Shown here: positions 1 to 20,096 of the stretch, one piece after another
Layout of the letters: each line of letters opens with the position of its first letter
Numbering within the stretch: position 1 is the first letter of the stretch
Virus genome (UHGV): UHGV-1724231
Direction: 5' to 3' (one strand)
DNA from: a virus
Length of the DNA stretch: 20,096 nucleotides
Notes under the pieces: generated by a model
The model's input: only the letters and a program-made list of their open reading frames with translations
What the model was told of the DNA's origin: nothing
Database searches by the model: none
Made by a program: the position numbers and the translations under genes

Positions 1-105
1 TCTACAGTTAAAAAGAAAGGCTTTAATGCCCCTCTTGTGGAAACTGGAGATTTACGAGATAACCTTGCTTATAAAATTTCTACAAAGAAAGGTATTAAGA
101 AATGA
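1..105 (+). CDS. Partial CDS (C-terminal end; start lies upstream of window), hypothetical virion morphogenesis protein
   Basis: Frame open from base 1 to TGA at 103-105 (…GFNAPLVETGDLRDNLAYKISTKKGIKK*); stop overlaps ATG of next gene (ATGA), same coupled operon as the tail genes. Confidence 0.4.
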   Translation, partial: STVKKKGFNAPLVETGDLRDNLAYKISTKKGIKK

Positions 106-503
106 GGCTCTTGAACAGACACAGTTTTGTAGTTAAACGTAAGGTCTCTGAAGATGGTTATTACAATAACGATGGTGATTGGGTAGCTTCTCAGGATATT
201 GTAGCAATTAACTGCAAAGGTAATATTCAACCTTATATCAAGGGTTCTGTAAAGAATGGTACTCAGATTGTTTTACCTGAAGGTATCAGATTAACAGATA
301 CAAGAATCCTTTTCACTGTAGCTAAATTAAGAACGTCTGATGACGTTGATTGGACTGAATCTGACATTGTTATGATTGATGGACACGAATACGAAGTCTT
401 CATGACGATGGATTGGTCTGAACAATTAGCTCACACATCCCATTATGAATATATCATCATTAGAAGGGATAAGATGAATGCAGTTAGAAACAGCAGAACT
501 TGA
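102..503 (+). CDS. Hypothetical structural protein (putative neck / tail-completion protein)
   Basis: 133-aa ORF immediately upstream of the sheath gene, coupled to flanking genes; function inferred from position only. Confidence 0.45.
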   Translation: MRLLNRHSFVVKRKVSEDGYYNNDGDWVASQDIVAINCKGNIQPYIKGSVKNGTQIVLPEGIRLTDTRILFTVAKLRTSDDVDWTESDIVMIDGHEYEVFMTMDWSEQLAHTSHYEYIIIRRDKMNAVRNSRT

Positions 504-1077
504 AAAGGGGATTGTTAGAACTTTGGTAGATGTTATTGGTCACCGTTTAGCAAGAGATAAGAATAACAGACCAAACGTTATTAGGGCTTACCCTTCTGAC
601 AATTCTAATGACAAAGGTTTAAAACCTGACCAGCCATTTATTACGGTTTATTGTCAAGATGCTACCACTCCTTATGGATGGGTTCTTGATAAGTTTGTGG
701 AAGACGATGTAGTTTGTTACAGAATTGCTTTTCAGATTCCAGTATTAATTACCGTAAATGGTAAAGGTGCTCACAGTATTATGCTGGAGCTAAAACAAAG
801 ATTAGAGATGAGTACGACAAGAGATTTATTAGCTCAAGAGACAGGTGCTTCAGTACTTGACACAGGGGCTATCCCAAATGACTACACTTATCTCAACACA
901 GACTTTGAAAATTCTGCACCTCTTGTTGTAACCCTTGTAAAAAATTCAGTATTAAAAGATGAACATGGAAGTATTATTGAACATGTCATTGTGGATGGTG
1001 AATTGATTTACGAGGAAGGACAGGAGCCACCAGAATATACTATCCATCTAGATGTAGACTCCAAAGGGGTAAAATAA
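478..1077 (+). CDS. Hypothetical structural protein (putative tail terminator / sheath-associated protein)
   Basis: 199-aa ORF; GAAGGG Shine-Dalgarno-like motif upstream of ATG 478; ends 1 nt before sheath gene start; function by position. Confidence 0.45.
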   Translation: MQLETAELEKGIVRTLVDVIGHRLARDKNNRPNVIRAYPSDNSNDKGLKPDQPFITVYCQDATTPYGWVLDKFVEDDVVCYRIAFQIPVLITVNGKGAHSIMLELKQRLEMSTTRDLLAQETGASVLDTGAIPNDYTYLNTDFENSAPLVVTLVKNSVLKDEHGSIIEHVIVDGELIYEEGQEPPEYTIHLDVDSKGVK

Positions 1078-2430
1078 ATGTGGAATCCAATTGTTAATGT
1101 AGATATTACATTGAACACAGCAGGGACTACAAGAGAAGGTTTTGGTTTACCATTATTCCTTGCTTCAACAGATAACTTTGAAGAAAGAATCCGTGGTTAT
1201 ACTTCATTAACAGAAGTGGCTGAAGACTTTGATGAAAGTACTGCTGCATATAAAGCTGCAAAACAGCTATGGAGCCAAACTCCAAAAGTAACTCAACTGT
1301 ATATTGGTAGAAGAACTATGCAATATACCGTTTCTATTCCTGATACAGTTGCTGAAGGAAGTGAATATTCATTAACAGTTGCTATTGGTGGTGGTGTTTC
1401 TCAGCCATTCCAATACACTGCAAAAGAAAGTGACACAGCACTTATTGTCTTGAGTGAGTTTAAATCACAGATTGAAGCAAGCCCAACAATTAAAGATGGT
1501 GTGAATGTTAGTGTAACAGGTACTGGTGCTTCTGCGACGATGATTATTACTAAAGCTGGTGATAATGATTTCGTAAAAGTAACATCTATCACGGCTACAA
1601 CATCTATTGCAGCTACAACTGCTGACACAGCTTCCGCTGCTCTGGCGTCCATCGAAACTTATTCAACAGATTGGTACTTCATCTCAGCAGAAGACAGAAC
1701 TCAACAGTTTGTCTTGGCAATGGCTTCAGAGATTCAGGCTCGTAAGAAGATTTTCTTCCCAGCTAATGCTGACGTTAAAGCTTTGCAAGGAACTGAATTA
1801 ACCTCTGCAACCGATGTTCCGGCACAGTTAGCTAAAAATAAGTACACTCGTACAGTTTGCTTGTGGCATCACAAATCTGAGTATGACTACCCAGAAATGG
1901 CTTACATCGCATATGGAGCACCATATGATGCAGGTTCAATTGCTTGGGGTAATGCTCAATTAACTGGTGTTGCAGCATCTTTACAACCTGCTAACCAGAG
2001 ACCACTGACAAGTATTCAGAAGTCAGCTTTGGACACTCGTAACTGTAACTTCATTGACCTTGATGGTGGAGTTCCTGTAGTGCGTAGAGGTATCACTTCT
2101 GGTGGTGAATGGATTGATATTGTACGTGGTGTTGATTGGCTTGAATCTGATTTGAAAACATCTCTGAGAGACTTGCTAATTAACCAGAAGGGTGGTAAGA
2201 TTACTTATGATGATACTGGTATTACCCGTATTCGTCAAGTCATTGAAACCTCTCTACAAAGAGCAGTTAACAGAAACTTCCTGTCATCTTACACAGTTAA
2301 TGTTCCTAAAGCCTCTCAAGTTGCTTTGGCAGATAAGAAAGCTCGTATCCTGAAAGATGTTACCTTCGCAGGTATCTTAGCAGGAGCTATCTTGGATGTT
2401 GACTTGAAAGGTACAGTGGCTTACGAATAA
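1078..2430 (+). CDS. Tail sheath protein
   Basis: 450-aa ORF with AAGGGG RBS; canonical position sheath > tube > chaperone > tape measure; size and composition consistent with short myovirus sheath proteins. Confidence 0.65.
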   Translation: MWNPIVNVDITLNTAGTTREGFGLPLFLASTDNFEERIRGYTSLTEVAEDFDESTAAYKAAKQLWSQTPKVTQLYIGRRTMQYTVSIPDTVAEGSEYSLTVAIGGGVSQPFQYTAKESDTALIVLSEFKSQIEASPTIKDGVNVSVTGTGASATMIITKAGDNDFVKVTSITATTSIAATTADTASAALASIETYSTDWYFISAEDRTQQFVLAMASEIQARKKIFFPANADVKALQGTELTSATDVPAQLAKNKYTRTVCLWHHKSEYDYPEMAYIAYGAPYDAGSIAWGNAQLTGVAASLQPANQRPLTSIQKSALDTRNCNFIDLDGGVPVVRRGITSGGEWIDIVRGVDWLESDLKTSLRDLLINQKGGKITYDDTGITRIRQVIETSLQRAVNRNFLSSYTVNVPKASQVALADKKARILKDVTFAGILAGAILDVDLKGTVAYE

Positions 2431-2445
2431 TAGAGGTAAATTGGA

Positions 2446-2892
2446 ATGGCTATGTATCAGCAATATTCCCCTAAAGACGTTGTATGTAGCTGGAACGGCA
2501 TTGCTATTGAAGGCTTTGCCCCAGACTCATTCTTGCGTCTACAGAGAACTTCTCCACTTGTTACGCCAGTTGTAGGTGCAGGTGGTCAAGTAGCTCTGAC
2601 AAGAAATGCAGATAAGACAGGTACTATTGAGATTGAGCTAATGCAGACTTCTCTCTCTAACCAGATGCTTTCTGCAATTCAAGCTAAACAAGATGACATG
2701 GAACTTGAAGAAGATATCTCATCTAACTTTGTAATTTATGACCCATCTGGTTCAGTTCTGGCAACAGGTATTAATGCTTGGTTGCAAGAGCTTCCACAGA
2801 TTGAATTAGGTCGTGACCAGAACTCGAAAACTTGGATTTTCGGTTGTGAGAAGTTAGATTACACTTCAACAATCCCTGCATCAAACGTTTAA
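2446..2892 (+). CDS. Tail tube protein
   Basis: 148-aa ORF directly after sheath gene, followed by a strong terminator, as expected for the highly expressed sheath/tube pair. Confidence 0.6.
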   Translation: MAMYQQYSPKDVVCSWNGIAIEGFAPDSFLRLQRTSPLVTPVVGAGGQVALTRNADKTGTIEIELMQTSLSNQMLSAIQAKQDDMELEEDISSNFVIYDPSGSVLATGINAWLQELPQIELGRDQNSKTWIFGCEKLDYTSTIPASNV

Positions 2893-2904
2893 CAAATCCT
2901 AATA

Positions 2905-2943
2905 AGGGGGAGACTGTAAAAGGTCTTCCCCTTTTGTGTTTTT
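2905..2943 (+). terminator. Rho-independent terminator after sheath/tube genes
   Basis: GGGGGAGAC…GTCTTCCCC imperfect stem followed by TTTTGTGTTTTT run, directly 3' of the tube gene stop. Confidence 0.6.
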
Positions 2944-2968
2944 ATAGCATAACTTTTAAGGAATCACA

Positions 2969-3376
2969 ATGAAGACTGAAACAAAACATATTAATGGTAA
3001 GAAGGTGACAATTATCCTTCTTGGTGCAAGAGATGGTATCAAAATTTCTATGAAGCTTGGTAAGGTCGTTGTACCCACCTTTGCTCAGATGATTACCAGT
3101 CTTGCTGGTAAAGATGAGAATCCAGAAGCTCCTAAAGTTCCTTTCAAAGAACTGGTAGAAGCTTGCTTTGACAGAATTGATGAGTTAGATATTGACTCAA
3201 TGGCAGAATTACTATTTCAGGGGGCAACTGTTGATGACTTCCCACTGAAAATTGATAGTTACTTCCAAGCAAACTACGGTGAATTTATTGACTTCTTAGC
3301 CTTTGCTTTGGAGGCAAACTTCGGAAGTTTTTTCGAGGCAAGCATTTTCAAAAGCCTAACTTCTCAGGAAGCTTAA
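2969..3376 (+). CDS. Tail assembly chaperone (G-like, upstream frame)
   Basis: 135-aa acidic ORF between tube and tape measure genes; contains in-frame T_TTT_TTC slippery heptamer near its 3' end. Confidence 0.6.
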   Translation: MKTETKHINGKKVTIILLGARDGIKISMKLGKVVVPTFAQMITSLAGKDENPEAPKVPFKELVEACFDRIDELDIDSMAELLFQGATVDDFPLKIDSYFQANYGEFIDFLAFALEANFGSFFEASIFKSLTSQEA

Positions 3377-3612
3377 AGTATGTTATGCAGACCCCGCTGA
3401 CTGACGGGGCTGTAGAATCAACTTATGAAGAAGCAGATGAGATGAAATTTGTGCTTGCCATTTATGGAATGGAAGGGTGTAAAGAAACACTCGACCAACT
3501 TTTCTCAATGACTTTCGTTGACCTATTATCTCTTCGTCAATATCTGGAAATCCAGAAGTCATACAAAGAAGAAATGGCCTATAACGAACTCAGAAAGGCA
3601 GGTAAAATTTAA
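3328..3612 (+). CDS. Tail assembly chaperone -1 frameshift extension (GT-like product; listed ORF 3385..3612)
   Basis: -1 frame is open from the slippery site at 3328-3334 through the 75-aa ORF to TAA at 3610-3612, which overlaps the ATG of the tape measure gene. Confidence 0.5.
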   Translation, partial: FFRGKHFQKPNFSGSLKYVMQTPLTDGAVESTYEEADEMKFVLAIYGMEGCKETLDQLFSMTFVDLLSLRQYLEIQKSYKEEMAYNELRKAGKI

Positions 3613-5846
3613 TGGCACAGTATACAGTTGATAGTTTTATTGTGGAACTTGGATTCAGTGAAAAGGTTGTAAAAGGTTTACAGAGAGTTGAAAAGATGGC
3701 TATGCAATCTGCTCAACGCATCGAAAGAAACATTAACAAAGCCTTTGACGTGAAGCCTAATAAAAGTTCTCAAGAAGCTCTAAACAGACTTGTTAAAAAC
3801 GCTCAGACTGCTTCGGGCAGAATCAATAAATCCCTAAACAACGCTCTCAATTTAGATTCTCAAGGTGTTAAATCTCTACGTAAATTAGAGACACAAGGGA
3901 AGAAGACAGCCAAAGAAATTAATAAGGCTCTAAGACAAGCTATGAACGTTGACGGTAAAGTTAATATTCGTGGTGGTGCTGGTAGAGGTCGTGGGAATAC
4001 CGTTCCCCCAATGGGTGGAGGTTCACCAAGAGTTAGACCTGATATTGCTCAGAGACAAATGGAAAGGATGTTTAATAACAACTTCTACTCTGGTCTTACT
4101 CGTCGTCTTGAAACTATTGGTGGACAGGGTAACCAAATGGCTGCTTCTTTCAGAGGCAACTTGCAAGGAATCTATAACAAGTATAAAGGGAGTGGTAAGG
4201 TTGGTGAATATGAGATGGAAGTTAAAAAACTCATTGACACAACCAAACGTTGGGTTATTGCAGAAAATGCTAGAATCAAGGCAGTCAAAGAATCAGCTTG
4301 GCTACAGGATAGAGCAAACTCTTCACTAAGACAGTTAATTGGTGGTTTTGTTTCTGCCTATGCTTTGTTAGAATTAGCTCAGAAGACCATTGATGCAGGT
4401 GTTAAAAGACAGTCTGCACAGTTAGCCTCTACAGCTATCTTTGGAGCAGATACACAGCAAGCTAGAATGTTCGCTGCTACATTCTCTCACCAGATTGGTC
4501 AGAACTACACAGACACTATGAAGCAGTACTCAAACTTTGCTGCTGGTGCTCAACCTGCACTTGGTTTCAAAGGTACTCAGGAGTTCTATAAGAACGCTGC
4601 AATGTTCTCTCGTATTAGAGGGGCATCTGATGAAGACTTGAAAGGTATCATGGTTGCTTTCCAGCAAATGGCATCTAAGGGTAAAGTTCAGGCTGAAGAA
4701 CTTCGTGGTCAGTTAGGTGACCGTTTGGCAGGTGCTGTTCAGTTGTTCTCTGATGCTATTGGTAAGACTCCACAAGAACTTGATAAGTTGATGCAGGATG
4801 GTAAGCTACTTGCTAAAGACGTTCTTCCAAAAGTCTCTGAGAAGATGAGAGAATTGGTTGACGCAGCAGGTGGTATGAATGCTGTATCTAAGCAGACTGC
4901 TACATCAATGGGTCAAGCAAAAGCTATGTGGGATAACACCTTAGTGGCTCTCTTCAACAACTCTAGTGATGGTATCTCACAGTTGTCTAACTCCGTTGCA
5001 ATGTTCTTGCAAGGTTCCCTTGGGACTACTGAAGCTCTTGGTACTGGTATTGGCTACCTGTTAAAAGGTGCTAGTAACCTTCTGGACTTCATCACAGATA
5101 TCATGTATCGAATCTCTGGACTGTACTACCTAGCAATGGGATATTACAGTGATTTAGGTGCAAGTCAACAGAAACTTATCAAGGAATCTGCTGAGTTAGT
5201 TGCAACGTTTACTGCTATCGGTGTTGCAATTGCAGCTATCACGAAAGTTGCTAAAATCTTCGGTGGTACTGTAGCATTTGTCAAGAGTATTTTTGAAGAA
5301 GGTATCTTGGCTAAGATTGCTCAAAAGCTTGGTCTGACAACCGCAGCAGAGACAGTAGCTACAACGGCTGGTGTAACAGGAACTAGAATGGCTCTTGGTG
5401 TAGGTGGTTCTGCACTTATGCTTTCAAGTTCGGCTGACCCAAATGCTGGGAAGAGATTTAGTGATGTTAATACACCAAACCCTTTCAACGAAGCTATTGC
5501 TGGGGTTACCAATGCTAAACGTCCGATGTTCTTTGACCAAAATGGACAGTTGAGGTTCGCACAATATACCACTGACACTTCTGGAAATATTCAGAGAGTG
5601 GATAATGGATTGTCAAATTGGGATATCATCATGAACAACCTGTCTGAGTCTTTAAACAACTTTGCAACTAAGTTTAACCAGACACCAATGATGATGAGTC
5701 CGTCTGGATTCCCATTACAAACTAAGCAGACGCTTAATGTTTCCTTTAATCTGGATGGTAAGCAGATTGCTAATAAAATGGTGGATATCACTAATAAGAG
5801 TCAGGAAGATATTCTGTTAAGTTCTAGCTACCCAGAGGATGAATAA
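3612..5846 (+). CDS. Tail tape measure protein
   Basis: 744-aa ORF, largest in the tail module, Ala/Gln/Lys-rich with Gly-rich segment ([17 protein letters not shown]) and hydrophobic C-terminal segments; immediately after the chaperone pair. Confidence 0.75.
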
Positions 5847-6651
5847 TGTTATGGGATAACAACATGCAAATCAAGTATTCTGGAAAGGATGGTATTTATT
5901 TCCATCTGAGGGATAATGTAGATGCTTTCCTTACACTATCTGCAACAGAAAACATGGAGTATGACTCACCTATGTTGGTGACAACTCAATCGGTTCAAAG
6001 TGGTCAAACAGTCACAGATAACGTACAGCGTTCTCCAAAGACTATTTCCATTAGTGGTGTTGTTGTAGTGGGCTACGAAGGTAGCCTTCTATTAACTCGT
6101 CAAGGTCAACTTGTAGAGAACTTCATTAGCACAGTTGAAACGTGGAGAGACCAGAAACAGATTATTTCAATTGTCTGTAAAGATGGTATCAAGATTGATG
6201 ATTCTATTATTACACAGTTTAAAGCTTCGAAGGAACATACAATTGCTAATGGTCTTCGTATTCAGATGACCTTTCAAGAAATTAACTTTAAAGCTGTAGT
6301 TGGGACAACTGATGTTTCTGCTGCAACTGGTAAAACATCGACGACAAAAGATGATGGAGTTACTTCTAAGAAGAATACAGGTAACACTACAACATCTATT
6401 GGAAATGGTAAACTGAACTGTCAACTATTATATGACTTGCGAGCTAACGGAGTAAGACCACTTTCTAGTGCAGAACAGAAAGCTTTAGGTAATTGCGGTC
6501 TTTCTGCAAACACTAGTAAAGGTGTTACATCATTTAGTGATAAAGCTAACGCTGATGCTGCAAGTGCAATTAGGCAGTCTCAACTTACTGCTGGTGAAGG
6601 TAATGCACTTAAGACTCATTCTGTAAACCCTAACAAAAAAGGAACTTACTA

Positions 6652-6652
<1 letters not shown>
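5846..6652 (+). CDS. Baseplate / distal tail protein, hypothetical
   Basis: 268-aa ORF coupled to the tape measure stop (TAATG); Ser/Thr/Gly/Asn-rich C-terminal third; function by position. Confidence 0.45.
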
Positions 6653-8607
<1,955 letters not shown>

Positions 8608-8608
<1 letters not shown>

Positions 8609-9024
8609 TGAAGACAGATTTTGCAATTAATCTTGGTGGAGACTACGTAGCAAAAATGGGTAATGACTCTGTATACGTAGCTCACGGAGATTTAAAAATT
8701 ACGGGTAATCAAATTAGAATTATCCCAGAAGATGATAAAGCTACACAGGTAGCACAGAGATTACATATTAGGTGTCTTCTAAGGGCTGGAGAAGTATTCT
8801 TTAATACCTCTGCTGGGTTCCCTTATTTGCAGCTTGCTAAGTTTAAACAGAAGACCTATATTTTTGATAATTATATGAAAGGTTACCTTGTTGAAACGAG
8901 AGATGTAACAAACATCTACAACTACTCTTCAACAATGGACAATGCAATGAGAAAAGTGTCAGTCAGATTTAATGCAACGACAACTGCTGACAATGTTGAA
9001 ATTAATACAGAGGTAAACATTTAA
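8608..9024 (+). CDS. Baseplate wedge protein (gp25 / GPW-like)
   Basis: 138-aa ORF immediately preceding the large baseplate-J-like gene, the typical W-J arrangement. Confidence 0.5.
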
Positions 9025-10493
9025 TGGCTGGATTAACAAATACAGGTTTACAAACAAAAAGATATCAAGAAATCTTGGATGATGTTAAAGCAAGTCTGTA
9101 TAGAGATATCTCACCAAACCTTGATGTTTCTGAAGATAGCGAACTTGGGTTATTCTTAGCTTCTGTTTGCCGAGGTCTTGCAGACGTTCATGAAATCTTG
9201 TCAGAAATCTATGATGGTGGTACTATTGACAAAGCTGAAGGATTCAGTTTAGATGATGTAACAGCTTTGAATGCTGTATACAGATATGTGGCACAGGCTA
9301 CAAGAGGTCAAGCTGAGTTCACTGGTAATTCTGGTGCTCCTGTACCAGCCACTACAAGATTAAGAAGCACAGCAGGTAACATCTTTTACCCTGTGTCAAC
9401 TTTCACACTGACTCCATCTTATTGTGTAGAGGCAAACTTAGAAGTTAACTCTTTACGAACAGATGCAAACTATGTCATTATCATTGACAACATTGAGTAT
9501 TCATATCAGCCGACTAGCTCTGACACCATTACAACATTGCTACAGAAACTTGCAGACTCTATCAATGGTGGTATTGTTGCAAAGGCTGAAGTTATTAATG
9601 ATGGTTCAGTGCTAAGAATTTATAAAGACACTGGAGATATCATTGCCAGAACTAACCCTATGGTTGTGACTGCAACGACATTCTTAACATTTACAAAGAT
9701 TACCTCAATCAGTGACGTTGTAGCAGATGAAACTGGAGCTATCCAGACTCTGGCAGGAACCTTGATTGAGATTGAAACAACTGTAGATGGTCTTGACAGT
9801 GTTTTCAACAGATATGACTTGACAACTGGTCGTGATGAGGAAACTGACACAGAACTGAGACAACGTTACTTAGAATCTTTGGCTGTTACTGGTGTGGGTA
9901 CTCTGGATGCTATTGTAGCTGCTGTAAAGAGAGTTCAAGGTGTGTCTGACGCTTCTGGTGTAGAGAATGACACTGAGACAACAAACTCTGATGGTCTTCC
10001 TCCGAAGTCTTTTAAGATTGTTGTAGTTGGTGGTCAGAATGATAATATTGCACAGGCAATCTGGGACACGAAACCTGCTGGTATTCGCCCATTTGGTTCA
10101 ATCTTTGGGACTGCATATGACTTAGGTTCTCTCCCTCATGATGTTTACTTTAGCAGACCAATGCCTAAATATGTTTTTGTCAAGGTTGCTTACTCTCTTT
10201 ACGATGAAGAAACTCTTAACATCCCTGAACAGGATATTCACGACAGGATTGTTCAAGGCATTAATGCCTATGGTAGAACATTGAAAGTGGGTAATGATGT
10301 AATCCCTAATAGAATCTATGGACATATCTATGATGTGATTCAAGGTATTGAAATTAATGAGATTAAGGTTGCACTCTCAAATAACCAAGCAATCCCACCT
10401 GCTGAGGGCCAGTACACTACTTCAAGAATCATTATTGATGGTGACCAGTACACTGTTTGGGAAAGCTCACAGTATACAATTGCCAAGGAGTAA
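9024..10493 (+). CDS. Baseplate wedge protein (baseplate J / gp6-like)
   Basis: 489-aa ORF following the gp25-like gene and preceding the fibre-attachment and fibre genes. Confidence 0.6.
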
Positions 10494-10495
10494 CA

Positions 10496-11353
10496 ATGTT
10501 TAAAAAGATTGAAAACTTTTATGAGAAAACATTGGACGAAAGAACTGTAACTCAATTCAAAGACAAGTTTATCTACACAAGCCTATTGAAATCTATCACA
10601 GATGAGTTACAATTATTAGAGGATATTAGTAATCAGTTATATACTGAAAGGAATATTCGTGTAGGTGTTGGCACACAACTTGATAACATCGGGGCTTTAA
10701 TTAAAGTCCCTAGACCTATTGGTGCTGATGATGACACTTACAGAGCTATCCTCTACATTCAAATTTTCTTAAGACGTTCTGACACTACACCAAGCTTTTT
10801 ACAAAAAGCTGTCATGACTCTTTACGATGCCTCATTCAGCCAGATTTTTGAGCATATTACGCCAAAGACTGGTGGGATTGTTGTCCGTGTAAACACTCGT
10901 AATAATGTGTTAGATACAGCATACACGCTTTCTAAGATTGCTGCAACAACTATTGGTTCAGCAGTTATCCTTAGAGATGTTACCTTAAATGGTACTGCTT
11001 GGACTCCTGTAGAGGTTGCTGATTCATCTCTGGCAATCACTGATGAGAGCAACAACTGGTTCGTAACCAACACTAACAAGGGTCTAATTACGAACAACAC
11101 AGGTGGCTCCCTAGAAGCAAATAAATTAGGTAGTTTTGCAGATGCAGGTGTAAGAGATGGTTATGTCAGAGTTGATAAAACTGGTGGCAGTGCCAGTAAA
11201 GATTATTTAAAAGTCAGCAAAACAAACAATAGCAACGACTATTTTATTGCTGGTAAAGAAACAGTAGCGGGTGGTGATTATGGGGTTATGGCAGAAGTCG
11301 CCCAAATCGTCAAAGGCAGAAAAGATAAATCTCAACAAGAAGGAAGTTCATAA
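10496..11353 (+). CDS. Baseplate wedge / tail-fibre attachment protein (gpI-like)
   Basis: ORF track starts at 10457, but ATG at 10496 has a perfect AAGGAG RBS 7 nt upstream and lies just after the upstream stop (10491-10493), so 10496 is the likelier start. Confidence 0.5.
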
Positions 11354-11652
11354 TGTCTCTTTCATGGTCTACAGACACAGTGGATGCTGATGGTAACCAG
11401 CTTAAAGTTTTACCACCTCCAGAAATTCAAGCCACTGGCCTATTAAGGGGTGAGCCTATGGGTCGTCAGTGGTTCAACTATATTATCAACTATTTGCTTA
11501 ATAAAGTAAATGGTACTGTTGGAGAGGTTCGTTCATTTGCTACGGAGCAACCTGATTTAGTTGCCAATGGTTGGGAATTAATTGACACAGTAACAGGGAC
11601 TGCACACACCAGCACTACTAACCTTTACACATATGAATATAAAGGGAGCTAA
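11353..11652 (+). CDS. Hypothetical tail-fibre-associated protein
   Basis: 99-aa ORF, TAATG coupling, immediately upstream of the first fibre gene. Confidence 0.4.
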
Positions 11653-11654
11653 TA

Positions 11655-12353
11655 ATGGCAGTCGGTGAAATTCAAATTAGTGCATTACCTCAAGCCTCAT
11701 TACCTATTGATTTAAGTGATATCTTTCACCTTAAGCAAGGTATTGAGGATAGGCGATGCACACTTGAGCAATTACTTGCTCCACACGCATCTTTGAGAAA
11801 TAACCCACACGGTGTTACAAAGGTTCACGTAGACCTTGGGAATGTTGTTAACGCACTCCAATTGGTGGCTGCTAATAACTTGTCAGATGTGGTCAGTGTT
11901 GAAGAGGCTAGACAGAATCTTAATATTCTATCAAGTGATGAAGTCAATACTCTTATCCAGAACCACATTAATGACAAGAATAATCCTCACAACACCAACA
12001 AGATTCAAGTAGGTTTGTCTAATATCCAAAACTGGACATATTCAAACTCTTATTCTGAAGATGCTGATAAGTATGCTACTGCAAAAGCTGTGAATGCTTT
12101 ATATAGAGCTATTCAGGATAGCTATCCAATTGGTACTATTCATTTATCAGTTAACCCTGCGAACCCAACTACATATTTACTTTGTGGTGGTACTTGGGAG
12201 TTAGTTTCTAAAGGAAGGTCTCTTGTTGGTTATGACACAGATACAAGACCTGTAGAATCAGTATTTGGTTCTGCTACTGCAACACTTACACAAAATAACA
12301 TTCCAAGTCACACACACTCTGTGTTGCTGGGCACTCTCATAATGCAACAGTAG
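11655..12353 (+). CDS. Tail fibre protein, N-terminal and shaft part (frame interrupted near 12320)
   Basis: AAAGGGAG RBS; two copies of the NNPH-x-TK-x-V-LxN fibre repeat motif; ends IPSHTHS… then TAG, while homology continues in the -1 frame. Confidence 0.6.
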   Translation: MAVGEIQISALPQASLPIDLSDIFHLKQGIEDRRCTLEQLLAPHASLRNNPHGVTKVHVDLGNVVNALQLVAANNLSDVVSVEEARQNLNILSSDEVNTLIQNHINDKNNPHNTNKIQVGLSNIQNWTYSNSYSEDADKYATAKAVNALYRAIQDSYPIGTIHLSVNPANPTTYLLCGGTWELVSKGRSLVGYDTDTRPVESVFGSATATLTQNNIPSHTHSVLLGTLIMQQ

Positions 12354-12820
12354 TAATTTCTAGCTTTGACTATGGGATTAAGAACACATCAAGTTTTGAT
12401 TATGATTCTAAGGCCACAAATGACTCTGGAAGCCACGCTCATAACGTTAATGGTTCTGTAAGCAGTGCTGGTAGTCACAGCCACAGGATTCCATTGAGGG
12501 GTTCTGACAGGGGTGGTGTGAATGCTATCACAGCATCGGCTGATGCAGGTATTGGTAATGCGTCATATACAGACTTTGATGGGGTTCATACACATACATT
12601 CAACGTTAACTCTTCAGTTGGTGGTAACCACTCCCACAGTGTGTATATTGGAGCACATGGACACAGTGTTGTAATTGGTTCGCATGGACACTCTGGTACT
12701 GTGACAGTTCAATCTTCTGAACACACTCACTCAGGCACAACTGGTGCATTTGGTGCTGGACAAGCATTTAATATTGAGCAACCTTCTTATGTTGTATATG
12801 TTTGGAAGAGAACTGCGTAA
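12299..12820 (+). CDS. Tail fibre His-rich C-terminal tip domain (frame 2; ORF track lists 12494..12820 from a TTG start)
   Basis: Frame open from 12299; encodes repeated HxH motifs (GHSHN, SHAHN, SHSHR, HTHT, HSHS, HGHS, HGHS, HTHS) and a C-terminus resembling that of the 791-aa fibre (…VWKRTA vs …AWVRTA). Confidence 0.55.
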   Translation, partial: HSKSHTLCVAGHSHNATVVISSFDYGIKNTSSFDYDSKATNDSGSHAHNVNGSVSSAGSHSHRIPLRGSDRGGVNAITASADAGIGNASYTDFDGVHTHTFNVNSSVGGNHSHSVYIGAHGHSVVIGSHGHSGTVTVQSSEHTHSGTTGAFGAGQAFNIEQPSYVVYVWKRTA

Positions 12821-12830
12821 TTATTTTATA

Positions 12831-12848
12831 AGGGGCTACACAGCCCCT
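12831..12848. other. Intergenic hairpin between the two fibre genes
   Basis: AGGGGCT-acac-AGCCCCT, 7-bp perfect stem with 4-nt loop; no downstream U-run on + strand, so not a classical terminator. Confidence 0.35.
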
Positions 12849-12865
12849 AGAAAGAGGATTTATAA

Positions 12866-15241
12866 ATGGCTGAATATAAGCTAAGTGAGCTAAACAGTAT
12901 TGACACAGTTCGCTCAGAAGATTTACTTCACCTAAGAGTTATCAAAAGGTCTGATATGCTTGGTGATGAAGACCGTAAAATGACCTATGCAAATTTCCTT
13001 GCCTCTTTCAAACTAGAAAGATTCTTACAACTAACTGGTGGAGATATGGTAGGGAATCTTGGCATCGTTAAATTAAGATACGGTGGAAAAGACTTATTAG
13101 ACCCAACAGGTTCTTCTGAGGTTATTCTTGGTGATACTGCCAAAACCTTTAGAATTAATGCGAGTGCTTTAAGATTAACTGTAAACGATGCCACAAGGTC
13201 TGCAACAGTTTATCACACACTTAATAAACCATCTCCTAATGAATTAGGTATGAGAACTAATACTGAAAATGATACAAGATATGCTATGAAGGAAACTGAA
13301 AATACTTTCTTGGCAAGACAAATCATTAATATCAACGGTGTTGGTCTAACACTTAAAAGCATCTTACCAGATGGTGGAGCATATATTGAAGCAAGGGATT
13401 CAAATAATGCTTTAAGATTCACAGTTGGTAACTTGACTTCTAGTACTGATGTTACATTAGTTAATAGTAAGGGTGCTACGTTGACTCTTGGCACAAACTC
13501 TGTTAGTGTTGATAAGAATTTTGAAATCAATGGTCAGGTTCAGCCTAATAACTGGAATAACCTTGATGCAAGATTCTTTACACAGACTGCTGCTGACCAG
13601 AGATTTGCAAAACTTAATGCAAGTAATAACTTTATTGGGGTTAACAACTTCAATGGTAAGACTTATGTTATTGCAGATAGTAATGCACTTAACTTAAGAG
13701 CGGTTACAGAGAATGCTGCATTATTTATGCGTGGTTATAACAGTGCTGGGACAGGAACTTGGTATGTAGGTCAGCCAGATGGTACACAGTCTGAGATTGT
13801 TTTAGCAAACCAGATGACAAATGTTAACTTGAAAATTGCTACAGAGTTTTCATTTAACAAAGCTATCAATGTAGCTGGTCAGGTAAAACCAAGTGACTTT
13901 TCTAACTTTGATACAAGATATGTTCCAAGCTCTTTGACGAACGTTCTTGCAAGAACTAATGCTGCAAACGTTTTTACTAGTCCACAGACTATCAATACTG
14001 ACAGCGACAATCCTTTTAGACTACAGGCAACAGCACAAGACTCTGGAATCTACATGTCTGCACATAATGCTAATGGGAGCAGGAGATGGTGGTTGGGTAT
14101 TGGTGATGCTGGTCAAAACAATGTGGTACTTAACAATGATGTAACAGGAAAGGCAATCAATATTGGTACTGATTTAGATGTGAATACACATGTGAATATT
14201 GTTGGACAAGTAAGACCAAGCGATTGGTCAAACTTTGACTCAAGATACTACACACAATCTGCTTCAAACTCAAGATATATGTTGTCTGGTGTATCTGGAA
14301 CGGGAACAGAAGTTGGTGATACAACAGGTATTGCTTGGAATTCAAAAACAGGTTTGTACAGTGTTACAAATTCAACTGGTGGGTCTACTCACTTAGTTTA
14401 CCAAATGTACCTTGGAGTTGGTGCATCTACACCGACTGCACAGTTTAAATTTAACTACAAGAATACTGGAATCTATTATAGAACAGCAAGGGATGGATTT
14501 GGTTTTGAAGAGGTTTGGGCTAAAATCTACACAGACCAAGACAAACCTACACCCTCTGAACTTGGTGCTTACACCAAGGCTGAAGTAGACCAACGTATTG
14601 CTTCCGCTGTAACTGATGCTACAGACCTTAAGAAAGTGTATCCAGTTGGTATTGTGACGTTCTTTGCTTCTAATGTCAACCCAAATACAGCTTTCCCAGG
14701 CACTACTTGGACTTACTTAACTGAGGGTGCAAACAGAACTATTAGGATTGGTTCTGAAAATGGCTCTGATGTGAAAGGTCTTGGTGGTGCTGATACGGTT
14801 GCATTAAGTGTTGGTCACATCCCTGCACACACTCACGGCTTCTCTGGGACAACTTCTTGGTTTGACTATGGAACTAAGTACACAGATGGTCAGGGTGCTC
14901 ACGACCATGACAGAGGTAATATGGAAATCTCTGGTAACTTTGGATGGTTTAGAAGTGATAATAACTCGTTCTACGTTGCAGACGGTGCTTTTGCAATGAG
15001 TGGTAGCCAAGGTGGGCATAGCTGGACAGGTTCTAACTTCACTTATGGTGCGCCAGTTAACTTCTATGCTTCCAGAACTTGGACAGGTAGAACAAGTTGG
15101 GTAGGTGCTCATGCCCACGGTGTAGGTATTGGTGGACACAACCACACATTCAGTGGTGACACTGGTGCGACTGGTTCTGGTGCAGCATTCAGTGTTCTTA
15201 ACACTTACATTAAACTAATGGCTTGGGTAAGAACTGCATAA
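12866..15241 (+). CDS. Tail fibre protein (large, receptor-binding candidate)
   Basis: 791-aa ORF with AAGAGGA RBS; about four tandem ~110-aa repeat modules; His-rich C-terminal tip (HIPAHTHG, AHDHD, AHAHG, GHNHT). Confidence 0.7.
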   Translation: MAEYKLSELNSIDTVRSEDLLHLRVIKRSDMLGDEDRKMTYANFLASFKLERFLQLTGGDMVGNLGIVKLRYGGKDLLDPTGSSEVILGDTAKTFRINASALRLTVNDATRSATVYHTLNKPSPNELGMRTNTENDTRYAMKETENTFLARQIININGVGLTLKSILPDGGAYIEARDSNNALRFTVGNLTSSTDVTLVNSKGATLTLGTNSVSVDKNFEINGQVQPNNWNNLDARFFTQTAADQRFAKLNASNNFIGVNNFNGKTYVIADSNALNLRAVTENAALFMRGYNSAGTGTWYVGQPDGTQSEIVLANQMTNVNLKIATEFSFNKAINVAGQVKPSDFSNFDTRYVPSSLTNVLARTNAANVFTSPQTINTDSDNPFRLQATAQDSGIYMSAHNANGSRRWWLGIGDAGQNNVVLNNDVTGKAINIGTDLDVNTHVNIVGQVRPSDWSNFDSRYYTQSASNSRYMLSGVSGTGTEVGDTTGIAWNSKTGLYSVTNSTGGSTHLVYQMYLGVGASTPTAQFKFNYKNTGIYYRTARDGFGFEEVWAKIYTDQDKPTPSELGAYTKAEVDQRIASAVTDATDLKKVYPVGIVTFFASNVNPNTAFPGTTWTYLTEGANRTIRIGSENGSDVKGLGGADTVALSVGHIPAHTHGFSGTTSWFDYGTKYTDGQGAHDHDRGNMEISGNFGWFRSDNNSFYVADGAFAMSGSQGGHSWTGSNFTYGAPVNFYASRTWTGRTSWVGAHAHGVGIGGHNHTFSGDTGATGSGAAFSVLNTYIKLMAWVRTA

Positions 15242-15249
15242 TTACCTTA

Positions 15250-15278
15250 TTGACTAACTGTCAAGATGGTGTTAATAT
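15250..15278 (+). promoter_or_regulatory. Sigma70-like promoter (TTGACT-N17-TAATAT)
   Basis: -35 TTGACT at 15250-15255, 17-nt spacer, -10 TAATAT at 15273-15278; lies in the gap after the fibre gene, about 50 nt upstream of ATG 15328. Confidence 0.5.
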
Positions 15279-15327
15279 TTCTTAGTAGGTATTCTCACCA
15301 TCTTGGCTCAAGAAGTAAGGTGATTAA

Positions 15328-15522
15328 ATGCCAACCATTCTAGCAATCCTCTTGAAAAATCTTGGGGCATTCTTCTGGAAGCTTCTACTTTCTCTTCTTA
15401 GCGAATATATGATTGAAAAAGTGTTCTTCAAGCTTGCAAGATACCTTGCGAGTAAAACAGACACACCTATTGATGATGAATTTGTAGATACCTTGGAAAA
15501 GGCTTTTAAGGGTGAAAAATAA
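15328..15522 (+). CDS. Small hydrophobic/amphipathic protein (holin- or membrane-associated candidate)
   Basis: 64-aa ORF with a hydrophobic N-terminal half (ILAILLKNLGAFFWKLLLSLL) and charged C-terminus; AAGG RBS; stop overlaps the next start. Confidence 0.45.
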   Translation: MPTILAILLKNLGAFFWKLLLSLLSEYMIEKVFFKLARYLASKTDTPIDDEFVDTLEKAFKGEK

Positions 15523-15896
15523 TGAAGTGGATTGAAGAGGCTTTTAAGAACAACATTGGTGCAATTGTTGTAGGTATTTTCAGTGTAATTGGTATGTACA
15601 CTACGATGCAGGTCTCTGATGGAAAGCAAGAAGTTTCTATAAACACAAAGTTACAACAGTTGGATGGTTACTCAAAAGGTAACTATTCAGCTATTCGTGA
15701 TTTACAGTCTGATATGAAACTCCTTCAGTTAGGGATGGAGAACCAGAAAGTGCAGCTAGAGAACGTTAAAGGGGAAAACGCTAAGTTGACCAAAACCCTT
15801 GATAAATTCTCAGATAGTGTGAACAACTTAGCACAGTCTGTATCAGCTTTACAAGCAATTACCGAACAAAATACACAGAATGCTAAAAAGAAATAA
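15522..15896 (+). CDS. Membrane-anchored coiled-coil protein (i-spanin-like candidate)
   Basis: 124-aa ORF with one N-terminal transmembrane segment (IGAIVVGIFSVIGMY) followed by a heptad-like Q/L/K/E-rich region; followed by a terminator. Confidence 0.45.
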   Translation: MKWIEEAFKNNIGAIVVGIFSVIGMYTTMQVSDGKQEVSINTKLQQLDGYSKGNYSAIRDLQSDMKLLQLGMENQKVQLENVKGENAKLTKTLDKFSDSVNNLAQSVSALQAITEQNTQNAKKK

Positions 15897-15900
15897 TGCT

Positions 15901-15928
15901 AAGGCTCCCGTAAAAAGGAGCCTTTTTT
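15901..15928. terminator. Bidirectional rho-independent terminator between convergent transcription units
   Basis: AAGGCTCC-loop-GGAGCCTT stem followed by TTTTTT on + strand; on the - strand the same hairpin lies just 3' of the thymidylate synthase stop and is followed by a U-rich tract. Confidence 0.7.
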
Positions 15929-15932
15929 GTAT

Positions 15933-16832
15933 CTACTTACCTACTGACAATGGAGCTTCAATCTTACCAGCATGTCGGTAATCTTTCAAGCCACCTATAA
16001 AGTCACTTGCTGTTAAGTGCTTCAGGTCACCAATACTGTTTAACTCAATATCAATATCAAACTTCGGTGCTGGGAACTCTTCGTTACCTAACAACTGATA
16101 GACTTGCTGCATATGGTTCAGGTAAATCTGGGTATCACCAAAAGTACCAACCAGATAACGTGGAGTTAAACCTGTCATCTTACAAAGCACATGTAGGATA
16201 AACCCATAAGATGCAATATTAAAGGGCAAACCTAAAAATGTGTCGCATGAACGCTGATACCATTTCAAGTCAACCTCTCCAGTATTCGAGATATAAATCT
16301 GGAAAAGTACATGACAAGGGGCTAATGCCATAGAGTTGCTTGAGATATCTGCTGCATTCCATGCGTTAACCAGCATGTAACGGTCTGTAGGAGACTTTTT
16401 CATCTTATCCACAAGATTACTCAACTGGTCAACGACAACCCCACCATGCCCCTCAAAAGCCCTCCATTGGACACCATAGATTCGTCCACCTGCATCTTCC
16501 AACCAATCATTTTCAGTTGCATAGGTTGTCTTTAACCAACGTTCAAAATCATCTGTCCAGATAGTCCAACGCTCTCCATCGTTCTCTCCCCAAGTTCTGT
16601 AACGTAAATCACCCAACTTGTTTTCACCATTCAAAAACCACAATGCTTCACCTAAAACTTGACGCATGAAGGTTTGCTTTGAAGTGATTAATGGGAAACC
16701 ACTACGCATGTCAAAACGAAACTCTGGAGGTGCAAACGTTGTAACAACCTTTCCAGTTCTTGTTTTACGTTCTTCCCCAACAGAAAGAACATGGTTGAGA
16801 ATCCCTTTGTAACTTATATCTGCTTGTGACAT
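15933..16832 (-). CDS. thyA: Thymidylate synthase (ThyA family)
   Basis: 299-aa ORF with ThyA hallmark motifs: RTG…GFPL(I/V)T(S/T)K, ALAPCH (catalytic Cys), YQRSCD-FLGLPFNIASY (Asn in FNIAS indicates dUMP specificity); AGAGGA RBS. Confidence 0.85.
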   Translation of the reverse strand: MSQADISYKGILNHVLSVGEERKTRTGKVVTTFAPPEFRFDMRSGFPLITSKQTFMRQVLGEALWFLNGENKLGDLRYRTWGENDGERWTIWTDDFERWLKTTYATENDWLEDAGGRIYGVQWRAFEGHGGVVVDQLSNLVDKMKKSPTDRYMLVNAWNAADISSNSMALAPCHVLFQIYISNTGEVDLKWYQRSCDTFLGLPFNIASYGFILHVLCKMTGLTPRYLVGTFGDTQIYLNHMQQVYQLLGNEEFPAPKFDIDIELNSIGDLKHLTASDFIGGLKDYRHAGKIEAPLSVGK

Positions 16833-16833
16833 A

Positions 16834-17379
16834 TTAGAAACGTCCTCTTACTTGTGGAACATAAATGTTGAATACAACGCTGTCATCTTTCGATGGTTTT
16901 GACTGTATTCTAGCAAAAGTTGACTCATCATACAAGTACTCAAAGAAACCCTTATAAGGCAGCTTAACAGTTGCTTCTTCAGTCACTTCACGGATATATG
17001 TTTGACAAATTGCATCTGCATATGGTAAAGCTTGGATAAGAATACCTGCTCCACCAATTATACAAACATCTTGCTCAATACTACTATCCAGATGTTTTAA
17101 GAATGCCCCAAAAGCGTCTGGGTGAACCTTAGCAAACATTACATCTTCTCTACCAAAATCTATACCTTCATACGGTAATGAGTTTGTCAGAACAAGATTA
17201 TCACGGTCTGGTAAAGGTTTACTTCCAAGACTCTTGAAAGTGTCATTACCCATAACTACCAATTGACCTGTAGTAATCCTCTTGAACTCTTGCATATCTT
17301 GCTTATTACGAGGCCAAGGCATACCAGAGGGGCAACCAAACTCCCCGTTAATACCGTTTGCAAAAACCAATTTAATCAT
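16834..17379 (-). CDS. folA: Dihydrofolate reductase
   Basis: 181-aa ORF with DHFR-like motifs (GMPWP near N-terminus, LVVMGNDTFKSLG, PLPDRDNLVLT, CIIGGAGI); 1-nt gap to thyA, matching the known frd-td pairing in large lytic phages. Confidence 0.75.
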   Translation of the reverse strand: MIKLVFANGINGEFGCPSGMPWPRNKQDMQEFKRITTGQLVVMGNDTFKSLGSKPLPDRDNLVLTNSLPYEGIDFGREDVMFAKVHPDAFGAFLKHLDSSIEQDVCIIGGAGILIQALPYADAICQTYIREVTEEATVKLPYKGFFEYLYDESTFARIQSKPSKDDSVVFNIYVPQVRGRF

Positions 17380-17648
17380 TGTGTGAACCCTTTTACAATA
17401 AACCAGTTAGCAATATTCTTCACAGTTTTTACTGGATGGAATACTAAGCGTGGTTGTGGTTGATAACTGCCATAAGCCCAGAAAGAGATGATGTTGTCAC
17501 AATCAGTGCAACGTGTGTACTCTTCTGCTACGTTCCCTGCCACAATCTCTGTAATCTCACCTTGGAAATTTGTACCCCCACAATGGGGGCATTTTAGAGG
17601 TTCACCATCTTGGTTGTAGCATTGCTCAAACTTCTCAAAAAGTTTCAC
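17376..17648 (-). CDS. Small zinc-ribbon protein, unknown function
   Basis: 90-aa ORF with CPHCGG…CTDCD (two CxxC pairs); GTG start with AAGGT RBS; stop overlaps the folA start (ATGA). Confidence 0.5.
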   Translation of the reverse strand: MKLFEKFEQCYNQDGEPLKCPHCGGTNFQGEITEIVAGNVAEEYTRCTDCDNIISFWAYGSYQPQPRLVFHPVKTVKNIANWFIVKGFTQ

Positions 17649-17699
17649 TTTTTGTTTACCTTAAAAGCTTGCTGGATATCAACTACGAAGTCTAAATCA

Positions 17700-18158
17700 T
17701 CACACTAGGAAATCTTCAAAGTGTTTTGGTATAAAACTTAGGAAATCCATAGAACCCAAATCACCTACTAAGCGAATGTAATAATCGTTCTCGCAAGTTG
17801 CATTAACTACATGTCGGCCTATGTATGGCTTCACAACCTCTCTGATATCATCTATGAAGATGTTCAGAAGAGTTTTGAAGGATTTAGGGTACTGAGTTCC
17901 TCCATACAAGTCAATGCTTGCTTCAGTCTTTACAGAGATTGATTTAGCATCTCTGAACTCAGTTGCGAACAGATGAGCAGGAAGAATACAAAGTGAGTCC
18001 CCAGTATCTTCATCAACCAACTCAATAGTTCCTGCATCATAGTTTGTTTTAATCAGTATTTCACCTTCTTGTGACTTTTTGGTTTCAAGGTGAGTGGTGA
18101 TAATACCTCTCAACATTGATGCTTCTGGGAGCAGTAAGTTGATTCCAATCTTTTGCAT
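17700..18158 (-). CDS. Hypothetical protein
   Basis: 152-aa ORF, coupled to the upstream gene (1-nt gap); no recognisable motif. Confidence 0.5.
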   Translation of the reverse strand: MQKIGINLLLPEASMLRGIITTHLETKKSQEGEILIKTNYDAGTIELVDEDTGDSLCILPAHLFATEFRDAKSISVKTEASIDLYGGTQYPKSFKTLLNIFIDDIREVVKPYIGRHVVNATCENDYYIRLVGDLGSMDFLSFIPKHFEDFLV

Positions 18159-18159
18159 G

Positions 18160-18663
18160 TCATACCTCTACAAAGGTGTTTTTGTCATTATCAAACTTGA
18201 AGAATTTTATACACTTCTGAGTCTTCCAGTCAATCTTTTGGTCATAAGAAAGACCTTGAGAGACTCTCTTACCAACTGTTTGATAGATAATTTCACGAAG
18301 AGCATCATATTCCTTCCAAGCTCTTGTACCAATAGTTATATTGGCTCTCTTATAGCTCTCAACAGCTTGCTCATTCCAACGTTGCTCACTAACACTACCA
18401 ACTTTGTAGAGTCTTGGAAGAAGCTCATAACCCATTTGACCTTTCTCTCTGGCAATCTTTAGGTTATGAAGGTACTCGTTAAGGCGACCGTCTTCTTCAA
18501 GCCAACGATAAAGACTCTGGAGACCAAAAATCTCGTTGTTGAAGTGAGCAGCACGTTTCACAGAACCTAAGTCAGCACGATAATCTGATTTAGGGAGGCT
18601 TAGAATACAATCTTGTAATACATTGTATCCAAAGTACAAGTTCAGTTTTACGGGAAGAGACAT
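18160..18663 (-). CDS. Hypothetical protein
   Basis: 167-aa ORF, overlaps the upstream gene by 16 nt; no recognisable motif. Confidence 0.5.
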   Translation of the reverse strand: MSLPVKLNLYFGYNVLQDCILSLPKSDYRADLGSVKRAAHFNNEIFGLQSLYRWLEEDGRLNEYLHNLKIAREKGQMGYELLPRLYKVGSVSEQRWNEQAVESYKRANITIGTRAWKEYDALREIIYQTVGKRVSQGLSYDQKIDWKTQKCIKFFKFDNDKNTFVEV

Positions 18664-19013
18664 TTAATATCCTCATTTTTAAAGGTGAACGTGGTGTAGT
18701 TAGTCCCGTCAACATTTAGCCAGATAGCCTTAACAGATACACCATCAATATTGCCAAACAGTTCTTTGATGAACTTGTTACGAACATCATGAGCACAAGT
18801 TGTCTCAAGCTTAATGTTAGAGATAGCGGAGCCAATTGTCATATAACCAGCAATACGACTCTTCTCAGTATGCTTGATTCTTCCTTCTTGATACATCTGC
18901 TTCAGGACTCCCAAGAGTTCTTCACCAAATGACTTCTCAGCACTCGTCGGTTTCCCGTAGAAACCAAGTGCAAAGTTGTCGTTGAAAATTGCATTCTTAC
19001 GTTTCATAATCAA
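18648..19013 (-). CDS. Hypothetical protein
   Basis: 121-aa ORF in the same coupled operon. Confidence 0.5.
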   Translation of the reverse strand: MIMKRKNAIFNDNFALGFYGKPTSAEKSFGEELLGVLKQMYQEGRIKHTEKSRIAGYMTIGSAISNIKLETTCAHDVRNKFIKELFGNIDGVSVKAIWLNVDGTNYTTFTFKNEDIKCLFP

Positions 19014-19309
19014 TCTGCCTTACTTAAGTTGAAGTTTAAACCAAGTTTATCACAAATACTAATCATGTAGTCAAGCGAAACTTTACCGCTACCGTTTAAG
19101 ATGTTTGAAACTCTTGCTTGAGAAATCTCACAAATCTTTGCTACCTGAACTTGTGATAGATTGTTTCTTTTCATGTGAATGTGGAGTTTCTCAGAGATAT
19201 AGAACTTCATCTCATCCACATCCATTCCAGCTATGTATGTTTCCATTTCAGACTCTCTATCAGCCTCCCAAGAATCTTGAGGTGCATAAGGGTCGAAGAC
19301 TTTATTCAT
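19010..19309 (-). CDS. HTH (XRE/Cro-C1-type) DNA-binding protein with acidic N-terminal extension
   Basis: 99-aa ORF; C-terminal helix-turn-helix signature LSQVQVAKICEISQARVSNILNG; ATGA overlap with the downstream gene. Confidence 0.6.
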   Translation of the reverse strand: MNKVFDPYAPQDSWEADRESEMETYIAGMDVDEMKFYISEKLHIHMKRNNLSQVQVAKICEISQARVSNILNGSGKVSLDYMISICDKLGLNFNLSKAD

Positions 19310-19505
19310 CCTTCTTCCTCCGTTTACGCGAAGTGTCTATTAATGAATCTATACTGGTTGCTCTTACATTCTCACGAGTCCCGTTGACGAAGTGGTCTAG
19401 AGCCTCTACAACCGTATTAAAATCCTTAGCCCAAACTCTGTAAATAACTACTCCATCGTCGTCAACAACTTCGCCATAGTCAATTCTACAGATGTTCTTT
19501 TTCAT
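19302..19505 (-). CDS. Small hypothetical protein overlapping the HTH gene
   Basis: 67-aa ORF with basic C-terminal tail (RKRRKKDE); 8-nt overlap with the HTH gene start, 4-nt overlap with the upstream gene. Confidence 0.4.
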   Translation of the reverse strand: MKKNICRIDYGEVVDDDGVVIYRVWAKDFNTVVEALDHFVNGTRENVRATSIDSLIDTSRKRRKKDE

Positions 19506-19882
19506 TGTGGCAGACCCATGCAGTGACGGTTGATGATAAAGTACTCAAACCCATCTAAAACAGACTGTGTAACGTGTTCTTCTACAGCTTTAGTTTCAGA
19601 AATCTGTTCAGAACTTAGAACATCAATATTCTCAGAAACCATCATATCAGCCACATCGTTGTAGTAACCACCCATAGTGTGGTAGATGAGGTCAGTTGTA
19701 CGGTCTGTCATTTCCTGAAAAGTTTCTTGGGTGATTGGGCTAGTTAACTCTCCAGACTTAGAAACAATCTTTTGAGAAAGCTCACAAGACTCCAGTTTAA
19801 CTTTACCGTAGTCCATATTTGGCATAACCGCATAAGCATTGAAGCTTAGTACTGCAAAGAGACATAGTGCAATCTTTTTCAT
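19502..19882 (-). CDS. Secreted/periplasmic protein with N-terminal signal peptide
   Basis: 126-aa ORF; MKKIALCLFAVLSFNAYA has a signal-peptide-like n/h/c region with an AYA cleavage motif; AGGAG RBS 8 nt upstream; first gene of the - strand operon. Confidence 0.55.
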   Translation of the reverse strand: MKKIALCLFAVLSFNAYAVMPNMDYGKVKLESCELSQKIVSKSGELTSPITQETFQEMTDRTTDLIYHTMGGYYNDVADMMVSENIDVLSSEQISETKAVEEHVTQSVLDGFEYFIINRHCMGLPQ

Positions 19883-19922
19883 AACTTACTCCTATATAAT
19901 ATTTTGTATACCTACAAGTATA

Positions 19923-19970
19923 AAAATAAGCTATAACACCTGACTTGTCAACAGATTTTATAGCTTATTT
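19923..19970 (-). promoter_or_regulatory. Candidate promoter (TTGACA-N17-TATTTT) within a 13-bp perfect inverted repeat (possible operator)
   Basis: On - strand: TTGACA (complement of 19946-19951), 17-nt spacer, TATTTT (complement of 19923-19928); arms AAATAAGCTATAA (19924-19936) and TTATAGCTTATTT (19958-19970) flank it. Confidence 0.4.
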
Positions 19971-20009
19971 GGCAGATTTTTTATAAGGCTACTGCCATCC
20001 TTCCATACC

Positions 20010-20096
20010 TTACCATGCCAGACTGGACCCTACCGCACCAAGCCAAGCCACACCGGACATTACTGAACCCAACCTCATTACAAGCCCCTCTTCAAA
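20010..20096 (-). CDS. Partial CDS (C-terminal 28 codons; gene continues beyond window end)
   Basis: - strand frame open from window edge to TAA (complement of 20010-20012): FEEGLVMRLGSVMSGVAWLGAVGSSLAW*; composition differs from the flanking AT-rich spacer. Confidence 0.3.
   Translation of the reverse strand, partial: FEEGLVMRLGSVMSGVAWLGAVGSSLAW

What the first reader, a model, noticed from the sequence alone, without database searches (positions are those of the whole stretch)
3320..3612. Candidate programmed -1 frameshift in the tail assembly chaperone (G/GT-type)
A T_TTT_TTC heptamer sits at 3328-3334 in the correct X_XXY_YYZ register of the 135-aa chaperone ORF (codons AGT TTT TTC = S F F), 14 codons before its stop. 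The -1 frame is open from there through the 75-aa ORF to the tape-measure start. This is the conserved chaperone frameshift of tailed phages (lambda G/GT, P2 E/E+E'). The fusion product would be about 212 aa.
Basis: partly seen in the sequence, partly recalled or inferred. Interest (0 to 1): 0.5.

Follow-up and report, generated by a model that had tools for sequence, protein, structure and literature searches.

The report
Known tail-chaperone frameshift site, Felix O1-like phage
The T-TTT-TTC motif is real, correctly placed and conserved across a whole phage family, so it is very probably the standard tail-chaperone frameshift signal. It is already annotated and published for this group, so the finding is sound but ordinary.

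Summary
The window comes from a Felix O1-like myophage (Ounavirinae, Mooglevirus; 99.9% identical to Shigella phage ESh22). T_TTT_TTC lies at 3328-3334 in X_XXY_YYZ register of the 135-aa chaperone ORF (Pfam Phage_TAC_15). The -1 frame is open from 3292 to the stop at 3610-3612, which overlaps the tape-measure start. The fusion would be 214 aa.

One genome alone proves little: about 0.10 in-register heptamers are expected by chance in the overlap. The comparative evidence is strong:
- T_TTT_TTY sits at the same NF-x-SFF position in all 36 distinct homologues, down to about 32% protein identity.
- Synonymous variation collapses exactly from the heptamer onward.
- Distant blastn hits match only 3317-3357.
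- Several lineages have no start codon for 57-64 codons of the extension, yet that stretch evolves like coding sequence.

I found no conserved 3' structure. A Shine-Dalgarno-like GGAGG lies 13 nt upstream and may stimulate the shift.

The site is already annotated as ribosomal slippage in phage Michonne, mentioned in the Moogle genome announcement, and discussed in a 2025 paper. I found no experimental proof. Ribosomal versus transcriptional slippage cannot be separated from sequence.

The parts
2969..3376 (+). ORF1, the short tail assembly chaperone (TAC-N, 135 aa), product of standard decoding
   Evidence: Pfam PF21822 Phage_TAC_15, E 7.2e-21, 75.5 bits against a cutoff of 22. PHROG 1613 'tail assembly chaperone', E 5.5e-49. 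Lies between the tube gene (2446-2892) and the tape-measure gene.
3310..3314 (+). Shine-Dalgarno-like GGAGG, 13 nt 5' of the heptamer; candidate 5' stimulator (inferred)
   Evidence: Anti-SD duplex -9.3 kcal/mol; only 0.33% of coding positions in the window reach -8 or lower. Kept in Mooglevirus, Felixounavirus, Suspvirus and Arno18. AGGAG/GGGAG lies 11 nt upstream in L039/L040/L041/L043. Absent in Kolesnikvirus, P778 and L042. The Leu codon supplying the first G is TTG or CTG in 31 of 34 sequences.
3328..3334 (+). Slippery heptamer T_TTT_TTC (P-site UUU, A-site UUC, both read by tRNA-Phe)
   Evidence: In register. T_TTT_TTY is at the homologous position in all 36 distinct ORF1 sequences: Ser codon AGT 35/35, first Phe codon TTT 36/36. 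The slippage coordinate annotated for Michonne falls inside it. H_HH.U_UU.Y is among the most efficient -1 motifs in E. coli (PMC4066793).
3335..3376 (+). Dual-coding overlap: ORF1 C-terminus in frame 0 and the start of the extension in frame -1
   Evidence: Only 3 of 11 codon columns here show synonymous variation, against 17 of 21 just upstream (Fisher p = 0.006). Erwinia phage records (Kolesnikvirus phiEa21-4 among them) match only window 3317-3357, at 90% identity; Yersinia phage P778 matches only 3236-3356, at 79%.
3334..3612 (+). -1 frame extension (92 codons plus stop) forming the C-terminal domain of the 214-aa long chaperone (TAC-NC)
   Evidence: Open frame. PHROG 4963 'tail assembly chaperone', E 3.3e-51. 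The homologous extension is open in every locus with a readable extension. It evolves as coding sequence where no start codon exists.
3385..3612 (+). ORF2 as usually annotated (75 aa from ATG 3385); probably just the part of the extension downstream of an incidental ATG
   Evidence: Weak, badly spaced SD (CAGGAA, -4.3 kcal/mol, 14 nt from the ATG), whereas the other genes mostly have an SD 4-10 nt away. The ATG is at a different codon in Felixounavirus, is ATA in L030, and is absent in Kolesnikvirus and L039-L043.
3612..5846 (+). Tape measure protein gene; its ATG overlaps the stop of the extension (TAATG)
   Evidence: PHROG 4036 E = 0; Pfam TMP_3 E 2.4e-17.

Best explanation
This is the programmed -1 ribosomal frameshift of the tail assembly chaperone gene of a Felix O1-like (Ounavirinae, Mooglevirus) myophage.

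Most ribosomes translate ORF1 to its stop at 3374-3376 and make the 135-aa short chaperone. A minority slip while two tRNA-Phe occupy UUU (P site) and UUC (A site) of U_UUU_UUC at 3328-3334. They move back one base, re-pair with UUU UUU, and continue in the -1 frame to 3610-3612. The product is a 214-aa long chaperone: 122 N-terminal residues shared with the short form, plus a 92-residue C-terminal domain.

By analogy with lambda gpG/gpGT, the shared N-terminal part would coat the tape measure protein encoded immediately downstream. The C-terminal domain of the rarer long form would recruit the tube protein, and the fixed slippage rate would set the ratio of the two forms.

The signal appears to be the heptamer plus, probably, an upstream Shine-Dalgarno-like GGAGG (3310-3314) acting as in dnaX and IS elements. 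There is no conserved downstream hairpin or pseudoknot.

Shown here: the anatomy, the conservation and the coding signatures. Inferred: that the shift occurs, its efficiency, the role of GGAGG, and the assembly function.
For: Anatomy:
- Heptamer in register and -1 frame open to the tape-measure start.
- ORF1 is a tail assembly chaperone by Pfam and PHROG; ORF2 matches a PHROG chaperone family.
- Gene order is sheath, tube, chaperone, extension, tape measure.

Conservation:
- T_TTT_TTY is at the same NF-x-SFF position in 41 loci / 36 distinct sequences. These include Felix O1, Suspvirus, Kolesnikvirus, Pectobacterium phage Arno18, Yersinia phage P778 and Alteromonas-phage-like contigs at about 32% identity.
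- The synonymous choices that would destroy the motif are never used. The window's codon usage gives about 0.33 probability per lineage of getting the motif from S-F-F by chance.
- The -1 frame is open from the heptamer to its stop, which in the Ounavirinae loci inspected lies at or within a few bases of the tape-measure ATG.

Frame-specific signals:
- Synonymous variation drops from 17/21 to 3/11 codons exactly at the heptamer, not at the start of the open -1 frame (p = 0.006).
- Distant blastn hits to Erwinia phages cover only 3317-3357; the P778 hit covers 3236-3356.

No other route to the extension:
- In Kolesnikvirus and L040-L043 the first ATG/GTG/TTG in the extension is 46-64 codons after the heptamer, and 18 codons in L039.
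- The stretch between ORF1's stop and that first start codon shows third-position-biased substitution: 2/1/7, 1/1/7 and 11/11/19.
- ORF2's own ATG has a poor SD.

Motif and stimulator:
- U_UU.U_UU.Y is in the most efficient class in E. coli (PMC4066793).
- A strong SD-like GGAGG lies 13 nt upstream, at 0.3% background. A 5' SD stimulator is a major feature of dnaX and of about 56% of IS frameshifts (PMC5009743).

Prior annotation and expression:
- Michonne carries a joined CDS with 'ribosomal slippage (47149)' inside the heptamer. [quoted passage not shown] PMC12846349 reports a conserved GTTTTT motif in 231 Andersonviridae.
- Peptides of the ORF2 homologue were found by mass spectrometry in Sf14, so the -1 frame is expressed (PMC11821841).
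Against: - I found no experimental demonstration of the fusion protein or of frameshifting in any Ounavirinae phage.
- There is no conserved 3' stimulatory structure. The first 46 nt after the heptamer fold no better than shuffles (z = 0.09), and the alignment fold gives -0.47 kcal/mol with no covariation. No Rfam frameshift element matches.
- The SD-like element is missing in Kolesnikvirus, P778 and L042, and it overlaps a conserved L-E-A peptide, so protein constraint may partly explain it.
- In Sf14 virions the ORF2 homologue was detected but the ORF1 homologue was not. That is not what a simple intact fusion predicts. It leaves room for an independently made or cleaved C-terminal product.
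- Enterobacterial members do have an ATG near the start of ORF2.
- The sequences compared are phylogenetically related, so counts overstate independence.
Confidence: 0.83

Rival explanations
1. Transcriptional slippage. RNA polymerase stutters on the T6 run and adds one U to a fraction of transcripts. Standard translation of those mRNAs then gives exactly the same 214-aa fusion (S-F-F-R...).
For: - The site is a homopolymer run: T6 here, T7 in L039-L043.
- A U7 transcript encodes the identical protein, so protein data cannot separate the two routes (sequence logic; the CL1 record with T7 reads through as a 213-aa CDS).
- No 3' RNA structure is needed under this model.
- Two GenBank records carry indels in exactly this run, which shows polymerases or sequencers slip there.
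Against: - Efficient slippage by bacterial RNA polymerase is described for runs of about 9 A or T (PMC5009743). This run is 6.
- The run is always in the exact X_XXY_YYZ codon register, and the third-codon position varies only C/T. Register matters for ribosomes, not for polymerase.
- An SD-like element at dnaX-like spacing fits a ribosomal mechanism.
Confidence: 0.08
2. No recoding. ORF2 (3385-3612) is an independent 75-aa gene translated from its own ATG, perhaps by coupling to ORF1 termination. The heptamer is then a by-product of the conserved S-F-F peptide.
For: - An ATG lies 9 nt after the ORF1 stop here, and 3 nt after it in Felixounavirus.
- Most GenBank records annotate two separate genes.
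- Sf14 virion mass spectrometry found the ORF2 homologue without the ORF1 homologue.
- Among 85 database clusters, none is a natural in-frame fusion.
Against: - The ATG is not conserved in position. It is ATA in L030, and absent for 57-64 codons in Kolesnikvirus and in L040, L042 and L043, although that stretch evolves as coding sequence.
- The SD is weak and 14 nt away.
- Synonymous constraint begins at the heptamer, about 17 codons upstream of the ATG.
- The motif-preserving codons AGT and TTT are invariant, while other Phe columns mix TTT and TTC.
Confidence: 0.06
3. Chance. The heptamer and the open -1 frame are coincidental and have no function.
For: About 0.10 in-register heptamers are expected in a 28-codon overlap, so one genome alone is unconvincing.
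Against: The motif is conserved in every homologue across several genera and down to about 32% identity. There is also a nucleotide-conservation island and a coding signature in the extension.
Confidence: 0.02

Closest known systems
Tape-measure chaperone frameshift annotated in Mooglevirus phages Michonne, Moogle, Mordin and Mijalis (GenBank KT001916, KM236239; PMC4319497)
   Same: It is the same gene, the same heptamer and the same flanking sequence: 100% identical from about 25 nt upstream to 40 nt downstream. Michonne carries a joined CDS with 'ribosomal slippage (47149)', a coordinate inside the heptamer.
   Different: Nothing of substance. This window's nearest record (ESh22) and many others annotate two separate hypothetical proteins instead. 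The ORF1 tail differs by one or two codons.
TAC-N/TAC-NC -1 frameshift proposed for Pakpunavirus Adele and Andersonviridae (PMC12846349, 2025)
   Same: A conserved GTTTTT motif near the 3' end of TAC-N, and an uninterrupted -1 frame to the tape-measure gene. That paper also checked 231 Andersonviridae (the family holding Ounavirinae) and cites the Moogle annotation.
   Different: That paper argues from alignment only, and I saw no mention of a 5' SD-like element. New here: synonymous constraint starts at the heptamer, several lineages lack start codons, there is no 3' structure, and GGAGG lies 13 nt upstream.
Phage lambda gpG/gpGT (Levin 1993; Xu 2004, 2013, 2014, as summarised in PMC5009743)
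   Same: Two overlapping ORFs between the major tail gene and the tape-measure gene. [quoted passage not shown] The short and long forms are presumed to be needed in a fixed ratio.
   Different: The heptamer is G_GGA_AAG in lambda (my recollection) and T_TTT_TTC here. Lambda is a siphovirus and this is a contractile-tailed phage. I found no detectable sequence or fold relationship. Pfam places ORF1 in Phage_TAC_15, and the PDB searches were uninformative. Lambda G and GT are absent from virions, whereas the ORF2 homologue was detected in Sf14 particles.
Phage P2 E/E+E' (contractile-tail chaperone frameshift)
   Same: A myovirus chaperone pair upstream of the tape-measure gene, with a T-rich slip site. 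I recall T_TTT_TTG from Christie et al. 2002; this is not verified here.
   Different: A different protein family and a different last base of the heptamer.
E. coli dnaX and IS3/IS1-family -1 frameshift signals
   Same: An X_XXY_YYZ heptamer with an internal Shine-Dalgarno-like sequence about 10-14 nt upstream. The 5' SD is a major feature of dnaX and of about 56% of IS elements.
   Different: Those signals usually also have a 3' hairpin or pseudoknot, and none is conserved here. dnaX shifts at about 50%, whereas a chaperone signal is expected to shift at a few percent.

Membership tests
Tailed-phage tail assembly chaperone -1 frameshift (lambda G/GT type) | Two consecutive ORFs located between the major tail/tube gene and the tape measure gene | tested here: met
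   Order is sheath 1078-2430, tube 2446-2892, ORF1 2969-3376, ORF2 3385-3612, tape measure 3612-5846.
Tailed-phage tail assembly chaperone -1 frameshift (lambda G/GT type) | The upstream ORF belongs to a recognised tail assembly chaperone family | tested here: met
   Pfam PF21822 Phage_TAC_15, 75.5 bits against a cutoff of 22; PHROG 1613 E 5.5e-49.
Tailed-phage tail assembly chaperone -1 frameshift (lambda G/GT type) | The second ORF is in the -1 frame, overlaps the end of the first, and is open from the shift site | tested here: met
   The -1 frame is open over 3292-3609, and the overlap with ORF1 is 82 nt up to its stop codon.
Tailed-phage tail assembly chaperone -1 frameshift (lambda G/GT type) | A slippery X_XXY_YYZ heptamer in zero-frame register inside the overlap, conserved among homologues | tested here: met
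   T_TTT_TTC at 3328-3334. T_TTT_TTY is present in 36 of 36 distinct homologues.
Tailed-phage tail assembly chaperone -1 frameshift (lambda G/GT type) | The extension is translated as a continuation of ORF1: a coding signature upstream of, or without, any start codon | tested here: met
   Synonymous constraint begins at the heptamer (p = 0.006). In start-less stretches substitutions are third-position biased.
Tailed-phage tail assembly chaperone -1 frameshift (lambda G/GT type) | The fusion protein is actually produced at a low, fixed ratio to the short form | not testable with these tools
   This needs a reporter assay, a western blot or junction-peptide mass spectrometry. Published Sf14 virion proteomics shows only that the ORF2 region is expressed.
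Tailed-phage tail assembly chaperone -1 frameshift (lambda G/GT type) | Both forms are required for tail assembly; the N domain binds the tape measure and the C domain binds the tube protein | not testable with these tools
   Inferred from lambda only (PMC5009743).
Tailed-phage tail assembly chaperone -1 frameshift (lambda G/GT type) | Fold resemblance of ORF1 to solved chaperone structures | tested here: inconclusive
   The AF2 model has pLDDT 76.5. The best Foldseek PDB hit has E = 0.21 (5ir0, unknown function). phmmer against PDB sequences found nothing.
dnaX / IS-type stimulated -1 frameshift signal | An internal Shine-Dalgarno-like sequence about 10-14 nt 5' of the heptamer | tested here: met
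   GGAGG at 3310-3314, spacer 13 nt, duplex -9.3 kcal/mol, background 0.3%. Only presence was tested, not function. The 10-14 nt optimum is my recollection of Larsen et al. 1994.
dnaX / IS-type stimulated -1 frameshift signal | A stable hairpin or pseudoknot 5-9 nt 3' of the heptamer | tested here: not met
   z = 0.09 for 3335-3380. The consensus fold gives -0.47 kcal/mol with 0 compensatory pairs. No Rfam hit.
Programmed transcriptional slippage | A long homopolymer run, about 9 or more A/T for bacterial RNA polymerase | tested here: not met
   The run is T6 here and T6-T7 in all relatives. The run-length criterion comes from PMC5009743.

The most novel reading that the evidence does not exclude
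The C-terminal 'T' part may not behave like lambda gpGT. In Felix O1-like phages it could be made, at least partly, as a separate or cleaved polypeptide that stays in the virion, since the ORF2 homologue was detected in Sf14 particles and the ORF1 homologue was not. Alternatively, the recoding could be transcriptional slippage on a T run of only six. Either would depart from the textbook chaperone model.
Probability: 0.1. Interest if true: 0.45.

Novelty: already known. Interest (0 to 1): 0.12.

Why it matters
For annotation, ESh22-like genomes and most of the roughly 300 related GenBank records list two separate hypothetical or chaperone genes. They should carry a joined CDS of about 214 aa with ribosomal slippage at the T_TTT_TTC.

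Biologically it adds nothing new in kind. It is one more instance of the near-universal chaperone frameshift of long-tailed phages, in a family used for Salmonella, Shigella and E. coli biocontrol.

Two minor points have some value. The signal seems to rely on a 5' Shine-Dalgarno-like element rather than a 3' structure. Existing Sf14 proteomics data could confirm the junction cheaply.

Tried and rejected
- **3' stimulatory structure.** I folded 3335-3424 and 3335-3380, ran an alignment fold over 8 lineages, and folded the homologous 46-nt stretches. Nothing was conserved or better than shuffles in Ounavirinae. Only the distant L039 and L040 have a small hairpin (z about -2).
- **Rfam scan of 2800-3800.** It returned only a chance snoRNA hit at E = 0.53.
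- **Solved structures.** phmmer of the fusion against PDB sequences found nothing relevant. An AF2 model of ORF1 searched with Foldseek against the PDB gave a best E of 0.21. Fold-level membership therefore stays untested.
- **Natural in-frame fusions.** A search of 5.8 billion proteins with the fusion returned 85 clusters, all 124-136 aa. The two fused GenBank CDSs (CL1 with T7, MET-P1-301 with T4) have indels in the T run itself. They are probably sequencing artefacts, and the MET record also has a fragmented tape-measure gene.
- **Other shift sites in the overlap.** The only one is an in-register U_UUC tetramer at 3346-3349. I rejected it as the main site because synonymous constraint already holds for the three codons between it and the heptamer.
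- **Vladimirov et al. 2022.** The paper on T4-like chaperone genes could not be read because it is not held.
- **Sf14 supplements.** They contain no peptide-level data.

Full report
**What the window is.** The region around the finding is 99.9% identical to Shigella phage ESh22. It is 88-92% identical to other Mooglevirus phages (Ounavirinae, the Felix O1-like myophages), and 256 phage records match by megablast. The local gene order is:
- neck/terminator proteins;
- sheath (1078-2430; PHROG 205, Pfam DUF3383);
- tube (2446-2892; KPP10_Orf10/rV5 Orf52-like);
- ORF1 (2969-3376);
- ORF2 (3385-3612);
- tape measure protein (3612-5846);
- baseplate genes.

**Check of the observation.** Every element of the description is present.
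- Bases 3328-3334 read TTTTTTC.
- ORF1 reads AGT TTT TTC across them (S120 F121 F122), so the heptamer is in X_XXY_YYZ register. The stop is 14 codons later.
- The -1 frame is open from 3292 to the TAA at 3610-3612, which overlaps the tape-measure ATG.

On its own the coincidence is weak. The long ORFs of the window contain 22 in-register heptamers in 6227 codons, so about 0.10 is expected in the 28-codon overlap.

**Identity of the proteins.**
- ORF1 is a bona fide tail assembly chaperone: Pfam Phage_TAC_15, E 7e-21 and well above the curated cutoff; PHROG 1613, E 5.5e-49.
- The -1 frame extension matches PHROG 4963, also labelled tail assembly chaperone, E 3e-51. It has no Pfam match.
- An AlphaFold2 model of ORF1 (pLDDT 76.5) and a sequence search found no informative solved structure. 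Fold-level comparison with lambda-type chaperones remains open.

**Comparative test: motif conservation.** I gathered 48 related loci from GenBank phages and IMG/VR. In the 41 usable loci (36 distinct ORF1 DNA sequences), a T_TTT_TTC or T_TTT_TTT heptamer lies in register at the same place, on the conserved peptide N-F-x-S-F-F.

The set covers Mooglevirus, Felixounavirus (including Felix O1 itself), Suspvirus, Kolesnikvirus (Erwinia), Pectobacterium phage Arno18 and Yersinia phage P778. It also includes metagenomic contigs of only about 32% identity; the one I checked, L040, is related to an Alteromonas myophage.

The codon choices that keep the motif are invariant. Ser is AGT in 35 of 35 sequences and the first Phe is TTT in 36 of 36. 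Other conserved Phe columns in the same alignment mix TTT and TTC. The last heptamer position is the only one that varies (C or T), as slippage rules allow. With the window's codon usage, S-F-F would give the motif with probability about 0.33 per independent lineage.

**Comparative test: the -1 frame.** In every locus with a readable extension the -1 frame is open from the heptamer to a stop. In the Ounavirinae loci inspected, that stop overlaps or lies within a few bases of the tape-measure ATG. In Kolesnikvirus and in contigs L040-L043 the first possible start codon in that frame lies 46-64 codons downstream of the heptamer (18 codons in L039). The stretch between ORF1's stop and that first start codon still evolves like coding sequence. 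Substitutions by codon position are 2/1/7, 1/1/7 and 11/11/19 in three pairs. That stretch can only be translated by ribosomes arriving from ORF1.

**Where the shift happens.** Synonymous variation is common just upstream of the heptamer (17 of 21 codon columns vary). It almost vanishes from the heptamer to the ORF1 stop (3 of 11; Fisher p = 0.006). The drop starts at the heptamer, not at 3292 where the -1 frame opens. This is what dual coding from the shift site predicts.

Sensitive blastn gives an independent pointer. It matches Erwinia phage records (Kolesnikvirus phiEa21-4 among them) over only 41 nt, window 3317-3357, at 90% identity. The Yersinia P778 hit covers only 3236-3356. The rest of the locus has diverged beyond detection.

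A second in-register U_UUC tetramer at 3346-3349 is a possible minor site. However, the three codons between it and the heptamer are already invariant at synonymous positions, which favours the heptamer.

**Stimulators.** There is no conserved downstream structure.
- The 46 nt after the heptamer fold no better than shuffled sequence (z = 0.09).
- The eight-lineage consensus fold is -0.47 kcal/mol with no compensatory pairs.
- Rfam has no match.

Upstream there is a strong Shine-Dalgarno-like GGAGG at 3310-3314, 13 nt before the heptamer. Its anti-SD duplex energy is -9.3 kcal/mol, and only 0.33% of coding positions in the window reach -8. It is kept in Mooglevirus, Felixounavirus, Suspvirus and Arno18.

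The Leu codon supplying its first G is TTG or CTG in 31 of 34 sequences. In the Alteromonas-like group the amino acids differ (K/R-E instead of E-A), yet AGGAG or GGGAG lies 11 nt upstream. The element is absent in Kolesnikvirus, P778 and L042.

Internal SD sequences are established 5' stimulators of -1 shifting in dnaX and in many IS elements (PMC5009743). I regard a role here as plausible but unproven.

The heptamer class itself (H_HH.U_UU.Y) is among the most efficient in E. coli and is avoided in E. coli genes (PMC4066793).

**Independent initiation of ORF2.** ATG 3385 has only a weak SD-like CAGGAA, 14 nt away. The other genes of the window mostly have an SD 4-10 nt from the start. The ATG sits at a different codon in Felixounavirus, is ATA in one member (L030), and is missing in other genera.

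One published observation does not fit a simple intact fusion. In virions of the 90%-identical phage Sf14, mass spectrometry detected the ORF2 homologue (gp42, FDI99_gp115) but not the ORF1 homologue (gp41, FDI99_gp116) (PMC11821841). This shows the -1 frame is expressed. It leaves open a separately made or cleaved C-terminal product, or trace carry-over.

**Ribosomal or transcriptional slippage.** A transcript with one extra U encodes exactly the same protein, so only RNA data can separate the two. The strict codon register, the short run (6, against about 9 for efficient bacterial polymerase slippage) and the SD-like element favour the ribosome.

Two GenBank records have indels in this run that fuse the ORFs: CL1 with T7 and MET-P1-301 with T4. 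The MET record has a fragmented tape-measure gene, so these look like homopolymer sequencing errors. A search of 5.8 billion proteins with the fusion found 85 clusters, all 124-136 aa, and no natural fusion.

**What is already known.**
- GenBank record KT001916 (Citrobacter phage Michonne) carries a two-piece CDS labelled 'tape-measure chaperone, ribosomal slippage (47149)'. That coordinate falls inside the heptamer, and the flanks are identical to the window.
- A 2025 paper on Pseudomonas phage Adele aligned the chaperone locus of 231 Andersonviridae. It reported the conserved GTTTTT motif at the 3' end of TAC-N, citing the Mooglevirus annotations (PMC12846349).
- The general phenomenon is the lambda gpG/gpGT paradigm (PMC5009743).
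- I found no experimental verification for this phage family.

**Verdict.** It is a known, already annotated feature of this phage group, so interest is low. The modest additions here are:
- mapping of the shift site by synonymous-site constraint;
- the absence of a 3' structure;
- the candidate 5' SD-like stimulator;
- a concrete, cheap test using existing Sf14 proteomics data.

Noticed in passing
window 2904-2943: A strong rho-independent terminator-like hairpin (12 pairs plus a T tail) lies between the tube gene and the chaperone gene. It is annotated as a terminator in Michonne and wV8. It would lower transcription of the chaperone and tape-measure genes relative to sheath and tube.
   Followed up: partly
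Sf14 homologues of window 2969-3376 and 3385-3612 (L045 724-1125 and 1134-1361): Published virion mass spectrometry of Shigella phage Sf14 lists the ORF2 homologue (gp42) as detected and the ORF1 homologue (gp41) as not detected. This is unexpected for a lambda-like chaperone pair, which is absent from virions, and for an intact fusion (PMC11821841). Peptide-level data are not in the held supplements.
   Followed up: partly
L008 657-663 (phage CL1, OK040806) and L046 (phage MET-P1-301, PV700625), homologous to window 3328-3333: Two GenBank records have indels in exactly this T run (T7 and T4). Each puts both ORFs in one frame, annotated as a single CDS of about 213 aa. These are probably homopolymer sequencing errors, since the MET record also has a fragmented tape-measure gene.
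   Followed up: partly
window 3346-3349: A second in-register U_UUC tetramer (codons ATT TTC) lies inside the overlap. It is conserved in Ounavirinae and is a possible minor shift site.
   Followed up: partly
window 3390-3413: A GC-rich hairpin (GACCCCGCTGACTGACGGGGCT region) lies inside ORF2, about 55 nt after the heptamer, too far for a classical stimulator. It is kept in Mooglevirus and Suspvirus but not in Felixounavirus or Kolesnikvirus.
   Followed up: partly
L039 1840-1885, L040 1861-1906: In two of the distant contigs (L040 is related to an Alteromonas myophage), a small hairpin starts 1-4 nt after the T7 heptamer (z about -1.8 to -2.1). This is unlike the enterobacterial phages.
   Followed up: no
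GenBank GU169904 (Staphylococcus phage SA1) and MG065664 (Campylobacter phage A132): Records named for Staphylococcus and Campylobacter phages contain a Felix O1-like chaperone locus at about 79% protein identity to the window. This suggests mislabelled or mixed records.
   Followed up: no
window 2969-3373 (AF2 model of ORF1): The best structural neighbour in the PDB is ORF19 of a Vibrio cholerae PICI-like element (5ir0; Foldseek probability 0.97 but E = 0.21, TM 0.49-0.64). It is not significant, but it hints that this satellite protein could be chaperone-like.
   Followed up: no
window 10459-10465: A G_GGA_AAG heptamer lies where ORF 9024-10493 overlaps the -1-frame ORF 10457-11353. It is in register with the downstream frame, not the upstream one, so it does not look like a -1 shift signal.
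   Followed up: no

Follow-up and report, generated by a model that had tools for sequence, protein, structure and literature searches.

The window, by which we mean the whole 20,096-nt stretch of virus genome UHGV-1724231 that was analysed, shares 99.0% identity over 19.9 kb with Shigella phage ESh22, a member of Mooglevirus (Ounavirinae, Felix O1-like). Its positions 11655-12820 hold a single gene, which encodes the shorter of the long tail fibres of Mooglevirus (391 aa) and is the homologue of Sf14 gp52, and translation revealed that in the window this gene is spread over two reading frames. The frame that begins with the ATG at 11655 comprises 224 native codons ending in ...NNIPSHTHSVLL, followed by GTLIMQQ and an early stop at 12351-12353, and the corresponding ORF (11655-12353) encodes 232 aa. 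Before its stop this frame reads ...NNIPSHTHSVLLGTLIMQQ, and a second stop follows directly, at 12354. The -1 frame stays open between 12299 and a stop at 12818-12820, overlapping the first at 12299-12353. It contains the sequence ...VAGHSHNATVVISSFDYG... (with ...AGHSHNATVVISSFDYG...), is rich in HxH motifs and includes a 108-aa ORF (12494-12820) with a TTG start.

The stop of frame 0 and the opening of the -1 frame at 12299 had both been proposed in the original prediction, and translation confirmed them. The same holds for the observation that the downstream fibre retains this region without interruption, since the 791-aa protein reads IPAHTHGFSGT..TSWFDYG at the equivalent place. The joined product had been estimated at roughly 390 aa; the homologues are 391 aa long, and the window's own two parts, when joined, would give 388 aa and one stray base. 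A scan under a strict rule detected no terminator after the fibre gene. The features of the locus, together with two further positions of the window that bear on its origin, are the following.

11454..11458, plus strand: GCCTA in place of a 10-N gap of the ENA scaffold; the window equals its relatives here
11655..12327, plus strand: 5' part of the shorter long-tail-fibre gene (Sf14 gp52 homologue), codons 1-224 in the native frame
12309..12317, plus strand: CACACACAC run, His-Thr-His codons; the same in ESh22 and Sf13, with the frame change located elsewhere
12327..12328, plus strand: deletion junction; 10 bp TAACTGGTGG absent with respect to all relatives, 1-nt (T) microhomology
12328..12353, plus strand: out-of-frame tail of the truncated product, GTLIMQQ and stop codon, from translation
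12329..12820, plus strand: remaining 3' portion of the gene, shifted to the -1 frame, with the HxH-rich needle-like region
17706..17706, minus strand: second private frameshifting deletion, 8 bp, truncating the minus-strand ORF 17700-18158

Identity and domain architecture of the fibre gene

A single ORF of 1176 nt (391 aa; 1209 nt in Moogle) occupies the same position in ESh22, ESh21, Sf13, Moogle and Felixounavirus HY02, where it is annotated as tail fibre or tail protein. The gene order, with baseplate or baseplate-wedge genes followed by a 99-aa ORF, the fibre and a longer fibre of ~791 aa, is common to ESh22, Sf13, Moogle and HY02. Both parts of the window's gene match the tail fibre family PHROG 2097 (E = 9e-87 for the 5' part and E = 2e-36 for the 3' part), and the window's fibre falls in the same 90% protein cluster as the gp52 orthologues. 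These orthologues of Sf14 gp52 include ESh22 URY12846.1, Sf13 YP_009612734.1 and Moogle gp57, all of them uninterrupted, whereas the ORF of the window is broken by a private 10-bp deletion. In all relatives examined the homologues are single 391-aa ORFs and not two separate ones, and the proposal that one gene had been broken in two was therefore correct. Several PHROG tail-protein families also match the segment 11655-12040.

Cryo-EM has assigned the product of this gene in Sf14, gp52 (391 aa), to the shorter of the two long-tail-fibre sets, with a length of ~430 Å (Subramanian et al. 2025, PMC11821841). It presents a cysteine-containing baseplate-binding motif, E-D-R-K-C-T, and a domain resembling the C-terminus of gp10, and the Mooglevirus fibre has been described to carry its receptor-binding-like domain mid-fibre instead of at the tip (PMC11821841). 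The two fibre sets may bind different receptors (PMC11821841). The family, structure and role of this gene are thus already described (PMC11821841), and nothing of substance is new here in those respects.

The motif EDR(R/K)CT located near the N terminus of Sf14 gp52 is found at the same place in the window, as EDRRCT. Besides this N-terminal baseplate-attachment region, the 5' part encompasses NPH..(V/T)K.QVGL repeats together with the first half of a gp10_C/collar-like domain, and it ends at the first HxH motif. Two copies of N-N-P-H-x-(V/T)-x-K-(V/I)-(H/Q)-V-x-L-(G/S)-N-(V/I) were observed at residues 49-64 and 109-124, in the N-terminal third of the fibre. The remainder of the gp10_C/collar-like domain, its second half, is encoded by the 3' part (12329..12820), as is the HxH-rich needle-like region. 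The match to Pfam Gp10_C (PF21939) is accordingly split, with profile positions 5-78 corresponding to residues 156-222 of the 232-aa ORF and positions 61-139 falling in the -1 frame, and its halves sit on either side of the HxH-rich insert. The division of this match between frames indicates that the break severs a single domain architecture, immediately behind the first HxH motif.

The intact ESh22 protein aligns to the receptor-binding tip of T4 gp37 (PDB 2XGF; E = 1e-22) over residues 147-363, HxH repeats included, and to the C-terminal domain of T4 gp10 (PDB 2FKK; E = 3e-7). The chain of the gp37 tip, in the work of Bartual et al. from 2010, reportedly follows an out-and-back topology, and a Gp10_C match split around an HxH insert fits such an arrangement. 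Compared with T4 gp37, the window-type fibre protein is considerably shorter, and a gp38-type or head domain was not identified in it.

Ten missing bases and the intact gene of the relatives

Alignment with ESh22, Sf13, HY02 and Moogle established that the window lacks the 10 bases TAACTGGTGG between positions 12327 and 12328 (equivalently 12328/12329). In the base-by-base comparison, in which ESh21 was also included, ESh22 reads GTGTTGC-TAACTGGTGG-TGGGCAC and the window GTGTTGC-TGGGCAC; the junction in the window is GTTGCTGGGCAC, and the intact sequence at this point is ...GTTGCTAACTGGTGGTGGGCAC... The absent bases encode part of the L-T-G-G segment. The break had originally been placed at about 12320-12326, slightly upstream of the position given by the alignment. 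The 10-mer is not a repeat unit and its flanking microhomology is limited to 1 nt (T), so that the deletion bears no slippage signature.

The short CACACACAC run at 12309-12317 was also pointed out in the original prediction and is indeed present, encoding His-Thr-His through the codons CAC-ACA-CAC, but it is not the site of the frame change. It lies 10 nt upstream of the deletion, is identical in ESh22 and Sf13 and is conserved in HY02. The frame change therefore does not stem from gain or loss of a simple repeat, the CA run being identical in the intact ESh22 and Sf13 genes, and slippage at this run was ruled out as its cause.

Over the 19.9 kb shared with ESh22, the deletion is one of two internal indels. 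The closest relative, Logan contig L012, is 99.87% identical to the window over 15.8 kb, with 11 substitutions and the 10-bp gap as the sole indel, and base-by-base comparison with L012, L013 and L015 found the window to be short by the same 10 bases. A 161-nt query spanning the junction was searched against a phage collection, in which 76 of the 78 matching records cover at least 80% of it; among the matches listed, the matched span of every phage record exceeds the query by exactly 10 bases. A pattern search allowing 0-10 inserted bases at the junction, performed on IMG/VR and on JGI metagenomes, returned two contigs, each with the full 10 bases: one from IMG/VR, which shares 99.5% identity with the window, and one from a metagenome, which shares 99.2%. 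The exact 30-mer of the deletion junction was not found in IMG/VR.

Protein-level searches yielded a concordant picture. In the protein collection the 232-aa product occurs on one contig only, a public ENA scaffold, and among the other listed members of its 31-member 90% protein cluster all are 391 aa long. Three Logan contigs with an identical tape-measure protein all carry the 391-aa gene, and once the 10 bases are restored the encoded protein is an exact match to that of 8 other contigs. The split is therefore not conserved, and an intact single ORF was present in every relative checked. The 108-aa product was also detected on one Logan contig from another run, but this contig begins downstream of the junction, inside the gene, and is hence uninformative on the deletion.

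The coding state of both parts bears on the age of the break. The 5' part differs from ESh22 at just two positions, both synonymous, and the six codon differences with respect to L008 and L009, of which four lie downstream of the break, are likewise all synonymous. No damage has thus accumulated downstream, indicating that the break is either extremely recent or not biological. The substitutions separating the window from L012 (5 synonymous and 6 non-synonymous) are too few for a test of purifying selection.

Two contigs present irregularities of their own in this gene. An ENA metagenome contig of 17,149 bp encodes a 321-aa version of the fibre (protein P0017) from an internal GTG start at residue 71, which implies a disruption or gap at the 5' end of the fibre gene in a second metagenome assembly too; this version is intact across the LLTGGGHSH segment. 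A short Logan contig (L011, SRR5621390_323) matches the window only from position 12368 onwards, its positions 1-22 being unrelated sequence; the break in this contig, which comes from an unrelated sample, hence lies some 40 nt past the site of the deletion.

Gaps in the public scaffold

The 232-aa product is encoded on scaffold NIEL14-1_SAMEA1966253_METAG-scaffold_654 (23,564 bp) of ENA assembly ERZ28622977. The window corresponds to scaffold positions 3451-23564, starting right after a 74-N gap and, by length arithmetic, ending at the scaffold end, and the public scaffold presents two further gaps, of 10 N and 12 N, within the span of the window. Low coverage would be in line with a fragment of 23.5 kb that represents a ~88-kb genome and is interrupted by three gaps.

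At the 10-N gap the window has GCCTA (11454-11458), in agreement with all close relatives. The presence of these bases where the ENA copy has 10 N indicates that the window stems from another version of this assembly, with its gaps closed differently, and their correctness that gap closing made use of real read information and was not uniformly unreliable. A strain mixture behind this gap was argued against by the near invariance of the relatives there.

At the 12-N gap the window fuses both flanks with a 1-nt T overlap, which amounts to an 8-bp deletion at 17706 with respect to ESh22. This deletion frameshifts the minus-strand ORF 17700-18158 (PHROG 4422), which encodes 152 aa as against 173 aa, and it is absent from 34 of 34 matching phage records, all of which are 8 bases longer. 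On each side of this gap, the flank corresponds exactly to the longest sequence common to an intact and a deleted allele. The two internal indels of the window are therefore alike: both are 8-10 bp long, private, out of frame in conserved ORFs and joined through a 1-nt T overlap, and one of the two, that at 17706, lies exactly on a documented scaffold gap. At 12328 the ENA copy carries the same 10-bp deletion as the window and no N run, which indicates that at least one assembly stage took this junction as continuous.

Origin of the frame break

The original prediction had put forward a recent inactivating indel, an assembly error and regulated or stochastic frameshifting as possible origins of the break. 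The first two retain nearly all the probability, and the third is unsupported, given the single-ORF homologues and the lack of a slippery heptamer. Programmed -1 ribosomal frameshifting, or phase-variable slippage at the CA repeat, regulating a receptor-binding protein would account for the overlap of the two frames at 12299-12353 and for the (CA)n run nearby, both of them weak points in its favour, and is highly improbable here. Scanning of the whole upstream ORF (11655-12353) in the zero frame found no X_XXY_YYZ heptamer, and the same scan detected T_TTT_TTC at 3328-3334 in the tail assembly chaperone gene, indicating that it can see a real site where one is present. The predicted RNA fold of 12300-12420 is no better than that of shuffled sequences (-20.8 kcal/mol versus a shuffle mean of -22.0; z = +0.39), arguing against a stimulatory structure. 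Like the lambda G/GT-type chaperone frameshift, the fibre gene presents two overlapping frames in a tail-morphogenesis gene, but it lacks a slippery site, a stimulatory structure and a conserved split. The two-frame arrangement is replaced by a single ORF in all the relatives, the CA run is identical in the intact ESh22 and Sf13, the lesion being a non-repeat 10-mer located 10 nt downstream of it, and even a perfect -1 shift would yield a protein devoid of the L-T-G-G of the conserved SVLLTGGGHSH. A literature search for fibre frameshifts in Felix O1-like phages found nothing relevant. An arrangement of two independent genes, encoding a 232-aa fibre base and a 108-aa tip protein translated from the TTG at 12494, can be dismissed with similar confidence. 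A gene caller did call the 108-aa ORF on the ENA scaffold, and an AGGA lies 5 nt upstream of this TTG, but the same TTG and AGGA are found inside the single ORF of all the relatives. The start-codon scan identified no ATG in the -1 frame, with TTG 12494 as the first possible start, and an independent start for the tip ORF was rejected, given that only TTG and GTG codons, inside the coding sequence of all relatives, are available. In addition, the 108-aa piece would lack part of the needle and one half of the collar domain, and the only other 108-aa record is the Logan contig that begins inside the gene.

The loss of the 10 bp is probably the result of a mis-join in a low-coverage, gapped short-read assembly. 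This explanation is favoured because the deletion is private, both of its flanks are still coding, the scaffold is gapped and a sister 8-bp deletion falls on the 12-N gap. An assembler or gap closer would have joined two weakly supported contig ends and dropped TAACTGGTGG. Without these 10 bp the last 40% of the gene, at its 3' end, falls into the -1 frame; no ribosomal frameshifting would be involved, and the real phage most probably makes a normal 391-aa fibre. Small indel errors at closed or collapsed gaps are a known type of error in short-read scaffolds, and the window likewise presents private 8-10-bp deletions and N gaps; the junction at 12328 differs from such errors in having no N run in either version, its classification among them being by analogy. 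That the ENA copy shows the same deletion and no N run at this point speaks against a mis-join, as do the correct filling of the 10-N gap with GCCTA, the 1-nt overlap, which is expected by chance about one time in four, and the flanks of the 12-N gap, which would also fit a real mixed population. A genuine and very recent inactivating deletion in the sampled phage population, leaving a 232-aa stub, is a less probable explanation, although one that deserves serious consideration. The phage would then rely on the longer, 791-aa fibre, with its shorter fibre set missing or defective, and losing one of two fibre sets that may bind different receptors (PMC11821841) could be tolerable. The occurrence of the same junction, with no N run, in both assembly versions is in line with a genuine deletion, as is the correct gap filling of the window at the 10-N gap, and an indel bubble of two alleles would match the sequences flanking the 12-N gap and imply real deletion variants in the sample. 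Conversely, the deletion is unique among all the relatives and public contigs searched and the downstream part shows no decay, and both internal indels are out of frame in conserved ORFs, which is unexpected for a replicating population. Microhomology of only 1 nt, with no slippage signature, and the gapped state of the scaffold also weigh against it.

Should the stub be real, it would keep the baseplate-binding end, but both the HxH needle and the returning C-terminal half of its collar-like domain would be lost. Based on the split Gp10_C match, the alignment to 2XGF and the topology reported for gp37, it would very probably fail to assemble into a functional trimeric fibre. We regard it as unlikely that the deletion is both real and dominant in a natural gut phage population, with a Mooglevirus replicating in vivo without a gp52-type fibre and with a 232-aa baseplate-bound stub. 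In that event, the shorter fibre would be dispensable or counter-selected on the host present, and the 8-bp deletion at 17706 would represent a second polymorphic lesion in the same population. A real deletion would constitute a natural knockout of one Mooglevirus fibre set, providing a modest hint on which fibre is dispensable and no new mechanism.

The case also calls for caution, in that a frame break in a receptor-binding gene beside a dinucleotide run can mimic phase variation or recoding. Here, near-identical genomes revealed a private 10-bp loss in a gapped metagenome scaffold, and thereby explained a suggestive recoding candidate. Elsewhere in the window, the canonical T_TTT_TTC heptamer at 3328-3334 lies near the 3' end of ORF 2969-3376 (Pfam Phage_TAC_15), with the -1 frame open into a 75-aa ORF (3385-3612), and a G/GT-type programmed frameshift of the tail chaperone is expected at this site. 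The substitutions with respect to ESh22 are strongly clustered, with 34 (14000-14500) and 28 (16000-16500) per 500 nt, compared to 0-5 per 500 nt elsewhere in the first 13 kb. The thymidylate synthase gene contains one of these clusters, and the distal region of the gene for the 791-aa long fibre contains the other, a distribution that suggests mosaic recombination patches.

Follow-up and report, generated by a model that had tools for sequence, protein, structure and literature searches.

Two neighbouring genes in the tail module of a human-gut phage very probably encode the short (STF) and long (LTF) tail fibres of a Mooglevirus, each fibre being an expected homotrimer that ends in a metal-stapled, receptor-binding tip of the T4 gp37 type. 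We put the probability of this reading at roughly 85%. The two tips are homologous to each other and to the T4 gp37 tip of known crystal structure (2XGF), and in both of them a collar domain is split by a His-rich insertion carrying conserved HxH motifs. In the sequence at hand, the STF gene is interrupted by a 10-bp deletion.

The window analysed here, a stretch of 20,096 nucleotides assembled from a human-gut metagenome, carries a Mooglevirus tail module with 98-99% identity to Shigella phage ESh22. DNA identity to ESh22 is 98.1% in the fibre region and 98.97% over 19.9 kb, and Sf14, a phage of the same genus, shows about 94% DNA identity to the window. Judged by its sequence, the source phage is assigned to Mooglevirus, a genus of FelixO1-like myoviruses in the Ounavirinae. 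Comparison of the window ORF map with the annotations of ESh22, Sf17, KMM2 and FelixO1 revealed the two-fibre synteny of this subfamily, in which the wedge genes precede a small platform gene; next come the STF (about 390 aa), the LTF (about 790 aa) and two small ORFs, and td and frd follow on the opposite strand. One feature of the Ounavirinae, the intactness of both fibre genes, is missing from the window, where the 10-bp deletion shifts the STF reading frame. The gene directly upstream of STF would, by gene order only, correspond in position to Sf14 gp51 and to gp25, the 'LTF platform' of Bas63. Among the window genes no gp38-like chaperone gene was found beside the fibres, the products of 11353-11652, 15328-15522 and 15522-15896 matching only PHROGs of unknown function; the dedicated folding chaperones of the T4 tip, gp38 and gp57A, are a feature of the T4 system and not of the fold.

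Both genes, their endings and their HxH motifs were found where the sequence-only reading had placed them. The first STF ORF (11655..12353) specifies 232 aa, comprising 225 native and 7 out-of-frame residues and ending in IPSHTHSVLLGTLIMQQ before the stop, and the -1 frame, open from 12299 and continuing to 12820, reads ...GHSHNATVV...PSYVVYVWKRTA. The two pieces are matched back to back by phrog_2097 (profile positions 205-461 and 456-600), and restoration of the 10 bp yields a 391-aa protein with a single residue difference from the ESh22 fibre (K246R). The second gene, 12866..15241, is covered over its full length by phrog_4277 and contains the Pfam domains gp37_trimer (three times), gp37_C and Gp10_C (Table 1).

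Table 1. Features of the two-fibre region, in window coordinates.
Feature	Position	Strand	Remarks and basis
99-aa gene directly upstream of STF	11353..11652	+	phrog_4141, function unknown
STF gene, homologue of Sf14 gp52 / Bas63 gp26	11655..12820	+	391 aa in relatives / when intact
Motif in STF N-terminal part	11745..11762	+	read from translations
STF collar domain, N-terminal half (gp10/gp12-type, aa 154-225)	12114..12327	+	Pfam Gp10_C and 2FKK matches
HxH of the STF collar motif	12309-12317		IPSHTHS, of LPxHxH type
10-bp deletion junction (TAACTGGTGG in ESh22, codons L225-G229)	12327..12328	+	DNA alignment with ESh22, Sf17, KMM2
STF needle and head, -1 frame	12329..12730	+	alignment to 2XGF, E 1e-22
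Eight HxH of the STF needle	12332-40, 12434-42, 12476-84, 12587-95, 12629-37, 12656-64, 12683-91, 12722-30		
Presumed STF head (receptor-contact) segment, aa 281 to 314	12485-12586		lies between HxH motifs
STF C-terminal return to collar (…GTTGAFGAGQAFNIEQPSYVVYVWKRTA) and stop codon	12731..12820	+	Gp10_C profile positions 61-139 of 139
LTF gene, homologue of Sf14 gp53 / Bas63 gp27	12866..15241	+	791 aa, intact, end NTYIKLMAWVRTA
LTF knob domain (Pfam gp37_C, aa 475-586) with homology to the S domain of the phage Mu tail fibre	14288..14623	+	8JU3 match
LTF gp37-like tip (aa 589-791)	14630..15238	+	split collar, short needle, head segment, closing strand NTYIKLMAWVRTA
Four HxH of the LTF tip	14828-36, 14900-08, 15110-18, 15137-45		

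The two tips had been proposed to be paralogous, and their pairwise alignment bears this out. In composition-adjusted BLASTP, STF 153-391 and LTF 588-791 align over 242 columns with 28% identity and an E-value of 1e-13, a similarity that is homologous and not only compositional, and comparison of the two family alignments with hhalign gives a probability of 100% and an E-value of 1.8e-52. Both tips contain a collinear set of anchors other than histidine, namely YP(I/V)G, NP.T, GTW, LP.H.H, FDYG, GSG.AF and W.RTA. The conserved collar motif YP(I/V)G marks the start of the shared module, which at about 240 aa in STF and about 204 aa in LTF exceeds the ~160 aa initially ascribed to it.

The tips are old paralogues, each forming an orthologous group kept across Ounavirinae genera. 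Across genera, STF tips are 52-58% identical and LTF tips 49-63%, compared with only 26-29% between the STF and LTF tips inside one Mooglevirus genome; against the STF tip, T4 gp37 scores higher (86-92 bits) than the LTF tip of the same genome (53 bits). The suggested duplication or module exchange is an old, subfamily-wide event and not particular to the window genome. G, S, T and H are abundant in both tips, and a FelixO1 stretch with 50% identity between them (166 bits) may point to partial exchange in the lineage of that phage; even so, it is highly improbable that the similarity is purely compositional, of the Gly/Ser/His-rich low-complexity kind, or that it arose by duplication or gene conversion only recently in the window genome. 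Against these readings stand the composition-adjusted BLASTP match with its non-His anchors, the profile-profile match, the higher score of T4 gp37 and the low mutual identity of the Mooglevirus tips relative to their 49-58% identity to Felixounavirus orthologues. Both variants were rejected for the window genome on the two E-values and on ortholog identity exceeding paralog identity.

The parallel with T4 gp37 drawn by the sequence-only reading proved sound. STF aa 147-363 matched 2XGF (chain residues 19-228) with an E-value of 1e-22, and LTF 632-767 matched it with 4.5e-4 as a single sequence and with 1.8e-14 when the LTF-tip family profile was used; at the sequence level, the relation of both tips to T4 gp37 is best described as homology, not analogy. 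The Pfam family Gp10_C (PF21939; PF07484 Collar superfamily), whose curated gathering threshold is 27 bits, scored 65.1 bits with an intact STF homologue, 30.1 with the LTF tip and 50.7 with the truncated window ORF. The profile is matched as two halves flanking the His-rich insertion, and both fibres reach its final position. STF aa 156-222 cover profile positions 5-78 (E 4.8e-13), and one LTF stretch, 589-789, spans positions 3-138 around the insertion. The shared ...W.RTA ending forms the last strand of the collar domain; its residues W387 and R389 are invariant in the alignment of STF homologues.

The C-terminal domain of T4 gp10 (2FKK) also matches STF (3e-7) and resembles the collar, but it has neither an HxH (NPSHTAG) nor the needle insertion. 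T4 gp12 binds one Zn ion via an HxH motif. The proposed resemblance to gp12 holds at the level of fold only, no gp12 chain having appeared among the PDB sequence-search matches of the STF, LTF or LTF-tip profile queries. AlphaFold2 monomer models were poor, with a mean pLDDT of 66 for STF and 57 for the LTF tip, and with the distal needle and the head falling below 50. A Foldseek search of the PDB with the low-confidence STF monomer gave weak matches, the best being T4 gp10 (E 0.015), with the Bizionia protein C24 at E 0.2, and 2XGF was absent among the 50 matches listed of 53 with E <= 10. The claim of a gp37-type fold therefore rests on sequence.

HxH motifs occur in STF at aa 219, 230, 264, 278, 315, 329, 338, 347 and 360, and in LTF at aa 655, 679, 749 and 758, where they surround a larger, His-poor head segment of 67 aa (aa 682-748). 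When each tip was shuffled 20,000 times, the nine motifs of STF were never reached (mean 1.4), and the four of LTF had a P of 4e-4 (mean 0.44). The histidines concerned occupy near-invariant columns among 49 STF homologues and 33 LTF-tip homologues. Seven of the STF motifs, those from 230 to 347, correspond one-to-one and in the same order to T4 883, 915, 929, 966, 980, 989 and 998, with nearly the same spacing (34, 14, 37, 14, 9, 9 versus 32, 14, 37, 14, 9, 9), while the two additional ones (aa 219 and 360) lie beside the collar. The LTF ladder is shorter, and the gp37-type ladder is therefore present in LTF only in reduced form; the 67-aa head segment of LTF, where T4 has about 34 aa from one flanking HxH to the other, finds no counterpart in 2XGF.

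In T4 gp37, the seven HxH motifs coordinate seven iron ions along the needle, domain D11 is inserted into the collar D10, and the substitutions H929A and H931A are lethal (PMC6957217). Like the T4 tip (D10 collar, D11 needle/tip), both window tips have a collar into which a His-rich segment is inserted, carry (S/T)SFDYG(T)K repeats in duplicate and end in a strand leading back to the collar. They differ from the T4 tip in that the window collars belong to Gp10_C and that of T4 gp37 to Collar (PF07484), and in that each window fibre is a single protein, unlike the four-protein T4 long fibre. As in T4, both tips would bind metal.

In the architecture that we propose, each fibre would be a homotrimer with its N-terminus anchored to the baseplate wedge and the gp37-type tip at the other end. 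The chain would first make half of a gp10/gp12-type collar domain, then run outward, adding one strand to a thin, six-stranded needle, fold into a small distal head, and return so that the last beta-strand (...W.RTA) closes the collar. Since such a needle is too thin for a hydrophobic core, it would be stapled by metal: HxH motifs from the three chains would meet on the three-fold axis, where six imidazoles may hold one octahedrally coordinated ion, Fe2+ in the case of T4. STF would possess seven sites equivalent to those of T4 and two extra HxH beside the collar. LTF, of the Sf14/ESh22 type, combines four HxH with a head about twice as long, and the two fibres therefore probably read different surface structures. 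Relatives are known to use the LPS core as receptor.

The tip is perhaps not the only or the main determinant of specificity, because the variation between the window LTF and that of ESh22 is concentrated not in the tip but in the knob directly before it (aa 477-566). This knob, to which the phage Mu S/S' structure 8JU3 aligns over LTF aa 475-581 (E 5e-22), is the only place where the window LTF departs strongly from its ESh22 counterpart, with 83-85% nucleotide identity against about 100% elsewhere. The knob is alike in Mu and LTF, and LTF then adds a gp37-like tip of about 200 aa.

His-rich fibre tips are real but have already been published for close relatives. The likeness of the fibre tips was explicitly described in 2025 for Bas63, a Felixounavirus whose STF gp26 and LTF gp27, analysed by cryo-EM, have the same gene order and two-fibre system as the window; both Bas63 fibres show a T4-gp37-like collar with HxH needle and head, their di-His motifs numbering seven (STF) and six (LTF) (PMC12609058). 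Bas63 differs in genus, and the window has an LTF of the Sf14/ESh22 subtype and an interrupted STF gene. Relative to Bas63, the window LTF has lost two head-proximal HxH (four versus six), and its head segment is longer. Identity between the window tips and their FelixO1 orthologues is 52-58%. The topic was also touched on in 2025 for Sf14, in which gp52 (391 aa) and gp53 (792 aa) were both detected in virions by mass spectrometry and two fibre sets were seen (PMC11821841). In its cryo-EM analysis the gp53 tip was found to be T4 gp37-like and gp52 to have C24-like and gp10 C-terminal-like domains; an HxH iron site is discussed there only for the central needle gp47, and fibre HxH ladders are absent from the paper (PMC11821841). 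Sf14 gp52 is intact, unlike the window STF, and the fibre lengths are the same (391/792 aa). A hint of the same tip relation is present in the original FelixO1 annotation.

The STF deletion falls after the collar HTH motif and before the first HSH motif of the needle, and in the shifted frame translation runs into a TAG stop at 12351-12353; the -1 frame offers no start codon earlier than a TTG at 12494, which has no Shine-Dalgarno sequence. If real, the deletion would remove the whole needle, the head and the closing strand, leaving a null allele. The frames overlap at 12299-12353, and a -1 shift could in principle restore a near-full-length protein. Nevertheless, programmed ribosomal frameshifting or another form of recoding that joins the pieces into a full-length fibre is scarcely credible: the overlap contains neither an X XXY YYZ slippery heptamer nor a homopolymer run of at least 4 bases, all relatives have one uninterrupted ORF that differs here only by the 10 bp, and the five codons L225-G229 would still be lost.

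The sequence-only reading held one copy to be disrupted, and the deletion is indeed in the sequence, but it may be an assembly artefact. We give even odds to the real phage having an intact 391-aa STF like every sequenced relative. The window stems from a short-read gut-metagenome scaffold (ENA ERZ28622977, scaffold_654) whose ENA version has N gaps, and only three indels separate it from ESh22 in 19.9 kb. An 8-bp frameshifting deletion at 17705/17706 falls at the exact place of a 12-N gap in the ENA version and is like the STF deletion in junction style (one shared T). The rest of the STF gene is near-identical to that of ESh22, with 5 differing nucleotides, 4 of them synonymous. Within a 31-member cluster at 90% identity the truncated protein stands alone, 14/14 other members listed having 391 aa, and the junction had no match in IMG/VR or JGI metagenomes. 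On the other hand, the same junction, without N, is present in both available assembly versions, and a clean 10-bp loss is atypical for base-calling error; agreement of the two versions is weak evidence either way because the underlying contigs are possibly common to both.

We rate only a little short of even the chance that the deletion is real and that all or part of the gut phage population recently became STF-null and relies on the long fibre alone. The two assembly versions sharing the junction differ elsewhere (one SNP and two gap sites). Broken fibre genes are found in other deposited relatives, the LTF of KMM2 being split into two CDS and the annotation of vB_SflM_004 giving its fibres as 331-aa and 292-aa fragments, and Bas63 particle classes with zero to six fibres (PMC12609058) suggest some tolerance of missing fibres. 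However, the STF gene shows no signs of further decay, the allele is unique, STF is conserved in virions throughout the subfamily, and another suspicious small deletion lies at a scaffold gap of the same contig. Because this second frameshifting deletion sits exactly at the gap, we consider an assembly artefact and a genuine STF-null variant about equally likely. That a genuine deletion marks a natural human-gut Mooglevirus devoid of the short fibre and infecting by the long fibre alone seems doubtful; if true, at least one natural host setting would allow a phage to do without one of the two conserved gp37-like fibres.

At the other end of the short fibre, the motif in its N-terminal part (Table 1) belongs to a pair also noted in the Sf14 paper, where the same motifs are reported in gp52 and gp53 (PMC11821841).

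The window carries two tail-fibre genes, a short one (STF) and a long one (LTF), and both encode, as the sequence-only reading had proposed, a C-terminal tip rich in HxH motifs. STF has nine of these motifs and LTF four. Both counts exceed those expected from shuffled sequence: over 20,000 shuffles per tip, the mean was 1.4 for STF with none reaching nine, and 0.44 for LTF, with P = 4e-4 for four motifs. A purely compositional resemblance between the tips is excluded by pairwise alignment. BLASTP with composition-based statistics matched STF 153-391 to LTF 588-791 (E 1e-13, 28% identity), and an hhalign comparison of family alignments comprising 49 STF homologues and 33 LTF-tip homologues gave a probability of 100% and an E of 1.8e-52 over 289 columns. 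The STF/LTF alignment is anchored by motifs other than histidine (YP(I/V)G, NP.T, GTW, LP.H.H, FDYG(T)K, GSG.AF and W.RTA), and the most conserved columns of both family alignments are the histidines of the HxH motifs. These comparisons argue firmly for homology of the two tips.

Both tips also matched the receptor-binding tip of T4 gp37 (PDB 2XGF), STF 147-363 at E 1e-22, LTF 632-767 at E 4.5e-4 and the LTF-tip profile at E 1.8e-14; STF in addition matched the C-terminal domain of T4 gp10 (PDB 2FKK, E 3e-7). The Pfam family Gp10_C recognised intact STF with 65.1 bits and the LTF tip with 30.1 bits, above its 27-bit cut-off, in each case as two halves that flank a His-rich insertion and extend up to the last residue. 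This split collar with a His-rich insertion is the published layout of T4 gp37, in which collar D10 (811-881 and 1010-1026) is split by D11 (882-1009), the stem plus tip, and seven axial iron ions are each bound by HxH motifs to which all three chains contribute, with H929A and H931A both being lethal (PMC6957217). In a HMMER alignment the STF motifs at 230, 264, 278, 315, 329, 338 and 347 pair one by one with those of the T4 needle at 883, 915, 929, 966, 980, 989 and 998, the spacings being 34, 14, 37, 14, 9 and 9 in STF versus 32, 14, 37, 14, 9 and 9 in T4. STF differs from gp37 in having two extra HxH motifs, namely IPSHTHS in the collar (aa 219) and EHTHS past the last rung (aa 360). We regard the homology, the split collar and the HxH register as demonstrated at the level of sequence alignment. 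AlphaFold2 monomers based on the family alignments were of low confidence (pLDDT 66 for STF, 57 for the LTF tip and <50 in the distal needle), and a Foldseek search of the PDB with a low-confidence monomer model returned weak matches, T4 gp10 first (E 0.015) and none below E 0.01.

The LTF ladder consists of a collar HxH at 655, an ascending one at 679 and descending ones at 749 and 758, four motifs in all versus six in the LTFs of FelixO1 and Michonne. In the subtype found in Sf14, ESh22 and the window, a 67-aa His-poor segment reading HDHDRGNMEISG...ASRTWTGRTSW has taken the place of the small head and of the two rungs nearest to it. The head signature of this subtype is shared with a 290-aa 'baseplate protein' family of uncultured Caudoviricetes. 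LTF is a mosaic: it is ~100% identical to its ESh22 counterpart except in a Mu-S-like knob (83-85%), which is 98-100% identical to that of KMM2 and corresponds to Pfam gp37_C (PDB 8JU3 match, E 5e-22), and the Sf17 LTF diverges elsewhere, with identity falling to 43-68% over aa 361-447 and to 65-72% over aa 686-744 of the tip head. Host specificity may thus be carried by the LTF knob and not by the HxH tip alone.

The tips were compared all against all. STF tips form one orthologous group, in which Mooglevirus and Felixounavirus members are 52-58% identical, and LTF tips a second (49-63%), whereas the STF and LTF tips within a Mooglevirus genome share only 26-29% identity and the STF tip of the window scores higher against T4 gp37 than against the LTF tip of its own genome. 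Since the groups extend across genera and within-genome identity is low, the paralogy must predate the split of the genera and has been maintained since. The duplication or module exchange suggested earlier is therefore old and did not take place recently in this genome. By tblastn, the tip module occurs in 769 phage records. LTF-type tips are also carried by P2-like tail fibres of Erwinia persicina, Photorhabdus and Providencia and by 290-aa proteins from uncultured phages, so the tip acts as a module that is widely exchanged.

That Ounavirinae carry two gp37-like HxH tips is correct and already known, since the cryo-EM study of Bas63 (Sci Adv 2025) explicitly describes STF gp26 and LTF gp27 as both tipped by a collar, an HxH needle and a head that resemble those of T4 gp37, with seven and six di-His motifs, respectively (PMC12609058). 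Consistent with this, gp52 (391 aa) and gp53 (792 aa) of Sf14 (Commun Biol 2025) form two fibre sets in virions, with gp37-like, gp10-C-like and C24-like domains named and HxH and iron treated for the central needle only (PMC11821841), and both fibre genes are tagged 'putative tail fiber protein GP37' in the FelixO1 GenBank record. The window adds a residue-level Mooglevirus map, the 7+2 HxH arrangement of STF, the four-motif ladder and enlarged head of the Sf14-type LTF, and one metagenomic, possibly artefactual, frameshifted STF allele. Significance past annotation is little.

The 20-kb window holds the genes for tail, baseplate and fibres of a Mooglevirus, a genus of FelixO1-like myoviruses within the Ounavirinae. 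Region 11300-15300 shares 98.1% DNA identity with Shigella phage ESh22 and 93-96% with the Sf13-Sf19, KMM2 and SFPB phages, and across 19.9 kb ESh22 and the window are 98.97% identical with only three indels. Exact protein matches led to ENA ERZ28622977 (NIEL14-1_SAMEA1966253 scaffold_654, 23.5 kb, human-gut metagenome), from which the window differs by two N-runs and one SNP in thymidylate synthase. The window thus represents a second assembly version, either of that sample or of one nearly identical to it.

Positions of the features in the window
Feature	Position	Product or residues	Detail
Segment at first ENA N-run	11454-11458		GCCTA, in frame and collinear with ESh22; 10 N in ENA
STF reading frame as it stands	11655..12353	232 aa	ends IPSHTHSVLLGTLIMQQ, then stop
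STF N-terminal motif	11745-11762		EDRRCT
Open -1 frame of STF	12299-12820		continues GHSHNATVVISSFDYG, ends PSYVVYVWKRTA, then stop
Overlap of the two STF frames	12299-12353
STF deletion	12327/12328	codons L225-G229	exactly 10 bp missing, TAACTGGTGG
First start codon of new STF frame	12494		TTG
Hairpin between STF and LTF	12832-12847		GGGGCT-ACAC-AGCCCC
LTF, intact	12866..15241	791 aa	ends NTYIKLMAWVRTA
LTF N-terminal motif	12968-12985		EDRKMT
LTF Mu-S-like knob	14296-14563	aa 477-566
LTF head signature	14900-15118	aa 679-751	HDHDRGNMEI(S/T)G...ASR.WTGRTS
Bidirectional intrinsic terminator-like hairpin	15901-15924		AAGGCTCC...GGAGCCTT, T-runs on both strands
SNP in thymidylate synthase	16488		A; C in ENA
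ORF of hypothetical protein, minus strand	17700..18158	152 aa	173 aa in ESh22
Second deletion	17705/17706		8 bp, TCACTTGA

The copy described earlier as disrupted is STF, which in ESh22, Sf17 and KMM2 is a single 1176-nt ORF (391 aa). DNA alignment places a 10-bp deletion in the window that removes five codons and shifts the frame; with these bases put back, a 391-aa protein results whose sole difference from that of ESh22 is K246R. The product of the deleted gene would comprise 225 native and 7 foreign residues, without needle, head or closing strand. Deletion aside, the gene is pristine, four of its five nucleotide differences from ESh22 being synonymous. The 232-aa product is the sole sequence that is not 391 aa long among the 15 members listed of a 31-member 90%-identity cluster, and is known from a single ENA scaffold. 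A degenerate 35-mer spanning the junction had no match in IMG/VR viral contigs or JGI metagenome contigs, and the Felixounavirus challenge paper PMC6669636 reports no fibre frameshift data. Logan contig SRR5621390_323 (1125 bp), from a different sequencing run, encodes the C-terminal STF piece of 108 aa without any difference. This contig breaks off close to the junction, starting ~18 bp beyond it, and is therefore uninformative on the deletion.

The frameshift is thus present in the sequence, but it may be an artefact. One of the other two indels relative to ESh22, likewise a frameshifting deletion, coincides exactly with a 12-N gap in the ENA scaffold and shares with the STF deletion a junction with a one-T overlap. 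It resembles a scaffold gap that has collapsed, which makes the STF deletion doubtful too. We put an assembly artefact at about even odds; a genuine recent null allele comes a little under evens, so that the two are roughly equally likely. Programmed frameshifting was rejected, the frame overlap having no slippery heptamer or homopolymer and the relatives being uninterrupted, as was re-initiation, whose product would be without the baseplate-binding end. With no slippery site, and a first start codon that has no Shine-Dalgarno sequence, rescue of the frameshifted STF is unlikely. Fibre genes are interrupted in the deposited sequences of other relatives too: the LTF of Citrobacter phage KMM2 is annotated as two CDS (3077..4867 and 4883..5452 of its record), and the fibres of Shigella phage vB_SflM_004 appear in pieces of 331 and 292 aa. 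If the STF deletion is real, it would amount to a modest natural test of whether the phage can do without its short fibre and would matter for engineering the host range of FelixO1-like therapeutic phages; if it is an artefact, it illustrates that short-read metagenome scaffolds can yield pseudo-pseudogenes.

In the arrangement that we consider most likely, each fibre would be a homotrimer held at its N-terminus, and its distal end a thin six-stranded needle probably stapled by axial metal ions, their identity and geometry presumably as in T4 gp37. The loops of the head would touch the receptor, which in relatives is the LPS outer core (PMC11821841). Both fibres share an N-terminal motif, EDR(R/K)(C/M)T, which lies in the baseplate-binding region according to the Sf14 paper (PMC11821841).

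A scan of 11200-16000 found promoter-like sites at a frequency not above chance and a sole convincing terminator, the bidirectional hairpin that divides the plus-strand late structural operon from the minus-strand td and frd. The STF stop and the LTF start are separated by 45 nt, within which a perfect G+C-rich hairpin with a 6-bp stem lies directly upstream of the LTF ribosome-binding site; because this hairpin has no T-run, it was missed by the terminator scan.

Follow-up and report, generated by a model that had tools for sequence, protein, structure and literature searches.

The two small genes that close the late tail-fibre cluster of the phage genome analyzed here probably constitute a lysis unit conserved across the Ounavirinae (a probability of about 0.65), in which the gene 1 product falls into one protein family with PM2 P18 (gp l) and gene 2 is a holin candidate. 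The window, that is, the whole stretch of 20 096 nucleotides that was analyzed, comes from a Mooglevirus-type member of this subfamily. This assignment draws on homology, synteny, selection, the gene contexts of the family in other phages, and a predicted RNA fold. Parts of the picture are already known: gene 2 is annotated as a putative class III holin, and the presence of a P18 homologue in Felix O1 was noted in 2007. What is added here is that the intergenic region upstream of gene 1 is under selection and is predicted to fold into a stable RNA that would bury the ribosome-binding site of that gene. For annotation, the outcome is the probable assignment of two small genes to the lysis unit of this phage, whereby gene 1 can carry the name of an accessory lysis protein (PM2 P18 family) instead of ‘hypothetical'. 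Diagnostics and biocontrol both make use of Felix O1-like phages, whose holin is so far a candidate only.

A core gene pair between the tail fibre and thyA

Gene 1 (positions 15328–15522, + strand) and gene 2 (15522–15896, + strand) both start with ATG and encode proteins of 64 and 124 amino acids, respectively. Their overlap consists of a single base (TAATG), through which gene 2 is translationally coupled to gene 1. Upstream lies the last tail-fibre gene, with its TAA stop codon at 15239–15241 (+ strand), and downstream, past a hairpin terminator, the convergent thyA-frd unit on the − strand. Both ORFs, the promoter-like site and the hairpin of the original prediction, which was made from the DNA letters without database searches, were all recovered. 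The sequence identity of the two genes is 0.92–0.98 at codon positions 1 and 2 compared with 0.56–0.85 at position 3, and because of this much greater conservation of the first two positions, both ORFs are considered real genes.

In approximately 250–300 sequenced relatives, including phages of Erwinia and Hafnia, the last tail-fibre gene and thyA enclose the same pair, which occupies this fixed place in every Ounavirinae lineage examined, whichever fibre gene precedes it. The GC content of the pair (0.36–0.39) is that of the background, and across the genera of the subfamily the two genes are under strong purifying selection. Given the synteny, the background composition and the selection, the pair belongs to the core of these genomes. 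The proposal that it is a moron, i.e. a horizontally acquired insertion consisting of an independent promoter, genes with an accessory trait and a terminator, can practically be dismissed: promoter-like and terminator elements do flank the pair, and phage lineages exchange lysis genes with one another (PMC1950889), but the universal presence of the pair in the subfamily at one position contradicts this origin, the composition does not set it apart, and the promoter is absent in the Erwinia and Hafnia relatives.

The terminator extends over positions 15901–15930 (hairpin, 15901–15924) on both strands, with the sequence AAGGCTCC-CGTAAAAA-GGAGCCTT followed by TTTTTTG; the stem is formed by AAGGCTCC and GGAGCCTT, with an 8-nt loop. 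It is common to the two convergent units, namely, the fibre and lysis genes on the + strand and thyA-frd on the − strand. Of its description as strong and bidirectional, the second part holds insofar as the terminator scan flags the hairpin on both strands, but the T-run is good on the + strand only. Terminators t79 and t80 (−12.5 and −11.5 kcal/mol) in the Felix O1 genome paper correspond to the homologous hairpin, and the Michonne and Mijalis records annotate the same hairpin as a terminator.

Two candidate lysis proteins

The gene 1 product matches PHROG_402 with an E-value of 1.2e-21, and PM2 gp l matches the same group at 8.2e-14; proteins 92–95% identical to the gene 1 product carry the precomputed Pfam assignment PF26925 (‘Phage_PM2_Gpl'). 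When the family profile is compared with PM2 gp l using hhalign, the probability is 96.6% (E = 4.9e-10), and 16 of the 45 aligned residues are identical between the gene 1 product and gp l, a pair between which BLASTP alone detects nothing. Profile similarity thus places gene 1 in the family of PM2 P18 (gp l), which is Pfam PF26925 and PHROG_402. It is orthologous to ORF78 of Felix O1 and homologous to Dc5 of RB49, and the P18 homologues in both these phages were already pointed out in 2007 (PMC1950889). The family consists of 59 cluster representatives, nearly all of them 50–84 amino acids long, with a conserved helix that is followed by a (K/R)T-x-T/N-x-x-D-D/N-E motif; the residues T44, D49 and D50 are nearly invariant, and PM2 gp l has KSENTLDNE at the aligned position. 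Clear homology to a characterized family, which the original prediction had named as grounds for abandoning it, does exist for gene 1, but because the P18 family is itself a lysis family, the lysis reading is refined rather than refuted.

The gene 1 product had been described as a 64-aa hydrophobic protein; the length and an N-terminal segment are as described, but only the first third is hydrophobic, with one marginal segment at residues 3–21 (Kyte–Doolittle 19-residue maximum of 1.66). The AlphaFold2 model consists of two helices (residues 3–43 and 50–60), and the protein is net neutral (9 K+R, 9 D+E). The ‘no transmembrane domain' trait of PM2 gp l does not extend to the gene 1 product, which has a hydrophobic N-terminal extension, and the lack of this stretch in gp l counts against the lysis reading. 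Given that the Kyte–Doolittle maximum of gp l is 1.10 compared with a family median of 1.77, gp l appears to be the exception, being short, and most family members are likely to be anchored in the membrane. The gene 1 product would then be a small accessory lysis protein with a hydrophobic or amphipathic helix at its N terminus and a ‘(K/R)T-x-T-x-x-DDE' helix-turn-helix tail, and by analogy with PM2 it may contribute to the disintegration of the outer membrane once the cytoplasmic membrane has been breached. In PM2, the cytoplasmic membrane is pierced by P17, and P18 contributes to breaking up the outer one (PMC6356626). P18-family proteins occur across corticoviruses, T4-like, Felix O1-like and many marine phages, and PM2 is the one source of functional data on them.

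Outside the Ounavirinae, family members directly follow peptidoglycan hydrolases, which represent five Pfam families: a lysozyme-like protein (locus L005), Phage_lysozyme in a set of prophages (L125–127) and, elsewhere, Peptidase_M15_4, GH108 with PG_binding_3, Peptidase_M15_3 or VanY. In the phages JSE and RB49, the family member lies directly before the T4-type holin gene t; in PM2, it overlaps k, the holin gene, where the late operon ends; and in three further loci (L100–102), it adjoins pairs that consist of a lipoprotein and a coiled-coil protein with an N-terminal transmembrane segment. At least seven phage groups combine the family member with a second single-pass membrane protein. In three loci (L061, L110 and L111), the neighbour is an N-terminally anchored coiled-coil protein that overlaps by 1 nt and lies beside an M15_3 peptidase, and in another (L095), a comparable neighbour weakly matches Rz-like spanin PHROGs. 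Several family genes are preceded by proteins with an N-terminal coil and a C-terminal transmembrane segment, one of which weakly matches a ‘hemolysin' (XhlA-like) PHROG. In Grimontviridae and Lahexavirus, the family member resides among head and tail genes, with no recognisable lysis genes adjoining, which counts against the lysis reading. A tblastn search with two metagenomic family members retrieved no further phage isolates. The two products are most plausibly lysis components, one of the readings that had been suggested originally.

The gene 2 product belongs to PHROG_4038 and is orthologous to ORF79 of Felix O1; the orthologues in Moogle, Michonne, Mijalis and Sf14 are annotated as ‘putative (class III) holin', and lysis specialists at the Center for Phage Technology (CPT) call gene 2 a class III holin, with the lysozyme and spanin genes dispersed over other parts of the genome. 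The length of 124 aa is as originally described, and the predicted N-terminal transmembrane helix would be a single, marginal hydrophobic segment at residues 11–29 (Kyte–Doolittle 1.62), with 95 residues C-terminal to it. The low-confidence AlphaFold2 model (pLDDT 59) contains helices at residues 2–30 and 40–47 and a long one, of about 70 residues, at 54–123. The charges that flank the hydrophobic segment are balanced, so the N-in/C-out orientation is a prediction only. The holin call is one of topology and position: gene 2 would encode a single-pass membrane protein with a long periplasmic helix, located where RB49-like phages have the T4-type holin gene t and resembling the PM2 holin P17 in architecture. 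As such, it is the strongest holin candidate, and its task would be to release the soluble lysozyme, whose gene lies in another part of the genome; this role and the membrane topologies of both proteins are what we infer from these features.

Database searches with gene 2 return little beyond its own group. BLASTP against JSE T yields no alignment, and no holin family in Pfam, NCBIfam or PHROGs is matched; the lack of homology to T, P17 or holin models counts against the lysis reading, as do the four other holin candidates proposed in the Felix O1 paper. Among the protein matches listed, there are only relatives with at least 90% identity, and tblastn adds Erwinia and Hafnia homologues at 26–30% identity. 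For both proteins, Pfam (a set without PF26925), NCBIfam and PADLOC give sub-threshold coiled-coil noise only, and a sequence search of the PDB gives nothing significant, the best matches for gene 2 being coronavirus S2 heptad-repeat constructs (E = 0.16–0.4), which is coiled-coil noise as well. In the BASEL annotation of Bas63, both genes are ‘hypothetical', and no holin is named in the 53 kb listed, which include the endolysin and spanin regions. A literature search for experimental reports of hole formation by a gene 2-type protein found none. Two further candidate relationships of gene 2 were rejected, namely, homology to PM2 P17 (hhalign probability of 0.3%, different PHROGs) and to the 110-aa neighbour of the family member in locus L061 (E = 0.055).

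The build of the gene 2 product, an N-terminal transmembrane domain followed by a predicted helical periplasmic domain, is also that of an i-spanin. The two proteins could then act together on the periplasm and outer membrane, in a spanin-like or tethering manner without a lipoprotein, with another small membrane protein being the true holin. The published outer-membrane role of P18, the translational coupling of the two genes, the weak Rz-like match of the comparable neighbour in L095 and the rival holin candidates of Felix O1 all fit this possibility, which we nevertheless consider unlikely. The gene 2 product matches no Rz-like PHROG or Pfam model, and no lipoprotein ORF is embedded in the gene or adjoins it: the alternative frames of gene 2 contain no o-spanin lipoprotein (longest ORF of 17 aa, no lipobox), in agreement with the original remark that none was obvious, and a 33-aa ORF at 15880–15981 runs through the terminator. 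Moreover, relatives encode a conventional, overlapped i-/o-spanin pair elsewhere, near rIIB (the spanin family is present in 320 phage records), which weakens the i-spanin-like reading that had been offered for the cassette; a bona fide holin family occupies the equivalent position in RB49-like phages; and the PM2 partner of gp l is a holin. The relatives already have this spanin pair, so that a P18-like outer-membrane factor looks redundant, which counts against the lysis reading.

A predicted leader structure, expression timing and particle content

A conserved structured region spans positions 15236–15331 (+ strand), from the fibre stop codon through the start codon of gene 1. Its outer stem pairs 15236–15251 with 15314–15331 and takes in the Shine–Dalgarno sequence AGGTGA (15318–15323) and the ATG; in the predicted fold, an inner stem of 12 bp pairs 15260–15271 with 15296–15307, and an apical stem pairs 15274–15280 with 15287–15293 (all + strand). 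The fold energy is −39.2 kcal/mol (z = −6.5), with none of 200 shuffled sequences equally stable, and the minimum-energy fold has the same architecture in most of the Moogle- and Felix-type variants. In the consensus structure, 98.8% of the cells are paired compared with 34–59% when the partners are slid, and two pairs differ in both partners, one of them (U-A versus C-G) at the base of the apical stem. The intergenic identity to Felixounavirus is 0.78 versus 0.56–0.62 at the third-codon positions of genes 1 and 2; the intergenic region is under selection, beyond the conservation of synonymous sites. No Rfam family matches the leader or the terminator. A 25-aa ORF inside the leader (15266–15343) was dismissed, its frame being broken by indels in Felixounavirus relatives.

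A sigma-70-like promoter candidate lies within this region at 15250–15278 (+ strand) and comprises TTGACT (15250–15255), a 17-nt spacer and TAATAT (15273–15278), a −10 hexamer contained in the apical stem, with a TG extension at 15270–15271 and a predicted transcription start near 15284–15286. The hexamers and spacing are those originally noted, but ‘near-consensus' overstates a match at 9 of the 12 positions; a 5-kb scan finds 10 such sites compared with 12.4 expected by chance, so that the match alone is not significant. It is conservation that supports the promoter region, both hexamers being invariant in 14 of the 16 distinct intergenic variants from Felixounavirus, Mooglevirus and Suspvirus relatives. 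The interval between the fibre gene and gene 1 in Erwinia and Hafnia relatives has no comparable hexamer pair and contains a hairpin with a T-run, which ends about 20–30 nt before the start codon.

In the predicted fold of the read-through RNA, the Shine–Dalgarno sequence of gene 1 has a probability of being unpaired of 0.00. In RNA that continues from the fibre gene into the pair, a very stable structure would bury the ribosome-binding site and throttle expression of gene 1; to open the site, either ribosomes that terminate at the fibre stop codon or a shorter transcript, started at the internal sigma-70-like promoter, would be required. The leader is a candidate control element for lysis timing. 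A separate transcript from the candidate promoter is possible in view of the conserved hexamers and of end-point RT-PCR in Felix O1, where the transcripts of ORF79 and ORF78 peak at 5 and 25 min, respectively, earlier than those of the fibre ORFs 76 and 77 (60 min). A literature search for RNA-seq or transcript-start studies of any Felix O1-like phage found none. The maxima of ORF79 and ORF78 are early for lysis genes, which counts against the lysis reading; the major capsid gene also peaks at 5 min in the same table.

Early expression from a host-polymerase promoter would suit a pair of membrane proteins that protect the envelope or exclude superinfecting phages, with a logic like that of T4 Imm/Sp or T5 Llp. 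The gene for T5 Llp adjoins its receptor-binding gene, and the pair discussed here directly follows a receptor-binding fibre gene; the sigma-70-like site is conserved, and the pair encodes two small membrane proteins. Such a function, or the anti-defence role also considered originally, is quite improbable: no positive evidence for it emerged, gene 1 is homologous to a lysis family whose members repeatedly adjoin endolysins and holins in unrelated phages, the pair stays constant while the upstream fibre gene is swapped, the RT-PCR data are end-point and internally odd, and PADLOC reports nothing meaningful (one sub-threshold coiled-coil match, E = 0.006).

A role in the virion or in fibre assembly, which had been named as an outcome that would speak against the original prediction, is very improbable. 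The gene 2 homologue in Sf14 (gp55) was indeed detected by mass spectrometry in particle preparations, an observation that counts against the lysis reading; the two genes end a structural operon; and the head and tail gene contexts in Grimontviridae and Lahexavirus fit as well. However, the Sf14 sample, a stock that had been pelleted and precipitated with TCA, may plausibly have contained membrane debris, neither product is placed in the Sf14 structure, ORF78 and ORF79 were not detected in the proteome of twice CsCl-banded Felix O1 virions, and gene 1 belongs to a lysis family.

Under the lysis reading, a broader proposal is possible if rather doubtful, namely that a P18-like protein and a single-pass coiled-coil protein form a widespread ‘PM2-type' two-component module that works alongside spanins or conditionally replaces them and that, in Felix O1-like phages, is controlled through two transcripts. 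If so, stiffening of the outer membrane by divalent cations is one condition under which the module could serve; the conserved −39 kcal/mol structure of the long late mRNA would tie translation of gene 1 to ribosomes terminating at the fibre stop codon, and the internal host-type promoter would supply the second, shorter transcript.

Comparison with known lysis systems

The system of corticovirus PM2, which consists of the holin P17 (gp k) and P18 (gp l), is described by Krupovic, Daugelavicius and Bamford (2007; cited in PMC1950889 and PMC6356626). In both phages, a P18-family gene overlaps the gene for a small membrane protein with an N-terminal transmembrane domain and a coiled coil at the end of the late operon. 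The differences are that the gene order is reversed in the window phage, with the l-like gene first; that the gene 2 product (124 aa) is over double the length of P17, with which it shares no detectable homology; that the gene 1 product has about 13 extra hydrophobic N-terminal residues compared with gp l, which lacks a transmembrane domain (hydrophobicity maxima of 1.66 versus 1.10); and that Ounavirinae encode an endolysin and spanins, whereas PM2 is reported to have neither.

With Rz/Rz1 spanins, the unit shares the N-terminal transmembrane domain and helical periplasmic domain of the gene 2 product and, through the reported role of P18, a link to the outer-membrane step; it differs in that gene 2 has neither a lipoprotein partner nor a model match, and relatives have a separate spanin pair. 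Phage phiKT gp28, the ‘disruptin', is a small amphipathic peptide that disrupts the outer membrane and replaces spanins in a lysis cassette. Compared by description, the gene 1 product is likewise a small, helical, single-gene and putative outer-membrane factor, but it is net neutral rather than strongly cationic and coexists with spanins. The XhlA/XhlB pair of PBSX, a membrane-associated coiled-coil protein and a holin, also combines two small membrane proteins in one lysis unit but belongs to Gram-positive systems, and neither window protein shows homology to it.

The T4-type class III holin T resembles the gene 2 product in having a single hydrophobic segment near the N terminus and a large C-terminal domain. 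There is no sequence similarity between the two (PHROG_860 for T, PHROG_4038 for gene 2), and the periplasmic domain of T is globular (about 160 residues), whereas that of the gene 2 product is predicted to be one long helix. Gene 2 is not known to be linked to an antiholin of the RI or RIII type. The closest parallel in layout is the gp37-(gp38)-Dc5-t region of RB49 and JSE, where, as in the window, one or more fibre genes are followed by a P18-family gene, a gene for a single-pass membrane protein and a convergent early unit.

Gene 1 and the PM2 P18 lysis family

Tail and baseplate genes occupy the + strand up to and including a gene for a 791-aa tail fibre (12866-15241); this gene is followed, after an 86-nt spacer (between 15241 and 15328), by two + strand ORFs that overlap by one base, gene 1 (64 aa, 15328-15522) and gene 2 (124 aa, 15522-15896). 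A hairpin with a T-run (15901-15924), flagged by the scan as a terminator on both strands, precedes thyA, which lies on the - strand (15933-16832), convergent to the cassette, and then the frd genes. The ORF calls and the scan thus bear out the predicted anatomy, including a promoter-like site in the spacer.

Scans of gene 1 against local copies of Pfam and NCBIfam yielded no match; in PHROGs, the protein falls into PHROG_402 (‘unknown function', E = 1.2e-21). Proteins 92–95% identical to the gene 1 product carry the precomputed Pfam domain PF26925, the name of which, retrieved by contig look-up, is ‘Phage_PM2_Gpl'. Gp l (P18) of the corticovirus PM2, a protein of 51 aa, itself matches PHROG_402 (8.2e-14) and aligns with a profile built from 56 diverse sequences of the family (hhalign probability 96.6%, E = 4.9e-10), and 16 of the 45 residues aligned to positions 17-61 of the gene 1 product are identical. 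Judged by these profile comparisons, gene 1 is a member of the characterized PM2 P18 family. In PM2, P17 is described as puncturing the cytoplasmic membrane and P18 as helping to disintegrate the outer membrane, with murein degradation probably left to host factors (PMC6356626). The assignment is already in print because P18 homologues were noted in 2007 in PaP3, Felix 01, RB49 and several cyanophages (PMC1950889); the GenBank label is still ‘hypothetical protein'.

Exhaustive profile search recovers 59 cluster representatives, nearly all of them stand-alone proteins of 50–84 aa, in which T44, D49 and D50 are nearly invariant. In most members, the gene 1 product included, a hydrophobic helix lies right at the N-terminus, whereas PM2 gp l largely lacks it (Kyte-Doolittle maximum 1.10, compared with 1.66 for the gene 1 product and the family median of 1.77). 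The AlphaFold2 model of the gene 1 product (pLDDT 74) has two helices (3-43 and 50-60), with the TDTPIDD motif at the turn between them. Two rare metagenomic proteins, P0179 (203 aa) and P0190 (101 aa), each contain two tandem P18-like units with the pattern A-x-x-T-E-T-x-x-DD, and these tandem copies suggest that the helix-motif-helix element forms a module in its own right.

The genomic neighbourhoods of the family were surveyed independently of the Pfam family name, which became known later. In RB49 (where the gene is called dc5), JSE and related Krischvirus contigs, the P18-family gene is preceded by the distal fibre gene (or gp38) and followed by the T4-type holin gene t. In Vibrio phages, marine viral contigs and prophages of Gammaproteobacteria, it is located immediately downstream of a peptidoglycan hydrolase, which can be lysozyme-like/Phage_lysozyme, Peptidase_M15_4, GH108 with PG_binding_3, Peptidase_M15_3 or VanY; such adjacency to endolysins of unrelated enzymology is the expectation for a membrane-acting lysis factor. 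At three further loci (L100-102), the P18-family gene is flanked by a spanin-like pair, one member of which is a lipoprotein and the other an N-TM coiled-coil protein, and in Grimontviridae and Lahexavirus its neighbours are head and tail genes. In at least 7 groups, a second small membrane protein of the single-pass type is encoded next to it or 1–2 genes away. This is clearest in the marine contigs L061, L110 and L111, which share the order M15_3 peptidase, P18-family gene and a gene for a 109–110-aa N-TM coiled-coil protein, with the same one-base overlap of the latter two as in the window. Each of these trios is followed by a very Lys-rich ORF of 38–54 aa, e.g. MAKKKKLGKVVVKKKNGKAEVKKK... 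(L061 4502-4666, L110 3128-3247, L111 3502-3618), the product of which could be a cationic membrane-active peptide of the same lysis unit.

A fixed position despite fibre exchange

The cassette had been taken for a moron-type insertion, and this is contradicted by its distribution. The 761-nt cassette region shares 98.8% identity with Shigella phages ESh21 and ESh22 and is found at ≥80% identity in 252 phage records, all Felix O1-like (Ounavirinae: Mooglevirus, Felixounavirus and Suspvirus); by tblastn, the gene 1 protein is detected in 397 records and the gene 2 protein in 297. The pair separates the last fibre gene from thyA in Citrobacter phages Mijalis and Michonne, Shigella phages Sf18 and Sf14, E. 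coli phage Bas63 and Felix O1, as well as in Erwinia phage Pistou and a Hafnia phage, and this location is unchanged even when the upstream fibre gene is unrelated. Over its final 303 nt (14940-15241), the fibre gene is only 0.51–0.55 identical to Mijalis and Michonne, compared with 0.88 to Sf14, and the spacer (15242-15327), starting one base past the fibre stop codon, is 0.97–0.99 identical to Mijalis and Michonne. These alignments indicate that the fibre tip is swapped while the cassette remains. The GC content of the cassette (0.36–0.39) equals that of its surroundings, and in both genes identity is 0.92–0.98 at codon positions 1 and 2 vs 0.56–0.85 at position 3. Fixed position despite the fibre swap, background GC and codon-position conservation together mark the pair as core, selected genes rather than a moron.

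The mosaic boundary at the fibre stop codon is sharp and suggests exchange of a host-range module with its breakpoint at the structured leader. The C-terminal part of the fibre (~14750-15160) carries repeated His-x-His motifs (HIPAHTHGFSG, GAHDHDRG and GAHAHGVGIGGHNHTFSG) similar to the metal-binding repeats in fibre tips of the T4 gp37 type; a gp37-like distal tip is likewise reported for Sf14 (PMC11821841). Close relatives (L001-L097) have the terminator hairpin in one orientation or the other, with an identical stem (AAGGCTCC/GGAGCCTT); the loop reads CGTAAAAA at 25 loci (the window, L014, L018, L033 and others) and its reverse complement, TTTT(T)(T)ACG, at 38, and both forms are present within Mooglevirus-type and within Felixounavirus-type genomes. 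This looks like recurrent inversion of the hairpin, as by template switch at a quasi-palindrome. Proteins 90–93% identical to that of gene 2 also appear in Felix O1-like sequence in GU169904.1 (Staphylococcus phage SA1) and two ‘Campylobacter' phage records, and under the labels Staphylococcus hyicus and Phocaeicola plebeius; these labels more probably stem from contamination or from chimeric assembly than from real host range.

Transcription and the structured leader

The promoter-like site (TTGACT-N17-TAATAT with a TG extension, 15250-15278) was originally described as near-consensus, which overstates its match to 9 of the 12 consensus positions. Matches of this kind are at the chance level in the scanned region (10 vs 12.4 expected). 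End-point RT-PCR of Felix O1 assigns ORF79 (gene 2) to the 5-min class, ORF78 (gene 1) to the 25-min class and fibre ORFs 76 and 77 to the 60-min class. This timing is compatible with a separate cassette promoter, but is weak evidence because the major capsid gene is likewise a 5-min gene in the same table.

The spacer is better conserved (0.78 identity to Felixounavirus) than synonymous sites (~0.6). The RNA of 15236-15335 is predicted to fold at -39.2 kcal/mol (z = -6.5; 0 of 200 shuffles as stable), with an outer stem in which the fibre stop-codon region pairs with the Shine-Dalgarno sequence (SD) and ATG of gene 1, enclosing a 12-bp stem and an apical stem in which the -10 hexamer lies. 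This architecture is kept in most Moogle- and Felix-type variants despite indels; the outer stem is weakened in a few (L023, L036, L041 and L082). In an alignment of 16 variants, 98.8% of the consensus-structure cells are paired, compared with 34–59% in slid controls, and two pairs have changed on both sides, one of them at the base of the apical stem (U-A in Moogle, C-G in Felix); given the low diversity of these variants, covariation support is modest. The predicted probability that the SD is unpaired is 0.00 in the read-through RNA and 0.17 in RNA from the predicted transcription start, in which the SD pairs with UCACC (15296-15300) instead.

A fold that takes in the -10 region requires RNA starting upstream, and read-through from the fibre gene would thus be implied whether or not the promoter fires. 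In Erwinia phage Pistou (L009 2892-3000) and the Hafnia phage (L010 1277-1329), the fibre-to-lysis spacer holds a canonical terminator, a hairpin plus T-run, with no room for a promoter downstream of it, whereas the phages of E. coli, Salmonella, Shigella and Citrobacter have the promoter-like site and the long structure instead. The conserved theme seems to be a partial barrier to transcription or translation ahead of the lysis genes, which would hold the lysis proteins low relative to the fibre protein.

Gene 2 as a candidate holin

The only hydrophobic segment of the gene 2 protein is marginal and rich in Gly, Ser and Thr (residues 11-29, Kyte-Doolittle 1.62); in the AlphaFold2 model, the C-terminal part is a single helix (54-123, pLDDT ~75 there and 59 overall). 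Its family, PHROG_4038, is confined to Ounavirinae; the Erwinia and Hafnia homologues are 29–30% identical, and the best-conserved part is LDK(F/L)(S/T)(D/E)S(V/I)N-x-L-x(3)-VS. No similarity was detected to T, PM2 P17 or any holin or spanin model in Pfam, NCBIfam or PHROGs. Homologues are annotated by the Center for Phage Technology as ‘putative (class III) holin', with lysozyme, inner and outer spanins and the putative holin scattered round these genomes, and gp79 is among the five holin candidates of the Felix O1 paper. The BASEL annotation of Bas63 has both genes as ‘hypothetical' and names no holin in the ~53 kb of the record listed, which cover the endolysin and spanin regions. Gene 2 is an already annotated holin candidate, assigned only by topology and position.

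The suggestion of an i-spanin is not upheld: besides the lack of a spanin-model match, alternative-frame ORFs in gene 2 are at most 17 aa long and contain no lipobox, which disposes of an embedded lipoprotein, and the spanin pair of the relatives is elsewhere. In Michonne, the lysozyme gene lies at 68.4 kb, and overlapping genes for an i- and an o-spanin at 86.4–86.9 kb; this spanin family is present in 320 phage records.

Both gp78 and gp79 are absent from twice CsCl-banded Felix O1 virions. The Sf14 homologue of gene 2, gp55 (FDI99_gp102), is listed as ‘Holin or lysozyme' and MS-detected in Table 1 of the cryo-EM paper, in which the sample was pelleted, TCA-precipitated phage stock (PMC11821841); this signal is probably membrane carry-over.

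The original prediction was half right: the lysis reading stands, given a gene 1 of the PM2 P18 family and the location of that family beside endolysins and holin t, and the moron, i-spanin and exclusion-system readings are not supported. The cassette is an ordinary, essentially known finding, and the remaining interest lies in the putative holin, the structured leader and the puzzling presence of a P18-like factor in phages that encode spanins. An equivalent pairing is seen in PM2 itself, where the late operon ends in two overlapping genes: k, the product of which is a holin with an N-terminal transmembrane domain and a short coiled coil, and l.

Follow-up and report, generated by a model that had tools for sequence, protein, structure and literature searches.

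In phage Felix O1, the td and frd genes (ORF80 and ORF81), encoding a thymidylate synthase (TS) and a dihydrofolate reductase (DHFR), are separated by 1 nt, and the same pair has been annotated in dozens of relatives. In T4, the frd and td genes sit between gene 32 and nrdA, not by the fibre genes. A T5-like phage has the order nrdA-nrdB-DHFR-TS, with DHFR adjoining TS. Phage dUMP hydroxymethylases belong to the same superfamily as TS. Among them, SPO1 gp29 is annotated as a dUMP hydroxymethylase, and we picked M6 gp58 and ViI Vi01_060c as TS homologues adjoining genes of 5-hmU DNA kinases, the latter (M6 gp54 and ViI gp67) having been demonstrated experimentally (PMC8989533; PMC5889632). The hydroxymethylase reaction releases tetrahydrofolate and that of TS dihydrofolate, an argument that has been used in Spounavirinae to tell TS-type genes from hydroxymethylase-type ones (PMC4528723).

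Here, we analysed a stretch of 20,096 nucleotides from the virus genome UHGV-1724231 (the window), which encodes a TS and a DHFR. This pair is very probably the thymidylate cycle module (frd-td) of a myophage of the Ounavirinae (Felix O1/Moogle-like), making dTMP. As such, it would confirm the usual dTMP self-sufficiency module in this phage, which matters little in itself.

Gene pair and DHFR

The two reading frames are present exactly as the original prediction described them, both in the list of open reading frames and by their matches to PF00186 and PF00303. The DHFR gene, of the frd/folA type, encodes 181 aa (16834..17379, minus strand; PF00186, phrog_316). The TS gene, a td gene of the ThyA type, is intron-free and encodes 299 aa (15933..16832, minus strand; PF00303, TIGR03284, phrog_160). 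Reading of the sequence showed that a single nucleotide separates the stop codon of DHFR (TAA, 16836-16834) from the ATG of TS at 16832, and that a Shine-Dalgarno-like AAGAGGA of the TS gene lies inside the 3'-terminal part of the DHFR gene (16843..16849, minus strand). On its other side, the start of DHFR overlaps by 4 nt the stop of an upstream ORF of 90 aa. A search of the window against Rfam revealed neither introns nor other RNA elements.

The 3.4 kb around frd-td showed 97.7% nucleotide identity to the Shigella phages ESh21 and ESh22 (Ounavirinae, Mooglevirus) and 78-83% identity to many Moogle-/Felix O1-like phages, whose matches were all labelled as thymidylate synthase and dihydrofolate reductase. 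The order td-frd after a tail fibre gene and two small ORFs is common to ESh21, Felix O1, and UAB_Phi87. Further upstream of frd, on the same strand, ESh21 and Felix O1 encode a transcriptional regulator, a DNA ligase, and a DNA polymerase, and td and frd are the final genes of this leftward replication/nucleotide operon. Gene layout, families, residue states, fold, synteny, and the terminator are direct observations, whereas we infer the enzymatic activities and the timing of expression of the pair as follows. TS would carry out the reductive methylation of dUMP with 5,10-methylene-tetrahydrofolate, yielding dTMP and dihydrofolate, and DHFR, whose gene directly precedes that of TS and is translationally coupled to it, would use NADPH to regenerate tetrahydrofolate. 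Together with the phage ribonucleotide reductases and dNMP kinase, the pair would raise the supply of dTTP for the replication of an AT-rich genome (~39% GC), being expressed from an early/middle operon.

In the case of DHFR, the protein matched PF00186 (E=2e-23, 83.3 bits; gathering threshold of 25) and the T4-type phage DHFR family phrog_316 (E=5e-50, 171 bits), and its PDB matches were bona fide DHFRs, including that of T4 (1juv, E=7e-12). It is 98.9% identical to the DHFR of ESh21 and 67% identical to Felix O1 frd. The residues D27, W22, F31, T46, R57, G95, G96, and T113 (E. coli numbering) are kept, and the enzyme is predicted to be catalytically intact. The best NCBIfam matches by E-value were models of trimethoprim-resistant Dfr proteins (e.g., DfrA35, 53.9 bits), as would be expected if the phage carried the gene chiefly as a resistance determinant of the Dfr family. 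Such a role is extremely unlikely, since all Dfr matches fell far under their cut-offs (53.9 versus 360 bits for DfrA35), PF00186 and phrog_316 fitted better, and the fixed pairing with TS points to nucleotide metabolism.

Thymidylate synthase versus dUMP hydroxymethylase

The TS of the window matched PF00303 (E=1.1e-73), phrog_160 (E=7e-96), and the TS equivalog TIGR03284, the latter with 213.5 bits for a cut-off of 108.35. Its sequence matches in the PDB were all true TSs (6auj, 1.5e-53; E. coli, ~3e-50; T4 1tis, 1e-49). An AlphaFold2 model made from the clade alignment (pLDDT of 95.5) was superimposed with Foldseek on the E. coli TS with a TM(target) of 0.95 and an rmsd of 1.9 Å, and the top structural matches were all TSs. 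The MAFFT alignment (E. coli numbering hereafter) revealed the TS state at R21, E58, W80, Y94, R126, L143, C146, H147, and Q165, and also at R166, S167, D169, L172, G173, F176, N177, and Y209, all of which were invariant across the 50 sequences of the clade alignment. Both the catalytic cysteine of the PCH motif (C173/H174 in the protein) and the asparagine of the PFNIAS motif (N205, equivalent to N177) are thus kept, as had been proposed, and the intact nucleophile and Asn177 predict a dUMP-specific enzyme. The same asparagine separates the protein from dCMP hydroxymethylases, which are marked by an aspartate in place of Asn177; T4 gp42 has this Asp and the window TS has Asn205.

Cys nucleophile and Asn177 are also kept in the dUMP hydroxymethylases, members of the same superfamily, and the protein could in principle be one of them, supplying 5-hmdUTP or hypermodified thymidine to the phage DNA. 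The original prediction held that synthesis of dTMP and of hmdUMP cannot be told apart from the sequence alone, and proposed an alignment to ThyA, T4 Td, and phage hydroxymethylases. For this alignment, the reference set comprised T4 Td (exons joined), T4 gp42, T4 Frd, SPO1 gp29, M6 gp58, and ViI Vi01_060c. SPO1 gp29, M6 gp58, and ViI Vi01_060c, which come from three unrelated phage families and carry long unrelated C-terminal domains, share W80S, L143D, H147N, Q165N, L172W, and F176A/I. In TS, the exocyclic methylene intermediate is kept away from solvent by W80 and L143, which makes mechanistic sense of the changes seen in hydroxymethylases. Together with these two, H147, L172, and F176 count among the residues that shield this intermediate and support hydride transfer. 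The window TS has none of the six hydroxymethylase states, each of these discriminating positions being in the TS state, and lacks a C-terminal helical extension. The same applies to the six signature positions of Felix O1 td, which also keeps the other TS residues listed above.

The profile and pairwise comparisons gave the same division. Among the controls, the true TSs exceeded the TIGR03284 cut-off of 108.35 bits (T5-like TS, 276 bits; Felix O1 td, 202.5 bits), and the hydroxymethylases failed it (SPO1 gp29, 58.2; M6 gp58, 35.9; ViI Vi01_060c, 34.0; T4 gp42, 30.6 bits); the window TS passed it two-fold. In pairwise BLASTP, the window TS showed 35-46% identity (171-214 bits) to E. coli ThyA, T4 Td, and the T5-like TS, versus 19-26% identity (27-39 bits) to the hydroxymethylases. 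The two activities can therefore be told apart in this case, since hydroxymethylases have a distinct signature and fail TIGR03284 and the window TS has the TS states, siding with the synthases. In addition, since TS releases dihydrofolate and a hydroxymethylase tetrahydrofolate, a coupled DHFR is sensible only with a TS and would be pointless next to a hydroxymethylase.

The hydroxymethylase pathway was searched for with tblastn, using as queries the pathway proteins of M6, ViI, SPO1, and T4 and all four hydroxymethylases. The targets were the window, ESh21 1-50000 and 56010-86414 (93% of the genome), and Felix O1 40000-86155; the capsid/portal region of ESh21 (50001-56009, ~6 kb) and the first 40 kb of Felix O1 (1-40 kb) fell outside this scope. 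In these regions, none of 5-HMUDK, aGPT-Pplase, dCMP deaminase, dCTPase/dUTPase, or glucosyltransferase was found at E<=0.01, and no second TS homologue was present, only the single TS and DHFR. Two Felix O1 products, a dNMP kinase and a MazG-like pyrophosphatase, might conceivably contribute to a pathway of modified nucleotides. On the other hand, several restriction-modification systems were effective against the relative Bas63, a Felixounavirus characterized as "remarkably sensitive" to them (PMC8594841), which would be consistent with unmodified DNA. We note that 5-hmdU alone blocks few restriction enzymes and that this restriction-sensitivity argument is drawn from the relative Bas63. Given the alignment with SPO1 gp29, M6 gp58, ViI Vi01_060c, and T4 gp42 and the NCBIfam negative controls, the identification as a hydroxymethylase was rejected, and we consider it exceedingly improbable.

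The comparison also provides a reusable discriminator, the marks of the known dUMP hydroxymethylases being S80/D143/N147/N165/W172, a TIGR03284 score under the cut-off, and the lack of a coupled DHFR. With it, phage TS homologues could be triaged for probable thymidine modification before any bench experiment.

Some residues of the window TS depart from the canonical enzyme. The phosphate-site arginines R21, R126, and R166 are kept and R127 is changed to tyrosine, a change found in 39 of the 50 clade members. In L. casei TS, R179, which we take to be the equivalent of R127, is reportedly tolerant of substitution, and the PDB holds structures of its R179A/E/K/T mutants. Position 83 (W83) is Asp in the window TS, Asp or Asn clade-wide, and Asn in T4 Td, and H207 is changed to Gln in the Ounavirinae members of the clade only. 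The C terminus, ...APLSV-GK, exceeds the canonical end (the residue equivalent to I264) by two residues, Gly298-Lys299 (15936..15941, minus strand), the Pfam and TIGR models ending at residue 297. Endings of the type ...VG plus 0-1 residue were found in 66 of the 120 nearest database homologues, and the bacterial-type ending ...A[VI] in 51. The homologues ending in ...VG were phages wherever the source was named or the context examined, and most were metagenomic contigs.

The extra Gly-Lys and R127Y are the features of the window TS that could speak for a hydroxymethylase. Judged from the alignment, however, the extra Gly, R127Y, and W83D are clade traits and do not point toward the hydroxymethylase signature. 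The free C-terminal carboxylate of TS helps in the closure of the active site. There is a small chance that the Ounavirinae-centred TS clade, with its extra C-terminal Gly, R127Y, and W83D, has a variant active-site lid altering the closure of the ternary complex. If so, altered kinetics or antifolate sensitivity, or docking to the co-encoded DHFR, might result; the least likely outcome would be a partial loss of the methylene intermediate to water, giving some 5-hmdUMP. The clade-wide Gly extension is a small enzymological curiosity, and the sole mildly unusual feature of the protein.

The original prediction had given weight to the length of the small domain, as an insertion of ~20 aa relative to E. 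coli ThyA. This variable segment covers residues 68-119, from WFL to GVQWR (16476..16631, minus strand; delimited by comparison of spacings and by the model), and was modelled as three short helices with a pLDDT of 90-92 (AF2). The spacing from WFL to GxQWR is of 52 aa in the window TS and 31 aa in E. coli ThyA, so the excess was rightly estimated (21 aa by our measurement). However, the small domain is known to vary and that of the window TS is merely 6 aa longer than that of T4 Td (46 aa, as in the T5-like TS). The spacing is 43 aa in bacterial homologues of 279 aa, and ranges from 42 to 66 aa among the retrieved homologues. The length of the segment is ordinary variation of the TS family, with E. 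coli at the short end, and is without diagnostic weight.

Boundary with the tail fibre genes

The frd-td pair is convergent with the plus-strand structural module, as originally described, and the GC skew flips at ~15.9 kb. The last large gene of this module encodes a long tail fibre protein, gp37-like (12866..15241, plus strand; PF20744, PF12604; phrog_4277, 1287 bits). It is followed by an ORF of 64 aa (15328..15522, plus strand), labelled "holin" or "putative holin" in many relatives, and by a membrane/coiled-coil-like ORF of 124 aa (15522..15896, plus strand); the two small ORFs were jointly assigned to phrog_402/phrog_4038. Between the convergent late and early units, the terminator scan and RNA folding revealed a bidirectional intrinsic terminator hairpin (15901..15924, both strands), composed of AAGGCTCC-loop-GGAGCCTT with T runs on its flanks and called as a terminator on either strand. 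Its folding energy was -13.3 kcal/mol (z=-3.15 versus shuffled sequences). ESh21 shares the stem, and so does Felix O1, where the loop is inverted. The statement that the pair lies "directly beside" the baseplate/fibre genes is thus slightly loose, since two small plus-strand ORFs and the terminator hairpin intervene (15241 to 15933).

The conservation of this bidirectional terminator assigns frd-td and the fibre genes to two distinct transcription units that converge on it. Transcription of the early/middle replication operon, running leftward, would stop there, as would that of the tail-fibre/lysis operon coming from the other side. In Ounavirinae, the closeness of the pair to the fibre genes most plausibly marks the place where two operons meet and implies no functional link.

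The original prediction hinted at another explanation, in which DHFR and/or TS double as baseplate components and their position by the fibre genes reflects that role. For T4, such a role was claimed in the 1970s (Kozloff 1970; Mosher and Mathews 1979, as cited in PMC12484599), a claim that two papers simply restate (PMC12484599 being one of them), and the pair lies less than 700 bp from the tail fibre gene, a proximity conserved across Ounavirinae. Against this, the pair is on the opposite strand, in a replication/nucleotide operon, its own transcription unit being closed by the conserved terminator, and in T4 and a T5-like phage the frd-td genes are located away from those of the baseplate. 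The atomic models of the T4 baseplate are not known to include DHFR or TS. The virion proteome of Felix O1, obtained from gel bands and whole-phage shotgun MS, comprises 17 ORFs (ORFs 23, 36, 49, 53-55, 57-59, 63, 64, 67-69, 73, 74, and 77), neither td nor frd being among them. Neither enzyme is mentioned in the cryo-EM study of the whole Bas63 virion, baseplate included, or anywhere in the 2010 review of the T4 tail and baseplate. The proteome paper on wV8 gives no detail bearing on TS or DHFR in the virion, and td and frd are not discussed in the text of the PhageMaP study of Bas63. The proposed baseplate link did not hold up against this evidence, and we regard a structural role of either enzyme as very improbable.

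Comparison with known systems

The closest counterparts of the window pair are td/frd of Felix O1 and the orthologues in Mooglevirus and Felixounavirus (ESh21, Moogle, wV8, UAB_Phi87). Their products are likewise of 299 and 181 aa, and the genes are also 1 nt apart and occupy the same site after the tail fibre gene and the two small ORFs, with the same terminator. The window TS and DHFR show 79% and 67% amino acid identity to those of Felix O1, and 97% and 99% to those of ESh21, respectively, so the orthologues differ from the window pair solely by sequence divergence at the genus or species level.

The pair also mirrors frd-td of T4, as had been noted, with the same order and tight coupling, although the T4 genes overlap by 4 nt where the window has its 1-nt spacer. 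In both phages, the small domain of TS is enlarged relative to E. coli (46 aa in T4 Td and 52 aa in the window, versus 31 aa), and the N terminus of DHFR is of the MIKLVF... type. The proteins are ~37% (TS) and about 30% (DHFR) identical. They differ in that T4 td is interrupted by a group I intron and its product ends canonically in ...MAV, whereas the window TS gene is intron-free and its product ends in ...SVGK. More distantly, a metagenomic contig encoding a TS of the clade with 46% identity has the order RNR-DHFR-TS, DHFR lying ~2.3 kb upstream of TS.

E. coli ThyA (EC 2.1.1.45) has the same fold and the same set of catalytic residues as the window TS, at 35% identity, the latter differing by its 21-aa longer small domain, R127Y, H207Q, W83D, and the two extra C-terminal residues. 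The dUMP hydroxymethylases SPO1 gp29, M6 gp58, and ViI Vi01_060c share with the window TS the Cys nucleophile, Asn177, E58, Y94, R166, and D169. Their S80, D143, N147, N165, W172, and A/I176, and their C-terminal extensions of 80-120 aa, are absent from it. Their genes adjoin those of 5-HMUDK, dUTPase, or dCMP deaminase, hmdU-pathway genes flanking the hydroxymethylase gene in ViI and M6, and have no adjacent DHFR, unlike the TS gene of the window.

C-terminal extension of the thymidylate synthase
The thymidylate synthase (TS) extends beyond the canonical C-terminal valine by Gly-Lys (residues 298-299; 15936-15941, minus strand). An ending in VG, followed by zero or one residue, was found in 66 of the 120 nearest TS homologues, mostly phage or metagenomic, while the bacterial homologues among these 120 end in MAV. 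The substitutions R127Y and W83D (E. coli ThyA numbering) occur together in the same TS clade as the extra C-terminal glycine.

Known and presumed kinase genes of M6 and ViI
The genes M6 gp54 (41685-42248 of the retrieved M6 sequence, L006) and ViI Vi01_061c (3203-3865 of the ViI sequence, L007) are both labeled "terminase small subunit" in RefSeq. 5-Hydroxymethyluracil DNA kinase activity has been experimentally shown for M6 gp54 and ViI gp67 (PMC8989533; PMC5889632). We tentatively equated Vi01_061c with ViI gp67 by its note label, orf00067, and its position adjoining the TS homologue; if this holds, both RefSeq labels are likely mis-annotations.

Tail fibre and convergent operons
On the plus strand, the tail fibre gene (12866-15241) encodes a protein with three gp37 trimerization repeats plus the C-terminal domain of gp37; at its tip, residues 589-789 matched the Gp10 C-terminal domain weakly, below threshold. 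Two small plus-strand ORFs follow. The first (15328-15522; phrog_402) is labeled holin in many relatives, and the Felix O1 genome paper states that holin-lysin cassettes are absent; in the second (15522-15896; phrog_4038), the N-terminus is hydrophobic and the C-terminus resembles a coiled coil. A bidirectional terminator hairpin (15901-15924, both strands) separates the convergent late and early operons. Its stem sequence is kept in ESh21 and Felix O1; in the latter, the loop is inverted.

Genes upstream of DHFR
Upstream of DHFR lies a 90-aa cysteine-rich zinc-ribbon ORF (17376-17648, minus strand; phrog_2993). Its stop and the start of DHFR share 4 nt, and its Pfam similarity to the Lar restriction-alleviation protein and zinc-ribbon families was weak and sub-threshold. 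Further upstream, a 99-aa ORF (19010-19309, minus strand) carries an apparent XRE-type helix-turn-helix (...QVQVAKICEISQARVSNILNG...). Judged by position, it appears to be the counterpart of Felix O1 ORF85, which is annotated as a "transcriptional regulator" and shares an operon with frd-td.

Follow-up and report, generated by a model that had tools for sequence, protein, structure and literature searches.

The two small overlapping genes, which the initial annotation put forward as a candidate regulator or toxin-antitoxin-like module, are not supported in the toxin-antitoxin role, and the most economical account of them is an accessory XRE-type regulator encoded with a conserved, uncharacterised small partner. 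We regard it as probable, though well short of certain, that the pair as a whole consists of a co-transcribed regulator and a subfamily-specific partner, that the two products perhaps act together, and that they do not form a toxin-antitoxin system. In the window (the whole 20,096-nucleotide stretch of viral DNA that was analysed) the 67-aa ORF overlaps the 99-aa helix-turn-helix (HTH) ORF by 8 nt, with coordinates and overlap exactly as first described (Table 1). Both are genuine genes and not chance ORFs: relatives carry annotations of them, dN/dS is low (small gene 0.04-0.07, HTH gene 0.07-0.29), and 14 loci of Mooglevirus-, Suspvirus- and Felixounavirus-type genomes keep the overlap, which reads ATGAATAA or ATGAATGA. 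By this sequence comparison both genes are under purifying selection.

Table 1. Positions of the features discussed in the text (window numbering).
Feature	Position	Strand	Basis or description
Leftward transcription unit		minus	Gene order: 126-aa, 67-aa, HTH, 121-aa, 167-aa, 152-aa, 90-aa (zinc ribbon), DHFR, thymidylate synthase
Bidirectional (shared) terminator	15901-15924		Closes the leftward unit
99-aa HTH protein gene	19010..19309	minus	ORF, ATG start
HTH domain, residues 31-95	19025..19219	minus	Pfam, AF2, Foldseek, alignment
Acidic N-terminal arm, MNxxFDPYAPQDxWEADRExEMExYI	19220..19309	minus	Invariant alignment columns
67-aa protein gene	19302..19505	minus	ORF, ATG start
8-nt overlap, ATGAATAA	19302..19309	minus	HTH start codon within the last two codons and stop of the small gene
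Near-invariant C-terminal tail of the small protein, SIDSLIDTSRKRRKKDE	19305..19355	minus	Alignment across genera
GGAGG Shine-Dalgarno of the HTH gene	19317..19321	minus	Read from sequence; within the R-R-K codons at the end of the small gene
126-aa protein gene, first of the unit	19502..19882	minus	ORF; phrog_4332; signal-peptide-like N-terminus
Sigma-70-like promoter, TTGACA-17-TATTTT	19923..19951	minus	Consensus scan, 10/12 matches
Inverted repeat	19924..19970	minus	Arms of 19 nt, 89% complementary; -35 hexamer in loop; followed by U-run

The window is assigned by sequence identity to a Felix O1-like myovirus of the Ounavirinae, of Mooglevirus-like type. Over bases 17000-20096 it shares 98% identity with Shigella phage ESh21 (Mooglevirus) and 72-82% with other members of the subfamily. 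The pair occupies positions 2 and 3 of a nine-gene leftward unit, a long operon whose content is also given as running from ligase to DHFR and thymidylate synthase. Successive junctions along the unit measure +4, +8, +4, +16, -1, -51, +4 and -1 nt, the first being the 4-nt overlap of the 126-aa gene's stop codon with the 67-aa gene's start. Neighbouring genes in this operon normally overlap or abut, so the 8-nt overlap is no signature of a two-gene module. All relatives found are colinear from the 126-aa gene through to thymidylate synthase; within this block the 167-aa gene and upstream inserts come and go among loci, while the small gene and the HTH gene are never separated. Adjacency by itself is nevertheless weak evidence, gene order being conserved throughout this phage operon.

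The junction between the two genes is where conservation is concentrated. The 90 nt spanning it form the best-conserved stretch of the operon, with 81-87% nucleotide identity across genera vs about 40-70% elsewhere. The small protein had been described as translationally coupled to the HTH protein, and this description is supported: the pair is conserved and probably co-translated. In the distant relative L018 a 1-nt gap between the same two genes replaces the overlap. Adjacency is thus conserved beyond the constraint imposed by the overlap, because the genes remain neighbours across a 1-nt gap at 47% HTH identity and because the junction is the most conserved part. Across it the basic tail of the small protein faces the acidic arm of the HTH protein, and a functional partnership of the two products is plausible from these features. 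The HTH gene falls into two allelic classes that do not follow the phylogeny of the small gene, and this mosaic pattern argues against tight co-evolution outside the junction. Covariation of tail and arm is uninformative because both segments are invariant.

The pair is widespread within one phage subfamily. By tblastn, 255 phage records encode the small protein and 259 encode the HTH protein. The record names are nearly all those of Escherichia, Salmonella, Shigella or Citrobacter phages or of Felixounavirus (three are Campylobacter or Staphylococcus), and the records examined among these matches are all Ounavirinae. The 14 loci of Mooglevirus-, Suspvirus- and Felixounavirus-type agree in gene order, in the 8-nt overlap and in protein length (67-70 aa for the small protein, 99 aa for the HTH protein). 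In metagenomic relatives whose HTH protein is only 47% identical, a homologous 63-aa gene lies directly upstream, 1 nt apart. The pair is a fixed part of the core of this strictly lytic subfamily and is syntenic in about 255 phage genomes.

Transcription of the pair appears to depend on a promoter shared with the rest of the unit. The sigma-70-like promoter ahead of the 126-aa gene is the sole candidate promoter upstream of the pair, which has none of its own; the arrangement is the same in L018, and genomes without this cassette carry TTGACA-17-TATACT at the same place. The promoter is embedded in an inverted repeat that the initial annotation had put forward as a binding site for the HTH protein. 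As RNA the repeat folds at -17.3 kcal/mol (z=-5.2). In L018 one A-U pair has become G-C through a double change and two pairs have become G.U, yet the repeat folds at -16.9 kcal/mol (z=-5.4). An RNA hairpin fits the repeat better than a palindromic protein site does, because the changes in L018 preserve pairing, G.U pairs included. On this single comparison the repeat is likely a terminator hairpin wrapped around the operon promoter rather than an operator, and the proposed operator role for it loses ground accordingly. Searches for an alternative operator were negative within their scope: outside the repeat the window shows no enrichment of the half-site AAGCTATAA, the motif TATACAAAATATTATATAGGA shared by both promoter types occurs a single time in the window, and a sigma-70 consensus scan of the complete Bas63 genome shows no shared palindrome or operator-like sequence at other promoters.

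The non-coding region upstream of the operon is stranger than the gene pair itself. A single-copy 93-nt element (19917-20009, minus strand) is 98-100% identical in nearly all of 231 phage records, and the coding DNA flanking it is far more divergent. Upstream of this element lies an array of GGTNN pentamers (19990-20084) with about 13-16 units in strict 5-nt phase, the NN positions varying between phages. In the window 11/12 GG[TC] triplets fall in one phase, a value reached by 0/2000 shuffles, and the array is unique both within the window and within Bas63. The Bas63 version of the region is about 400 nt long and starts with a canonical TTGACA-16-TATACT promoter; ESh21-type genomes are without the whole cassette. 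An Rfam search of the region from the window and from Bas63 matched no family.

The small protein belongs to phrog_4473 (function unassigned, E=6e-37), a family specific to the Ounavirinae whose members are 63-70 aa long. Searches of Pfam, NCBIfam and PADLOC with the 67-aa protein and six homologues (E<=1-10) recover no toxin, antitoxin, defence or anti-defence family, and a PDB sequence search with the 67-aa protein gives nothing significant (best E=0.36). A profile search of 1.84 billion representative proteins identifies one credible cluster of relatives (P0007); the three other hits are long repeat proteins and were judged spurious. Sub-threshold matches to Trans_reg_C recur in 4/7 family members (best E=0.0088; the window protein scores 12.4 bits vs a cut-off of 26.2) and were set aside as noise. 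The AlphaFold (AF2) model of the 67-aa protein (pLDDT 69 overall, about 87 in the core) predicts a β-hairpin (residues 9-26) and a helix (residues 29-49) followed by a disordered basic tail. Foldseek finds no structural neighbour of this model in the PDB (best E=1.7) and only the protein itself in BFVD, and neither a RelE/ParE-like nor a HicA-like fold is seen in it. The basic tail (DSLIDTSRKRRKKDE) is nearly invariant, with the consensus (N/S)(I/L)DSLIDTSRKR(R/K)KKDE. Its codons differ synonymously between phages (TCG/TCT/TCC/TCA, CGT/CGA/AGA/CGC, AGG/AGA and AAG/AAA), so that conservation acts at the protein level.

The downstream protein carries the C-terminal XRE-type HTH ascribed to it at the outset, as confirmed by Pfam, AlphaFold and Foldseek. 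Four Pfam families exceed their cut-offs: PF01381 (E=4.6e-9, 36.6 bits vs 23), PF13744 HTH_37 (29.7 vs 27), PF13560 (29.3 vs 27) and PF13443 (24.8 vs 22). The protein falls into phrog_1373, annotated 'transcriptional regulator' (E=1.5e-19). Its candidacy as a regulator is plausible and supported at the family level by these XRE profiles and the phrog assignment. The AF2 model places domain helices at residues 31-48, 53-60, 64-72 and 79-88 (pLDDT 82-90). Foldseek aligns the domain with 2o38, 2a6c, HipB and C.BclI at probability 1.0 and target-normalised TM scores of 0.6-0.7, and C.AhdI and HigA2 are also among its neighbours; the match is generic, since E is no better than 0.018. The recognition helix ISQARVSNI is nearly invariant. 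Arm residues 1-30 are modelled at low confidence (pLDDT about 52) and predicted to be disordered. Conservation is nevertheless higher in the arm than in the HTH domain, and the relative with 47% identity retains the arm as FDPYAPxDDxEAxRxEEM. Natural alleles of the HTH protein differ chiefly in one surface helix, and the window allele is divergent in the helix 1 region AGMDVDEMKFYISEKLHIHMKRNN, a version common only to ESh21-like phages.

The best-described counterpart is in Bas63 (Escherichia phage JohannRWettstein, Felixounavirus), where the genes are annotated as bas63_0036 (70 aa) and bas63_0035 (99 aa, 'putative transcriptional regulator'). The window HTH protein is assigned as the orthologue of Bas63-035 from 63% identity over 99/99 residues (E=7e-49) together with an identical neighbourhood and overlap; bas63_0036 is 53% identical to the small protein. 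In a 2026 preprint, three of three independent Bas63 mutants escaping the DRT7 reverse-transcriptase defence carry start-codon or frameshift mutations in Bas63-035, cell death occurs only on co-expression of Bas63-035 with DRT7, and Bas63-035 alone does not stimulate DRT7 DNA synthesis in vitro (bioRxiv 10.64898/2026.04.18.719102). The null escape mutants and the co-expression requirement imply that Bas63-035 is expressed during infection, dispensable for plaque formation and non-toxic alone. These data come from a preprint and concern a protein only 63% identical to that of the window, whose allele differs at 37/99 positions. DRT7 is also reported to be triggered by lambda Gam, a DNA mimic, and by a phosphoesterase of Bas1; each has a link to DNA metabolism. 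The main text of the PhageMaP paper on Bas63 gene essentiality makes no mention of g35 or g36. In Felix O1 the flanking ORFs 83, 84, 87 and 88 reach peak expression at 25 min, and the genome authors describe the temporal control of Felix O1 as not understood (PMC3185647).

Under the account that we favour, both genes belong to the early or middle class of a strictly lytic Ounavirinae phage, lie side by side on one transcript and are probably coupled in translation. The upstream gene encodes a 63-70-aa protein with a small β-hairpin and helix core and the nearly invariant basic tail, and the downstream gene a small XRE-family (HTH_37/HTH_3) DNA-binding protein with an acidic, probably disordered 30-residue arm. 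Homology makes dimeric DNA binding by the HTH protein, with an effect on phage or host transcription, its most likely mode of action; as the Bas63-035 orthologue it would be accessory and may be sensed by the DRT7 abortive-infection system. The two products may work jointly, perhaps with the basic tail touching the acidic arm. Joint action is suggested by the same adjacency and order in every relative found, by the junction being the best-conserved part of the operon, and by the position of the HTH ribosome-binding site inside the small gene. A more elaborate version, in which we place rather little confidence, makes the pair a dedicated two-protein module: tail and arm form a complex, the arm capturing its partner in an antitoxin-like manner, this complex governs either when phage genes are transcribed or a factor of host DNA metabolism, and its activity, not the HTH protein in itself, would be what DRT7 senses. 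More remote still is the extension that the small basic-tailed protein might act on the (GGTNN)n array and the ultra-conserved element upstream of the operon.

Among the alternatives, the HigBA-like type II module, with the 67-aa protein as a toxin neutralised by the N-terminal arm of the HTH protein and the HTH protein repressing the operon, is one that we consider highly improbable. The HTH_37 type is common among antitoxins. The gene arrangement is of the expected kind (small ORF first, then an overlapping HTH gene), HTH_37 scores above its Pfam cut-off, there are weak matches to the HigA2, HipB and PezA antitoxins, and a low-confidence N-terminal arm precedes the C-terminal HTH. The reading fails, however, on the partner, for which profile-HMM searches for RelE/ParE/HigB and Gp49-like families, and likewise for HicA, return no match, and for which no toxin family or fold emerges even at permissive thresholds. 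On the antitoxin side only the generic HTH_37 and HTH_3 domains pass, while the antitoxin equivalog models of NCBIfam stay far under their cut-offs (TIGR02607 HigA, 20.4 vs 47.7 bits; HipB, 20.8 vs 79; Y4mF, 27 vs 71.65; PezA, 20.9 vs 290). Nor does the pair form an autoregulated two-gene operon of its own: it sits without a promoter inside the nine-gene unit, it belongs to the fixed syntenic core of about 255 lytic phage genomes and not to a patchy mobile cassette, and Bas63 HTH-null mutants still plaque. An anti-defence operon of acr-aca type, in which the small protein (perhaps also the 126-aa protein) inhibits a host defence and the HTH protein damps a strong early promoter, would account for a small uncharacterised protein directly upstream of a small HTH protein, for a promoter within a conspicuous inverted repeat, and for an HTH protein that can be dispensed with in the laboratory, a usual trait of accessory regulators and of anti-defence genes. 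Two points weaken it: the small gene does not vary or get exchanged, and the repeat behaves as an RNA hairpin. The same family precedes the HTH gene in 14/14 loci and in distant relatives, as fixed and not as variable cargo, and the G.U changes in the repeat, which leave RNA pairing intact, would not be tolerated in a palindromic operator. The operon goes on for six further genes, DHFR and thymidylate synthase among them, and the main text of the Bas63 knockout screen reports no anti-defence activity for g35 or g36. We judge this explanation quite unlikely.

The simplest challenge to a partnership is that the two genes are functionally unrelated, overlap and adjacency merely reflecting the compact, colinear gene order of the subfamily. 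Much of what is seen would be expected of mere neighbours: genes of the operon overlap or abut as a rule, every relative is colinear over the block that begins with the 126-aa gene and closes with thymidylate synthase, the alleles of the HTH gene form a mosaic when set against the small gene, and L018 has lost the overlap. Against this, the junction is the most conserved part of the operon, a basic tail stands opposite an acidic arm across it, and other genes of the block come and go whereas these two are never separated; we hold this explanation to be unlikely, although it has a real chance of being right. A further alternative, argued by analogy, is that the HTH protein may not be primarily a transcription factor and that its acidic arm acts on a host protein such as a nuclease or a recombination factor, an activity that DRT7 would sense as it does with lambda Gam. 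The greater conservation of the arm than of the HTH domain, the link of the other DRT7 triggers (the DNA mimic Gam and the phosphoesterase) to DNA metabolism, and the in vitro finding that Bas63-035 on its own leaves DRT7 DNA synthesis unstimulated, pointing to an indirect route, are in keeping with such a target. The nearly invariant recognition helix is instead what a conserved DNA target would lead one to expect, and with analogy as its sole footing this alternative seems very unlikely to us.

As a toxin-antitoxin candidate the pair is of no importance, since that reading fails. Its interest, under the preferred account of a regulator with a small partner, lies elsewhere. The HTH family is the only Felix O1-like phage protein family so far reported to switch on DRT7, and three features offer testable handles on this triggering: the disordered acidic arm is its most conserved part, a basic-tailed partner is always co-made, and natural alleles differ mainly in one helix. 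The same handles bear on how gene expression is timed in Felix O1-type phages, which find wide use in the biocontrol and typing of Salmonella and E. coli.

Comparison with known systems places the pair beside several two-gene arrangements. The window HTH protein, with a low-confidence N-terminal extension of about 30 aa before its C-terminal HTH, formally recalls HigA2-type antitoxins, but its match to PDB 7ewc reaches only E=0.002. In HigA2/HTH_37 antitoxin systems (7ewc, HipB, PezA), as here, the partner gene lies upstream and overlaps. Unlike those systems, the window pair lacks a RelE/ParE-type partner, its 67-aa protein having an unrelated predicted fold, and its HTH protein is missed by the equivalog models and encoded by a lytic-phage core gene inside a long operon. 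Aca repressors of anti-CRISPR operons and C (controller) proteins of restriction-modification systems are likewise small XRE HTH proteins, dimeric and encoded just behind or together with a small effector gene, and the PADLOC 'Control_protein' model matches the HTH protein (E=1.6e-5). In contrast to these, the window has no demonstrable palindromic operator, its upstream gene is invariant and not exchangeable, and no restriction-modification or known anti-defence gene is found in its operon. The closest likeness is to Bas63-036 and Bas63-035, which have the same 8-nt overlap, a signal-peptide protein upstream, and a 119-aa protein, DHFR and thymidylate synthase downstream. DRT7 triggering is reported for Bas63-035 only, and the window carries a divergent HTH allele. 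Felix O1 ORF85/ORF86 are the orthologous pair, the annotated 109-aa ORF85 merely using an upstream start. The pair thus has Bas63 orthologues that are already annotated, the HTH one being partly characterised as a DRT7 trigger.

The promoter of the leftward operon (TTGACA-17-TATTTT), which precedes the gene for the 126-aa protein, lies within a single-copy 93-nt non-coding element that also contains a TGGCAG-N16-CTGCCA repeat and a hairpin. Of 231 phage records of the Ounavirinae type, nearly all retain the element at 98–100% identity, whereas the genes on either side of it reach just ~45–85%; a search of Rfam with the element matched no family. Genomes of the type of ESh21, a Shigella phage (Mooglevirus), do not carry it and have in its place a TTGACA-17-TATACT promoter together with a different stem-loop. 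Common to both promoter types, with the cassette present or absent and across genera, is the AT-rich motif TATACAAAATATTATATAGGA, possibly an operator or a leader element, whose single occurrence in the window falls downstream of the promoter and ahead of the ribosome-binding site for the 126-aa protein.

Features of the leftward operon and its upstream region (window coordinates unless stated)
Feature	Coordinates	Strand	Remark
GGTNN (RGYNN) array	19990-20084	minus	~13–16 pentamers in strict 5-nt phase; clipped by the window end at 20096
93-nt non-coding element	19917-20009	minus	single-copy
Hairpin	19924-19970		inside the 93-nt element
Operon promoter	19923-19951	minus	inside the 93-nt element
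AT-rich motif	19890-19910	minus	TATACAAAATATTATATAGGA
126-aa gene	19502-19882	minus	first in unit; phrog_4332
HTH gene	19010-19309	minus	99 aa
167-aa gene	18160-18663	minus
90-aa zinc-ribbon protein gene	17376-17648	minus
Intrinsic terminator	15901-15924		bidirectional
Bas63 non-coding region	L015 (Bas63 locus) 7215-7660 = Bas63 27214-27653	minus	~400 nt

The 126-aa protein has a signal-peptide-like N-terminus (MKKIALCLFAVLSFNAYA), and in every compared locus its gene is positioned directly upstream of the pair formed by the 67-aa protein gene and the HTH gene. Comparison of the HTH gene with its counterparts in three relatives (L002, L006 and L009) separates two allelic classes with ~62% identity, the differences being concentrated in helix 1 of the domain, and dN/dS for the gene is up to 0.29. 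The classes are discordant with the phylogeny of the neighbouring small gene, and locus L006 combines an HTH protein of the window type with a small protein of the Moogle type. Mosaic exchange would fit this pattern, as would pressure for variation in a surface that host defences sense.

Gene content also varies among the relatives. A pair of genes encoding 200-aa and 146-aa proteins, flanked by DNA ligase and the non-coding cassette, is variably present, as compared upstream of the cassette in L002, L004, L006, L007 and L010, the window itself stopping at 20096. Within the operon, the 167-aa gene is found in Mooglevirus- and Suspvirus-type genomes, has a 157-aa counterpart in distant relatives and is missing from the Felix O1 type. 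The 90-aa zinc-ribbon protein matches the restriction alleviation protein Lar weakly (PF14354, E=0.0035), and by position its gene is the counterpart of Bas63 gene 32, described in the PhageMaP preprint as Lar-like and conditionally essential. At the thymidylate synthase end of the operon, the terminator that separates it from the convergent structural/lysis operon is the counterpart of Felix O1 t79/t80 (PMC3185647).

Finally, the Bas63 version of the non-coding region, which opens at a canonical TTGACA-16-TATACT promoter and closes at the hairpin with its trailing U-run, holds the 93-nt element as well as two GGTNN arrays; it may represent a gene for a non-coding RNA or else a long leader. 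Of the 12 GG[TC] triplets in the window's array, 11 fall in a single phase, which none of 2000 shuffles equalled. The phase is conserved in eight of nine loci, the NN positions differing among phages, and such an array occurs at no other place in the window or in the whole Bas63 genome. Triplet-repeat platforms of the kind used by ring-shaped RNA-binding proteins are one possible parallel to the array, GT-rich recombination or priming sites another.

Follow-up and report, generated by a model that had tools for sequence, protein, structure and literature searches.

Gene arrangement at the locus

The window, by which we mean the whole stretch of 20,096 nt analysed here (UHGV virus genome UHGV-1724231), comes from a Felix O1-like myovirus of the Ounavirinae and is most closely related to the Shigella phages ESh21 and ESh22, with 97.6% identity up to position 19889. 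Downstream of 19889, in the sense of the minus strand, the window and ESh21 are alike, whereas the whole upstream module is absent from ESh21.

The site of interest lies between a minus-strand operon and a stretch that we assign, from its sequence, to a vrRNA gene of the VIPR system (19971-20096, minus strand). It consists of an inverted repeat with a promoter-like sequence inside. The conserved segment around the repeat is called the block in the following. All features listed here are on the minus strand.

19010..19309, minus strand: third operon gene, HTH_3 (XRE-type) protein of 99 aa (Pfam HTH_3, E = 4.6e-9)
19502..19882, minus strand: first operon gene, gp93 homologue of 126 aa (phrog_4332), function unknown
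19883..19916, minus strand: 5' UTR of the first gene, beginning with ~8 variable nt, then conserved ATACAAAAT and the Shine-Dalgarno sequence GGAG
19917..19922, minus strand: TATACT, the last invariant bases (tentative assignment)
19923..19928, minus strand: predicted -10 hexamer TATTTT, 17 nt from the -35 hexamer, invariant
19924..19936, minus strand: 3' arm of the repeat, UUAUAGCUUAUUU, overlapping the promoter spacer and 5/6 bases of the -10 hexamer
19938..19956, minus strand: upper 5-bp helix AUCUG/CAGGU (one U.G pair) and loop UUGACAAGU
19946..19951, minus strand: predicted -35 hexamer TTGACA, inside the hairpin loop, invariant and kept in ASO1B
19958..19970, minus strand: 5' arm of the repeat, in RNA sense AAAUAAGCUAUAA, at ~-54 to -42 from the predicted start, the usual place of an UP element
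19971..20002, minus strand: vrRNA 3' tail with the hairpin GGCAG (19971-19975) / CTGCC (19992-19996)
19985-19988 with 19999-20002, minus strand: tail pseudoknot between the loop and the downstream segment, AAGG/CCUU in RNA
20003..20075, minus strand: vrRNA repeat tract of 14 YNNGG units, GGY positions conserved, NN hypervariable
20076..20096, minus strand: fragment of the leader box upstream of the repeats, conserved, cut by the window end

The gp93 homologue at the head of the operon is followed by a small ORF and the gene of the HTH protein; dihydrofolate reductase and thymidylate synthase are encoded further along. The product of the first gene shares ~30% identity with its homologues in wV8 and Felix O1 and ~45% with that of Moogle. 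Searching Pfam with gp93, gp94 and gp95 yielded nothing.

Structure of the inverted repeat

The two arms, AAATAAGCTATAA (19924-19936) and TTATAGCTTATTT (19958-19970), are exact reverse complements on either side of a 21-nt core (19937-19957), just as given in the preliminary description. The palindrome that it had placed within this core, TGACTTGTCA (19941-19950), did not hold up. There is no true 10-bp palindrome but merely TGAC/GTCA around TT, its centre is 1.5 bp away from the axis of the large repeat, and the dyad is destroyed in the natural variant ASO1B (TGAACTGTCA), in which TTGACA is kept.

Read on the minus strand, the repeat extends to an interrupted stem of 18 bp, composed of the 13 bp, a 1x1 mismatch and another 5 bp including one G.U pair, and is closed by the 9-nt loop UUGACAAGU. 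The U.G pair of the minus-strand stem would be an A/C mismatch on the plus strand, and the predicted hairpin energies are -17.2 kcal/mol for the minus strand versus -13.0 kcal/mol for the plus strand. The 5' arm begins 1 nt after the tail hairpin of the vrRNA.

Among 60 Markov-1 random sequences of 20 kb, one contained a perfect inverted repeat with arms of 13 bp or more and a loop of up to 45 nt, and chance has to be reckoned with for the bare 13-mer. The window contains just two perfect inverted repeats of 10 bp or more, both on intergenic promoter-like sites. Because of its position and its near-invariance in ~230 genomes, the element is not a chance feature. Neither the arms nor the core have a further copy within the window. 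In the 88-kb genome of wV8, we found no second copy of the arms with up to one mismatch, and the number of matches with two mismatches was at chance level. No match was obtained in Rfam (E-value mode) with the loci of two relatives covering this region, nor in complete E. coli genomes with the block.

A predicted promoter within the repeat

The promoter proposed earlier, TTGACA and TATTTT at a spacing of 17 nt on the minus strand, was supported by our computational analysis, and we consider a promoter at this site likely. With a match of 10/12, it is the best sigma-70-like match and comes first of 46 promoter-like sites found in the window, a total that is itself at chance level (51.7 +/- 7.4 in shuffled sequences). 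The spacer lies within the 16-18 nt of sigma-70 promoters, and the second and sixth positions of the -10 hexamer are A and T, as expected. Neither hexamer varies among 25 distinct relatives, and in ASO1B the two altered bases adjoin TTGACA. The site is intergenic, 34-40 nt upstream of the same-strand ATG at 19882, and its upstream context, AAAATCTG-TTGACA, resembles that of other intergenic wV8 promoters, such as aaaagttgTTGACA (A-tract/TG). Transcription would be expected to start at ~19915-19916.

A promoter is annotated at exactly this position in GenBank record MZ726792. The genome papers of Felix O1 and wV8 describe neither the promoter nor the repeats.

The TATACT at the downstream end (19917-19922) represents either the discriminator together with the end of the U-rich tract, or the counterpart of the -10 element of the sister promoter P_B introduced below. 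As the -10 element of the promoter considered here it was rejected, being 23 nt away from TTGACA and having no usable -35 element at 16-18 nt. A mirror-image promoter on the plus strand (TTGTCA, 15 nt, TATTTG) was discarded as a poor match.

Conservation of the block

A segment of 98 nt (19915-20012) is at least 95% identical in 230/232 phage records. Within it, 91 nt (19917-20007) are invariant in 25 distinct sequences save four columns, each with a conservation of 90% or more. At 19916, 1-2 nt ahead of the predicted start, conservation drops sharply. An edge at 19917 is equally compatible with a transcription start and with a terminator U-tract ending there.

Natural variants were taken from 27 complete extracted loci. 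There are three of them, with the arms invariant throughout. In ASO1B, two bases of the loop or spacer are changed; in the second variant (19956 T>C), an A-U pair of the upper helix becomes G.U; and in the third (19938 A>G), one terminal pair is broken. The arms were also invariant in all 24 loci obtained from a scan of IMG/VR. A metagenome scan with the 16-nt core returned mostly chance matches; two real loci were among the loci listed, again with invariant arms. Since the arms never vary, there is no covariation for this hairpin.

Between genera, the identity of vipr/vap is ~96%, and much of the invariance of the block may reflect nothing more than the strong conservation of the VIPR module as a whole. 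A comparison of wV8 with Mijalis showed 92-100% identity for vipr/vap (genes 95-94), ~50-70% for the vrRNA arrays between vipr/vap and the block, 98-100% for the block itself, and 40-87%, mostly 50-70%, downstream of it. Judged by these comparisons, the block is a mosaic boundary and also an indel boundary between near-identical phages, in which it marks the exact recombination boundary for the presence or absence of the module.

Such a position might point to a function of the DNA itself, with the repeat forming a cruciform switched by supercoiling or serving as a preferred recombination site by which the vrRNA/VIPR module is moved. A DNA hairpin is indeed predicted at -11 kcal/mol (z = -4.1), the block sits exactly at the mosaic boundary and at an indel between near-identical phages, and the promoter-early stem-loops (PeSLs) of T4-type phages were proposed to mediate such shuffling (PMC2839356). 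We nevertheless hold this explanation to be most improbable. With one copy per genome there is no partner for intragenomic exchange, a spacer of 21 nt, or a 9-nt loop plus mismatch, is unfavourable for cruciforms, and there is no evidence of extrusion.

The adjacent vrRNA gene

VIPR (Viral Interference Programmable Repeat) is a newly reported system of RNA-guided DNA recognition, proposed to be older than CRISPR, that comprises a RAMP-like Vipr, the accessory Vap and vrRNAs (10.64898/2026.04.26.720920, 10.64898/2026.04.26.720927). According to the preprints, vrRNAs contain 9-16 YNNGG repeats, whose hypervariable NN dinucleotides specify the DNA targets (10.64898/2026.04.26.720920), and are capped by an invariant 3' tail with a pseudoknot (10.64898/2026.04.26.720920, 10.64898/2026.04.26.720927). 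The four vrRNAs of SUSP1 are all given there as ~100 nt long, and Vap1 as an accessory protein and predicted DNA binder.

The assignment of the sequence upstream of the repeat to this system rests on several features. In the relatives, the intergenic DNA upstream contains 5-nt periodic NNACC tracts (GGTNN on the minus strand), covarying hairpins and conserved boxes. The complete wV8 genome has only four such tracts, all flanking genes 94-95, and the product of gene 95 matches PDB entry 36pp, 'SUSP1 Vipr protein', with E = 6e-128. Tract lengths differ between phages solely in steps of 5 nt, and across the relatives the repeat tract is conserved at its G positions only. The tail stems covary among paralogous tails (GGCAG/CUGCC, GGUAG/CUACC, AGUCUCA/UGAGACU, AAUCGGA/UCCGAUU), and so do the tail pseudoknots (AAGG/CCUU, GUGG/CCAC, GUAG/CUAC). 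Interpretations of the (NNACC)n arrays as origin, primase-site, R-loop, TRAP-like or rut elements were dropped on the match to Vipr.

In a GTDB search for a natural target of the window's vrRNA (9 units, 1-nt skip rule), 19 matches were obtained, about the number estimated for chance, and none was enterobacterial. The Listonella phage phiHSIC, which has a distant Vipr homologue, possesses arrays of the GCANN type, the last of which is not followed by a comparable repeat. Hence, the element is not shared by all VIPR systems.

Association of the block with vrRNA genes

Three architectures can be distinguished among the phages of this group. In the first, found in ESh21 and Michonne, the ligase gene is followed by P_B and gp93, with neither vrRNAs nor the block. 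In the second, one or two vrRNAs and the block lie between P_B and gp93, and vipr and vap are absent (Felix O1, EC6, Si3, UAB_Phi87, SP116). The third resembles the second, with vipr and vap located between the vrRNAs (wV8, SUSP1, Moogle, Mijalis).

Records with the block number 231, those with Vipr ~118 and those with the gp93 homologue, used as a marker of the operon, 258, and about half of the block-bearing phages lack vipr. A YNNGG array adjoins the block in 29/29 block-carrying loci examined, whether vipr is present or not, and the block follows only the last vrRNA of an array. From the architectures and the record counts, it follows that the block tracks the vrRNAs and neither the HTH protein nor Vipr/Vap.

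This distribution bears on the suggestion, made in the preliminary description, that the repeat is an operator, possibly for the HTH protein encoded in the operon, or a regulatory hairpin. As an operator, the arms would be bound by a dimeric phage protein, either the HTH protein gp91 or Vap1, which would repress or activate the bracketed promoter. The perfect 13-bp dyad brackets the -35 and overlaps the -10 element, the operon does contain an XRE-type HTH gene, and arms that never change would be expected of a sequence recognised by a protein. Against this, the HTH protein is retained with a conserved recognition helix in the block-less phages ESh21 (97% identical) and Michonne (62%); the helix, ISQARVSNI, is the same with or without the block, except for one A/S exchange that does not track the block. 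Likewise, the marker gene of the operon exceeds the block in number of records (258 vs 231). For Vap1, the unchanged block in phages without vipr and vap, such as Felix O1, is the opposing observation.

The form of the repeat speaks against an operator as well. The arms contain no dyad of their own, and their centres are separated by 34 bp, whereas half-sites for an HTH dimer would be expected at a distance of about one helical turn. Single-copy arms, with two-mismatch matches at chance level in wV8, argue in the same direction, and the sister promoter P_B conserves pairing, not sequence. We therefore regard an operator as very unlikely. For the HTH protein in particular the reading finds no support, because phages without vrRNAs keep the protein without the block and because the arms are single-copy. 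The other half of the earlier suggestion, the hairpin, fits the evidence better.

The hairpin as a possible RNA signal

Internal vrRNAs end in a tail hairpin with its own U-run, which is annotated as a terminator in MZ726792. The tail of the last vrRNA lacks a U-run of its own, and the inverted repeat supplies one. Together with the higher predicted stability on the minus strand and the distance of 1 nt to the tail, this sequence evidence suggests a role of the repeat at the RNA level.

If this role is termination, the hairpin would be an unusual signal. The U-rich tract UUAUUUUUAU 3' of the inner stem has a tail score of 3.75, compared with 3.2-3.8 for clear terminators. The stem, by comparison with the G+C-rich stem and 3-8 nt loop of intrinsic terminators, has 4/18 G-C pairs, a 9-nt loop and a 1x1 mismatch, and the hairpin was not called in a standard terminator scan of the window. 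In a rough re-implementation of the d'Aubenton-Carafa score, meaningful for ranking only, it reached ~-20 to -36, whereas two clear terminators of the window scored +2.6 and +4. By these models, the hairpin is a poor canonical intrinsic terminator, with its AU-rich stem, 9-nt loop and internal mismatch. Moreover, an RNA ending at the U-tract would be ~55 nt longer than a vrRNA of ~100 nt, so that trimming or cleavage has to be assumed.

The repeat could be an RNA signal and nothing else, that is, hairpin and U-tract would form a terminator or an RNase III/E site of the last vrRNA, while the promoter would be unused and the operon transcribed by read-through. Its location, with the vrRNA tail 1 nt before it and the U-rich UUAUUUUUAU behind it, is compatible with this, as are the end of conservation at the end of the U-tract and the number of promoter-like matches in the window, which is at chance. 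The stem of about two helical turns would also be a plausible RNase III substrate, comparable to the RNase III sites in T7 early mRNA. Yet a perfect TTGACA and a TAnnnT are spaced by exactly 17 nt, with the upstream context usual for the family, and the sole loop variant spares TTGACA. Efficient termination, furthermore, would leave the essential nucleotide-metabolism operon in need of a promoter at this place. Overall, an exclusive function in RNA appears quite unlikely to us.

Stem-loops overlapping other promoters in the family

Stem-loops that overlap promoters are recurrent in these phages. Of the 42 promoter-like matches in wV8 (pattern TTGAC[ATC]-N16-18-TAnnnT), 6 are overlapped by inverted repeats of 9 bp or more, as compared with 1.8% of random 100-nt segments (binomial p ~1e-4). 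The sister promoter P_B (AAGTTGTTGACAT...TATACT) directly precedes the gene in phages without vrRNAs, and its -10 element is bracketed by a repeat. The P_B repeat is kept between lineages by compensatory changes (TGGTGAGTA/TACTCACCA, TAGTGGGT/ACCCACTA, CCTGACGGGT/ACCCGTCAGG), which shows that selection in P_B acts on base pairing, not on a sequence recognised by a protein, and implies a nucleic-acid hairpin. In a paralogous segment upstream of vipr, TCTGTTGA is kept, and the perfect -35 element and the repeat have been lost together.

These observations also concern the simplest explanation, in which the site is a promoter only. The repeat would then have no role itself, having arisen incidentally from A/T-rich UP-like and -10 sequences or as a scar of the recombination between vrRNA module and operon, and its apparent conservation would be due to a module that is young or highly conserved. 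With vipr/vap ~96% identical between genera, zero changes in 54 nt are only mildly surprising. A perfect 13-bp repeat is expected at the chance level given above (~1/60), and the TATACT at the end of the block matches the -10 element of P_B, which suggests a recombination joint. What this explanation leaves unaccounted for is the extension of the repeat to 18 pairs with a strand-specific G.U, the enrichment of promoter-overlapping repeats in the family with covariation in P_B, and the joint loss of the perfect -35 element and the repeat in the paralogous segment with TCTGTTGA. We consider it unlikely.

A proposed composite element at the boundary of the vrRNA array

We propose that the repeat and the promoter form a composite signal at the 3' end of the vrRNA gene or array, in which the hairpin would end the vrRNA unit and the promoter would restart the operon. 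As judged from sequence, this reading has in our view an even chance of being correct. At the DNA level, a promoter for the host sigma-70 with an A/T-rich upstream arm would drive the downstream minus-strand operon. In transcripts arriving from upstream, in which the vrRNA has already been copied, the arms would fold into the interrupted hairpin of 18 bp, followed by UUAUUUUUAU. The hairpin would terminate or attenuate these transcripts, or offer a double-stranded cleavage site, and the vrRNA unit would thereby be separated from the operon mRNA. The embedded promoter would then secure expression of the downstream nucleotide-metabolism operon, with transcripts that start downstream of both arms and hence carry no hairpin. 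Promoter activity, the start site and the role in termination or processing are what we infer from sequence features here; the structure of the repeat, its conservation, its association with vrRNAs and not with the HTH protein, and the recurrence of promoter-overlapping stem-loops in the family are observations.

A more far-reaching version is conceivable, although we regard it as less likely than not. Tail, hairpin and promoter together may constitute a dedicated exit module of the vrRNA arrays of Ounavirinae, in which the hairpin would define or release the 3' end of the last guide RNA and the outward promoter would avoid polar effects. If this is true, the exit module would allow a vrRNA/VIPR cassette to sit between the -10 element of a phage promoter (TATACT) and its gene, and would make for portable guide-RNA cassettes. 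It would also explain the gain or loss of cassettes between near-identical phages, such as the window and ESh21, and why Felix O1 and roughly 110 other genomes have loci with vrRNAs only.

The available text of the VIPR preprints does not address the transcription of the guide RNAs, the formation of their 3' ends or the insulation of the cassette from essential neighbours. It makes no mention of terminators, Felix O1 or vipr-less vrRNA loci, and refers to promoters only in plasmid and reporter constructs and as promoter-proximal targets of reprogrammed vrRNAs. The element suggests itself as a candidate for the signal at the 3' boundary of the array. The block is identical in phiSUSP1, the phage studied experimentally in the preprint, where it occupies positions 27531-27626 of the phage genome. 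Outside the vrRNA context, a stem-loop over a promoter is an ordinary phage feature.

Comparison with known systems

The part of the locus adjacent to the repeat (19971-20075) agrees with the published structure of vrRNAs, with YNNGG repeats, hypervariable NN and an invariant tail with hairpin and pseudoknot. The inverted repeat and the promoter, in contrast, lie outside the vrRNA as described there.

Two classes of hairpin signals invite comparison. In T4, the promoters of gene e, gene 49, soc and I-TevI lie inside a hairpin whose 3' arm sequesters the ribosome-binding site, which provides translational control. By analogy, read-through transcripts of the locus studied here would contain both arms and fold, and transcripts from the internal promoter would be without the hairpin. 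Unlike in T4, the predicted start lies downstream of both arms, which are separated from the Shine-Dalgarno sequence by at least ~25 nt. With Rho-independent terminators, the element shares a hairpin, the U-rich tract after it and an A-tract upstream, but it differs from them by having just 4 G-C pairs, a 9-nt loop, an internal mismatch and a low score.

A close parallel is provided by the PeSL cassettes, promoter-early stem-loops of T4-type phages (Arbiol et al. 2010, PMC2839356; Comeau et al. 2014, PMC4122927), the stem-loops of which were shown to terminate transcription (PMC2839356). Like these, the block combines a near-consensus sigma-70 promoter and an AT-rich upstream region with a stem-loop over the -35, the spacer or the -10, and is intergenic, located at indel and mosaic boundaries. 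The arrest of upstream transcription followed by a restart, which we propose here, would be analogous to what was shown for the PeSL stem-loops. There are also clear differences. The block occurs in Ounavirinae and not in T4-type phages, it is single-copy in wV8 and in the window, whereas the PeSL motif is repeated many times per genome, its stem is long and AU-rich instead of G/C-rich, and it follows a non-coding guide-RNA gene instead of an ORFan. What is new is thus a PeSL-like signal in another phage family, single-copy, AU-rich and attached to a guide-RNA gene.

A guide RNA gene at the end of the window

19971-20096, - strand: complete-looking vrRNA gene, encoding a guide RNA of the RNA-guided VIPR system, with YNNGG units and a 3′ tail

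This vrRNA comprises 14 YNNGG units with the NN code TG TC AA CC GT TT TT GC AG CC CT AT AA AT, and its 3′ tail consists of a hairpin and a pseudoknot. Among the relatives, the tract lengths differ solely by multiples of 5 nt, and even alongside flanking genes that are ~96% identical, the NN positions remain hypervariable.

Through the minus-strand operon, the window is 97.6% identical to phage ESh21, and the two diverge at the promoter (window 19889-19917). There, ESh21 directly carries P_B, a sister promoter located before the gp93 homologue, without the vrRNA module, and the sequence TATACT is found at either edge of the difference. Because ESh21 matches the window so closely in the operon but lacks the module, we conclude that the vrRNA/VIPR module was gained or lost between near-identical phages.

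ESh21 (L003) 5490-5570, L004 5480-5560 and L001 4240-4300, outside the window: promoter P_B, AAGTTGTTGACAT-N-TATACT

The -10 element of P_B is bracketed by an inverted repeat that is maintained via compensatory changes across lineages (TGGTGAGTA/TACTCACCA, TAGTGGGT/ACCCACTA and CCTGACGGGT/ACCCGTCAGG). This repeat would be expected to fold in read-through RNA, and transcripts initiated at P_B would contain the 3′ arm only.

vrRNAs in genomes lacking vipr and vap

Felix O1 (L152), AF320576 57630-57920: vrRNA(s) and block (near-invariant stretch of vrRNA tail, 13-bp inverted repeat and embedded minus-strand promoter), between P_B and the gp93 homologue

Felix O1 has neither a vipr nor a vap gene, though one to two vrRNAs and the block are present. 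The same layout was found in L007, L008, L011, L014, L016, L022 and L026, and record counts lead to an estimate of ~110 Felixounavirus genomes of this kind besides Felix O1. Since vipr and vap are absent, we call these “orphan” vrRNAs. Some orphan arrays are apparently intact, with GG retained in 10 of 11 phases; that of Felix O1 shows partial degeneration (7/12). In the portion of the VIPR preprint text available to us, we found no mention of vrRNAs lacking vipr and vap.

Further candidate regulatory elements

~19893-19911, - strand, 5′ UTR of the gp93 homologue: motif ATACAAAAT inside the AT-rich near-palindrome TATACAAAATATTATATA

15262-15271/15296-15305, + strand: perfect inverted repeat CAAGATGGTG around a promoter-like -10

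The ATACAAAAT motif is kept in this 5′ UTR across all three locus architectures. Should the operon-encoded HTH protein regulate its own operon, this motif would be more plausible as the operator than the 13-bp repeat; a role as a translation or stability signal is just as possible.

Of all perfect inverted repeats in the window, only CAAGATGGTG and the 13-bp repeat reach 10 bp. CAAGATGGTG flanks the -10 of a promoter-like TTGACT-17-TAATAT (15250-15278), located 5′ of small plus-strand genes that are followed by a bidirectional terminator (15901-15924). In the relative wV8, this layout recurs at 55049.

A distant variant in Listonella phage phiHSIC

phiHSIC (L153) 3086-3430: pentamer arrays near a distant Vipr homologue

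Following this homologue (32% identity) are three arrays of GCANN-type pentamers, annotated in part as ORF21, each with the conserved leader GGGGTAAAACTCAA; arrays 1 and 2 also have a hairpin. The locus resembles a VIPR system whose repeats follow another consensus.
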